The notes below the pieces were generated by a model. The model had not been told where the DNA came from and did no database searches. It saw nothing but the letters and a program-made list of their open reading frames with translations. The position numbers and the translations under genes are program-made. Shown here piece after piece: positions 1 through 64,000 of a stretch of DNA of 64,000 nucleotides. Origin of the DNA: Psilocybe cubensis (lineage: Eukaryota); NCBI GenBank assembly GCA_017499595.2, contig CM038998.1, positions 3,038,001 through 3,102,000 on the forward strand, read 5' to 3'. Positions within the stretch are counted from its first letter, which is position 1, and each line of letters opens with the position of its first letter.

Positions 1-451
1 GAACATCGTTGCTAAACCCAGCGCCACCAAACATTCCTTTGGTCTCTACTGACTCGGGCATCGTGGGAGATGATTTCTCTCTTTCGCCAAGTTCAAGTAT
101 AAATCCAATTCGATACCCATCGTTGTGCTCGTCTTCTCAAGGACATGGTTCGACCCATCGAAACAAAAGCCATGACATTTCAGACGAGCGTCTAATAGAG
201 CTTAATACCCCTTCTGATACCTCTGTGTACTCAAACAACGGTTCCCTTTTGGACGATAGATTAGACCCCGGATTGCGCCAACGCTTGCAGCGTACGACCT
301 CTGACAAGTCAGAATTGAGAGATGAGGAAGATTATTCTCGACCTATCTTTGGTGTATGTGTACAATTATCCATTTAATACTTGCTCAATGGCTCCTACTT
401 ATTTTCACTCGCTTTCAGGACCGTAATCATTCTTCCAAGGAAGGCAGTTAA
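1..451 (+). CDS. 3' end (partial) of a hypothetical protein, probably the cytoplasmic tail of a single-pass membrane protein
   Basis: The ORF ending ...DDRLDPGLRQRL...ELRDEEDYSRPIFG is followed by a GT-AG intron (354-418) and a last exon DRNHSSKEGS*. The 'LRDEEDYSRP' tail resembles fungal single-pass sensor-like proteins; the 5' part lies outside the window. Confidence 0.6.
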
Positions 452-1025
452 AGCTCGGCATGTACATGCCAGTAACATATAGCTTGTAGGTCCCATATCA
501 CCGGATAATAATTCACCTTGATACCAAATATTAGTAATAACTTATGATATTTCAAGACGTATTCAAACACGAAAACTTACAATCATGAAGAGCTGAGAGT
601 GTAACACTATTCTAATCTGCTACATTCTGCGATAATTTTCAGGCACCATTTGATCATGGGTTGTAATCTATTTTTGGAATTGTTCTAAAATTAAAATTAA
701 GTATTTCAAAGCTCGCGACTTACTGCATCTTCGACTCGTTAACTGGCTACTATTGTAATTGCTCCTGATAGTTCATTAACCCTGTGGAAATCAGCTTCAT
801 CTCTAACATAAACCTTCTCCATATTTTTCTATACATATATGGACACAGTTCTGTAATGTTGTACGATGTTGAAATCACTCGTGTGCGTTATGGGAATATC
901 AGAAAGTAGTAGCAGGAAAGGGACACATGCTTAGTCTTCATTCTTCCTACGTGTGTCAGTGTTCATAAGAAGCAATCAGGAAGTAAAATGCTGCTCTACA
1001 GCCTCTTCCTTCCACTACCTAAATC

Positions 1026-2241
1026 ATGGATTCGTTGTCCCCATCGGAAGAGCAAAGAGTTCCCGTTCACGATACACCGATTTCAGGCTTAGTAGACCGA
1101 CCCAAAGTGCCTACTGCAGTCGAGTATGGCAATGAGACTGACTTTTGGGTCGAATATCCCAACGGCTTAATTGACATCTCTCGCGAAGCCCATTTGTCGC
1201 GCGTTTATCCACCGCCTTATGGGGCCACCATTCCCCCTGCTCTGAAGTCTACGCAAATTGATATCGCAGTTGATGGCAATCGAATCGTACGAATCAACAA
1301 GGCCAGGACAGCACTCGTTGTCATTGATATGCAAAAGTGAAGTGATACGCCTTTGTACATTTTTATTATGAGTCTAATGACGTCTCTTTTAGCTTTTTCC
1401 TTCATCCTGATTTGCGCATTCACACTAAAGGATTGCAATGCGTTGATCCTCTTATGAATGTCATACCTCATTTGCGGACATTAGGATCCAAAATTCTCTG
1501 GGTGTGAGTTTGTCCCGATCTCTCTGTGAGTGTGGAGTGGTATTGAATATTGATCGTCATAGAAATTGGGGCTTGACGGACCATGAACTCGAGACTATCC
1601 CGCCATCCTTGGTGCGTGGGTTTAGGAAGCACAATGGAGGAGGTTTTGGCTCCCAATTACCGGGAGATTTTGGTCGTCTGTTGATGCGTGATGCGTACAA
1701 TTCTGAACTCTACGGACCCTTACAGGCTGAGTATCTCAAAGGTGCCAAAGAAGGGACCGATTTTTGGATTCACAAGAACCGGTAGGTTTTATTACACCCC
1801 GGACTGCGCAGTTGAATTCCATATAACCGGTCTGATGTTGGCAGGATGAGCGGTTTGTGGGGATACCAGACTGCATTGGACCTATTCCTCAGGGAAAATG
1901 GAATCACTACTTTGATATTTGCGGGAGTCAACACTGACCAGGTATCCCTTTATTCCTGACTTTTTCTCATGTGGATTATTGATAAGGCAATCCGCAGTGT
2001 GTGCTGGGGACCATCGTAGACGCTTATTATCGCGGATACGATTGTATTGTTCTCAGTGATGCAACGGCAACTACATCACCCGAGGGAGCGTTTGAGAATG
2101 TGATCTATAATAGTGGGAATGTGAGTTAAAAATTTTATGTCCCATTGATTGATAAGTGGTGCTGATGCCATACCGCAGAGCTACGGATTCGTGACTGACA
2201 CTCAGCGCATTATTGAAGCTGCTAACAGGGATAAGAAATGA
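1026..2241 (+). CDS. Isochorismatase-family cysteine hydrolase (multi-exon)
   Basis: The spliced product has the motifs ALVVIDMQ (Asp), HKNRMSG (Lys) and FAGVNTDQCVLGT (Cys), i.e. the D-K-C triad, followed by DAYYRGYD and DATAT. Confidence 0.9.
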
Positions 2242-2471
2242 GTCTTGTGCCATCTTTATCGAACAAACAGGTATCCGTAAACCTCTGTCAACTTGTATAC
2301 TCATAACGTCAAATTCGAGAATGAGCTGCTCTTGGCGGCTATATGTATAAATACATCATGCACTTAGCATATTTACACAACTTCAAGCTATGGCCCACTC
2401 TTCCAGCAAGTAACTAAAATGATGTCCTTCGCTGCAGCTATAAATACAAGAAGCGTCCTTCGCCCAAAATT

Positions 2472-4966
2472 TTACCGGTTTCGAACCTAATAATAAGCAG
2501 CTCAGTATACAATACTTGATACAATTGAGGGAGCAACGCACGTCTAAAAGGGTACGTCGAGTGAAAAAGTCTTGAGGACGATTTGTGTCGGCAACGGGAC
2601 TTGAAGGTTGTGAATTGTGTGATGAATTAGATTCAGGTGGAGTAAGGGGTGCTGCATAGTGTCCAAACTTGGCACTTTCTCGGAGATGGGAACGGGGTGG
2701 CCTCGGTGGAACGGTTGACAGGGACACAGGCGATATTAACTCTTTTTGTACAGGTTCTAAGTTGGGGTCCCCAGCCTCGGGACGTTCGTTATCATCTGGA
2801 GGTAGAGTGGCAGGATAGATTGAAGGACTTGAAGGAGTCAAAGAATGTCGTTTGAAAGGTGCAATCGGGTTGGCCATATCCGTAGTGTACGCAATACCGG
2901 CATGCGGGTACTCATAATGTGCTTGATTATGAGGATTAATGCTGTGGGCAGCTGGGTAAGGGTCTGGAATAAGTGATAGACCGCCGAAAATATTGCGTTG
3001 TTCATGCGACATTGGTTCTTGCGAGAGTAAAGGCGATCCACCGCTACCTTGATCCCAATTTCGATCACGAGTCGACCCTACAGACCTCATTGCAGGGCCC
3101 TGATAAGATTCTTGGGGGTCACGGAAGGGATCAGTTGCCAGTGACGCCGGACGTTGATGCTGCATCCCAGCCAACCACCGTTTACGTCGGTTGACGCGAC
3201 GTTGGCGGCGTATGCAGAAAATGAGGCCAATAGCCGCTGTTGCAGCTACGATTCCAACTACTACACATATTCCAGCAAGCACGCCTTGTTTATGCAGAGG
3301 CCTGTGCAGTAACTTTGGTTAGACAGTTATTTGTAGTGGAAATCTGAGGGACTGACCCGTTATCTGAAGACAATTGTTGAGTGTTCCCCAAGTTAGGAGG
3401 ATTTGCGACGATATGGGTGACGGTGGTTAGAGCTCCGTCAGATTCCGTTGAAGTACTCATAAGAGTGACCAATGCAGGCGTAGTAACCACCTTTGAGCCA
3501 TTTGATTGAGTAGAGGTAAGTATTACAGCACTGGACAATGTTGTGTCTGCTGTTTGAGTGACTGTACTCGTACTTTGATTCAGTGGCGCCTTTACCACAA
3601 CCACTAGTAATGTCGTGGCAACTTAAAATTTTGTTTAAAAGAAAGATGGATAACCTACCTGATGTAGTTGTCCCTACACTGTGCGAAGTCGTTGGTGTCG
3701 GAATGGTAGTAGAAGACTTGCTGGATGTTGACGAAGAAGGTTCCACTGGTTTGCTTGGGGGAGCTGGGAGCGGTTCTGAACGGGTAGATGACGCTGGTGG
3801 GGGCGCAGCTTCTTTTGTCGAGACCGCAGGACTTGATGAGTGTGAAGAAACGGTTGCACCTGGTTTGCTATTAGACATACTATAGCGTCAAGATAATTGA
3901 TTAGATGATTTTCATTTTCTGCCGGTGAAACGGAAACTAACGTTGGGGTTTGGTCCGCCAGTGTAACAACAGGTGAATTATTTTTCGATGAATTTGGGGT
4001 AATTGGAATTGATGGAAGAGCAGCTGCAGCTGACATAGAAGAAGTTGAATCTATTATCCCACCGGAGGAACCTGAAATTACAGTCGGTACCGTTGACTTG
4101 GGGCTAGTTTTGCTCGCCACGGCACTGGGAGTTGAAATAGAGGAAGAGGCAGCAGTAGACGCCAGGATTGGGACTGTCGACTTGGCAAGAGATTTACTAG
4201 AGCCTGTACTGAACTAGATCTAGGTCAGAAATTAGTCCGCACTTAGCAAATGTATTGACTTACCGCACTCGAACTTTTCGGAACCTTTGAGGATGATTCC
4301 ACAGTAATAACTACTGAAGAAAAGGTCGACGAAGAAATTGATGTTGTAGTAGTCACAGCGAGTGCTTGAGTCGTTGAAATAGATGTAATTTCACTAGCAA
4401 GTGCGATAGATGTAGAGTTTTCGGTTACAGGTAAAGAATGAGCACTCGTAGAAGTAGAAGGTGATGCCTGGTTAGTGGATGTTATCAATACCACTGAAGG
4501 TGTTGAATCAGTGGTAATATCGACGGATGCAGAGGTCGCGTTTGCCACCGATACCAGCGACGTTGAAAGAGATAATCCCTGGACTATTAAGAAACATTGC
4601 GAATAAGCGCATGTTAAGGGCAATAAATTAGATCGTGAAGAAAAGACATGAAGCATTGGGGGAAGAGGGCCTTACCGTTATCTTAACGGGACCTCATAAA
4701 CATCTCTTCGAGAGGGAACCATCGGGATTAAGAAAGTTATATGCACCGCAATAACTGTACTAGGCTAATATTAAAGCTTCACATGGTTAAAACCTACGTG
4801 TCAGCCCGACATGTGTGCGATGAATATCCTGTCAGTCAAGATGGAACTTCAGCGGGTAGCAGACATTCGATTGGGCAGTCACTTGATAGATTACACGCCA
4901 CTTCCACAGGACGCCCGGCTTAGATACCAAGAGGAGCTCGCTGCAACGGTTGCTCGCCGGACCCAT
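2472..4966 (-). CDS. Ser/Thr-rich (mucin-like) single-pass membrane protein
   Basis: Several S/T/P-rich exons, one hydrophobic segment (LAGICVVVGIVAATAAIGLIFCI) followed by a basic stop-transfer stretch RRQRRVNRRKR, and a Pro-rich tail ending RRTLLD|VRNR*. The 5' end was rebuilt through microexons and is less certain. Confidence 0.75.
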
Positions 4967-5620
4967 TTCCCGATGACGAATGGTTAAAGAGGTTTGAGAG
5001 CACAAGAAAACACAAGAAGCAGCACTCCACATCCGCTTTCCGGCTAACCACGCATATGGGAAATTCCTGATACGGTTATCTTAGTGAACTAGAAGACAAT
5101 TCTTGGACGTCTCGTCCCGAGAGCACATAAGGTGACCTCCAAAGAACCTTCAGAAGAATGGAGATACAACGGCGGTCGTATGGACAGCAAACGAAGTCAA
5201 AGATAGTAATAATTCCAAAAGTCACTTGTACATATTATCCAATACTAAATGAGAGCAACGATGAATTAGGCTGAGTGCATACAGATGATGTGCAGATAAT
5301 CTACTGGGGATGAGATGAGAAAAAAGTAAAAATGCAAGTAAGATTGTTGGAGCAAAAGGGTCTCCGTGTGACTGAAATTTTGACTATCAGACACGATTAA
5401 GCGGACTGCCTTGATTACAGCACTTACGATGCCAGCCGAGTGTATAATGAGGAGTGGGTATGATTGGTTGAAATGGGGATGAGAAGGAAGAATAGGAAGA
5501 AATGGTGTTATGCATACTATTGCTAAAAGAAATGAGAAATTATCAATTATTTCAAATAAAGAACAGCTCAATGTCATGACATACCCCTCATGAAGGAGTC
5601 GCTTGGCTGCTTGAACTAAC

Positions 5621-6757
<1,137 letters not shown>

Positions 6758-7104
6758 GATAACCGTGAAATGGCACTTAAAGAGCCAAAGGCGAAAGCGA
6801 GTTAAATGAGAGCACGATTCAGGATTCAAGTCCTCTGAACGGCCTCATGGCCTCAGTCGCTTGACTTGACCATTTATGATGTTGATGAACAGTAAACCTG
6901 ATCACGTGAGTCGTTCAGGGGCTTGGAAAATGGGCTAGAATTTCTCAAGCGTGAAGCAAGGCAAAAGGCAGAATTTGGAGTCTGTAAACTCTAAATAGAC
7001 TCTTAATATGATTCTTTCATCAAATCTTTGATATTAGTTTACTTGTACAAATTGCCTGGAGTGATGAATGTCATCATAGATGAGATAGGGGCTTTCCTCC
7101 ACAT

Positions 7105-8657
7105 TCACCATCCCTTCCATGGGACCCATACATCAACAACCTCATTTCCCTCGCCTACATCACTATCAATAATATAATACCATGGATATGCCTCATTAAA
7201 GGCCGATGAGAATTAGCGCTCTCCAAAAAGAAAAGAAAGCTTACTGCAGCAGTCAAACAGGCATGTTGGCCAACGATACGGACAATCGTTCCGAGTTTCA
7301 GAGGAGTCGCGCTTGAGTTTCTTGGAGTCAAAATTCCATGTTCTTGTGATATCCTTGATAGAGTCCATGGAAGACCGATGACCTCCCCGAAGCTTCCTGA
7401 AGGACCTGTGTCTTTGCTAAATGCGATAGCCCCGGCGTCCACCAAAGCTTCATCGACTCCATCCACGCCTCTGCCAGGGTAATATGATACTACTGTTGCC
7501 CTGACATGTTGGGCGATGCGAGCATAATCGATCAAGCTCGTATGTTGTTGTTGCAAATCTAGCATAGGATAATTACCTATGAGAAGATTTAGTAAAAAAA
7601 TCAAATGGCAATGATAATTCTCGCCTGCATGAAGCTCCAGAGTACCATGCAACACTTCAGAAAGCAGTTCCCTTGTCTGTTTACTGGCAGCGTGTGCCGT
7701 TGGTGTTGATCCAACAGACAGTGTAAATGGTTGGGTAACATCGACACGATGATTCAATTTCGAAATCATATCCAGCGCGTACTCGGCGGCGATGTTTACA
7801 GCTCGAACCTCCCCGGACAAAAATGCAGAGGCATCAGAAAGTGACGTCGATGCGTATGAATTTCCTGCATGCCCATAAAATCCAAAAAGCCTAACAAATT
7901 TAGATTTCACAACGGCATCAAGAAGGGAGTAAAATACAGGTGATCCAGGAGATACTCCAGCACGGCTAGATTGTATCAGCAAAGGTCAATAACTCCAATG
8001 TCGTCAAAACTGACTTTTGACCACCGTTTATTTTAATGAAGACAGACCACTTGGCCGATGTTGCTTGATTGGCTTCAAATTGATCCAGAAATGTGATTTG
8101 GTCGGGATGGTCAACTAGTAGCCGAACGATACCTCCACTTTGAGCAAATTCTTGTCGAAGATTCGAAAGATCTTGCACTTTGTTTATAGCAACTGGGAGA
8201 CCGTATAACAGCTATTAAAAAAACTCATCTTCATGAAGTATTTCAATGATGTCTGGAACACTCACATCTTTGACCGTGGAATCTGCGACTAACCCGCTAC
8301 GGACAACCTGCCAAGCCTCCATGAGAGTGGAGACAATAACAGCATGTGTTTGGTTTGCTTGTGAATGTAGTTGGAGCCTTGTTCCTTCAACGGTCTGTTA
8401 CTCCGTTGATTATTAGCAACTCCAGATCATTTCGAAAAAAGGCTCACTTTGTGCGTCTTGAGATGAGCACGGAAGGTCGCACCCCAATCCAGTGCCTTTT
8501 TGTGCATGTTTGCGCAATTATGCGCAAACAATTTGCGGTCAATGAAGATAGCTGGAGTTCTGATACTGTCGATGGGTTTCCCAACATATGCATCGAGAAG
8601 TGCTTGCTTATTTGGGCCGTTGAGGAACTCCAGGGGTGTGTTTGATTGCAACGCCAT
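7105..8657 (-). CDS. DSD1: D-serine dehydratase / D-threonine aldolase-like fold-type III PLP enzyme
   Basis: Motifs FRAHLKTHK (PLP lysine), YGHAGNSY, SVGSTPTAH, GNYPMLDLQQ, SQEHG, HAC (metal ligands) and C-terminal WVPWKGW. Confidence 0.88.
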
Positions 8658-9470
8658 GTTAGATGCAAGAAATTCGACGAGATGGATAGGTAGCTGAGGG
8701 AAACTTAAATGCGGCCACTATGACTCTCGGACGACGCCATGATTGCTTGGGCTTGTTTGTCGACAGTCTGACGGTCCCTTAGGTATGCAGCGAAGGTTGA
8801 CTCTGGCGAATGGTCCCGGTCAGAGGTGGTCAGCTCACGGGAGATGTTTAGAAGACACGGTCCGCTCTGTCCGTCAATAGATTAAATAGATATATGCTTT
8901 GGGAGTACACGTAGAAGATCCGTTTAAGGGAAACATATGCGTTTGAGGTCGGTATAGCTGGAAAAGATAGGTTGTCATCAGACTAAGAGGATTTCTTAAC
9001 GCCAACTTGTCTTCATAATCTGATTTCCTGCACAAGGAAGGACAAAAGCTTGCGGGTCGTTGGAGATTTGATCCGAAGTCATTTGTAGATTAAATTTACA
9101 CGATCATGTGATGATTTAAAAACCACCTTGGCACGGACGGAGGGTATTGTGGTTCATTCGATGTTCCAGAGTGGCAGTCTACCACTGCTACTCGTATGCA
9201 CTAGTAAATGCTTTGCACCAGCGTTTCCATTTGCGATACGTGAATTGTATGGCAAGTCACCTATATAAGTATTTCCCTTCATCTTTTGCAAAGAAGCAAA
9301 CCACAACTATTCACATTTCAAATGGCGACAACCAGGGATCGATATGAGACTCCTGTGATGACGGCGGATATTATCACTGTGGAATTCAATATGTTTCTCC
9401 TTCGATCTACTCCATTTCAAAGGAGATTCTGTTGGGTTGGTTACTTGCTTTCTTCATTTCACCCATCACC

Positions 9471-11018
9471 ATGAGGTCTGCAGATACACAAATCCCGTCA
9501 AGTTCGCCGTTATCTCCCAAGTCAACCTCAAGGTCACCGGATTCCATTCTTTCATCAGGACCTACTACTCCGGGACCTACTACAGACAGTTATTTTGGAA
9601 ACGCAATATACGAGTCTCCACCAGCTTCGGACTCTTGCGAATCGGAATCATCTTACAATGAGGACGAAGATGACGCGCAAACCGACTCGACTCTCGACGA
9701 TGCTGGATTGCATCCAGAATTTGGTCATCCCTTACAAAGAATGCCGCGCATCAGAAGCGCTGACCACGGATTGAATTACGACTCTGACGCAGAATTGAAA
9801 TCACTTTTGAAGAGTGCTAGCTCTTCACAGTCAAATGTAAATATACCAGATAGTGATATGGTGTGAGTTATCACAATCGTGACTATCTCATTTTCCACTG
9901 ATGTGGGTTCAGAAACTATGACCGCATTATCGACATACTACTCGAACGAAAACCTAATCCATTTATCAGTCATAATCAACACGATTTAGTCCGCTTATTC
10001 CCTCCAATACGATTGAAAAAGTGTGCTGAACTCCTTCCCCAGGTCCTGTTTGATTCACCGCTGGATGACACGATGTATCGATACCAAGAAGCTTTACCTC
10101 CACTCATGGTCAAACGTTTTAAAAAATCTTCTTCACTAGAGCTCCTTCTCCTTCTGGAACTCAATGTCCCAGAGCTAAGAGAAGATCCATGGAATCCCTC
10201 TCCTCATATTGTGCGAGCCGTAGAGAGAGATGATTACATCTACCTATGCATGCATCGCCTTTTCGAATACAACAATCCGCCTCTGGCCTCTGTTGCCCAC
10301 TATATTGACTTCTTCAGACAGGTTCTTGAGGTTGGCGTTCTATTTCAAACGTATACACTATAATCTCACGTATTGACATTAGGGCCTTTCATTCCTTCAC
10401 GAACAGCGCATCGCTGGTTTTAGATGCGGTGAACACACGTCTTTCATGGTTGATCTCAGCAGTATGCCGCATACTCCCGCACTCCTGCGCCCTGGGGATG
10501 AACTCGCCACGCCCCGGTTTGATCGTTACTCTTATCCCGTCCGATACTATTTTGTCGACTTTAGTCAAGCAACGCGCATTCCGAACTCATCGCCATTTCT
10601 ATCCTCTTCCACATCAACTCAAGATGGAATTGGTGCAAACAAACGAGCAGACAACCCCTTCAAGCGTGATATTGAAGACTGTGGTGCCATGTTCAATGCT
10701 CTCCTGAATGATGTCAGTGCATTTTTCCTAATTTCATTCAATCATCACTCAATGGAACTGTCCAAATGTCACCAGGTCCCCCAAATAACAACAAAATTCA
10801 AATCTTTAACAAAAGCAATGATATTTGGTGGATTCATGGCAGATGACGCGCGCAGGCTATTTGAAGCTTTATGCCGTTCTCTCGATGCATCTGTCTTTGA
10901 TAAATTGGCCATCCATGAAGGTCCTAATAAAACACTGGAAAGGGCACATACCATTTGCCACCTGATAGCCGACCCAAAAAATGCCAACCGCTGCCGAGAG
11001 AAAGTCGTCTCTCGTTGA
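9471..11018 (+). CDS. Agaricomycete AgaK1-like protein-kinase-fold protein, probably a pseudokinase
   Basis: Motifs LREDPWNP, FFRQVLE|GLSFLHEQRIA, PVRYYFVDFS and NPFKRDI. The HRD catalytic loop is absent and there is a Ser-rich N-terminal extension. Confidence 0.7.
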
Positions 11019-11215
11019 TGGTTCAGCTAGGTATATCATATTACAAAGCATTTTTCTTAGATTCAACTATAGTTCATCCTGTGCATCTTATTATGCTCAA
11101 TTCATGTCTCCACAATGAAATCACAATCAATGTATTCTGTTTCGCGTGTGGTCCCTCGAGAGGCCTACATTGCCATACAACCCAACAACTTCACTGTTGA
11201 AGGACCTTTCAATCA

Positions 11216-11752
11216 TTATGCGGCTGCGATCGCCTCTATTTCAACATCAACATCGTTCGGCAGTTTTGCCGCTTGAATACAAGTCCGCGCAGGCTTTGGA
11301 CTGGGCAAAAGCTAGCACATAAGGTTTTAGTGGGTGCTACACTTCGTTTCTAAATGAACTTACCTTCTCATACACTTCATTCATTTCAGTAAAGTTATCC
11401 ATGTTCTTCAAGTATACGTTAACTTTGACCACTTTCTCCCAAGACGACCCAGCAGCTTCCAAAACGTTTCCTAAATTGTGGATGCATTGGGCCTAAAATG
11501 AATACCATTAAAACTATGTTCGGTTTTCTCTCTGCAATTTGTTACTGTGTGCTCCTTTATTCCCCCTTGAACGACTTGGCCGTTCACATCTGTTGGCGTT
11601 TGGCCGCTCAGGAATATCAGACCAGGAACTTTTGTTGCATGCGCTACAATACGCGTTCGTTATTATATGCATCACCATTAAACACTTGGGAACTCACAAA
11701 GGATGTGTTGGAAGTTCGAATTTTTGGTGGAGTTGATTTTTTCGACAGACAT
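11216..11752 (-). CDS. RidA/YjgF/UK114 enamine-imine deaminase
   Basis: MSVEKINST..., LEAAGSSWEKVVKVNVYLKNMDNFTEMNEVY, KPARTCIQAAKLPNDVDVEIEAIAAA*. The catalytic Arg is retained and there is no mitochondrial presequence. Confidence 0.92.
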
Positions 11753-12133
11753 GACGGCAGGTTTGAGTTGTTCGTTCTATCTGGGTTGTTGATTCACTTA
11801 TCACATTCAATCAAGAGGTTATGTATTGGATAATAATCGTATAGGGAGCCAGATGACCTCGGATCGCGCGGTCCGTGTTTTGAAGAAGCCATGCGAATCC
11901 AGTTGACTAGGTCAAGTATCCTTCTTTCCCCAAGCATTTTCGACTCACGGCCATTATTTTCGTTATCTTCTATTTTTAGTCGCTACAGCCTTTGAAACCT
12001 GATTGCACTACTCACGAGACGTTGGGGTATTCGGCATAATGAAGATTCTTATCCATTTTGGCTATACAAAAGAATCAGTGTTCCATGCCTGCAATCGCGG
12101 CCCTGCTTTCGGTGAACTCTGCTCATCATCATC

Positions 12134-14610
12134 ATGGCGTCTGCTCCCATTTCCAACGAAATATTGAGGACCTCGAGCAAAAATCGCGACCAAAAGGATG
12201 ACCTTATACGACTGGATATGTCTCAAGTTGATCCTGAAGAAGAGCGTGAACTCCGCTGGATGTTTGATCTAAACTTGCTACCTCCTATGGCATTTATGTT
12301 TGTCAAAGATTTCATGATGAGCTTTTCTAACTTGTTTGCGTTGTTCACATAGGTACCTTTGTAATGCTTTAGATAAAGGAAACGTCGGAAATGCAAAAAC
12401 CGATGGATGGGATAAAGTAAGTGATATATCCTTCCTACTCATGGAACCGCTGCTCACGTTCGATTAACAGGACATCCACCTCACAGGCAACCAGGTTTGA
12501 GCTATGTATTCTCTGTGAGGCAATCCACAGTAACGATATTTATCCAAGTATTACCTGCTCGTTATGATATTCTATGTGAGGTTTCCAAACCATGTACCAA
12601 TCTTTATTCTTAATCCTAGATTTAAAAACAAAAAAATATTCTAAGGTCCCGTTTTGTCTGTAAGCTGTGTTGTCTCTTTGAGTGAATAGGATTTGGCTGA
12701 CACTGATTTTTAATAGTTTTGGGACGCCTATTTCTTTATTTGTGAAGAGATATTCCGCTGCACGCATCCTTCCTCTGATGATGATTGGATTTGTGAGCCT
12801 CTTCATGCCAATCGTACTCAAATCGGTTTTATTCAAGCCGCCCTCGTCGATATATTAGGGCTCGATGTGAGTAGCGAGTAATACGGCTATGAAGCTTAAA
12901 CTAACACAATTGTCCAGGTCATTGTTGGCCGGCGCAGCCAAGAATTTTTCAGGTATATTTACAAGACTACGGAAATAGTCAAACCTCTCAAAACTCAATT
13001 TAACGCTATCCAGAGATCTTTGCCATCCGGTTTTTTCTCGGAATTTTTGAGGCGCCTATGCTCCCTGGTGTAGTTTTCTATCTTTCGACCTTTTATAAGC
13101 GAGGGGAACTTGCCTCTCGAATCGGCCTTTTCTACGGTATAGGCAGTCCTATTTTGCCCAAAACGACGGTCCTTACATCCAACTTATAGCTGCTGCTTCA
13201 ATCTCAGGTGCATTTTCTGGTGTGTTACTTCTGACTCTGGAGATGTATCGGATTAAAAAATTCAACTGACTAGGGTTGATCGCATACGGTGTCTTCCACC
13301 TGCACAGCACGAAGTACCATTCATGGCAATTTTTATTTTGGATTGAAGGTAGTTTTACTGACTGTTTCAAGTTCCAGTTTTTAGGCTTATTATGGTAACA
13401 GGTGGATTAAGCGTGATATTCGCTATTTTTGCTTGGTTTTGGCTTCCAAGGTCCCCATCAACGTGGTCTAGGCTTACTGAACGCCAAAGGGCGGTAGCGG
13501 ATGCCAGGATTCGGTCAGATTCTTCTGTAACGACTAACGAAAAGTTGAACATTCGCGATGCGTTTCGACCGTTCGCTGATCCTATGTATTGGTGATTATT
13601 TTTTCCCGTTAGAATGCCCGGCATAGAACTTTTGTATTAATTCTTTTGGATCAGGGTATGGGCCGTCATTTGTCTGTCATTTGGAGTACCGCTGGCTAGT
13701 GTCAATAATTTCTTACCGCAAATAGTCGCTAGCCTGGGTTATTCTACCATCCGCACAAACCTTTTGACCGTCGCACCCAACATTGTTGGTACCGTAGCCC
13801 TGTTATTACTTACCTTTTCTTCGGACTACTTTCGAGAACGATCCATTCACATGTAGGAGTTCGTTTGTTGTGATATGTTCACTCAGATCTGACGTTTACC
13901 AAGTTGCGTGGCATTGGCGGTTGGTATTACAGGATTTGTTATTCTTGGGGCAATAGATGTCGTAAAAGATAAAGGAGTAGCATATTTTGCTTGTTTCCTA
14001 TTGACAAGTGGGGTGCGTATACATATCGACGTTTCAAATAAAAACTGACCCCTTGTAGGCATTCGCTCCCTCGGTGTTAGTTAGTGCATGGTATTCTAAC
14101 AACACTCCCAGTGAATCAAGACGTGCCGTTGTGGCAGCGGTCATGGGTATGTGCTTCCTTGCAGCCGTTGCCATTGTTTACCTGAAAATGTTTCAAGTTG
14201 CAATTGCAAATTCTGCTGGGTTAATATCCACTAATGTGTTCAGGGCTAAAGACGAACCTAAGTACATACCAGGTCAGGCAACCATTTTTATTTCATTTTC
14301 AAGCACTCACACATCCAAACCAGCTCTGGCGATATCAGGTCCGTGCGAAATGGCTCAGCTTTGTCGTTGTTCATTAACACTTCGCAGCTGGTTTTGGTGG
14401 ACTGTGCTTGTTACTCGTTGCAAGGTAAATTCACTGTCGCACATCACGGATCAGGCTGTTCAAACATGTTGGTCTAGCGTTGGGATATACATGAGATTAG
14501 AAAATCAGCGAAGGAACAGGGTCCAAAACGTCAACATTACAGCAGCTGATGTTGATACGGAAACTTTGGCTCTGGGCCCAATTTCCCCTTCGTTCCGTTA
14601 CATGTATTAG
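12134..14610 (+). CDS. MFS anion:cation symporter (DAL5/TNA1-like carboxylate permease), very intron-rich
   Basis: Motifs DKGNVGNAKT, RFFLGIFEAPMLPG..YLSTFYKRGELASRIGLFY, WQFLFWIEG, SDYFRER, NNTPSESRRA, EPKY and terminal FRYMY. Confidence 0.9.
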
Positions 14611-15101
14611 TTTGTGTATAATGCCTTCCTTTTCAACCCATCGAACAAGAGACCTACGAAAGAACCTACATCTCAAACCGTCAGTTTCCTGCAGATGTCA
14701 AGTCCGAGGCAAGGTCTGAACCATGTCCACATACTAAAGGTGTGGTTGATGATCGATTGCCGGGTACGACAAGATTGCTTATTATTTTTCGGTTGATAAT
14801 CTAACACGGAAAAAACATTTGAGGGTAAAAGCACAAAAAATGTCAAGATGTATCTGTGTATAACCTGCCTGTCACACTCTAGGAAAGCCAAGATGGCAAC
14901 CTTAGATAGGAGGGGAAGGGGATCTGGACTTTACACAAATTGAGATGTAGCAACGTAAGAAAAGGAAAGGCGTCAAACGCTATGTGTCTTGTATCTGATC
15001 TGTTTATAAACGAAAAAAAAGAAAGTTCAGTGAGGATGTGTCTTACAATCCTAATTACTTGCTGGCACAACACTGCTTTCTAAAGTCTGGCCGCAAGAAC
15101 A

Positions 15102-17439
15102 CTACTGATGGGCTTGCATAATGGCGTCAGATATGAACGCCGCGGAAACTTGTCGACCACCAAACCAGCGACCGTTTAGGCCTTGAATAGCTTTCTTAGC
15201 CGATTCAATAGTTTCAAATTTGACGTAGATTTCGCCCTGTTTGTGTGTCAGAAGTATAAAATTGCTCATTCAAAGCAATACACACCTGGGTTTCTTTTTC
15301 GACCTTGATTGCTGTGACTGAGCCATACTTGTTTTCGCATTCTCCTTTGACATCTTCAGCCAAATCTTTGTCCCAGTCGCGTTCCGTTTCCCTTGAAAGG
15401 TCAGTTAACAAATGACAATTCATGGAACTTGGAATGAACATACTCCTCTGGATCAAACATATTCTTCAACAATACGGAACGAGATTGCATGGATTGAGGA
15501 ATATTGACGCGTGGTCTACGTTTCTCTGGTAAGATATCAAAAATCTTGATTGCTGTGATAAACTTACGCAGGCTCTGGAAGAGAAGGAGCAGATTCAGTC
15601 CTAGCAAGTTTCTGCATCAGTGCTTGTCGTGAAGCAGCGTTCAAGTTACCACCTGAAAGTACTGTCAGTATCAACTGAGAATTTAGAAAAGACTGATTCC
15701 TCACCGCCCGCTTCATCTAAGGAATCCTGTTGAGTGTACTTAGCGGTTCCCTTTTCATGAACAGTGTTGACGCGAAGCTATATTTTTCGATTGAGAGAAC
15801 TTCCATGATGAAAAAAAGCTTCGCCTACAGTACGACCAGCAAGCTCAAATCCTTCCATTTGTTCAAGAGCCATTCTAGCATCCTCAGAGCGCTTGTATCT
15901 AAAGACGCGTAAGGTATTGCTTCCTAAAAAATGGAGTTGACATACTGAACAAAGGCATAGCCCTTACTGCGCCCTGTCATCGGGTCCCTATGCAAATCGA
16001 CAAATTCAAGTTCACCAAAAGGTTCAAACACCTGCTTGATATCGGATTCGGTAAGGTTGAAATGCAAAGAACCGACATATAACCTGATAAAGAAAGAGTT
16101 AAATATTGAGACGTGTGTACGTAGAAAAGACCTACTGCATAGATCCATGGGACGATGTGACCCCTGGAGGGAGATTAAGGCTTCTAAAAACTCCATTAGA
16201 CCTCAGCAAAAGTTGACAAAATTTGACGCATACCCGTCACCCGGATGTAATTTGTTTCTTTCAGATTCAGTTAGTTGTACCATGATGGGTAGACCCATGA
16301 CTACTGTGCCAGAAAGAGCAAGAGCCTTTTCTACGAGATCAATAGACCGGAACTCAACATAACCAATCCTTCCCAGAATATCATTAGTCTTCAAGGGAGC
16401 AGAACAAAAAAAAAGTTTAGTCACCCTTTAGATCGACGAGATAGCCTGTCAGTGACAATCCTTGAATCCATTACGGTTCCTTCCCCGAGCTTATCTTCGA
16501 AGAAATAGCCTAGGTCTCGAGCGGTCAAGCGCGCAGCAAGTTGCGAAACAAAAACTGATCGTGCTTCAGAATCGTCTTCTTTTGGTTCATCAGGATTATA
16601 CGGGTCATCCATTTGATTATCGTATGAAGGGTATGATGGAGAGCCCCGTCTGCACATAATGAGATATATGACTGTTACAAACAATGGCTTCCTTACCTAA
16701 CACCCGGCGGCGGAGGGCTCCTCATGCCAAGTTCGTCGTCGTCATCATCGAGGGGACGACTACGTCTTCTTGCACTTCTTGGATCATCATAATCATTTTT
16801 GTCACCTCTTCTACGGTCTCCAGAACGAGCTGAACGAGGACTGTCCCGGGGAGGGGGTGGGGGTGGCAAGTTTGGAGGGGGTGGTGGAATATCGTCTAGT
16901 GTTTCGGACCTCTTTCTCTTAACCCTATCGTCGTGATCGCGTTCTGGTCCATCATAGTCTTCAGTACGCTTTCGCCTGCGATCACGGTCCTCTCTATCCC
17001 TATCCCTGTCTCTCTCTCTGTCCCTGTCCCCTCGTTCCCTATCCCCTCTATCTCTATCGCGTCGACCGTGTCTAACATCAGGCCCGTCATGCCTGCTGCT
17101 ACGATGTCCTCTATCCTCTCTGTCACGTCGGCGGTCCCTATCACGATCCCGATATCCGTCGCGCGAACGGTCCCGGTACCCTCTTTCACTTCCTCTGTCA
17201 CGACTGCGACTTCTTTTTCTTCTTTCGTCAGGCTCCCTTCGTCTATCTTTCTTGTCATGGTCGTGGTCTCTTGACACAGATCGGTGTGAGCGCCTAGTGC
17301 GGAGAGTATCAGTAGACAAATTCCGAGAACTACAACTCAGTGAGAAATGACAAAATCTGTCAAAATGGAATATTCGTGAAACGTACGAATGATTGTTTGG
17401 AGATTTATCAATTTCCATTTTGCCAGTAGCCGAAGACAT
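15102..17439 (-). CDS. RBM39/CAPER (CC1.3, Rsd1-like) splicing factor with RS/RD region, two RRMs and a UHM domain
   Basis: RD/RS-rich N-terminus; RRM1 SVFVSQL...RSKGIGYVEF; RRM2 LYVGSLHFN...RSKGYAFVQY; UHM SVLLKNMFDPEE...LNGRWFGGR. Confidence 0.92.
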
Positions 17440-17905
17440 GCAGAGTTGAATGAGGTAGAGTGCGAGTCGTAAGAGAGGTCAGGTGTGACCAAAAAAACCC
17501 GCGACACTCTTTGCTTGTCCGTATTTATACCCTGAGGGTCATCGCCTCAGCCTTTGCTTTGATTTGATTGAGCTCGAGTTATTAATGTGCTGCAAGCAAT
17601 CGAAGGGCTGATACGCACAGGTGTGTTTGCACACCGTTCTACTCTAACGTATCTAACTAATGGTCTGCGATGGTGACTTATACTGTATCTCTAGGCAAAA
17701 AGAGGGGTAGGTTAAGGTAAGATTGTTGTTCCATGTGAAGTTCATTCTTTTTGCATCCAGTACCTGTAGTATTTTTGAGATAGCCACATGTATGTTGGCA
17801 CTGGAAAAATAGTCGTAGGTGATCATCAATAGGACTAATATATACATAGAAGACATCCTCTGAAAACCAAAACGGTTGAAGCAGTAAAAAATGGCTGGAT
17901 GCGCC

Positions 17906-19429
17906 CTAAAGCAAACCAGCCAATCTTTCTCGCACTCTTTTTTCCGCTTGTGCCAATTCCGACTGTTCCATTTGTTCATACAATCGATTCAACGGATTGT
18001 CAAAACCCTCCAACTCGAGCTCGGGCTCAATATTGGTAAGGTGACGGGAAAATTTTCCACTAAGAATCTAGACATTTGTTTGTTAAGCTCGAAAAAATGT
18101 TGAACAGAATGCTTGCGATAACGCATACTCACCTGATTATTTAGAATATCTTTAAAATGGGCCCTAGTGGAAACGCCGTCCAAAGACAGAGCACCATTAA
18201 GTTGCCCATACTGCGATACTATAGAATGGTGCTTTAACTGAGAACGAAGTGTTATATCCAAGATCCCTGTATGTTCAAGATCCAAGGGAGAATACCTGGG
18301 TGATAAATCCCTCTTCTGCTGCACGTTCAAAGATCTCAGCAGGCTCCTTTGACATCCACCTGAAATCGCGATTTAGACAGTTATCACAAATATTCAGAAC
18401 AAAATGTACATTTCATAACACAATGCCTCATCTGAACATCCTGCTTCCTTTAGCACACTGAATGCTTCGCTATGCGTTGGCATTATGTGAGTATTGGGTT
18501 TCATAAAAGGAAGATGAGGTGTACTGACCGAAACAGCATGATGATATTTGGCCAAAGTGCTTGTTCTATCACAATATTGTTTATTGGAAGCGCAAACCAT
18601 TACGGGTAAACTCACCAGCAAGAAGATCCATAGCCGTTTCCTCACGAGCAGAGGAAGCTATTGCGCCAGCTTTAGTTGCGCCAATTGCTCGAGAAAGAGC
18701 CAGGGCGATAGAAAATCCCTTCCCAGTGCCATCTTGTTCGACCGAAACGAAACAAGGATATCCCTTGCCTTTCTGATAAAGCGAGCGTACAGAACTTCCT
18801 ATCATTCTAGTGCAAACATATCAGAGCCATCGAAAACAGATGAATGACGCAAAAGAATACCTAGGGGCAACCATAACAACGTCTTGTTGCGGGCTAAAGG
18901 TCAAAAGTTTGAAGAGAACATTATATCCACTGGCCACTACAATGGTCGCAGACGGCTTCAAGTTGGGAGCGAATTGTTCGTTGAAAACTTTGGGTTGTAC
19001 CTGATCAGGGATGAGAATGAATAAAACTAAAAACGAAATTGATGTCAAATTGTCTGCAACTTATCAAAGTCGGATACTCACTGTCGGCCACAAAAGCTGC
19101 CTTGACGAAATCGTGTTCAACTATGAAACCTTTGGAGGTCGCATCTTCTGCATATGCATCCCTACGGTTTGCAATCAAAATTCTCTCGTTAGGAATACCA
19201 GAATCACGCAAATTCTGGGCCTGAGCGGCGCCCTGATTTCCAAAACTAATAGCAGCGCTTTAAGTTAGGCATTAAATGACCTATTTGATTGGAAATACCC
19301 AAGGAAGACAATCTGCTTGCCCTCCAGGAGCGAGAGATCTGCATCTGAGTCATAATATCTATTTCATCATGTAAATTCCTTTCTGTGATTTGAGCTGTAA
19401 ACAAGAACGAACATTTTGGCAGATGGCAT
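17906..19429 (-). CDS. Short, prokaryote-type (class I) ketol-acid reductoisomerase-like oxidoreductase with divergent active site
   Basis: The spliced product reads [42 protein letters not shown]...ILIPDQVQ...ASGYN...VVMVAPRMIG...EETAMDLLAEQAL...HSIVSQYG...RERLAGLL*. This follows the bacterial IlvC layout and has no mitochondrial presequence. Confidence 0.85.
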
Positions 19430-19768
19430 ACTAGTGAAAGGTAAATGGAGGCGATAGAGGCTGGCCAAGAAAAGTCGAAATGAGAATGTGCGTGGTGAGA
19501 AAGATAAGCAATCAGGATTGAATGACCAACTTTTGGGTGTTCCTGCCTGAATCCCATGAGCTGATAAACGTAGAATGTCCTGGTGACTTCAGAAGAAGTA
19601 GGCTTGTTCATGTTCTTCCCAACGGGCCGCCGAGATGATGCATCTATAAGGCTTAGACGGGCCGGCTCATTCATGCGACATCTATTTATTTGGATGTCGT
19701 AGGCATATTTAATAAGATCTGGAAGATAGAAAATGAGCAAGTTACGTGGAATATTTGCGATTCTTCCC
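19430..19768. promoter_or_regulatory. Shared divergent promoter region of the IlvC-like and LRA1-like genes
   Basis: Head-to-head ATGs at 19429 (-) and 19769 (+), with AT-rich TATA-like boxes such as CTATAAG and TATTTAA between them. Confidence 0.6.
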
Positions 19769-20846
19769 ATGTCGTTAGCACCTAACAAGGTCGTGTGTAT
19801 TACGGGAGCATCTAGAGGGATTGGCCGAGCATGGTAAGCAGAAAGGATCCATTTAATTTTTAATAAAATAAAAATGCATATCGATTGCAGTGCTCTTGAA
19901 TTCGTGAAGCAAGGAGCATTTGGGTTGATACTACATTTTCTTGGAGATGAGGAGACGACGCAAGAGATATATACTCTTCAAAAGGAAGTGGAAGAACGAG
20001 GTGCTCAGACCGTTATCATACCTGGAGATATCGCGAAGATTGAAACATCCAAAAGGGCAAGGTCAATTATCCAGTCTGTTGAAAAACAACTTACCTTTCA
20101 ATCAATAAAAGATAGTAGAAAACGGAGTCAAGAAATTTGGACGGATTGATGTCCTGGTTTCCAACGTTGGGATATGCCCATTCTCCGACTTTTTGACGAT
20201 GCCTCTAGAAACTTGGGAACGTACACGCCAGGTAAATCTTGATGGGACGTTCTATATTGTACAAGGTACATCAGTATGGGAAATAACTGGGTGATAGGCG
20301 AGCTGATATAACTACACCCACCAGAGGTCGCAGTCCAGATGACAAACCAGGTTCCACAAGGAGGTTCACTGATAGCAATTTCCTCCATCTCCGGTCTCCT
20401 TGGAGGTGCACAACAATGGTGGGTCAGCTAAAAATAATGAATCACCTAAATTGCAATTCTGAAGTTGACAATATCGGCCAGTCATTACGGGCCAACTAAA
20501 GCAGCCATAACTAACCTGATGCAAAATTGCGCGGTTGCTCTGGGAAAACACGGGATTCGAGCAAATTCTATTTTGCCTGGAACGATTGCCACTGACATCA
20601 ACAAAGAAGACCTGAAAGATAACACCAAACGCGATTACATGATCAATCGAACGCTCCTTGGTCGACTTGGAAGTAAGTCTTACCCACCTCTGTATCATGA
20701 GAATCCCCAAGGCCGCCGTTGACTTTTGCTGGGTAGATCCGGAAGATATCGCGGGTCCTGTCGTTTTTCTAGCAAGCGATTTAGCGCGATATATCACTGG
20801 AGCGTCTATCATTGTTGATGGAGGCCTGTTCGTCAATTTTCAGTGA
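19769..20846 (+). CDS. Short-chain dehydrogenase, L-rhamnose 1-dehydrogenase (LRA1/RHA1)-like
   Basis: Motifs [23 protein letters not shown] (YxxxK), [38 protein letters not shown] and the terminal [10 protein letters not shown], which closely resembles the end of fungal LRA1 proteins as I recall them. Confidence 0.85.
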
Positions 20847-20956
20847 CCGAAAATTAGGGTTGGGCCCTCCTTATTTCCATTGAGTTCTATTTAGCTTCCA
20901 CCAATTCAGCCAAATTATTTGGACAATGTTGAACGTATACATTTCCGAAACATTGC

Positions 20957-21698
20957 TTAGGAGAGAAATTCCGGGACAAGGGCTTTTCCGTCGATTACCA
21001 CTGGGTCTGCCGCAATAAGGACGGTTATCCACCGGGCCCAGTGCACAGAAGGATTTCTCCATGCGTGCATAGTGCCTTTTTGGATGACAGTATCACCTGG
21101 ATTCTTCAAGTGCTTCTCAGTACCATCTTCATTAATCAGCACCAGTTCCCCTGACACTAGGAACCGACAGGTTGGTTTCACTGAAAACCAGGTGTGCGCA
21201 ATGATGACATACCTAGTATATTATAATCTAAAGAGCAAGTGCGATGCTGCGGTATACTAGTTTGCGGAGATCTCCTTCAATGCATAGGAAGCACTCACCA
21301 TTCCCGTGATGGCACCGGGGGCTAATTCAGTGGAGCGCAGATTTGTTCCTGTAGGATGAACAAGTCCAAAGTTAGAAATGTCTTCGATTGTGCGTTTTCC
21401 ACCGTCCTCGCTGAGCACGTCATTAGAAAAACAGGTGTGAGCACACGAGTTCACTGACCTGTTGTTGTTATCGTGTGTGGGGATGGAGTCTGTTGTAACC
21501 CAAATTGCAGCTGATTTGCCTCCTCTGACGAGCTCCATTGCCTATGCATATAATGTGAACGACTACTGACGAGCGACAAACTAGACACACTTCGGCTGGT
21601 ATTTCGCTATCGCTCACGACAACAGAATGCCCCTTGTTGTCGTGAGAGGTGACGATTCGGCGGAGATGGGGCAAGGTCAAGGCAAAAGGTTGAGACAT
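20957..21698 (-). CDS. Cupin-domain protein (fungal cupin_2 type)
   Basis: N-terminal LRRIVTSHDNKGHSV, GTNLRSTELAPG, SLDY.ILVSGEL, and cupin motif 2 PGDTVIQKGTMHAWRNPS. Confidence 0.85.
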
Positions 21699-21963
21699 GA
21701 TAGAAAGCAAGAGGAGACTGCTGGATTTTAACATCGCGTTACATTCGATTAAATACTAAGATCTAGAAACAAAGGAATTAAATATTACATCACATGCTAG
21801 TCTACATACCATGCTGTTCGGTTTGCAGAGGTCGACCCACATGGCCGTTTATGATTCTATGAGAGACTGTTGTGCCCATAATTTGATTATTTTGACGTGC
21901 GTTACACCGTAATATACAGGGTTTGAACAGAAGAGAAAGATATAACAAGACATGTATACGGAG

Positions 21964-23348
21964 CTAAGGAGCAGTGTCTGTGAAAACTCAATCAGTGACC
22001 ATAATGGGATGAAATAAATGAAAGTTTGGCGTACAATAATAATAATCGTCGATCAATGGCATCCAATCTTTCAGTAAAGCACCGAATAGTCCCAGTAGAG
22101 GCGTGTGTGCGGTCCGAGTAACAAAGGATTCGAGTTTGGGTCTATAAATTGTAATCAATAAAAAACGGATGATAAGATATTAGCAAAACAAACCGAGTAT
22201 ATGAATTCCAAATAGATCCGCGAAGGAGATACCAGAGTATATCTTTGTCTCTTTTGGCGTATTCGGCTCGTTCAAGCTCGGCCGATGCTGGTGGTGTTCT
22301 GCGGAGGCTCCTTGAAGCAAATTCCATTAGTAAAACTATTGTTATAGCCCGGTTTGACCGTTCTAAAGACCTCCGGTCGGCAGCCACAAGCGACGCTGTT
22401 GAAGAAATCAATGAAACTATAGGGGTAAGTAATGCTTATTCTGCCCACCATAAACCAGAGGACGGAGAATGAATATTGTTTCCGACAGCCAGTCTCGAGG
22501 GCCCGAAAGCTTTCTCATAAGAGAGATGGATGGCTTGACTGATGATGTAGTCAAGGCTTTTGGAAGTAAGTAGTCTTCAGCCGAAACATTTGCCTGAGCG
22601 GATGTAAGTAATGGATGTGGGGGTAGAGGGACGTGGTTGTTGCGAAGGTGGTCTGGAGTCATTGGTGGTGAAGCTTGAGGTGACGAGGGTGCCAGAGTAG
22701 GCGATGAAGTAGTGCTCAGAGATGGCAAACTTGCAGGATCGAACTCCCGTTCGGGAATTGGTGGTGACAACAATGGTCTGCGAGTGACTTTCAGCAGGAA
22801 TAGTCGTAAGGCTGCTCTAAGAGTTTGATGAGTCCAATGTCCACCTAATAGCATTGAAGTAGATATATTTACTTGATCGCCTCAAGAAGAATGACGGCGC
22901 GCCACCTTGTTTTCTCAGAAACTTTTCGTCTTAAGCCCATTTCAACCACAAGCTCAGTAAAGCGAATTATTTGTAGGACGCGAGACGTCAGCCTGTACAG
23001 CGTATTCTTGTCAGTCCATGCTCTTGTGTAGCGGGTATGTAGGCTTGTGGGGATAAGGGGGCGGTATGAAGCATTGGCCTTGACTATGCGCGCCAATAAT
23101 GTGTCGTGATACATGCTCGTTACATTAAGCAGAGAAGTCACTACACAAGCCGTTTTTGTTAACTGATTGTCCATTTTTCAAAATACACTAAACGAGATGG
23201 TCAACTTACAAGCTTCTGACGCGAGCTCTGCATCTTTAAAACGGCCAGGCAAGAACCAAGTGATAGACCGAAGCGATGACTCTAAGGTAGAGATAGTAGA
23301 GACATTATTTATAAGAAAGGTCTCGTATTTATCCTTGGAGGACGCCAT
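21964..23348 (-). CDS. PEX16: Peroxisomal membrane biogenesis protein Pex16
   Basis: Motifs YETFLINN..STLESSLRSITWFLPGRFKDAELASE, YHDTLL, EYAKRDKDILWYLLRG and PLIDDYYYYT. Confidence 0.92.
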
Positions 23349-23464
23349 AGTATAGACGAGGACCAAGAAAGAGACGAGCGCAGGTTATGATACTCTTAGC
23401 CGAGTGTCGCACTTGATTCCTCGAAGACGCCGACCCGGAACGTTCTCATGATCACGCCCTGTCA

Positions 23465-23495
23465 GTGTCACACATCAACGCACTGTGTCACACAT
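23465..23495. repeat. 11-bp direct repeat GTGTCACACAT x2 in the PEX16 / hypothetical gene divergent promoter
   Basis: Exact copies at 23465-23475 and 23485-23495, a 20-bp period. Confidence 0.7.
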
Positions 23496-23594
23496 TCCCA
23501 GAATAGGGCACTGTCTTGGTTTGAGATGCGGCATTGTTGTGTCCTCGGCTACTAATAAGGCTACAGTAAACGCTGCTCCTGCTCTACGTTCTCT

Positions 23595-25035
23595 ATGTCG
23601 CGTGCTGCACCCCAGTCGCTAGACGTCCTTCGCACTAGCCCGGTAAGGGGGCAGTTAGAACCGTATGACCCGCGCACTCCAAAGGGCTGTCGATATATCC
23701 AAACCACAGATACCCCAGATGAACTCAAGGTGATTCAACCTTGTTGATAAACAAATCAATGTCGCTTGAACAATGTTTAGATGCTACTACCCCCTGCTAC
23801 TGCGTCCATGTACGAACAACTTTTAAACCTTGAAAATTACGAGCTTTCCAAGAAACCAAACATTTCTTGGGAGCGCATCATGGAAATTCGCCATCTGAAG
23901 GACCGTATGTGCCGGAAATGCCAAAAACTGGCCAAGACAGCAATGCCTATTGCAAGGACATCCTCCCGTGGGGACTCATTTGTTTTCCAGACATTTGTTG
24001 CTCCTCCAGACTTCCGTGTAAAAGAAATGGAAAAGTGGTTTAGAGAGCAACAAAAACGTGGTACAGTAACCAGTACGCCTCGGAAAACTATTGCGCCGAA
24101 TGCTTCCGGCACACAAGATTACTCTTTGGCAGGTCCATCTAGCAGTCGTCCAGTGCCCCCACCATCTTCAAGGCAGCCAATGCAAAGGTCTATAACCATT
24201 CCAGAAACATCAAACCAGGTCAAGCAGACATTGTTTCACAAGCCATTGCCTGTACAACCTTCACGTCTGGTTCAGTCTGAAATAAGGCACTCCACGACGG
24301 CTCCTCCACCACCTGATCTTGCTGGCCTTCTTTCTCCGCCTCCGCTCCCTGTACTCTTACTCTCTCAACGTGAGAGCTATGGCCTCGAAGGCGATGGTTT
24401 CCAATCTGAACTCCCTTTACCCGCTCCTCCCGTGGAAGTGGAAACTGGACCATCTCCAACTCCTCCCGAACCTACTCTTCGTCCTTCTCTGTCTCGAAAA
24501 AACAGCAGGCGCAACAGCCTTCTTGAATTGAAAACCGTTTCCTGGGCAGACAACAACGAGATAGACAAACAATTGTCGAAATACGCGGCTGCCGCTCGCG
24601 AAGCTCAAGCATCCGGTGAGGAATGCTTTTGAATCCTATTTAGGCTTTTTGGTTACCTTTTTCTAACAAATTGATTGTGAATAAAGGCAAATGGGACGAA
24701 GTTCGCGTTCTATATTTAGAACAGATCGGCGGTCTCGAAAGTCTTCATTTACAGGTCAAAGAAGGTTTGGAACAACTCCGCTCAGAGACGGATCATCTGC
24801 AACGCATTGATGAGACAATACGAAAGCAACGTGGCGCCTTAGATGCGACTTTCCAAGAATTGGAAAAGAAGCAAGCATTATTCCAGGAGAAAGGTTAGTT
24901 CATTATCTTTCCTGTGTTGATATTGCAGTTGTTTAATCTATTTCCGTTGTAGTGCAAGAAGCGCTAAGTGAAGCAAACGATGCACTCTCACGACAAGGAT
25001 TAAAGAGAGACTTGACACCCATTAACGAATCTTAA
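23595..25035 (+). CDS. Hypothetical protein with a Pro/Ser-rich middle and a C-terminal coiled coil
   Basis: Four exons splice in frame (MSRAAPQ...DELK|MLLPP...). It contains a KTVSWAD motif and a heptad-like C-terminus. Confidence 0.7.
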
Positions 25036-25294
25036 CGACCCTATAAATGACTCGCTGTTCTGTCTGCTGTTTGTAAATGTAACGACTGATATTTCATATA
25101 TACCATCAAGTGGTTCTTTTACCTTGTGTTGTATTTATAAATGATGCATATTTTTCTCATACATTGGCATGAACAGATGTGCACTACATATCTTGTGATA
25201 ATATGACTAAGTTATATCTCATGTTGAAGTGTAGATTAAGGCATGAGGTGTAGATTAAGGTATACAAAGTTGAAATACATATGAATGAGAGGTT

Positions 25295-27759
25295 TCATAG
25301 CGACGTACGCCGCCGCTTAGCATTGTTCCACCAATAACGGACAAGAGACAGGTAACTGATGAGAATTACAACTGCAAGTGAAAGGATGATTCCGAACACA
25401 TTGTGAGGACTTCCCACTGCATGTGCATTTGTGGGTATTGTGACGTTCAAAGAAAAGAGACCTAATTTGAGGGTGTAATTAGTCGACGAGATCAGGGCGA
25501 GATAACATAGGATCAAGCATACCCGTTAGAGTCTGAAGACAAAGTACTGAAAGAGTGACTACCGTTAAGAGTAGGAGGTTCATGTCTGTGGAGCCCTTAG
25601 AGGTCTCTGACATGGTCCGGAGTTGAGCCAGGTATGTCGGGTGAGACTGGCTGAGCATACGCTCATAATGGGCCAAAGAATGTTGCAAGGTCAAGATGTG
25701 GTCTATGAGCTCAATTCAATCAACGATACTCATGATGCGTAATTGCATGGCCACTAACCTTGAACATCGCCCATGTAAATGGCTACTTCGAATTCTTCGG
25801 AATTATGTCCATCTGCTGCTGCCTTCGCGAGACGCTTTTGTATTTGCATGACCACATCTGATTTGGTTGCGAGCAATCGACCCAAAACGGTAACCAATTT
25901 TCTTGTTCTAGCCATACGTCGCAAAGTAAGCTGCGTCCCACTTGGAGCCATCTCGGGCCTAGCCCACAGAAGTTCCCAAAAATTAGCCACACGTCGTTTA
26001 GTACGACGGAAAAAGAGCCGAACGTTAAGTCGAGGTGAGGCAAAACGAGGGCGATAGGAATTTCGTAGTTTCTCTGCAGGTGAATATTTTTCCTTGACTA
26101 GTGTAACCTTAGATAAAGGTGATTCTTCTTGCTTGAGAAGCGGTATAAAATCGGATGTGATAGACTTCGAGAATTCTACAGGAGGACCGGAGGGCACAAT
26201 TGGGCCGGTTTCCCCACTGTAAACAATATGATCTATAGCGAATGCTTCCTTTTCAATATCCTCGAGAAAAGGGAAAAAGGAATCAACAACGGAATCTAGA
26301 ATGTTATGGGTTATCCAATCTAATGTAAACATTTTAGAGACTTCAACGCGTCGGATAGGAAAGTGATGACCCACCCGAAGACTTGTTTACAAATTCCTCT
26401 TTCAGCAGTAGGCGATTCCTTACACGGTTGGTATGTTCTAAGCCAAAATCAGCTAACATAAATCGGCAGAGAGAATAATAATGTACCAGAGATATCTGTG
26501 AAATGGAACTAGTCTGGCCGTTTAACTTGAATATCAGAAGGAGGAAAACTGACATACACAACATATTCCATCTTTAAAGACTGTAAGGTATACATTGGCT
26601 TCTCCTATTGAGCCCTCGTCAAGTGCAGATTTGCTTGAAGTTTCCATGAGTCCGGTTTCTCGACGAATCTTATCTCTGGTGGCTTGACTCTCTATGGTTC
26701 GAAACGATATAAAATAGTAGCCCAACTTCGTGAAAAGCTCGAGTTTCTCTCGAGGGTCTTGCTGAAGAATATCCTCAAGCGTCAAAGGATGGATGTGCAG
26801 AAGCTATAACTGGTAAACGCGTTGTGACGGTAATTACAATTGTCAAACTGCACCTTGCCAATAGCCCGTAAATCTGCCCATGTGGGGTTGGCTACATCCA
26901 AAAACCATGCTTGCGGCTTGACCTGAGGTTCCTCACGGATCACTGTAGGTTTGTCCATTCTAGGTGCTGCCCTTTCTTTACCCTTTCTCGCTTTCCGGGC
27001 ACCCATAGGAGAAGCAGACATTGACCTGGGTGTGGACGTTTTACTGCGTTGAATACGCGGGATATAATGCGCAGGGGATTGTGGGGAATCTGAAGCGGCT
27101 TCAGATATACCGAGAAACTTATTTCTTGGACGGGGCCGACGATGCTTAGCAGGTTTCCGGATCGCTATATCGAGTTGCGCAAGGACCAATGGTAGGGATG
27201 TAGTCCATGTGACGCGCCGGTCTGTACTCTGGAACGCATCTGTACTAATTTGGGGAGCTTGCTGTTCATGGACTGCCGGCATCATGGAAGGTGGCAGATA
27301 TAGCGCAAACTCCCTCGGGATCTGCCTTGACCTCTCCAACGCCTTCATGCGTGTAATACGAGCTGCAATATCGCGCTCAGAAAGCATTGTGCGCAGCGAT
27401 GAGATACTCCTAGTCCTCTTCCTCCGCCTTCTGGCAAGCTGTGATTTGGTGAGAGTGGCCACGGAGGACTGGGACGATGAAGACGATGACGAGCTGGAGC
27501 TGGAAGAATCAGAAGCATTGGAAGAGTTTCCTCTGACATTTCGAGCCCATCTAGTAATCGCGAGCTCAAGCTTAGCGGCGATGGCGCCTATTCTACCGCC
27601 GGCCAGAAATGAAGAAGAGGATGAAGAAGAGGATGAAGAAGAAACCGAGTCGGCAGAATTGGAAGAGAGAGACGGGGCCGAGTCAGGAAGCTCATTATGA
27701 ATGTGAGGAGGCTCGCCCCGATATATGTCTTCCTGATTATGTTCAATGTGGACGGACAT
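25295..27759 (-). CDS. CorA-family divalent cation transporter (Alr1/Mnr2-like)
   Basis: Motifs WFLDVANPT, LHPLTLEDILQQDPREKLELF, DWITHNILDSVVDSFFP, YMGDVQDH, YERMLSQSHPTYLAQL, and two C-terminal TM helices. The signature reads GLFSLNV. Confidence 0.88.
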
Positions 27760-27901
27760 TGAAGTTGAATCGCAAAACGAAGGAACGATGGACTGACATG
27801 GGCAAACGAGAGTGTGGAGAAAAACAAATCACGAAAGCCAATACGAGTGTTCTATTTTAACATCCATTCCCACGCCAAGAAGACAGCGCCAAAATGAAAA
27901 C

Positions 27902-29425
27902 CTAAACTACTCGTTGTCGCTTGGCAGTAGGCCACCCTGAATCCGAGCTTCGTTTGCGACTGAGTCCCTCTTCTCCCTTGGCATACGGTCGGGATCGCTT
28001 CTCTTTCTGACTCTGTTTCTTTTGCCTTTTCTCCATCACTTTCTTCACAGCACGTTGTCCGCCTTCCTTGGCCAGCGCTTCGTATTTCGCCTGTACAATC
28101 AGCTTTCGTTGTTCGCCTGCAAATATCGTGTCTTTTCTAGCACCGTGTATAGATTGAAAAGAACTTCCATACCTTTCTTTAAATACCATGCTCCTTTTCC
28201 CTCACTTCGTTTCGCCCGTTCTTCCTTCTTGACTTTGCTCAGCGCTTCCCGTTGTACCTGGTCGAGTCGATCCTTGTTCACCAAACTTTCTGTTCGTTTG
28301 ATGGCCTGTTCCAACCGATACACTTCATGCTCCCGCTCACTTCTTAGTTCCTTGGGAGACGAAGAGAGCAATTTACGCGCTTGCTTCAAAGTTTCTCGCA
28401 AAGTTTGCAATTCTCTTTTACGGTTTTCCACCAGGAACCCGTACGATTTCGAAAATCTGTCTGCTGAGAACTCTCCGGCAGTGGGAAGGAATCTCGGATC
28501 GCGTGGTACCTATTTACCGCGATTAGAAGATTGAATAGTATAAAACCAGGAGTTCTAACAATCTTGGGGACTTCAATGACAGTTCTTCGTCGAGTAACAG
28601 GTTTTTTGGACGTAACTTCCATAGGTCTGGCAAATATCATTAGAATCTCTCCTATAAACTGGAGAGGAAGGTGCATACGCGTGTTTGCTTGACCTCTTAG
28701 TGATGTCTGTGCGTGGTTTTGCACTCCATTCAACCTTTTGGCCTTTCTCTTTGCCTTTCCCTTTAGTGTTGTACGTTTCTGATCCACTGTTACTCGAGAT
28801 ACGTTCGCTATCCGCTTCCGAGTCTGAATCACTTTCGGGCTCGGCCTGACTGAGGATACGTTGAGCGCGACGAAGAGCTCCCAAAGGTAAATTCTGTAGA
28901 TCTGAAATCAGTAGATAAGCAGATGTCTCCGCGGTAACAGATTTGCGTGTCGCACTGTTTTTCAGTGATACCTAATCAACACCCGAGGATTAGTTCGTCG
29001 TATTAGTTCAGTGACACAGGTATTCACACCTCCGTTCCGTCCCCCATAGCAGACTTTTCTTCGATAGGTTTCTTGTACATGAAATTTTCTTCTTCGTCAT
29101 CTTCCCATTGCGCGACTCGAGGTGCATCAGCATCTACATCGTCATCTTGCCCATGATCCTCTTCTAACCCAGTTCCCTGACTCGAACCTTCCTCAAATTC
29201 AACCTGTTCTGAGGATTCATCTTCATCTTCATTCAACTCTTCAACCTCTTCGTCGTTGTCTGCACCACCATTCTCACTTTGACTTTCGGAATCTGCATCT
29301 GCGAAGTGGATGATTTTCGGTACGGCCTTTGGCTTGATCTCGGGAACGGCCTTTTTCTGATTTTTCTTTGGTGTTCCTAGATTGTGTGGAGGCGCTCTTC
29401 TCAATGGTCGAGGGCGGCGAGGCAT
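27902..29425 (-). CDS. RRP36: rRNA biogenesis protein Rrp36
   Basis: Acidic N-terminus, [40 protein letters not shown], and a basic C-terminus. Confidence 0.9.
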
Positions 29426-29856
29426 TTGTTTTTACGGGTGGTGTGATATGTACAAAGACGTTCGGCGCTCCTCTTCAGGGTCAGATTTGGTCCCGACGGT
29501 TAAACCAAACAATAGGTCCAGGTTTTCGGAATTTGAACGATGAAAATTCATGATTCCCGGGACCAGAAACCAGAAACAAATCAAAATCCTTGAAGCTCAT
29601 TTTTGAAGTTCGAAGCTTGACTTCTCAACACTACACAGAGCTTGGTCTATCGGACCCCATATCTTAACTTCCAAGTTCTTCCAACTTGCGATCAGTGTTC
29701 CAGTTTGCTTTCACCATAGTGTGGTCATTTTGATTTTGAAAGCTTGACCTTGAAGCTGCAAAGTAACTTTGGCGAAAACGTTATGATGGTATAAAGCATA
29801 CTAGTAGTAAATACACGTCCAATAAATAAATAAATGTCAGTTCATGAAGACACCAC

Positions 29857-32800
29857 TTAATTCGTGAAAGCAGAGCGGCCTTGGTGGTCGTCTAGAAGTA
29901 CATATCGTCCATTCTCCAGTTTCAAATCTAGATAAAGCCCTCTAGATCGTGGCCCGGACCTCCACAACGGCGTGATGCCCATCCAAGCGCCCAACTTGGC
30001 CATCCATTTATAGCTGAAGGGGTGCGCCTCATATGGAGGATCACTCAGCAGGCCTTCCCATCTATATGTGGGACGAGTGCGTATCCACGAGTCGTTATGG
30101 TCCGTTCCACCACCTGTACCCAGAGTAGATGAAGGTCCCTGGGTAATAATATCAACATCCTCCATATCCAGCTCCCGTTTGTCATTTCCAATATGGAACA
30201 TTATAGCCTATAAGATACCTCAATTAATATAGAAATAACTTGAATAAGATATTGCTTACTTGGTCCGAGTCTCTGAAAACAGTGTCGTTCAAGCGTAGAT
30301 AAAGTTTATTCAAAAATCCGGCATGGAAATAATCGCCCCAACGGGGCCTTTTGTGGAGCATTCCTCTTTGCGTAAGGAAATTCTCCAGTGCAGCACGAGG
30401 CAAAGGAGTGTATGCAATAGATGTTTTGTAGTACGGATTGAAATCAGAAGCGTACTTTTCTAGGCTGGATATGGTGTCGTGATTTCTGCGCCAAAGATCA
30501 TCCTGTAAAGATGTTTTAGAGTAGCAAGAACATAAGACCGACCTATGGGCTTACCCAGAAAATATACCACCAAGTAGAAAGCTCCGATGACCGAACTGCT
30601 TCAAGTCGAGTATATGCTGCCCTAAAAGCTGGCTCGCTTTTCACCATTAAGTCCTGGATTCGACGATCTCCTTCAATCTCACATAAGCTTGCTATCAGTC
30701 CATCAGGATCTCGAGGATGGTCATAGACGAAAGTAAGAAATCGATAGGTCATGATTCGCCTCTTGCGTTGACATTCTTGTCTGTGATATAGCCTGTAATG
30801 TGATAATGTTTCCTCGATTTCGAAAAGACCCTCGTCTATAAGTTCTCGGTTAATTTGGAGGAAACGGGCAAGTGTGGGCGTAAGGTCAAAATCTTCTGTA
30901 AGGCCTAAGATATCACTGGAGACCGTCACTGTTTTGGAGTACTTGAGCTTAACACTAAAGCCACTGCCAAGCTGAAGCCCTTTCCAAAGTAAATGACCGC
31001 GTCGATTAATCTGCAATATGGCGTGTTCATAACGAGTCGAAGTCACCGCACGATAGCTCCTGGTACGCCACCAGGTGGAATAGGACCCAACGGGCTAAAA
31101 CAACAAATCGTCACACTGTAGGGACATATAATAAAAGGTTGACCTACTTGCACATCTTCATATGGCCATTGGATGACTCGCCCTTCTAGTGCTCTCAGAG
31201 ACATCCTCACAAATCGTCTTCTCTGGATATCCCTACTTGAATTTTGCGTTATGTATGCTTCAAGATCGCATGCATCATTCAACACTGTGTAGGGACCGTC
31301 GTCGTATCGAATGACCTAAACATCCTGTTCTCAGATGCCTTTATCATCAATTCAAACAGGCGCACCAAAGTAGGTGGGAATGGTATCCACCACGCGTTTC
31401 CAAAATGGCTCTTGCAATCAGGGTTGGAGGATCTGTCGGACCTTTTCCAATAACTGTCTGGGCCAACATAGTTTTTTTGAATCTCATCTTCCAGACGTCT
31501 ATACCAAGCATAATCGGGTCCCGTGGTTAAAGAAACTGCCCGGTTATATGCAATACTGCCAACTTCGCGTAAAATCTGTAGAGCGGGTCGAAGATGAAAT
31601 AATGCAGGGAGACGTGGGATTCATACCTTGAGATTTTCAACATGTCTTTCACCTGGTGTATCCATAAAATCAAGCAGATACGGGGGGAATTCGGAGTCAC
31701 GCGCCTGAGCAAAAGCCATAGCTTGCTCTTTTGGTATTTTGCATTTTGGATCAGTCAGTAGAAGTGTTGTGATAGATTCCTGCCATATCCGCCGTTTGGT
31801 ATGTATGGAAGAAGAAGATATATCTAACCTTGAATTGGGCGTAAGATATTTGTCCGTAAATTCAGAAATAGGATGAAAATACCGAGGAGAAAATATGTCG
31901 ACGCCTTTTAAGTATGACAAATATTTAACAGTTGAACCTTACGACCAAATTGCAAACGTACTGAAATCAATCCTTCGAGTCAACCCTAGTTTACTGTTAA
32001 ATTGTGTTTGATGAATGCACTGAGAAGAAATACCAACGTTTCACTACCCTTTGCATCCAGTTAAAGTTGATGAGTGAGAAGTCTGAATTATTTATCAGTC
32101 TCAAATATGAAGATAAACGGGCCAGAGGAACGTACAGAAACCAAGGCCATAGGTGATAACGTATATGCTACAGTCCTAGATTTATGTCCGTTGTAATAAT
32201 TGACAAAGTGGAAACCCACCAATACAGCACATAAGAGTCGATGATATCTTTCCCAGGAATGTTTAAAGTGATCGCTAGAGCAGTTGCCGATGTGGACAGA
32301 TAATTCAGCCTAGATGTCCATTCGCTAGCATTGTTGACAGGGTCCAAAAAGGGAGCAAACACGCATTGGGCGATGAAAAATGATAGCGTTGAAACTAAAA
32401 GGAGCGATTGGCGGATGACAGATACTTTCGAACGAGATAAGGTGCGAAATAAACAATTGTCGGGGTCGATAATCGCAATTATTGCTAAGGTGCTCAGCTT
32501 CGCGAAGAGATATGTCGATATGTAAGTGCCCCACCCCCGTCGAAACCCTGGGATTGAATATATGAGATAAAAGACGGGTCGCATGGATGCACTGCTTAAT
32601 ACCATTATATAGAAAGGCGAACGGGTTGCGGTCACGATTCAATAATCTATGGTATTCGCCATCTAGGTCCACGCTGCTACGAGGGCGACCAAGCTCTGTA
32701 AATTGATCCAACTTGGGGACAGATCGACTTATGACACGGCGAAGGGCAATAGGAAACCAGAGACCGAACTGAAGATAAGATGTGAAAAACCATAATATTC

Positions 32801-34356
32801 TCTTGAATCCATACGTACGAATAGAAATACAACCGCCGACAGAACAACCGCAATTGGGGCGAAATTGACTTCGTTTCTTTTCATCGTCGTCGTCCAACAG
32901 AAGTCCAGGGGATCGCGAAACTCGGTGGAAGGTCCGAGCGGGGCAACAATAGGCGGGTAGGTAGTCAAATTCAGGTATGGGTTAGGTATAGCCCACAATT
33001 CTTCCGACCAGACTAAAACGTGAAGCGACATCGTGCTCAAGGGTAGATAAAGTACCGTGAGCAAGAATGTCACAATGAGAATACCCCATTGGTTACGTTT
33101 CGTTTCAGTTTGTTGCAGACCTTCGATAGACGTGTACCGATCACATTGACAAGTTGATAGGTGGAAATAGTATAGCAGTACCGCTCCAATGGCCATAAAT
33201 GCGACAAAGAATAATAAAGATTGTATGACAACAGGTGCGAAATTCAGAGCGAGGATATTGGGGCTAGCATTGAAGTAGAAAGTTATATGTGGATCGGTTT
33301 CGAATAATGTACACATACATGGTACCAAGAAATAGTTTTCGCCATTTGTCTTCGACGTCCATGCCTCCCATAGGAACTAAAAAGGAGGATGAGCGAGTCT
33401 TCACATCTACTGTCGGTTGGCCAACGAACCTATAGTACTAAGAATCAATGCAAATATTTGAACTGTATTAACAAGTCCTTGTAGGCTGTAAAAAGACGCA
33501 AGTGCACTGGAACCCTGCGGGGCCGTGTCAAATTAATAGTACAAGACCTCGAATACATTGTTCGTACCAAAAAGCCAATGAGGAAGTTTGTAGAGCCACC
33601 AATGATCGAAGTTCTGTTTCTCCATGCAGGAGCTACAGTTGAATTGGTCTCTAAATCGTCAATTGAGCGTCCTGTTTTGGCCAAATCATCCATTGGCGGA
33701 AACATCCCGTCAAGCCGACTATCAACTCCGTCGTCCAGGTAAGGTGCAGAAAGTAAGGCGATATGATGGTCTAATTTGGGGAGCCAAAGCGGGTATGCAT
33801 TTCGTGAAAAAACTGACAGAGCTGGAACCGGTTTCATTGAAATATGACTATCTTCCATTGTAGCAGCATCTTTGTTCAGCTTGGAATCGTCGGGTGGATA
33901 GATATGTTTGATGATTGCGGTTGTCTCCCCTTTACGGTTGCTAGAACAGGATTCACCAAGTGGAGACAAGTTTGTTCGCAAAATATCGGTAGATTGAGTA
34001 GCGTTCTTGCAGGGATCGAATAATTTGTTGGTACGGATTGTCTTTGATGTGACTGATTGTATCGTTGGTAAAAGGGTAACGTTTGAGCTGAATGTGGCAG
34101 TTGACACTTCTGTTCGATTAGAACTAAAGGATACTCTCGGATCATCGAGGTTGTCGACAACTGATAGAGCAGGTGTTATGAAACGAGCAGGGCGAGGGGG
34201 TAGAACACTTTCATTGAGAGGAACTTCCGACACCTGACCAACACGAGCAGGGCCGTTAGATTCTAGTAATTCTGCTTGTCGTGTTGGAATTCTAGAAGTT
34301 GATTGAGATGAGCATCTCGGTTGTTCGGTTTGCTGTACAAAATCTTTCACAGCCAT
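29857..34356 (-). CDS. Large uncharacterised multi-pass membrane protein
   Basis: A disordered N-terminus, several hydrophobic segments (e.g. WGILIVTFLLTVLYLPLS, FAPIAVVLSAVVFLF, LLLVSTLSFFIAQCVFAPF) and a long soluble C-terminal domain; exons join through canonical introns. Confidence 0.75.
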
Positions 34357-34650
34357 GATTACATTGACTCTGGCTGGCTGTACTATAAGTTCAAGGTTGC
34401 TGCAAGTCGTTGATTCCTAGGTAGTCATAGGGGTATAGTTTGTCACAGTTGGATAGTTGAAATCAGGTAATGAAGTCGGTAAAAGGGTTCATACTGCTGA
34501 CCCAGACTGCCTTCTCTGGGTTGATACGGAGCCGTGTGATACTGATGCGGTGTTTTGACTTCATCTAAGTACCAAAAGGCCAAAGCCATTGACATCACTT
34601 GAGGTAGACATAATTGGTAGATCACCTGGACTCGATCACACGATTATGGG

Positions 34651-34707
34651 GTAGCCGGTGTTTCAACCGGCTACGCTAACCATGCCTAAAACCTTGCTAA
34701 AACCTTG
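34651..34707. repeat. 9-bp inverted repeat followed by an 11-bp tandem duplication
   Basis: GTAGCCGGT-gtttca-ACCGGCTAC at 34651-34674 and CTAAAACCTTG twice at 34686-34707. Confidence 0.7.
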
Positions 34708-34938
34708 ACTGTACTAATTCTTGAAATTCATGTAATATCTGTAAAGTTGTAAGGCCATTGTAGCATTAAAGTTAAATCAGACACTATAATAAATAATATA
34801 ATAGATATTGTCACTGAGTGATATTGGCGTCGTAGAATTGTCGTAGAAAGTTCGCAGTCGTCTTCTGATGATCCTGAATTTCAACTTAGAAATAGAAGAA
34901 AAGACTGGAAAAAGGTCGTGGATCAGAAGACGATGTTT

Positions 34939-37436
34939 TCAAGGTTTTAAACCATGCCCAATTTGCTTTCGTAGAGAAGGAGATCCGGGGTCAATCTGTA
35001 TCGTAATGGTTTCGGATTGCTTTGTTTGAACGACCGACGTACGCTGGCCGCTAGCCTTAGCATTTGTACCTGTGATGCGTAAAGAGCTAGACGAGATTGA
35101 TCGAAAGAGAGTCGTAAACCAAGATGGCGACCGCGTCAACGTTGGGACTGGAGGGGACATATTCACAGAAGTAGCATAAGCTTGCGCCTCAGGGGTGTTG
35201 TGATCGTATGGCCAATATTGCTTGATTGCCTCCTCGAGGCTGGTCAGAGGCTCAATAAACTCTGGAACGTTTGCTAACTTCTCGGCAAGGGTTGGATCAA
35301 GAGTTTCTTGCTCCAGGATGGACGAGTGAAACGTCTCATGGGTATGAACGTTGTTCGGAGTCAATGGCAACTCCCTTTGAATTTTGTCGGCCAAAATAAA
35401 GATTCCTGTTGCTGAGCTGATAGTGTGTGAGCGGACATTTGGTGAGATATCGTACTGCAGAGCTTACTCGTGTGGTTTCTGCTTTCCCCAAGGGGCCACC
35501 GGATTTATGAGTGCCCGTAGATAATTCATATCCATAGACATCAGATCCTCTACTTGTGACTTGGCGATGGGGAAAAAGATCAGGGGATAGACGTCTCCAT
35601 AGAAAACCTTGGACTAACCGCCATCCACATGAGGCTGATATCTGATAGATCATGGTGATCATATCCTCCACCGATCTAGATAGTTATAAGCATGAATCTC
35701 AACCAATTGCACCAAAATACGAACATCAGAATGGCATCCTAAATGATTGAAAGTAAAGTTTTTCAAAGGTCGCATCATATGGCGGAGGATGATATAGCAT
35801 GCACAGAATATTCTTACCAGCAAACCAGCACTGTGTTTATCGTTAGCTTTGTTGAAATAGACAACACAAGACACCTTTGCTTACTTGCTTGAGTACTTGA
35901 TTCCTGAGCCTACCTGCTTCTGTCTGCTTAAACTTATTGCAATTCTAGCATATCCCATTAGATCTAAGGTACGCAGCGCCAGATGACACAGGCTTACGAA
36001 GTCCTTGCGCATTTCATTCAGTGCAAGCGCCTGATACGCATACTGTATATGGACACCTAGTTTGTGATTAGGAAAACCGAACATCCGAACATGGGATGCC
36101 CCCTTGGACATCGCAATCTCTTCAGGTAGGCCAGTAGATCCTACAGTGTCCCAGACGCCCAAGCATCTACAAGATAAAGTTACAGTCTGAATACGAGAAT
36201 ACACTGCCATAAAAATGCAAACTTAACTCACTTCACGGTAAATTTATCACCATCAATGTCAACGCGCCGTCTACCGTTCGAATTAGGGTCGCGCCACGGA
36301 CCCAACTTTGCTTCCAGCTCTGATTTTGCTATACAAACACCATTAGGCAAGCTTGCAAGAACTGCTGAGAAAATAGAGAACCTTGTTGATCTTGGGTCTT
36401 TCCAAGTGCTTGAAAATTGAGAAATATAGATGCAAAATTATCCATATCTTTGCTATCAAGCACTCCGATCTCTCCCTGAAAACACGCTGCCATTTAGGAT
36501 TCTTGTGAAAGTTACAACAAGGTCATCTTACTTACAATGAACATGGCCACCATGCGAGCCGTATAAGCACCCTAGAGTATAAAGAATATTTTAACCCCGG
36601 GATGAATTAGTAAAAGCTAATATGATGAGGATGACTGACTCTAGAAAATCCAAAGAGAAAAATCTAGATATTGCAATTTGTTGTTAATGAAGACGTGATA
36701 TAAATGCACACTATAACATAATCATTGAACATACCTCGTCTCCAGGATTATAGTTACTTAAAGCCTTCAGTCCGCAGTAGATATATATCATTTACGCCGA
36801 GACTCACTGTGCAATGAAAGCATAAGCTTCTTCAACTTTGTCCCCTAAGATAGTAGTCCAGGCTTAGTACAGTCAACGAGAGGTTTGAAAGGTATCCAGA
36901 ATACTAGCCTAAAGATGAACCTGTTGCACCTGTTGATAATAAAGATGTTAAATGCATGAAGTGACATTTGTTCCACAAACACATACCCTCCACATATTGG
37001 GAATAGAAATTGTGTTCTGACCCAACTCCTGACTGGTAAAAAACGATTTGAGAAATAACTGGTTGCATGCGCTCATCTTGCCGATTGACGCTCCGTGCCA
37101 GCCGCTAGTTCTTGGTTAAGGGGATACAACACGAAGCAGTGGATAATAACGCATACCAAAACATTGGTGTATTTAGAGCATTGGGTCGATATACCGTCTT
37201 GCCAAGTCCTACAAGTAGTCAATTAGCAGAATATTATATAGAGATTTGACAATTCCTTACCCATCGCAGAAAACAATGATCCTCCTATAGGTATTCATCT
37301 TGTCCTCCTCTACCAGTGGGACTGTATGATTTCGGCGAGGAGACCTAGATGGACTGGTGCGAGAAGTGGCCTCCGAATCCGGCTGGAAAACCAAAGAGGA
37401 CTTGGGTGTTAAATTTGAGTCAGCCTCCGAAGACAT
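34939..37436 (-). CDS. DUF2235 / Tle1-like alpha/beta-hydrolase
   Basis: Spliced motifs RRIIVFCDGTWQDG, TNVLRLARSV, QIVFYQSGVG, NYNPGDEIFLFGFSRGAYTAR, CLGVWDTVGS, ALALNEMRKDF and CWFAGCHSDIGGGY. The 5' half is made of tiny exons that do not appear in the ORF track. Confidence 0.9.
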
Positions 37437-38093
37437 GAATAGACTGAGATATGGAAAATGTATCGATATTGGTTAACAACGAAATCTGTCTCCTTTATAT
37501 GAGGATACATGGTCGCTGTTCGTCACCAGCAACCTATTAATATAACTACCATGATGATGAAGTCGTGATACATCAATCAGACATTTTACATTCCCATAGT
37601 TCGAAGGCTGTCCCGTGTTTTGTTAATCCGTGGGCGCTCTTGCGTCGGAGGATCAGATTCTTGACCAAAATGGAATACACATTTCCGAACGGCAGCCATT
37701 TTCTTCCCTCCGAAGAGTAAGAAACGTCAATGGTCAATCTTGTCAATCATTCACCCCAAACCTGATGCTCCCTTGCCGCTAGTTCATATTCAAGCCAATT
37801 TGGAAAAAATTAAATACCATATGCATATGTGAAGCCAGCATATAGCATAGACGCTGACTGTCAAGGAATAAGTGCATTCGTTAAGCGGATACCATGTGAG
37901 TGTATCAATTGGCGTAACAGGAAGGAAAGTACACCAATACTTACCATAGTTGACCAGTAAAATTTTATTCAGTTTACTTTGAGCAGATTTTTGGTGCCAC
38001 TGAAAGAAATGGCATTGCACTCGATGTGCCAGAAAATAATGGAGGTTTGAGTGCTGGTTATTGGTTATTATAAATTGTCTATGGGGTATATTT

Positions 38094-39321
38094 CTATTTG
38101 CCGAAGCGCATTTCAGCTGATGTAAACTCGTCCAATGCGGACCTAAAAGACGTTTCGTCTAGCGCGGTAGGCAGATGAGCCCACTTGCCGCGAAAGATCC
38201 TTTGTAGTCTTGATTTTGGCGGTTTGTTTTGACTAGAAATCAATATGAAAATGATTGGTCATGGCATGTAGCGTGTGGCTGCTCACTAGATTTCGGTAAG
38301 CCTGATATGCCATGGGGGAAATCCATGGAGCTCAGGCGGTGCCAAAATATTGCTCGAAGATTCAATTGGGTGTATAATCATGAAATCGGGAGAGGAAAGA
38401 CCGTCATCCTCTATTTATAGTTTGCGGAAGATGTTAGTGTAATACATACAAAGATATTGATACAGGATGCGCACTACCTTCTAGAATTTGATTCAACTCG
38501 TCCACCGATAGCCTGTATGCATCACGAACACGAGAGCGGAAACCCTTGCGAGTTTTCTGTGAGTGTTTTCGAGCAAGTTCTTGGGCAGCAGTGGCAATAG
38601 CAGGTTTCGAACACCTCCAAGACGCAAAGCAGAGAAGTAGGTTTGCGCGTGCCGAAATTTCATCAGCTATTTCTAGAATAAAACGCAGGGAGGTTGATTA
38701 CAATGAAATCGTATATATAGCATTTACAGCTCACTACTTTGGTGGCGCCTTTGGAGCTTTTTATGCATTTGGCGTTCTCTTCGGGGGATGGGGTCGGAAA
38801 CTAGGATGGTGGTAATTGGGGGATTGCGTCCTTGAGCTGTATCAGGAGAGAGAGGACGTGATTCTGAATATTCCGATGCCGGTGGTGTAATAGGGTACTC
38901 CGTTTCGGAATCACTGGATTCGGACTCTTGGCCATGAAGAGGGAGTCGTCTACGAATGTTTGGGATGCACTTATACAGCAACTCTGAAGACTCGAAACGT
39001 GAGCTGCTCAAGCATACACCATGTATCAATTTGAATGTACGAACCATTCTCTTCATACACTGTCAATTTATGAATCCCCACCGATCGACACCAGGACACG
39101 GAATCAACCACACTCTCTGTCAAGAGTTCCTGAGCTGCCGCGTCTGAAACGGTGGGATCGACATTGAAGACAATGGCCAGGTGTTTTGGTATACGTGGAC
39201 GTGATGCTCGCAGTGGCAATGGGGGAGGAGCAGAATTTCGTTGCCAGAACGAACGTATTAAAAGTATGACGGCATAAATAAAATGAAATATGTTCAACAA
39301 GGACGCATAGAAACCCTGCAT
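38094..39321 (-). CDS. NUS1: Dehydrodolichyl diphosphate synthase subunit Nus1 (NgBR)
   Basis: N-terminal TM segment, IPKHLAIV, WCRSVGIHKLTVYE, HGFPPWHIRLTEI and the C-terminal RxG motif EMRFGK*. Confidence 0.9.
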
Positions 39322-39606
39322 GGCGAGGGGATATCCGATAAATAGCGAATAGATAGGAGGCGATTCAAGTTAAGTTTGTCGACGTGTGCAGTGTGTAGCG
39401 CCGTCACGGTGTCTCACCGCCGCGATCAATGAGTCTATTTTGCACACTTCAGACATCGTGGGAGGCCATCAACACCTCTGCATCACCACCCCTAGGTCAG
39501 ACAATGTTAATGAGTATTTAGAGAGGAAAACAAAGATAGTTGGTTCAGAAGTAAAATAGAAAAAAGTAACGTAGTAACTATGTATGTATATATGTAATCG
39601 ACTTCA

Positions 39607-41595
39607 TTATTCTGTGAGGTCCCACCTTCCATTCTTCATAGCCCAGACCTTCCCTTCTCCATGTAAGAGCTCAAGGGCATCTTGTACATTCCACTCCCCA
39701 ACGTGACGCCATCTATCGTCCTTCCGCAAGACGCTAAGGATGCCGTCCTTCGTCGCACCGATGTAAGGTTTGCCGTTTTTCTCGTAATGATCTACGAGTG
39801 TTTTAATGGCAGCTTCAACATGCTCAGCCAGTAAATCAGCAGTTAGGGAGATATAAGCCTCTTCGTCAGGGTCAGGATCAGACAAAGTGCCGTCATCTCC
39901 CGAATTTTCAGTCGAAGCAGAAGCAATGGATCCAGCAGTTGTACTGAAAACATTACTGTCGTCATTAAGAAATGAGGTGATGTTTGTTTTCCAAAGGCGA
40001 CTAGTTTCCAAGTAAGGGGTTTCTGGAAGTGGACAGACTAGTCCATCCCAATGTACCAGACATCCTTCCTTGAGTAATTGTATAATAGCCCATTGAAAGA
40101 GTCGCTTTTTCTTGCCCGCAAATTTGTTCGAGGGAATACTGGTAAGTGCCAATATCCTAGCTTTCTCTGCACGTGAAGGAATGATACCGGAATCTTTCAG
40201 TTTTTGTTTCTCCTCTCTCAATCGTCTCCGACCGACTGCCTGTACAACCCTTCCAGCCAAGAGGGATAACTCTGGGACTCGGCGGAGAAACGACAAGGTA
40301 ACTCCTTGGCGTAGTTTTTCCTGTGGTGCGCGACTGCATGTTGATTGTAGAGGTGTATTCACCCCATAATTGAGAGGTTCGATCCGAGGCTTCGGAGTAA
40401 TAGTAACGTTTGTGCCCGAGTGAAATTGACGGGGAGTGTCATCGTCACGGTAGGATTTGGTAGGTGTCGAGGGTATATGTGCAGCATGGGAATCAAAATC
40501 GTCATCAGTACTAGAATAACCTTTGGTAATGGGAGCATTATCCATGAAATGTTTGACATAGATGCGGAACGTATTTTCGGTGAGGTCATGGGAGTGTAGT
40601 CGTGAGGGGTGTCGCAGTTTTATGGGAGACTAGATGATTCAGGTGGTTTGATCACAAATATTTAAATTGAACGCTCACCTTGTTCTTGGAATTAACCTGG
40701 AGAGACTTGATGGGACTTGATGATACAGAAGATGGCGTAATTTCTGAGAGGATAGACGGGGTGACCTGGGCTTTAGCTTTTTGAGGGCTGATGGGTATAA
40801 TAAAGGGTTCGCTGTTTCGGTATATCGATGTATGAAGAGCCTGAACGGCCTTCGAGTGAAGAAGTTCTTCGTTTGGAGATGAACAGACCTCTAAGAGGTT
40901 GAGTAAGTATCAATTTAGGAGTAGCCGAGGTCAGAACACACTAATATCTGTGACATGTAATTGTCGCGTCTCGTGAAATTCGCGAACAGTACCAGAGACT
41001 TCCAAGCAATATCCAATTGTAGCAATGGGCTTTGGTGGCGGAGCTGGTGGAACTATCTCAGAGTTTAATAGTTTATCAGCTTTAAGTGCTGTATACTGCC
41101 TGGGCAGGGCATGATAGCAATCTATCACCCCCGTTCCATCGTCGACTGTTCAAAGATTCAACTTTGATATCAAAATTGGTTAAGTTTCATGAAACATAAG
41201 ATGCATACCAGAGTAAAGAATCCTTTTCTCGTACACCTGTATACCTACAAGCATACCTACTATCTTGACGCTTCGACAGGGCACAGATTTTAGCCAGTAG
41301 AAATCGTACTCTGTGCGAAGTTGAAGACTGTCAGTCATCAAACACACAGACTAACGGGGGATAGGCATCGCATACTTCGATCCATACTGGGTCTCAGCTC
41401 CAAGATATCACCAACAAAACATTTAGCAACTGCATCGGAATGGAACGTCCAATTGTAGATGTCCTGTATCGAACTTCCAACTTGAGGATCTTGAGACGTA
41501 AGCCGTCTTCGTTTCGTTGGAGTAAGGTAGACGGTAGATGTTTGGAAAGAGTTTCGTTTGTCCAGCTTAGATGTGGATGTAAAAGTAAAACTCAT
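39607..41595 (-). CDS. STN1: Telomere CST complex subunit Stn1 (OB fold)
   Basis: OB-fold motifs W..VPCRSVKIVGMLVG, VDDGTGVIDC and VSGTVREFHETRQL, plus a C-terminal winged-helix-like segment. Confidence 0.75.
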
Positions 41596-42081
41596 AGTAG
41601 ATGGTGATGGTCAAGTGCAAGGGTGGGGACCATAGTAATCAATGTTCTTAATTGGGAAATTGACGCGAGTCGCTGGTTCAACTGTCACGTGGCCGACCAA
41701 ATTACTGTGCCTTGCAATTAGCACTCCCTAATGCCAGTAATTGTATGAGCCGCCGGATGGATGATGGAAAAGTCAGAAGTCCTCGTTATAAAATTAATTT
41801 ATAGGATTATCACGAGTATATGTGCGTACGTTCCAAAAACTTTAAGATTAATGAGAGACCTTGAGATAATTAAACTCTTTAGTAACTAAACAGACAAGTC
41901 AGTGAATAAGAGAATACTACGAAACAAATAGATTGAAGTTCGAAACCTCAGTAAGCAGGTTTCGAATTGTACTCAAGCACTAAATTACTACACGATCTTG
42001 TTCCAAATGTAAGTAGATGTTTTCCGCATTTAAAGGCATCCAGTATGTTTATGTATTTGAGAAAAAATTGGATGTCAACAA

Positions 42082-43107
42082 TTAAGCAAGTCCAGGTTCA
42101 TCGTCGAAGGAACGTTTGATCTTCAACAAGATATTTGTTTTCCAGTTATCTAGTTTGGTGACTTGGTCAAACTCAAACACAGATCCCGTGAAGGCTTCGA
42201 TGTCGCCTGCTTCCACAGCTTCTATCAACGCAGTGGCAAACTTGGCTTCCCGGGTCGATGCAAATGTCACATCTTGATTGGAGTACTTGGTCAAGTTTCG
42301 TCGAGCCGTAACCGTATCCTAAACGGGTGACCGTCAATAGGAAGAAATAACAAACAAGGACCGCGACGCACACCAAGGGCAAGAGCACACAAAATTGACT
42401 TTAGCCAATATTCTTTTACGCTGTACTTCGTCAAGGCAGAAGTCAGAGACTGATCAGCAACTTGTTCATATCGAGCAATTGCTTGACCGTATTCCTCAAG
42501 CTCTGCGTGGAGGTCAGCAGCGTCTTTGAAACAAGCATTAGCTGTCCTATACTTTATGTTGAGACATTCGGAGGTAGGGTCATAGTCAAGTCGCTTACGC
42601 GGCGGCATCTTCTTGTTGATACCATTCTCCAGCTCGCACGTAGCTTTCACAAGCCTTTCGTAGGTCGTTGTTCTCTTGGAGATAAATCTGGCCGATTTCT
42701 TTCTCTCTGTCTGCAGCTTGTCTGAATCGACCACTCTTTGTCAGATGAACGATAGTCTGAGTGAGAGCTTGTATAGCAACTGCGGAGAACGATCAGCATC
42801 GACAATGCTAGGTGCACCATACGAACTCACGATCCGGATAACCTCTCTTATAGGCTTTAGAAGCATTCCACCATGCATTTGCAGCTTCGTTTTCTTCCTT
42901 GCAATTCTCCCTGCATTCAGCCTCTCGAGCAAACGCATCTCCCGCCTCCTTAAAGAGTTTGTCAACCTTGAAGGCGTTGGCGGCTTGCTGATAAAGATCG
43001 CCGGCCTCTTCGTATTTGGTTGAGGACGAGGTAAACCATCCACCAGACGAGTTTGCCTTTTTGTCGGCCTTTTCTAGGAGAACCTGGGCAGGGGATTTGG
43101 AGGGCAT
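42082..43107 (-). CDS. SEC17: Alpha-SNAP
   Basis: Motifs KYEEAGDLYQQAANAFK, GRFRQAADREKEI, LTKYSVKEYW, FASTRE and LDNWKTNILLKIK. Confidence 0.95.
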
Positions 43108-43287
43108 GTTGGGCCGTAGTTACTGGAAGAGAAAGAGATTAAGCTACAGTTGCGACTGTAATAGGATACGAGTCATATGACTGGACTGGATCGTCTGTTG
43201 ACATTGTACCCGCCCCTACTACGTCAGACTTTCAAATTAGCCGAACTAAGGAGAACGCAACGCGTATCGATTTGCTTCCACACCACC

Positions 43288-45233
43288 ATGGCCGGACTAC
43301 CTCTTGAAGCAATCAAATCGTTTTCTGATGCTCATCCAAAGCCATCCGAACTCCATTTTCAGTACGGAACAGCGGGCTTTAGGACATTGTAAGTTGGCGA
43401 TTGTTTGTTTTCCAATCCTTTGTTCACATCTACCTCAGGGGAAATACCTTGGATTCTGTGATCTTTCGAGTTGGTATACTTGCAGGATTGAGAAGCAAGA
43501 AAATGGATGGGAGGACCATCGGTGTAATGGTCACTGCGTCTCACAACCCTGAGCAGGTCAGTCGTCTACACTATACCATTACCTCTGTGGTGGCTGACTG
43601 ACGATATATCGTCAAGGATAATGGCGTCAAGCTTGTTGATCCACGCGGAGAAATGCTAGAAGCATCGTGGGAGGCACATGCCACTGTTCTCGCGAACGCT
43701 CCTACCACAGATGCATTGGTAGAAGCGCTTGAAGCGCTTGTAATCAACGCGAAGATTGATCTTTCTAAGCCATCACGGGTTGTTTATGCTAGAGATACTC
43801 GTCCTTCAGGACCAGCTCTCATATCTGCCCTTGAAGATGGCTTCAAAGCTTTGGGTGTTGAAGCACGAGATGGCGGTATAACAACCACCCCCATACTTCA
43901 TTACCTCGTCAAAGCTATCAACACGAAGGGATCAAGTGAATCATACGGCGAAGATTCAGAAGAGGGTTATTACACTAAACTCAGCGAATCGTTCAAAAAG
44001 TTGATCGTACGTCGATTGATTATTGTGTAAACGCGACGTATTTATTTTTCTTCGTCAGTCTGGGAGAACCAAACCAAGTCCTTTGGTTATTGATTGTGCA
44101 AATGGTGTTGGTGCCCATGCCGCTGCTAAACTATCCACTTACCTCGGAGAGTCGCTGCCCATGATCCTTGAAAATACTGCCACATCTACTACCGGTACTT
44201 TGAACGACTCGTGCGGTGCAGACTACGTGAAAACTATGCAAAGATTACCTCCCAACTTGGTTAATGTCATGAAACCGGGCCAAAGAGCGTGCAGCTTAGA
44301 CGGTGATGCAGATCGGCTGATGTATTATTATTTGGATGAACGTGGTTTATTCCATATGTTGGATGGTGACAAGATTGCAGCGCTGGTTGCGGCTTTCATC
44401 GTGGAACTTGTCAAACTTGCCGGTCTAGATTCTGAGGTCAAGGTCGGGGTAGTCCAAACAGCTTATGCCAACGGAGCATCAACCAAATATTTAGCTGAGG
44501 TAGGTCACGATTTGATGTGTTTTGGTTTATAAGACCACTTATGCCTCTTCACGTGTGTCTTTGTGCAGCGTCTGCCTGTCAAATGCGTCCCCACCGGGGT
44601 AAAACACTTACACCACGCAGCAGAAAATTACAACATCGGGGTATATTTTGAAGCCAATGGCCACGGAACTGTCATCTTCTCTCCAAAAACCCAAGAGAAA
44701 CTTGCCCAGCATGAGCCATCGACTCCCGCACAGTCCACAGCACTTAATCACTTGATAAACCTAACCCAATTAATTAACCAGACCGTGGGTGACGCATTAT
44801 CTGACATGCTGCTCGTTGAAGTCGTGCTAGCCCATAAATCATATTCTGGGGTGGAATGGAATTCTTTGTACGCGGATCTGCCAAACAGGCTGGTCAAAGT
44901 CGTAGTCAGCGACAGGAATAGCTTCAAAACCGAAGATGCAGAACGTCGTCTTGTCAACCCTCCTGGATTGCAAGCCAAGATTGATGAACTTGTTCAAAGG
45001 TATGAAGCAGGACGGTCTTTTGTTCGACCGAGCGGAACGGAGGATGTGGTGCGAGTATATGCTGAAGCTGCAGTAAAAGCTCAAGCGGATGGTGAGTCTA
45101 CGTCAACATTCGGTTCCTTGACAGAGGTGGATGGCTAATCCGTGAATTTCCAGAACTTGCGTTTCGGGTTGCAGGACTTGTGTACGACGAAGCAGGTGGT
45201 GATGCCTCCAAACGACCCAAGGAGTTTCTTTAA
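43288..45233 (+). CDS. PCM1: Phosphoacetylglucosamine mutase (AGM1/PGM3)
   Basis: Motifs [27 protein letters not shown] and [15 protein letters not shown]. Confidence 0.96.
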
Positions 45234-45610
45234 TGACCCAAAATAAATACCCGCATAGTTGTATTATTACCATTGTTGCAATTTGAAAGGAATCTATATG
45301 TAACAAAACGTGGTTCGTAAGAAATTGACATGATGCTTATCCTGTTGAGGACACGGAGGTTGGACACTGAAAGACCGGCTTGGACCGAATAATATTGCCT
45401 TGATACGTGTCTGATGAGGTAAAATAGTCTGTATGTAAACATCAGTTTTGGCTCCGTTGCGCGATAGCACGTAATTCCGAGGTCCCAAAGTGTTTCCAGA
45501 AATCCACCTGACTCGGGTGAAGGTTTGGATGAAATTATTTAAACAGGCGTCAATTTGTTTCTTTCATTTCAACTACTACCAGCCTCTTTATTAACCGAGT
45601 ACCGGAGTCG

Positions 45611-47225
45611 ATGTGTCGCTTCGTGATTTACAAGGGTACCTCGCCAGTACAGTTGTCCCACGTATGATGGCATCTTTCTCCACTACTACCACCACTCATT
45701 GCTTTCGTATCTAGCTGTTGACTCGGCCATGTCATTCAATCATCAACCAGGCCTTCGACTCTCGCCTGCGCCTCGATAGACGGAGACCTATGAATGGGGA
45801 CGGTTTCGGCGTCGGTAAGTTCTCGCTGTTATACATGCTTGGCCATTGACCACATCTGTCATCCACTAGGTTGGTATGATTCTGTATACGACGAGGAGCT
45901 CGGAAGCCAGCCTTGCATATTTACTTCCGTCACCCCAGTGCGTCGCCTCGGAGCATTGTTTATACATTCACAGCTCATCATCGACAGGCATGGAACAATG
46001 TCAATCTCACTCGACTGGCTGAAAAGATCAAGTCTCCCTTAGTTTTGTGTGTCTATTTTCTTTCGGTGATGGTCTCGGGAACTCTAAAACGATTCCTTTT
46101 TAGTGGCCATGTACGAGCAACGACTGCTGGATCTCTTTCGCTGGATAATTGCCACCCCTTTGTGCATGGAAAGCTCATGGTGCTTTTGGCTGCCCTCCCG
46201 AGCATGATATGACATTAATCTTGCTTTATGTTAGTTCATGCACAACGGAGGCATCGCCGAATTCCCGGTGCTTAAACGTCGGCTACAGAAAGATCTCCCA
46301 GATGTCGCTTTCGATATGGTGCAGGGTAATACGGGTATGTCCGAGTCTATACTTATCCTACACCTAAGTCCTGAGTTGCGACTTCTGTCCAGATTCAGAA
46401 TGGGCGTTCGCGCTGTTTTTATCAAAGGTGAGAATCCTGGGAAAAACATGGCGAGCATAAGCTAATGACAATTTCAGCTCCCGGACCCTAATGCACGGTC
46501 GTTCACTTCCGAAACATTGCGTAAAGCTATGACCGATACGATTGCATCGCTGAACCAATACGCCGAAGAATTCAACATCACCGAGGTATGTCCAATTCTC
46601 AATCATAACCTTTACCACCGTCAACTTATTATCGTGTTCAGCCTAGCCTTATGAACTTCTGTGTAACTGATGGAGAAACGGTTGTTGTGACGCGGTATAT
46701 CTCGTCAAAGACGGAGGAAGCTGCTTCTTTGGTATGGTGTGCTTTTGTTACTGGATTGCGACTGCTTACATCCTTGTTAGTGGTTTTCGTCAGGGACCGA
46801 ATTTAGCGAATACGCTGAGGGAGGTCACTACAAGATGTCAAAAGCAGATAAGAGGGAAAATATCATTATGGTAGGAGATATGCTTGCTTTTCATGCACTA
46901 TAATTTACAACCTGCCTATAGGTTGCTAGTGAGCCACTCACTTTCGAGAGAGGTACTGCTGTTTTATTATATGCAGAATTGTATGACCTCACACAATTTC
47001 ATAGCGGATTGGATGGAGATCAAGACAAACCACATGGTGGTTATCACGCCTAAGATGAACCTCTTGCAAATCCCTATCAAGGACAAATTCTACGTGCCTC
47101 CCTCGGATCCTGCTGCTGCGAAACGGAAGACTGAGTTTGCGCATGAGAAAGGCTTCTTGAATCTCAGAGAACCAATATCTGACAAGCCTCTCAAAAGTGC
47201 AAGGCGTCATACCCTGACTCACTGA
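45611..47225 (+). CDS. DUG3: Class II (Ntn) glutamine amidotransferase, Dug3-like
   Basis: N-terminal MCRF, NGDGFGVGWY, PAWNN.NL, HVRA, NCHPF, MHNGG, GNTDSE and ASEPLTF. Confidence 0.9.
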
Positions 47226-47608
47226 GGCCATAATCCTTTCAAATTTTTGCCTAATCTCTGCTCTCTGACGTCGCTTTGGTGTATTTTATAATCTTGTTGT
47301 AGACTATTATAACCCGTGATTCATTATTGCATTTTGATACTGTTGTATATACATACTTTTGTTATTTAGTATTGTTTCTGTTTTCGCTGCCATCAGAATA
47401 TTAGGGGTCAAATGCCGAGTCCTGTAATGCTTATGTTTGTCACGTACGCGGTAGGTAACACGTCACACTGCAGATGATTACTGTGACTGGAACCAAAAAC
47501 GAGGATGTCCCATGACGGTGAACAGCGGTCTCCATACAGCCTGCAGCCAGATACAGGTTTCCTTGAAGCCACTACGACCTTGACGATATTTCTACCTCCA
47601 TCGTCGAA

Positions 47609-48952
47609 ATGAACCCGTGGTTCATCTGGAGTGCCATCTTTAATACAGCAAGGTACGGAATGTCCAGGCTTCAACACATATCGAGTAGTACTGAATTTAG
47701 TGTAGACTGTCAACAGCTCTCCAAATTCTCATTTTCCTTCCTTTAACATTGGCCACCATATCCAATGATGCATTCCTCTTACTCTCTCTTATGCTGACTC
47801 TCCATTCCCTCATACATGGCACGATGAGCCTCTTCTGGGGTTCACATGCACTCTCCGTGCTCCAAGTGCCAATGCATCCGTTTTTACTGCTGCTTTGTTT
47901 CAACATATTTTCGTCTTCGCCAAATCCGTGGCTTCCTTGGGCAGCACAGTGGTGGGGTACGCTCCTGACATTCTCGGGGCCGTTATTCATCGTTATGGAG
48001 GGGTTATCGAGTCTTCTGGTTGTCCAGAAACTTGGTCAGGGAGGGAAACGACTAGCAGCCAGAGGGGAGGCATATCAATTCGGGCTTTTGATTGCGACCT
48101 CCATTGCATATGTTGCTTCAGCATGGTGGATTGTAAATGTAAGCATTGCCGTTCCTTTCTCAGGGTACTGTGGCTTATTCCGTCATTGTAAGTCATACCC
48201 AACAGCAGCGTCATCGCCCCTATCTTCTACCCTGCTTGGAGTCGCGATAACGGCATTCCTTTTCCTCACTATCATTGGTTTTGTGCTGCGTCGGACAAAC
48301 ATTATTGAGTCGTCCGGGCTTGCAGTTTTCATTGCTTACAATGTTTGGCTATGTGGTTTCGACCAAAAATCATTCACAGATCCAGCATCATCATAGTAAG
48401 TGCTGTCAAGTTTTCCCATAATACCTTGTTGATTTGTTGCATTAGTGCCCCTTTATTGCCAAATATCCTTCCTCACATCCAAACCCTACTCAATTTTGTG
48501 ATTAACACATTGCCAAAACCCGTCCTTATTGCCCTTTTGTATCGGTTGTCTATTCTACACCTTGCGTCCGGCATTCTTCCTACAATTGGTGCAGATAGCT
48601 GGGAGTCTGAAGAAGGCGTTGATGACAACTGGAACGATAGACCGGTTAGTCCAATCAATATAACGGTGTGCAGTATCTTTAACAGGATTATCGTCCAGAC
48701 TTCAATGTTAACGCGTCTGCTGTTAACATACCGTCAGTCAATATTCATTACTGTTTATTCTCACTTACTCCGTAAGCATTACTGGTTCCCATTGGTTACT
48801 CTTCCCTCACCCTTTTTCATCTAGTCCTAGACCACTCGTCTCAAATATGGTGGAGATGGATGAACATTTTTTTCACCCTGGTCATTTGGTCTGTGGAGCT
48901 GATCGTCAGCTCCGAGGACGACATTGCGGCAAAGGAGTACAAAGTAGACTAA
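47609..48952 (+). CDS. ICE2: ER membrane protein Ice2
   Basis: Multi-TM protein with SGPLFIVMEGLSSLLVVQKLGQ, STLLGVAIT, RRTNIIES, ITVYSHLL and WRWMNIF. Confidence 0.82.
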
Positions 48953-49074
48953 CATATTAGATTATTCTGGCCGTCTCAGCATTGTTCAATAATTCAACAG
49001 GACAATACCATCACTTTATGTATGTACACTCGCCTCTAACAATTCATCAGTATCATCCTATCAATGTACTTGTT

Positions 49075-49752
49075 CTAAAAATTTGCTTTCCATTCTGCTT
49101 CACTTTCGTCCTCTCCCTCATAGTATTCTCGCTTCCATATTTGCGCTTTAAGCTTTACTTGCTCAAGAATTTCCTCGCAGACCAGGAATGCTTCTTTTCT
49201 GTGGGGTGAAGACACCGCAATAACTGGGTTGATACTTAAGTGATAGTACACTTCCAGGACTCTCCCCTCTACATACCTATGGAAGCCTCTCCGATAGGCA
49301 CCGTACCTAGTCGGTGGTGGATAGCACATCGCATCGTCGGCTGAATCGCATGTGGCTGATGTTGTGAGCGAAAGGCCCCTGTAATAGCTGATTTCCCAAT
49401 GTTCATCATAGTCTTGATGGCTATTGCAGAATATGCTTGATATTCGAGGCGAGTAACAATTTTCCCTACCGAATCATCCGTGAATGAAACCGCAGATACT
49501 TTTTTGATCTCACAAACCTTTGAAATAATTACGCGTCGTACCTGATAGATATCAGTGAGACTCGGAGTTATAATAATGATATACATAGCAGTTCTGAAAA
49601 CACAAACCAATGAAGACGGCAGTTGCACCTGAAGTGACATCTTGAACAGATGTAGTAATCTTGTATGTATCCAGAGGTTCGTATGTGAGAATGCATGAGA
49701 CTTGAGAATCTCTGAGGCTGGCTTCCACAGATGCTGCCGGTGTGAGAGCCAT
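49075..49752 (-). CDS. MOCS2: Molybdopterin synthase catalytic subunit (MoaE/MOCS2B)
   Basis: Motifs SGATAVFIGTTRN, LEYQAY, HRLGTVPIGEASI, AVSSPHRKEAF and IWKRE. Confidence 0.92.
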
Positions 49753-49850
49753 TGAACGAGAAACCCAAAAGCGTGGAAAACTTGCCAATTAATGGACGAC
49801 ATCGCGCGTCGTTTTGAAATTAGACCACGGCTCGTTCTTCTTCACATCCT
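49753..49850. promoter_or_regulatory. 98-bp bidirectional promoter between the MoaE and IRC3 genes
   Basis: Divergent ATGs at 49752 and 49851 with a central TCGCGCGT. Confidence 0.65.
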
Positions 49851-52458
49851 ATGCAATGCTGGAGGCGTTCTCTGTCTCTGTCTCATTTGCAGTGTCGCCG
49901 ACATAACTCAACGGATGCTGTCATCCTTCGGCCGTACCAAGAACACTGTCTACAGGCATGCACTGAAGCTCTTGCTTCTGGTTCGACGCGAATAGGCGTC
50001 TCTTTGCCGACGGGGGCAGGCAAAACGACAGTCTTTATATCTCTACTGTCGCGTATTTCTCCGCCTCCAGAAAATATGCAAGCCACAAGATCTCTCATTA
50101 TTGTCAACACCATCGAACTTGCTCATCAGGCCGCTACCAGAGTTGCAAGACTATTCCCCAACTGGACAGTGGAAATTGAACAAGGCACAAAACATCAGGC
50201 AACTGGTACAGCAGATATGTGAGTGCTCTTAAGACTGATCACAGAATGTCGCCTAAATTAGTGGTTTTGCAAAGCACTGTTGCGACATATCAAACGCTGA
50301 ACAATGAACGTCGTGCGAGCAAATTTGACCCCCTCAAGTTAAAGGCTGTCATTGTTGATGAAGCACATCACGCTGCTGCTCCTTCGTGCGTGCTCTCAGT
50401 GTGTTGGTTTTTTCCACGATTATTGAATTGAGTTCTCTCTAGTTATCGTCGATTACTGGCTCGATTTCATTCCGATATTATTGTCAAATCAGAGCTCGAT
50501 GAAGATAACGAAGATCATGCACCTAAGGATTCCGGCAGGGAGGACTTGAAAAGCAATGCAGAATTCGACACTACGGTAGCAAGTTATGAAGTTAGCACAC
50601 TTCCCAAGGTTCCTATCATCGGGTTCTCAGCAACCTTCGGGCGTCACGATGGTTTAGCTCTGAGTTCAGTGTTCGAACGCATTGTATACCACCGAGAACT
50701 GGCAGAAATGATGTTGGAAGAATGGTGTGCCTGGCATCTTGAATTGCTTTGCTGAACTCCCATAATTATTTCTTACCCATGTCCAGGCTCTGCAAAGTTC
50801 GGTTCATAGGTGTCGAGGCGGATTTGGACCTGAAAAGGGTAACTATCAGCTCCCACAATGGTGACTTCAATCCGACAAGTCTCGCGCATGTTGTAAACAC
50901 CGAAGCTATCAACAAAATCATTGTGAAATCTTGGATCTTCCATGCTTGTGAGAGTTGAAAGTATGCCATTGAAATATATTACTAAATCAAACCAAGCTCA
51001 AAAGAAGTCCACTCTCATTTTTTGTGTTAACATTGCCCATGTGGAAGCCTTGACCAATACTTTTTGTGAGGCTGGGATTGATGCACGGTCTATTTCCGGT
51101 AGGACTCCTGCAGACATACGAAAATCGACTATCCAAGCTTTCAAGGAGGGCGAATTCCCCGTCCTTCTGAACTGCGGTAAATAACTATTTTTTTGACCGT
51201 TCAACACGTCCATTAAAATTAATCAAAACTTCTTCACAGCGATCTTGACGGAAGGCGCTGATATACCAAACATAGATTGTGTCATGATTGCTCGACCAAC
51301 AAGATCTCGCAACCTGTACGCCCAAATGGTATGTAGTTTGTAGAACTTCATCCCTTTCAAAACGACTTACAATTAAAAAAATATAGATTGGACGTGGGAT
51401 GCGCCTTTCGCCAACCACTGGTAAAGAGGACTGCCTACTCATGGATTTCGTTGATACCCATGATCGAATGAATGAAAATTTGGCTGTAACACCCTCTCTC
51501 TTTGGTCTGGATCCCAATCTCATTTCAAAATCTGAATCTAGTAAGTGTCTGTGGAACTCGACATTTTTTGCAGCTCTCATCAATGTATGGTAGAATCCCA
51601 GGAATCGGATCCCAAAGTTTCTTTCTCGCCCACGCCAATTGACATCTCTGACCCCAAAAACGTAACATTCACGGACTACGGAGAGATTTTTTTGAATCAT
51701 TTACTGCCGGGCAGTAAACCATCGCATATTTATTCGTTAAGCAGTCTTGCATGGGTTGACTGTGGCAAGAACTTATACATACTCGAAGTCCTCAAAAAAG
51801 GGACTATCCGTCTCAAGAAAGAAGGTGAAGATCCCATTAATCATCTCAACCTGCTTGTGTTGACTCGATCAAGGAGGGGGTCGTTTTGTTATCACCTATA
51901 ATCCCAAACTCGGATATGGACCACAGAAAATATTTATGAAATCTAAGGAAATAGCAACCAGAGAAGATTTACCTTCGGCTGTCAAAACGGCAGAAGTATT
52001 TCTTGAGCGTGTTCTCCTCAAGGACAATGGCGGCTGGGAACTCGCAGCGTGAGCTTTCGTGCATTCACTTTCATGCTCCAATATGTAGATAAATTCATTT
52101 GAACAGGTTACGTCGAAGTGCGAAGTGGAGAAAGGAACCTGCAACAGACCAGCAACAAAAGTTTGTAATGGGTAAATGGACCGAAAAAATTTCTCCCGGT
52201 ATGACTACAGCACAGAAAAAGGAAATATTAGCAAGTTTAAACAAGGGAAACATTGCGGATATCATCACACGCCTTCTAAATGGCTCAACAGTGCGTCAAT
52301 ATACAATTTTATTGCAATTACAATATTGAAGTTGATGATGTTATCAGTCTCACATGCAAAGGTTGGCAGCCGCAATGACAAAAAAAGCAGCTAAAGAAGA
52401 GAAAGAAAAGGCTCGTCGTTCTAGGGAGACAGTCACCGTCGGACCTCTACCTGCCTAA
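49851..52458 (+). CDS. IRC3: Irc3-like mitochondrial SF2 (DExH) DNA helicase
   Basis: Arg-rich presequence-like start, [37 protein letters not shown] and QMIGRGMR. Confidence 0.88.
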
Positions 52459-52463
52459 ACTAG

Positions 52464-55400
52464 TCAATTGTCTATCGTGGACAGTGCAGGAGAGACTGCC
52501 GAATGACTCTGCAGAGTCAACACAGCGGCCTTTTGGGCCACGTAAATGGCGTCTTTAAGACTCTTGGGATGATATAATGCATTGGTGTCACTTGCCAAAG
52601 TGGCCAAGAGTGCACCGACAAATGAGTCGCCAGCGCCCGTCACGTTTTCCAAAGCAGCAATAGGTAGAGATGGGAAGTGTTGGAGTAAAATGATCTCGTC
52701 CGAGTTGCCGTGAGCAATTACATATCTTTGTTTTGGATTACTGCGTAACCTGGCCCAGCCTGAAGTAGCTGCATCTTTAGCATCAATGCACATCGCAACC
52801 AATACACCCTGATCTCCACATTTGATGACGAGGTGCTGGAAGTACGGGAGGAGATGAATGGCCTTCTGAGCTATTCCTTCATCGATGAGAAACGCCAATG
52901 TTGCGTTCGAGTCAGGTTTATCGGATGCTGGCATGCGCGCTAGTTGTTCGAGATCATTTCTATATGCCGAGCCAAGGTTGAAGCTCGTAATTGTAGACCA
53001 CCAAGAGGAATTGTCGACTTCTAGCAAGTCAGACTGTGCAGCGTCGTAGATATGGTCCAGCTCAAGTAGATTTGGTGTACAGAATGCAACTGGTTTTGCA
53101 GGGATGTTTACTTGCTGAGAGGATTTTATGGCTGGAAGAATAGCGGTGGATTTGATAACCGAAGTAGGTTCGCTAGAATTTTCTAATGAGATTGCAAAAT
53201 TGGAAGAAATAAAATGCGATCAGGCCTACAAAAGAACTAAAAATTATTAATGATAATGAAAACCACTTTTTTTTTTTTTTAAAAAAAAGAGTACCTTTGA
53301 TAGCATGTATTTCACAGTATTCCACAATGGATGTGATAGTTTCTGGAGAGAGATTACCATCTACTGCCACAATGGTCGGTGTGTGCTTCTTCAAAAGCGG
53401 AAGTATCTGGAGTAGGACTTAATTATCTGCACAGGTGGGAATATATTAGGTCCAAATACCACGTCGCTAGTCATGGTCTTAACAATGGTCATGTCTGCCA
53501 CTCCTCCTACCAATGTCCCTTTACTGTCCAAAACCATGTTGCATACGGCGCTTGCATGATCGAGTCTTATGAGGCCATCCGTGCGGATTCCGAATTCGTT
53601 AAATTTATCCACGAGTAGATGTCCAAATGCATCACGACCAACTGAACTGATTAGCACTGTTGATAGACTTGGAAATCTGGCTTCCATAATGCGATGTGAC
53701 GCCTCAGCTATGTTGCGACCAACGCCTCCTAATGTCAGGTTCACACGACCAGGAGCGGTCGAATGTACGGCAAGAGCAGAGTTTGTGTTGGGATGTTCCT
53801 GAGAGGTGATATCCACTGCAGCCGAACCAATGACAACGACATTTGCAGGCGGCTGGTTTATAGGGAGGTCAAATTGTGTTTGAGTTCTCAGAGGGTATAA
53901 ATTCACATGATGAGCGTTTTCTCCGTTAGAGTGGTCAGAAAAGGACGACGCCGACGGAGTACTCTGGGGATGGAAAATAGAAGAGCTCTTATTGCCTGAA
54001 GTATAGGCCTAAAATGAGATAGTAAGCACACCGGTATACTAGATCCACCCTATCAAAGGTCACCACGCACGGCCCGGTTGACTAGTTCTTGATACTTAAC
54101 AGCAATTTGACCACCTAAAACAAAACCGTTAGACGAAGAGGGATACATGGCAATGAGTTTACGCACCGACAAGGGCAGTGTTTTCCAAGAGAGCTATGTT
54201 TGAAGGTAAAGATTTTCCAGCGCTGAGTTCAGCTATTCTTGACAGAAGCCATGGGGTGGCATCTTTTCCACTTTGACTAATTCCATTCCGTTCCGATTCC
54301 AGCACGGCTTGGTTTACGTATTCTTGGATCTCCTTCCCTATCTCCTCGTATTCTTCTGGAATCGGTACGGCGATTAATGCACCATTTTGCATTCCTAGCT
54401 GATGTTGCGCAACTGTACTTATAATATCAGTAAATTGGTTGCATCTCTTGAACAAATAGCACACACATAACATTTCGGCTACCACCGAAGGATTGTCCAT
54501 ATTCCATGGAACCTACGAGAGAGAACAATTTTATGAGGTTGTATGAGCACAAAAGATTTAGGCGATAATTACATTTTGACCGCTATGTCGGGAGAAGAAT
54601 GCCGGAAACTCTTTTGATTGGTTGTAGGTGATGACCGGAACTCCAAGAGTTTCCTGTAAGGATAATTAGACACATCGAGATGCCACCCAAAAGACACTTT
54701 ACAAGGTATTCGAGTGTCCTGAGTATTGGCGTTTATTAAACCACATTGTAAGGGTCAAGTGAAGCATGCATACCTTGGGATATCCAAGATTGACTTTACA
54801 CCAGACGAAACCAGTCCTACAGGACACCTTGTGAGTTCCGGTAGGTCAGCAGAGATGTCCAATGCTATGTAATATATGCGCATATTAGACATGTTCAGTA
54901 ATGTAATATACCATAATGATACTTACACTTCTCGCCGCCACGGTGGACACCACCAAGCCTAAGACACGAAATTGGGCCGTGAACATAAGTGAGGTATCGA
55001 TTGCCATTCGTACTTACCCGCCGGTCGCAAAAACCTGAGGTAATCGTTTCAAAAAAACACATACGACTTTTATATATGCTAATTGACATACCTTAATCCC
55101 AGCCAAAGCGGTAAATACAAGAGTGCCGCTACAGGTTGTACCTGGCGAATCATGGTCAGACAACTAGCCAAAAAGGTGGTACACCAGGGCTATGATATTG
55201 CAACGTACCACCGTCGGCTTTCAAGGCAATAGCTGCTGCAATGTCACGACGAGATATTTTGGCGGGCTTGTTAACCCTCGATGCCAATCGGTCCAACTCT
55301 TCTCTAGTCATCCCGATTTTGACACGTCCTCCAATAATACCAATTGTAGCAGGAATAGAGCCGGTAGACCGCACAATCTGTTCAAGGTCCAACGGAAGTT

Positions 55401-55617
55401 TGAGGCTTGACGGGTACGGGAATCCATGGGTGACAAGTGCAGTCTCAAGTGCAACAACTGGTTTGTTATGCGCAAGAGCTTCCTCCACCTCTGGGTGAAT
55501 ATCAACCGGTGTACCTTTCAACAGAGTACGGTTGCCAGAATGGAGGTCAGATAATGTAGAGAACCCGCGATGTAGGGACCTGACTCTGGTTCCCTGGAGA
55601 GACCGCAGTATAGACAT
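52464..55617 (-). CDS. Bifunctional pseudouridine-5'-phosphate glycosidase (PsuG/IndA) + PfkB-family pseudouridine kinase
   Basis: PsuG motifs VVALETALVTHG, GGLGGVHRG, DISADL, GVKSILD and GKDATPWLL; PfkB motifs GGVGRNIA and NVTGAGDSFVG; mitochondrial-type N-terminus MSILRSLQGTRVRSLHRGFS. Confidence 0.92.
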
Positions 55618-56184
55618 GAAGGTGGGCGCTAAGCAGATACTATGACAATTGTGATCGGAGTGACGACTGTGACGTAAAACACTCAGAGAACGCTTGGGGA
55701 CAGTAGGTACGACAACAGCTCGTTCTTATACTTGCAAAGCCAGGGTCTAGGGTGAATGGGTTGAGAGAGGGTTGAGGGTTCATGGCCTTGAAGGGGTTTC
55801 AGGGAGCACGACATATGGACATGGAGTATGTCGATAGTCAGATAAACGACTTGAAGCGACCCGCCAAGCCGCCTGATTAACGCGAATGTATGAACCGTTT
55901 GAAATCAAGTTATTGTAAATGCAAACGCAAAAGTTGGCGCATAACATTGTTCGGTCGAGCATCCCATGCATCCTGCGGTTACCAACTTTAATAGACTTAT
56001 CACACAAAGGACATCCTTGAGACGTATTATATTGGACTGCTCTACGGATATAGGGACGTTTACGAGGGTATAGTGTAGCGCCATACCCAGTGTAAGAAAA
56101 AGAAAGTCTATGCGTAATAAATGTATATGATGCGTAGGCTTCAAATGAGTCGGCTTACACCAACAACAAACTAGGCGCCTTTTT

Positions 56185-57447
56185 TTAGCCGGAACCTGAG
56201 AAATCACCGTAAGCGCAAGAAAGTCGGGAAAAATCGGATTGGACATACCTCCGGAGTAGACCTTTCCGAACATGATCTCCTGGAGCTTGTCGTACAGGGA
56301 CAACACACCAGCACCAGCAACACCACGGAGGATGTTGGCACCAGCACCCTTGAAGAGGGACTTAGTGCCCTCCTTGGCAATGATCTGAGATCCAGCATCG
56401 AACATAGACTTGTAGTTAACACCGGATCCAGAGGTCATCATCATACGACGACGGATGGTATCGAGAGGGTAAGAAGCGAGACCGGCACCAATGGTGACTC
56501 CCCATCCGAGACCGAAGGAGGCAAGGAAGGAACCTTCGAGTTGACCAACGAGAACAACGGGCTCTAAAGAAGGAATAAGAAACAGCGACCATGAATGGCA
56601 GTGTTCAAAAACTTACTGAGCGAATCGTAGACACCGAAGTAGAGACCACGGTAGACGATGATACCAACGACGGAGGGGACGAATCCACGGTAGAGACCGG
56701 CAATACCATCGGAAGCGAGAGTCTTCCTGTAGACATCGACCAAGCCGTTGAACTGACGAGTTCCTCCACCCTTAGCAGACTTGGCATCATTGGCGAGACG
56801 GGTACGGGCGTAATCGAGGGAGTAGACGAAGAGAAGGGAAGAGGCACCAGCAGCACCACCAGAAGCGACGTTGCCAGCGAACCACTTCCAGTAGCCTTCG
56901 CTCTTCTTGAAACCGAACAAGGACTTGAAGTAATCCTCTGTTGAAAGCAGTTAGCAACCTGCGCGCCTATCCAATAAAAGTTGCATACTGAAAGCGAAGT
57001 TCAGAGCCTGAGTGGGGAAGTAACGGATGACATTGGCAGTGTTTCCTCTCCACAATGAAAGGATACCCTCATCGCGGTAGGTGCGGCTGAAAGCATCGCC
57101 GATACCCTTGTAAGGGGTGGCAAGACGACCCTGCTTGATCTAAGGTCGTGACGTGTCAACATCATTCAAGGTGCACACGAACAAAAGACCAACCATCTCG
57201 TCCTGGTTCTGGACCAGGAGCTTGATGCGCTCAATGGGAGCTGCGGAGGTCTTAGCGACAGCCTATATCCCCAATGAATAAGCATTTAATTGAAGGAAAT
57301 ATAGTGGTTGAAAACTTACAGCAGACACACCACCCATCATGAAATCGACTACATGACGAGGACGATGAGCAACGCTGGCAAAGAAGAGGAAGCAATAGAC
57401 ATACTGGCGAATTCACGGGGCGACTTGCCCTTCTTTGCGTCCGACAT
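56185..57447 (-). CDS. AAC: Mitochondrial ADP/ATP carrier
   Basis: Motifs [41 protein letters not shown] and [12 protein letters not shown]; strong codon bias. Confidence 0.97.
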
Positions 57448-57735
57448 TTTGTGAGGGAACCGGAGGGGAGGAGTGGAGGTTAAGGAAAAGGTTGAAGGAT
57501 GTGTTGGCGAAAAAACTTCGCGTCAAAAGGACTTCGGGAAGCACCGGATCACTTTCAACTCCGCTCCCGCCTTAACCGGCCAATTTGCCGGGTCCCGCCA
57601 ATGAGCATGTCTTGAGCCTGTCACACTTTTCTTGGTGGAATTACTCGCGCCTAGTTGTACGTTTATGCGCATTAACACCGTGTAATTACAGTACAATAGT
57701 TGTAATATTTATCAAATAATTCTAAGTAAAATGGA

Positions 57736-60284
57736 CTATGCTGGTCGCCATCGCTGGCCGTTGGGTGGTGGCGGTTGGCGGTACGTGGGGTTGGTCAAAG
57801 GTGGGAGTTGTAGTGACGGATTGGCAGGGCCTATTCTCCCAGCGTTGTAATGTGGATAACCATTGACAGTGGGCGGAGGAAGAACGTTTCCGGAGAATAC
57901 GGACTGATAATGAACAGGGGAGGGAGGCGGATGGTTGTTCATCAAAGATGTGTGCGGGAGTGTTGCAATACTGTTCGGAATTGAAGACACTGGCGGAGCG
58001 GGTAGGATGCGTGAAGAGGGGTCAATCCTCGCCTTCTTCCATACTGGGTCGGCCGAGTTGTCCAAGTCGGACTCCGTCGCTCTACGTTTTCCCTGGGCAT
58101 GAGAAATTATGGGATGCTCCTCGTCCGAGTCGTCCAAAGTCAGGTCAATGACTTGTGTACTCGGCTGCGACTGAGGCCGGGACTGTGATTGTGGTTGGGT
58201 CATGGGGGGCAATGTTCCCTCGAAAGACAAATTCATAGAAGAGGCGTAAGACGGCGATAACTCCCGCTTCACGCGGCCTTCATCTTCGTCATCATCCGAA
58301 TCATCGAGCACAAATATTTCCTTTTGCTTGCCCTTGCTGTTGGCTTGGTCTGAGCCATTCGATGGTGGACACGTAGGATTATGGGTGGGTGTAGGTGGTT
58401 TCTTGGATGACGAAGATGATGAATTAGCTGAGGGAGGGTGAGCTGCAATCCACTCTCTAGACCCATACTTGTTGTCTGTGGTATGCCATTGGCCGTCCGC
58501 TTCAACCATGACATCCTCGACGCTGTCTGGAGTTTGCCTTAAAATTTCGTCAAAATACCTGGCATGGAACATCAAAACGCAGACTAGACACAGTGATAAC
58601 AAGGCTCAGCATCCTTACCCATCCATGATTAAATCCTTATGATCCAAAGTTCTTTCACAGACGGGACATAACCATGTCGTCGTTTGTTCCATCATGGTGA
58701 ACCAGGATGTCGCATCAAAACATTGAGGGTGGACGCATTTCGAAGAGCGACAAGGGGTCACAATGCGTACAAAAGTTAGCTATTAAAGGCATAAATACAA
58801 TAAAACCGAGAAATACAATTGATTCTTACTGGACATTTCAAAGACATCTTTTGCGGTCCTGCTATGATATCGTCGTCTTCCGACAAAGCCTGTAGCACTA
58901 TGAAGCGTTCAGAATGCAGTAATATAGAAAAACCGCAAAAGCATTTACTTTTCTCACGAATCTCCACTGCTGATTTTAGATGCTGACCCCGTAGGTTATT
59001 GACCAGGTTATCGATTGTCGTGGCTTCAACGAGCATGATTATTATGAAGTACTTCTGGCCCTGGACGATGAGTATAATGTAAACTGAAGAATAGAAAAGG
59101 GGCCAACTTTTGATTGAACCGGTTGCTGACTATTTACATACACCATTTCAACTCGGTTCGTCCCAGTGGTACGCGAATATTTGGTGATATCCGGAGGGGG
59201 TGCCGTTCCAGGTTTCTTCTTCAATCCTTTCAAGTTAGCTGTAATTTGTGTGCCATTCACGCGCACTTCGCAAGTAGGAGGGAATTCCATGGGACACGGA
59301 AAGTTTCCTGCTCTAAAAGATCCCATCCCAGGAAAAAACACAGATGACGTGCAGAAAAGTCGAAGTTGAAATTTTGACCTTGGTATTTTTATAAGAGATT
59401 TATAAACGCGGACACAAATAGAGAATATACTTACGAAGTTTTCATTTTCGTTGATTGATCAGCTGTGAGCGTAAATGTGAGCGATTGTGATCGACGATCT
59501 GTAGAACTTGTGGATTCTCACGTAACGCGATATCAGCATAGGACGAGATGTATTAAAAAAGCTAGCATACCAGGACATTCTACCAAAGAGGATACAGATT
59601 GGTCAATTGCGAAAAAAGGGGAGTCTTTGAAACGGATCCCTAAAGAAAGACGTAAGTTGCCATATCGCGGAAATGAGTCTTGATGTATGTGTACCTGTGA
59701 CCTTGGTCGCAGAAGACGAAGGATGGGGCGTAAGACCGGTGGGTCGTCGAGGAGGTGCATATGGGTCGTAATGACCGATGCTACTACTTGAACCTGGCAG
59801 GGCTTGTGTGTAATGGTTAGGTTTCGGGGGGTCGTACGCGGTGTGAGGATTGGGAACGGGTGGAAGTGTGGTGGTTAACGATGGCATTCGACTAGGCGTA
59901 TAGCTGAATAGTTTGAAAGAGAAAAGGTATCATAAGGCGGCAGCGTCGTTATAATGGATATACGACGACTCACCTTCCATGAGACCGTACTTGATATATG
60001 ATACTTTTGGCCCGCATCCATTTGTCCTCAGAATTATTAGCTCGCCATGACTCCAGCGTATGAATAATCCTATCGATTATTTCCTGTTTCTTGCCAGATT
60101 TCGACATGTGCGTGCCACACTCCTCGTTCAAACCCGTCAAGATTTGCTTCAGCCTATCAACGGTGTTGCCCTTAATGCCGTGTCGAATTGCCTGACATCA
60201 CGGTATGAGTATGATGATTTAAAAAAATTGATACGGGAAAGCGTAGCTTACATCATAGTCCATCCATACGTCTGTGGCAGCCAT
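57736..60284 (-). CDS. SIZ1: SUMO E3 ligase Siz/PIAS (SAP-like, PINIT and SP-RING domains)
   Basis: FKDSPFF, MEFP, NLKGLKKKPGTAPP, the SP-RING SLKCP...PCRSSKCVHPQCFD...WLCPVC, and SIM-like IFVLDDSDD and VIDLTLDD. Confidence 0.92.
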
Positions 60285-60538
60285 TACAGTGCTGGCTAAG
60301 CAATAAAAGAGCGGTGGCTACAAGTGTAGTACTGTGGCTAAAATGTGAAGTCAATATTGTGCGGGCCAGGAGGGTCCCTTGGAACCAAATAGACACACAC
60401 AACAAAGACGCGCTTCGCTTAGGTCATCCAATCGGAAATTGCATCGACCGTCATTGACACGAGGCGGCGCCTGTTATTAGATTACCACAACTTCTTTTTC
60501 TCTAATCCCCTCTCATCTTATCCTGCAGAAACAAAGTG

Positions 60539-61455
60539 ATGGTCTCTGACCAAGAAGACAATGGTACGCTCACTCCTGAGCAACGCGAAGCCCGTGACAA
60601 AGAGGCAAGACTACGGGAACAAGAAGAACAGGCTGGTATGCAAGCGAAGAGTAGCATTGCACGCTACTTGGTCTGATCATCATCAAACAATATATCTACA
60701 GCCCTTCCTTACTCTTGGACCCAAGAACTAGGAGAAGTAGATGTGACTGTACCTGTGCCACAGGGTACCCGCGGCAAAGATTTGGCTATTACTATCGACA
60801 AGAAGAGGCTCAGTGTTGGCCTGAAAGGTCGGGAGCCCATTATGTCGGGAGAATTATGCAAGGAAATCAAGGTTGAAGACAGTACTTGGACCGTTCGTAA
60901 GTACATAAATAACTGTTTTGGAACCTGTCTAATGATATCTTGTAGAGGATAATAAGGCTGTCTTGATTCACTTGGAAAAACTCAATAAGCAGACTTGGTG
61001 GGAGAATGTCTTAACACATCACCCCAAGATCGACACGAAGAAAATCGAGCCAGCAAATAGCAAACTCGATGATCTGGACTCTGAAACGAGGTATATTCTC
61101 AACAGGACGTGTTTAAAAGTAATGATCATATCTAATCTATAATTTCAGAGGAATGGTCGAGAAAATGATGGTGAGACTATCCATTCTCCTTCACCAAAAG
61201 GAGTTATACTAAATACCCAAATACCAGTTCGATAACCAGCAGAAGGTCTATACCTTATCAAATACTCCATGTCCTCCGCTGAATTGCACTTCTTTCTAGC
61301 AACTTGGACGGCCCACTTCTGACGAAATCAAAAAGATGGAGGTAAATATCACCATGCTTTGGTAACGATATAAATTTTGACACACTTCATAGGCTCTGAA
61401 AAAGTTCCAAGCTGCTCATCCCGAGCTCGATTTCTCCAAGGCTAAGATCTCTTAA
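60539..61455 (+). CDS. nudC: Nuclear movement protein NudC (CS/p23 domain)
   Basis: Motifs YSWTQEL, DSTWT, WWENV, SKLDDLDSETRGMVEKMMFDNQQK and HPELDFSKAKI. Confidence 0.95.
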
Positions 61456-61585
61456 ACTTTAGATGCTTAGTATGTCTCAATTTATTTACGCGATATGCCG
61501 CGTACCTGTCATTTGAATAAATCAAACAAGGGCAATAGCGATGATATCTTTAAATCAAAAAAGGCAAGACATAAAGCAATCTAAT

Positions 61586-64000
61586 CTACAATTTTCGTCG
61601 TTTACCTTGTCCTGGTGCATCAATTGCCGCGCTCTTCCGCTTGACGCTCTCCACCAGGTTTTGAAGACTTTTGCTGCCTTGGTCGGGAAGGTCTTTCTTT
61701 GGAATGGGGATACTCTCATCACGATCTCCCCACAATTCTCTTTGCCGTCGTTGTCGCTCATCAAGCAGTGCGGACATGGCCTTGGTCTTTTTAAAGCTGT
61801 ACAAGAAAATCAGTACACCTGCTAGAAATCTCAAAGGAAAGAAAACCAACTGAGGGTTACTGGGATCAATGGCAAATTTATGATCCTCGAAAAGAGCCTT
61901 GAACCGCTCATCCTTGACATCGACGGTGAAATCTTCCTGCGCTTCGGCGTCATCTTCTAATTTGCCCTTTCGTCCTTTCCGCCTCTTTTTCTGCTTCTCG
62001 GATTTGATGACGGATTTGAGGTTGAAATGTTTGGGCTCGGCGTTGGGATTATCTGATGCAACCAGTAGCGCCAGTTCCTCTGCAGTTGCTTCCTGTTTTG
62101 AAGATGCCTCTTCATTTTGAGCAGGCTTCGTTTTGCCTTTTTTCGTTTTCGGAGCGGGCTTGTCTTGGTCACTATCTGGCTCAAAGAATTCATCATCCAA
62201 CACCTTTTCTTTCTCCTTTTCCTTTGGTTTGGCTTCCTTGAGCTCCTCCTTCCTCTTTTTCCTTTTCTCTCTCATTTTGCGCTGGTATTTCTCCAACGAA
62301 GTCTCGTTTTCCTCATCCTTCTTTTCAGTCAGCCCTGGAGTAAAGGTAATTTCCATATCGACATCATCCTTCGCATCGTCGCCCCACCCTTCAGGCATGG
62401 CCTCATCGTTGCCCCCCAAAAGGAGTGCGCGCAGCTTATCTCTCGAAGCCTTCTTGTCCTTCTTCTTCTTCTTGGGAGCTGTTGCTGCGTCTTCACCTTC
62501 TGATTCGGACGAGGTGTTGGCGATGTACGCTCTGAAATCTGATTCTTCTATCTCTTTACGTGTTAGTGCTCGGCGGGTGATCTGGGTGCGCTCCGGATCG
62601 TCCTCGTCCCATGTGAGCTTGACTTTGGAGTGCCGTAGAGCCTAGAGTGTTGGGTGAGCTGTATGTGAAAGATCATGAGCTTTTGATGGGTAGCGTACAT
62701 CTGTGACGAATTCGACGGCTTTATATGTAGTGTTGAGTTCGTCCGTGGCTTCATCTCTGAGTTGACCCAAGTCAGTCGTAGGTTTATAAAGTCAGAAAAT
62801 TAAATACCGGGGTTCATTTTCAAAAGTCATGTCGTCGGGTACAAAGCTCATATCAAAAACGTTTGCAGAACGTTCCAGCTCAGTCCCTTCGAGCTCGTTG
62901 TAAATATGCGACGCAGCGTCCACAGTGTCGCATGTCACCACAGCATAATAATATCTAGCAGGTCCATTAACAAATTGTTTTACAACGTAAAATAAACGGC
63001 ACGCACCGTAGCCTTTCAAGCTGATACTTTCGCAACGCATCCTCGTCATACTCATCCTCGCCTCCAACTTCAAACACGGTCTTTTCATTGATTTCATCAA
63101 CGTCCAGATCCTTCTTTTTGAAAATCTCAGGTGGCGGGCCCTCTGTCTCCTCGCGCGCCATCCGCTCTTTTCCAAATTCGCTGGGGTACACACGGACACT
63201 GAGGACCTTGCCGCGGACGACGTTGACCTGCGCAGGGCCCTCGCCTCGCTTGCCCTTGCGGTCTTTCGTCCTCTCCGGCACCTTGGCGGCGGACGCGCGG
63301 ACGACGGGTGCGGTGGGCGAGACGAGGGACGCGCAGATTTTGTACAGGTGGCTCGCGCGGACGTGGTCCCAGTCGAGGTTGACTATCGCCAGTCGGCGCG
63401 ACCTTTGCCCGCCTGCGTCTTCGTTCTCGTCTTCGTCCTGGTGCGCTTTGGCGTAATTTGCGGCTTGCGCTTCGAGGTCTGCGAACGTGTCCTCGTCGAG
63501 GTCGATCTCTGCGTCTTCTTCTTCGTCGTCGTTTGGGACGGCTATAGGCCGCGAAGAGTCTCTGCCTAGCGTAACGAATCCATCATCCTCCTCCTCGTCC
63601 GAATCCTTTTCCTCTGCCTTTCCCTCCTCGTCCTCTTCGTCTGAAGACTCCAGGAGAACCTCTCCGCGTGCCAAATCAGGTTTTCTTGGTGCGCTCTCGG
63701 CATCTTCGTGTTGTTCAGCATCACGTTCGAGGCGGTAGAACCGTTTCAGGTCGTCCTGATCTTGCGTATCAGAGATGGGCCGCCCGTACTTGTCGACTTT
63801 GCGACCTGCTACACAGGACCCATCATGATCATATACATCAGCAAAGAGTATTGTCACACAACATGGTGGGACTGACCGGGCTTTTTCTTGTCCTTTTCGA
63901 AAACGCTCTTGAACCGCTCGTCGATGACAACTTTGTTGTTCTTGGTTTTGGGACGGCGGAAGCGGGGATCTGACTTGAGTCTTGCGAAACGGGGGTCGGA
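61586..64000 (-). CDS. ESF1: Pre-rRNA processing protein Esf1 (5' end truncated by the window)
   Basis: SDPRF, RLAIVNLDWDHV, VYPSEFGKERM, LRKYQLERLRYYYAV, LTWDEDD, and the NUC153 motif DERFKALFEDHKFAIDPSNP. Confidence 0.93.

Follow-up and report, generated by a model that had tools for sequence, protein, structure and literature searches.

An ancient divergent pair of an L-rhamnose-dehydrogenase-type SDR and a bacterial-type KARI-family paralog in Psilocybe cubensis, with a possible role in sugar-acid breakdown in Agaricomycetes

A stretch of 64,000 nucleotides of the Psilocybe cubensis genome (assembly GCA_017499595.2, contig CM038998.1, positions 3,038,001 to 3,102,000; hereafter the window) holds at 17906-21698 three intact genes, encoding a KARI-like protein, an LRA1/LraA-type SDR and a cupin, and the locus raises the question of whether their products act together. 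An initial annotation read them as a catabolic unit in which an aldose is oxidised to its acid and the acid is then rearranged by the KARI-like enzyme. The chief rival reading is that no functional unit exists: the KARI-like protein would be an ordinary cytosolic ketol-acid/2-keto-acid reductoisomerase (for example a ketopantoate reductase, or else an additional KARI), the SDR a plain L-rhamnose 1-dehydrogenase with its partners elsewhere, the cupin unrelated, and the adjacency inherited synteny aided by a short shared promoter. The annotated layout, with two head-to-head genes across 339 bp and a convergent cupin gene after 110 bp, agrees exactly with the coordinates of the models built here, which are listed below with the flanking genes.

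15102-17478, minus strand: rsd1-like RNA-binding gene with an RRM (RRM_1 on 15924-16202) and a region rich in Arg, Asp and Ser, sharing its strand with the KARI-like gene and lying downstream of it
17906 (stop) to 19429 (ATG), minus strand: KARI-family paralog, 341 aa, 10 exons in a hand-built model (17906-18067, 18133-18237, 18296-18357, 18408-18469, 18529-18565, 18616-18806, 18861-19026, 19082-19245, 19299-19358, 19413-19429)
19430-19768, no strand: divergent intergenic region between the KARI-like and SDR genes, 339 bp, counted from both ATG positions
19461-19530, minus strand: 5'UTR intron of the KARI-like transcript, 70 nt
19769-20846, plus strand: LRA1/LraA-type SDR, 259 aa, 6 exons modelled against P. 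cyanescens P0122 (19769-19833, 19891-20056, 20112-20263, 20323-20417, 20481-20672, 20737-20846)
20847-20956: spacer from the SDR stop to the convergent cupin gene, 110 bp
20957-21698, minus strand: small cupin of the 3es1/StrC type, 178 aa, 5 exons, model equal to P0241 (21698-21591, 21541-21459, 21410-21299, 21246-21213, 21156-20957)
22142-23384, minus strand: Pex16 gene, beyond the cupin gene (Pfam Pex16 on 22417-22881 and 22869-23177)

The spliced KARI-like translation equals residues 48-388 of the public protein P0001 (100%), the spliced cupin model equals the public protein P0241 (100%), and the spliced SDR model aligns with the P. cyanescens SDR P0122 over its whole length, gapless, at 92% identity. 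Pfam domains were found on three of six KARI-like exon pieces (KARI_N, E 2.5e-7 to 1.2e-13), on three of five SDR exon pieces (adh_short or adh_short_C2) and, weakly and under the cut-off, on one of three cupin exon pieces (Cupin_2); a full-length KARI-like orthologue (P0002) scored 168.8 bits for KARI_N and 80.8 bits for KARI_C, and a full-length SDR orthologue scored 202.8 bits for adh_short_C2. Splicing was observed for two of the three genes, the KARI-like gene and the SDR gene, in contigs of X1 and X2, two runs of one study that are presumed to be RNA. Ten KARI-like introns are joined in these contigs (nine coding introns, all with GT..AG joints, and the 5'UTR intron, with the joint 19460>19531 in both runs), as are SDR introns 2 (GC..AG), 3 and 4 out of five, with introns 1 and 5 placed by protein alignment only. 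None of the splice joints of either gene is present in a DNA run. The KARI-like transcript contigs continue upstream over the 5' part of the SDR gene, to 19808 in X2 and to 20056 in X1 (pieces 19531-19808 and 19531-20056); the contigs are unstranded, so these pieces do not necessarily belong to one transcript.

Family scores and a PDB sequence search were obtained with P0002, which is 83% identical to the window KARI-like protein, and confirmed the suspicion that the gene is not a normal Ilv5. The best solved relative was 6jcv (E 5.3e-56, aligned residues 11-333), which we take to be a Sulfolobus KARI active on acetolactate, whereas the fungal mitochondrial KARI 7toc reached only E 1.3e-16. 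P0002 also scored under all NCBIfam KARI equivalog cut-offs (233.3 vs. 336 for NF004017, 191.7 vs. 226.15 for TIGR00465 and 166.2 vs. 406 for NF009940). The protein has no N-terminal presequence, and all five orthologues printed begin MP(S/A)AK. Combined, the results identify a second, bacterial-type class-I KARI-family paralog that shares its superfamily and Pfam N-terminal domain with Ilv5 (7toc), but differs from it in origin and in lacking a mitochondrial presequence, being a paralog and not an orthologue. Agaricomycetes are assumed to hold a canonical Ilv5, and the distinctness of the paralog from the mitochondrial enzyme, together with its scores under the equivalog cut-offs, argues against the reading without a functional unit.

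The further proposal that the enzyme stands outside branched-chain synthesis was borne out as far as this distinction from Ilv5 goes, but the complete KARI metal-ligand set is retained. Acidic ligands matching SaKARI D190, E194 and E230 (named as Asp190, Glu194 and Glu230 in PMC13753588) are kept in all fungal KARI-like rows, as D and E in REETAMDL.AEQ and E in SKEPAE, with a 2-residue insertion in the alignment ahead of the last ligand Glu. At two other positions the canonical KARI His (HGF/HGY) is replaced by Ser (ASGYN) and the canonical Lys (APK) by Arg (APRMIG). Both replacements recur in 6jcv and throughout the 'APRM' bacterial rows, whereas canonical ilvC rows have H and K, which we take to be active-site residues with roles known from E. 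coli mutagenesis. The window protein thus resembles the Sulfolobus ilvC2-type class-I KARI (6jcv) in its two-domain architecture, in these two residues (ASGYN, APRM.G) and in its metal ligands, and differs from it in being eukaryotic, intron-rich and placed in a clade of its own. One Clostridia genome and three Chloroflexota genomes have an 'APRM' member as the sole KARI homologue found; because the ligands are kept and the subfamily supplies the sole KARI homologue found in these bacteria, ordinary KARI chemistry is fully possible. Mean column identity is 85% over 12 KARI-like orthologues, a level that would suit a core enzyme better than one of niche catabolism. Retained ligands, the shared subfamily signature, a KARI as nearest solved structure and very high conservation all favor the reading without a functional unit.

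A reaction on sugar acids nevertheless has a precedent in ApnO (EC 1.1.1.421), a KARI-fold enzyme described in PMC13753588 as oxidising and isomerising D-apionate, D-erythronate and D-ribonate, with a two-metal site at which NAD-linked oxidation of 2,3-dihydroxy sugar acids is coupled to a 1,2-shift, and as feeding a DUF1537 kinase. According to the same paper, ApnO and KARI are about 15% identical, have only four active-site residues in common and are convergent; the window protein genuinely belongs to the KARI family and is therefore not expected in the ApnO subfamily, so the parallel drawn by the initial annotation survives as mechanistic precedent and not as kinship. No chain named ApnO was among the 38 PDB matches of P0002, in a PDB set that may hold no ApnO. 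A likeness to ApnO does exist at the level of context: the bacterial sisters of the fungal protein are also found beside DUF1537 kinases.

These sisters were placed by phylogeny, in which the fungal KARI-like clade (support 100/100) joins a clade of Actinomycetota and Chloroflexota (support 100/99); an earlier quick tree had 122 rows. Judged from its sequence, the fungal protein is of bacterial descent, sister to the Actinomycetota/Chloroflexota paralogs rather than to archaea. Two Actinomycetota genomes carry a canonical ilvC (437 and 430 bits) alongside the paralog (213 and 191 bits), which weighs against the paralog being an ordinary KARI. At nine of 32 Actinomycetota loci (12 of the 80 named loci in total) the paralog has acid-sugar genes no more than 6 kb away, these comprising DeoR, DUF1537 kinase, PdxA, IlvD/Edd and aldolase genes, which also counts against the reading without a functional unit. 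The order is DeoR - DUF1537 kinase - PdxA - KARI-like - IlvD/Edd at one locus (L017); at another (L014) a DHDPS-type aldolase follows IlvD/Edd, and this IlvD/Edd is near the L-arabinonate dehydratase model (804.7 bits) and under the ilvD cut-off. A further sister-clade example reads DUF1537 kinase / cyclase-family - KARI-like - MFS, and no acid-sugar neighbors were found at the Ktedonobacteria KARI-like loci. With DeoR, DUF1537 kinase and PdxA-family genes next to the KARI-like gene, the actinobacterial loci resemble the bacterial tetronate/acid-sugar pathways (DUF1537 kinases, PdxA2; Gerlt laboratory 2016; Ltn3D, PMC12994016), whose partner genes are absent among the scanned ORF pieces of the fungal window. 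The literature searched gave no role for a true KARI paralog in these pathways, and only the ApnO paper surfaced.

Bacterial neighborhoods thus lent the sugar-acid idea partial support: the acid-sugar clusters are there, but none of the 80 bacterial KARI-like loci pairs the gene with an LRA1-like SDR and none with this cupin, a result in favor of the reading without a functional unit. An SDR near the KARI-like gene was found at 12 of the 80 loci, at 24-32% identity to the fungal SDR, and none of the five actinobacterial genomes with the paralog near acid-sugar genes has an LRA1 match over the cut-off (best 194 bits).

The SDR itself is, by its sequence, the basidiomycete orthologue of L-rhamnose 1-dehydrogenase, with the corresponding activity predicted. 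P0122 scored 351.1 bits on the NCBIfam model RhamDHLra1, compared with 234.5 and 195.9 for the next families, which is under the equivalog cut-off of 400 of a model built for prokaryotic annotation. The best PDB match was 7b81/7do5-7 at 292.5 bits, compared with 151 for the next, FabG; we take 7b81 to be AvLRA1. Identity to Caulobacter and Brevundimonas proteins is 54-56%; one of these, the Caulobacter protein P0193, is named L-rhamnose 1-dehydrogenase by a source, and the other bacterial relatives are named only as SDR-family oxidoreductases. The spliced model contains both the classical-SDR glycine-rich motif (TGASRGIGR type) and the catalytic Tyr and Lys in HYGPTK, and the Arg of the cofactor motif is present in the window SDR and in all eight relatives printed (G[AS]SRGIGR). 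According to PMC12028159, which lists A. vinelandii AvLRA1 among the characterised enzymes, characterised fungal LRA1 is NAD-only with Thr in the glycine-rich motif, and the bacterial dual-cofactor enzyme has Arg. The window SDR therefore differs from characterised fungal LRA1 and carries a motif of bacterial type, with an Arg that is predicted to be NADP-compatible.

The window SDR corresponds to the first enzyme of the fungal LRA cluster (LRA1-LRA4 / lraA, lrlA, lrdA, lkaA, rhaR; non-phosphorylative L-rhamnose catabolism), but its neighbors are a KARI paralog and a cupin. The usual partners were correctly described as missing nearby: no lactonase, dehydratase, aldolase, Zn2Cys6 or RhaR domain was detected by Pfam among 20 long ORF pieces, which cover the window in part. 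In PMC9781776 the basidiomycete SDR figures only as an orthologue of LraA, in line with the reading without a functional unit. According to that paper, both P. chrysosporium and D. squalens have conserved orthologues of LraA and LkaA but lack those of LrlA and LrdA, with alternative enzymes suggested; both species grow poorly on L-rhamnose, and sugar-specific protein abundance in P. chrysosporium was seen for the galacturonate pathway only.

Linkage of the two genes was found to be conserved across Agaricomycetes, as the initial annotation would predict. Of 23 species present in both match lists, 22 have the KARI-like and SDR genes on contigs of equal size, a count read from two match tables with equal size of the longest contig as the criterion; the linked pairs include contigs of just 63.6, 95.7, 125 and 154 kb and span six orders (Agaricales, Polyporales, Hymenochaetales, Corticiales, Gomphales and Amylocorticiales). 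Five of the seven species with sequential tags give the two genes consecutive locus tags, and two fungal metagenome contigs (L085 and L119) show the same arrangement, cupin> <SDR KARI>. The locus therefore holds a divergent gene pair that is ancient in Agaricomycetes and conserved among them, comprising an LRA1-type SDR and a cytosolic class-I KARI-family paralog, which the StrC/3es1-type cupin adjoins in Agaricales.

The conserved block is wider than the proposed three-gene unit, and this limits what the linkage can say for it. Gene models fusing the KARI-like protein to RRM proteins (rsd1) number nine among the 120 matches listed, and four of 61 cupin matches are fused to Pex16; in L082 and L085 the KARI-like gene is followed by rsd1, and L085 keeps the full order next-gene/Pex16/cupin/SDR/KARI/rsd1. 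Both rsd1 and, in Agaricales, Pex16 are thus members of the block that stand outside the proposed unit. Because these are housekeeping genes, the linkage may be plain inherited synteny and is by itself no proof of a functional unit. The 339-bp spacer and its 414-bp equivalent in L085 have no significant similarity and no conserved motif (blastn best E 0.17). Inherited synteny without functional coupling is a strong rival and quite possibly correct, if less likely than not; the SDR linkage kept over six orders speaks against it. The sugar-acid idea is plausible, because the SDR is of LRA1 type, basidiomycetes lack lactonase and dehydratase orthologues (as reported in PMC9781776) and the sister clade has an acid-sugar context; we place it just short of probable.

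Matches of the cupin come almost all from Agaricales, so the cupin stands outside the older KARI-like/SDR pair. Its PDB sequence matches are 3es1 (E 6.4e-21) and 8x0u (E 3.7e-12; phmmer), and Foldseek of its AlphaFold2 model (pLDDT 90.5) returned 3es1 at TM 0.77-0.84 and StrC (8x0u/8x0v) at TM ~0.8 and 24% identity, StrC being its only characterised structural relative. The window cupin shares the sub-fold of 3es1 and of the StrC/VirC/PaltE cupins of fungal alkyl-salicylaldehyde pathways, and like the latter is a genomic partner of an SDR, but identity to this group is 24-30% and no polyketide synthase is found in the scanned ORF pieces.

The cupin invites a further alternative, in which this small set of genes tailors a secondary or signalling metabolite, with the SDR and StrC-like cupin acting as in alkyl-salicylaldehyde pathways and the KARI paralog repurposed like Burkholderia BurG. 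StrC is indeed described as a cupin 'aromatase' working after two SDRs (PMC13463297), the public name of P0241 refers to an oryzine cluster protein, and structures of the cyclopropanol synthase BurG (7pcc-7pct, ~160 bits), cited as a repurposed KARI in PMC13753588, are among the PDB matches of P0002 and show that a KARI paralog can take on a role beyond amino-acid synthesis while most of its active-site residues persist. BurG is bacterial and lies inside a polyketide cluster, however, whereas the 20 ORF pieces scanned contain no PKS, NRPS, terpene synthase, P450 or transporter domain. With housekeeping flanks, an SDR whose closeness to L-rhamnose dehydrogenases far exceeds that to other SDR families, low cupin identity to StrC, a cupin nearly confined to Agaricales and a highly conserved pair that nearly all Agaricomycetes share, unlike typical metabolite clusters, this alternative is very improbable.

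The preferred reading is thus that the KARI-like/SDR pair works on one acid-sugar route, which we advance tentatively as a near-even prospect. In the scheme that we infer for substrate, reaction direction, coupling of the gene products and any cupin role, the SDR would act on an aldose of L-rhamnose type, with the configuration of L-rhamnose, L-lyxose, L-mannose or L-fucose, and oxidise it to the lactone and on to the aldonate. The KARI-like enzyme would then use its retained two-metal site and NAD(P) either to turn the ensuing 2,3-dihydroxy acid by oxidation and isomerisation into a 2- or 3-oxo acid, in ApnO-like chemistry, or to reduce a keto-aldonate, and its step would stand in for, or circumvent, the lactonase and dehydratase reactions that are without basidiomycete orthologues. 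The cupin may help in dehydration, isomerisation or decarboxylation.

The conserved KARI-like/SDR arrangement may mark an undescribed sugar-acid breakdown. A more far-reaching proposal, which we regard as unlikely though worth stating, is that a KARI-family subfamily of fungi and Actinomycetota was recruited to sugar-acid catabolism as an aldonate oxidoisomerase or keto-aldonate reductase, and that together with the LRA1-type SDR, and with the cupin in Agaricales, it forms a third route for L-rhamnose-type 6-deoxy/L-sugars in Agaricomycetes. If true, this undescribed third route would do without the absent lactonase and dehydratase, for example through decarboxylation of a 3-oxo-aldonate to a 5-deoxypentulose.

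The gene models at the locus were built by hand from a six-frame view and assembled by script, within a window of fungal character whose introns measure 50-70 nt. The three models are as follows:

ATG 19429, stop 17906, minus strand: KARI-like gene (class-I KARI-family paralog), 10 exons, 341 aa
19769-20846, plus strand: SDR gene (LRA1/LraA type), 6 exons, 259 aa
21698-20957, minus strand: cupin gene, 5 exons, 178 aa

The spacers of 339 bp (KARI-like/SDR) and 110 bp (SDR/cupin) claimed in the initial annotation match these models exactly. In exon-level searches, public P. cubensis proteins matched the window exons at 100%; the KARI-like model matches residues 48-388 of the public protein P0001 at 100% identity, as the cupin model does P0241, while the SDR model aligns gap-free with the P. 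cyanescens protein P0122 at 92% identity. A pseudogene or artefact was ruled out, all three reading frames being intact and conserved. The window also holds a D-serine-dehydratase-like domain protein (7155-7985, minus strand), a phosphoacetylglucosamine mutase, AGM1 (44533-45138, plus strand), and an ICE2-like protein (47701-48396, plus strand), none with an obvious relation to the three-gene finding.

Thirteen intron-less joints were found in contigs of X1 and X2, two sequencing runs of one study guessed to be RNA: all nine KARI-like coding introns, one further 70-nt intron in the 5'UTR, and SDR introns 2-4. A DNA run from this organism has none of the 13 joints. SDR introns 1 and 5, for which no joint was found among the X1/X2 contigs, and the entire cupin model are based on protein alignments; X1 and X2 do not cover the cupin beyond 21083, and this was not counted as evidence on expression. 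SDR intron 2 (20057-20111) is of the GC..AG type, its joint occurring in one X1 contig at a depth of 3.2. Strandless X1/X2 contigs (19531-20056 and 19804-20228) lead from the KARI-like 5'UTR through the spacer into the SDR gene with SDR intron 1 unspliced, the X2 contig additionally retaining intron 2; these may represent overlapping divergent transcripts, antisense RNA or unspliced pre-mRNA. One X1 contig stops at 20613 and ends in 13 loose letters corresponding to window 20690-20702, inside SDR intron 5, which could reflect an alternative junction or a fault in assembly. Two public entries look like annotation errors arising because the divergent transcripts overlap: the P. cubensis KARI-like model P0001 (388 aa) carries a 47-aa N-terminal extension that is partly the SDR antisense strand (window 19430-20430), and the UniProt SDR entry P0121 is a mere 133-aa fragment. 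At 20965, in the cupin coding sequence near its 3' end, the window has G and the near-identical DNA run X3 has A, a strain or allele difference.

Conservation of the KARI-like/SDR linkage in Agaricomycetes, the first check proposed for the locus, was upheld. When the best 120 of 235 KARI-like hits were compared with the best 120 of 471 SDR hits, 23 species were present in both, and in 22 of them the tables of best hits gave the two genes an equal longest-contig size, including contigs of 63.6 kb (Phlebiopsis), 95.7 kb (Coniferiporia), 125 kb (Cytidiella) and 154 kb (Panus). The sole exception was Taiwanofungus, for which strains were mixed. The 23 species span the Agaricales, Polyporales, Hymenochaetales, Corticiales, Gomphales and Amylocorticiales. 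Locus tags of the pair were consecutive in five of seven sequentially tagged species (Paramarasmius, Cerrena, Coniferiporia, Hohenbuehelia and Marasmius tenuissimus), the remaining two having tags 12 apart (Panaeolus cyanescens) or an incomplete tag. The cupin and SDR likewise shared an equal longest-contig size in all 13 species found in both lists, all Agaricales; their tags follow directly on each other in Hohenbuehelia and Agrocybe chaxingu and are 17 apart in Gymnopilus dilepis, and the KARI and cupin tags of Amanita inopinata are 425 apart. Additionally, two intron-bearing environmental fungal contigs, L085 (10.3 kb) and L119 (5.2 kb), are arranged cupin> <SDR KARI>, the spacer measuring about 415 bp. 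A comparison of the window with L085 for a promoter motif in the shared spacer gave no significant match.

The conserved block exceeds the proposed unit, L085 reproducing the window order next-gene/Pex16/cupin/SDR/KARI/rsd1, in which the outer neighbors Pex16 and rsd1 (an RRM protein) are housekeeping genes. Gene models fusing the KARI-like protein to the RRM protein make up 9 of the best 120 hits, and Pex16 fusions account for 4 of 61 cupin hits. In L082 (253-3176), a metagenome contig that is intron-less and transcript-like, a KARI-like ORF precedes an rsd1 ORF; such read-through or co-assembly would account for the nine public models in which KARI and rsd1 are fused.

The genes of the locus are members of known families. 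By sequence, the SDR clearly belongs with the L-rhamnose 1-dehydrogenases, scoring 351 bits against the RhamDHLra1 model (cut-off 400) ahead of the following families at 234.5 and 195.9, and 292.5 bits against PDB 7b81/7do5-7 compared with 151 for FabG. Its glycine-rich motif contains an Arg, as in the bacterial enzyme, for which this position has been linked to NADP use, whereas the characterized fungal L-rhamnose dehydrogenases all have Thr there and use NAD only (PMC12028159). The predicted fold of the cupin (pLDDT 90.5) resembles both 3es1, a structure whose function is not known, and Stachybotrys StrC (TM about 0.8, 24% identity), the latter described as a cupin 'aromatase' acting after SDRs (PMC13463297).

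For the KARI-like protein, ESM Atlas returned KARI-named clusters only, and both KARI domains were detected in the orthologue P0002 (168.8 and 80.8 bits), which scores under every NCBIfam KARI equivalog cut-off (e.g., 233.3 vs. 336; 191.7 vs. 226.15). The best solved relative of P0002 is the Sulfolobus 'putative KARI 2' (6jcv, E 5.3e-56), whereas the match to the fungal mitochondrial KARI 7toc reaches merely E 1.3e-16. All five orthologues compared start with MP(S/A)AK and alignment with the bacterial proteins begins at residue 1; therefore, the KARI-like protein is without a presequence. An 'APRM' signature is common to 6jcv and all bacterial relatives found via the patterns YEMWMSK and MVAPRMIG. 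In the alignment, Ser and Arg stand at the positions of the canonical active-site His and Lys. The residues aligned with the acidic metal ligands of SaKARI (Asp190, Glu194 and Glu230, according to PMC13753588) are retained, and mean column identity across mushroom-forming fungi is 85%.

A scan of prokaryotic genomes yielded 80 loci with KARI-like relatives at 41-54% identity. In a careful 60-row tree (a quick tree had 122 rows), all fungal sequences group together (support 100/100), comprising the Agaricomycetes and a small group of P0302 and two metagenome sequences; P0302 is named Elasticomyces elasticus by one public source and Exophiala sideris by another, both ascomycetes. The fungal clade is joined at 100/99 to Actinomycetota and Chloroflexota proteins, which form a clade of their own with 98/94. 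Bacterial co-transfer of a KARI, SDR and cupin cluster was rejected, the cupin being found at 0 of 80 loci and nearby SDRs being merely 24-32% identical.

Both canonical ilvC and the paralog occur in Pseudonocardia acaciae (437 and 213 bits) and an Actinomycetospora (430 and 191 bits). Three Chloroflexota genomes (G001, G002 and G024; two Ktedonobacteria-type and one more of their class) have the paralog alone at about 210-215 bits, canonical ilvC being found in 19 of 31 genomes sampled from that class; either the paralog is a working KARI in these three or the assemblies are incomplete. In a Clostridia genome the sole KARI homologue found is an 'APRM'-type protein scoring above cut-off at 256 bits. 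The subfamily may therefore provide the working KARI of certain bacteria and be an additional paralog elsewhere. No ilvBN operon context was seen at the annotated loci of the closest bacterial relatives.

Neighbors of the bacterial genes were clustered systematically and scanned with Pfam and NCBIfam. The catabolic context sought around the closest prokaryotic homologues was borne out in two subclades of Actinomycetota within the sister clade, where the paralog lies in two types of acid-sugar cluster, and not in Ktedonobacteria, where no locus has an acid-sugar family at a distance of 6 kb or less. The clusters are arranged as follows:

L017, 6991-12708 (type A): DeoR regulator, DUF1537 acid-sugar kinase, PdxA-family dehydrogenase, KARI-like, IlvD/Edd dehydratase
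L014, 9965-13484 (type A): KARI-like, then IlvD/Edd, then DHDPS-family aldolase
L022, L027 and L052, about 7.5-15.5 kb (type B): divergent DUF1537 kinase, cyclase-family protein, KARI-like, MFS transporter; IlvD/Edd additionally in L052 and a SerA-like dehydrogenase in L022

The L014 dehydratase scores 875.7 bits with a dihydroxy-acid dehydratase subfamily model, 804.7 with the L-arabinonate dehydratase model (cut-off 882) and 463.1 with canonical ilvD, under its cut-off of 618.15. Of 80 named loci, 12 have at least one acid-sugar family no more than 6 kb from the KARI-like gene, and nine of these belong to the sister clade's 32 Actinomycetota loci; 2 of 80 metagenome loci have one as well. 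Five of five actinobacterial genomes with an acid-sugar-cluster paralog lack an LRA1 match above cut-off (best 194 bits), which counts against a direct parallel to the fungal locus. According to PMC13753588 and PMC12994016, DUF1537 kinases receive 3-oxo sugar acids, and ApnO, a KARI-fold enzyme with about 15% identity to KARI, makes such 3-oxo acids out of aldonates. Literature joining DUF1537 and KARI yielded the ApnO paper only; therefore, the role of a true KARI paralog in DUF1537/PdxA/IlvD-Edd clusters appears undescribed in the searched literature.

Combined, two independent contexts tie the KARI subfamily to sugar acids, namely a fungal aldose 1-dehydrogenase and actinobacterial acid-sugar kinases, dehydratases and aldolases. 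PMC9781776 reports that basidiomycetes decaying wood and litter have no orthologues for two steps of the four-step fungal L-rhamnose pathway. In P. chrysosporium and D. squalens, the orthologues of LraA and LkaA are retained and those of LrlA (lactonase) and LrdA (dehydratase) are missing; alternative enzymes are proposed. Because of these two contexts and the missing orthologues, the proposal of the initial annotation, that the SDR oxidizes an aldose to its acid and the KARI-like enzyme then rearranges the skeleton, is tentatively ranked as the single most likely reading.

A real contender, and a distinctly possible one, is that the fungal protein acts as a normal KARI or 2-keto-acid reductase of the cytosol and merely shares ancient synteny with the LraA orthologue. 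The fungal enzyme retains everything that KARI needs, its conservation is unusually high (85% mean column identity), and the block holds unrelated genes; according to PMC9781776, both basidiomycetes grow poorly on rhamnose, and sugar-specific protein abundance in P. chrysosporium concerns the galacturonate pathway only. These points keep the sugar-acid reading at the level of inference. If the ordinary-KARI explanation is true, fungi would possess a bacterial-type cytosolic KARI, relevant to KARI-targeting antifungals and herbicides, and the locus would caution against inferring function from conserved synteny blocks. A role in secondary metabolism, suggested by the StrC-like cupin and the precedent of BurG, is improbable.

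Literature searches returned no paper on the KARI-like/SDR gene pair or this fungal KARI paralog, nor on KARI with L-rhamnose in basidiomycetes, and no title among the search matches listed concerned an Agaricomycete L-rhamnose pathway; nothing useful on Ilv5 in Agaricomycetes turned up either. If the sugar-acid reading holds, the locus would represent a novel form of the non-phosphorylative deoxy-sugar route and a KARI branch with a new function, a second catabolic use of reductoisomerase chemistry that arose by divergent evolution beside the convergent ApnO. Identifying the substrate of the fungal enzyme would also explain the KARI paralogs of the actinobacterial DUF1537/PdxA/IlvD-Edd clusters. 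The sugar-acid reading would also give a function to a protein about 85% conserved in mushroom-forming fungi that is now mislabelled as an amino-acid biosynthesis enzyme.
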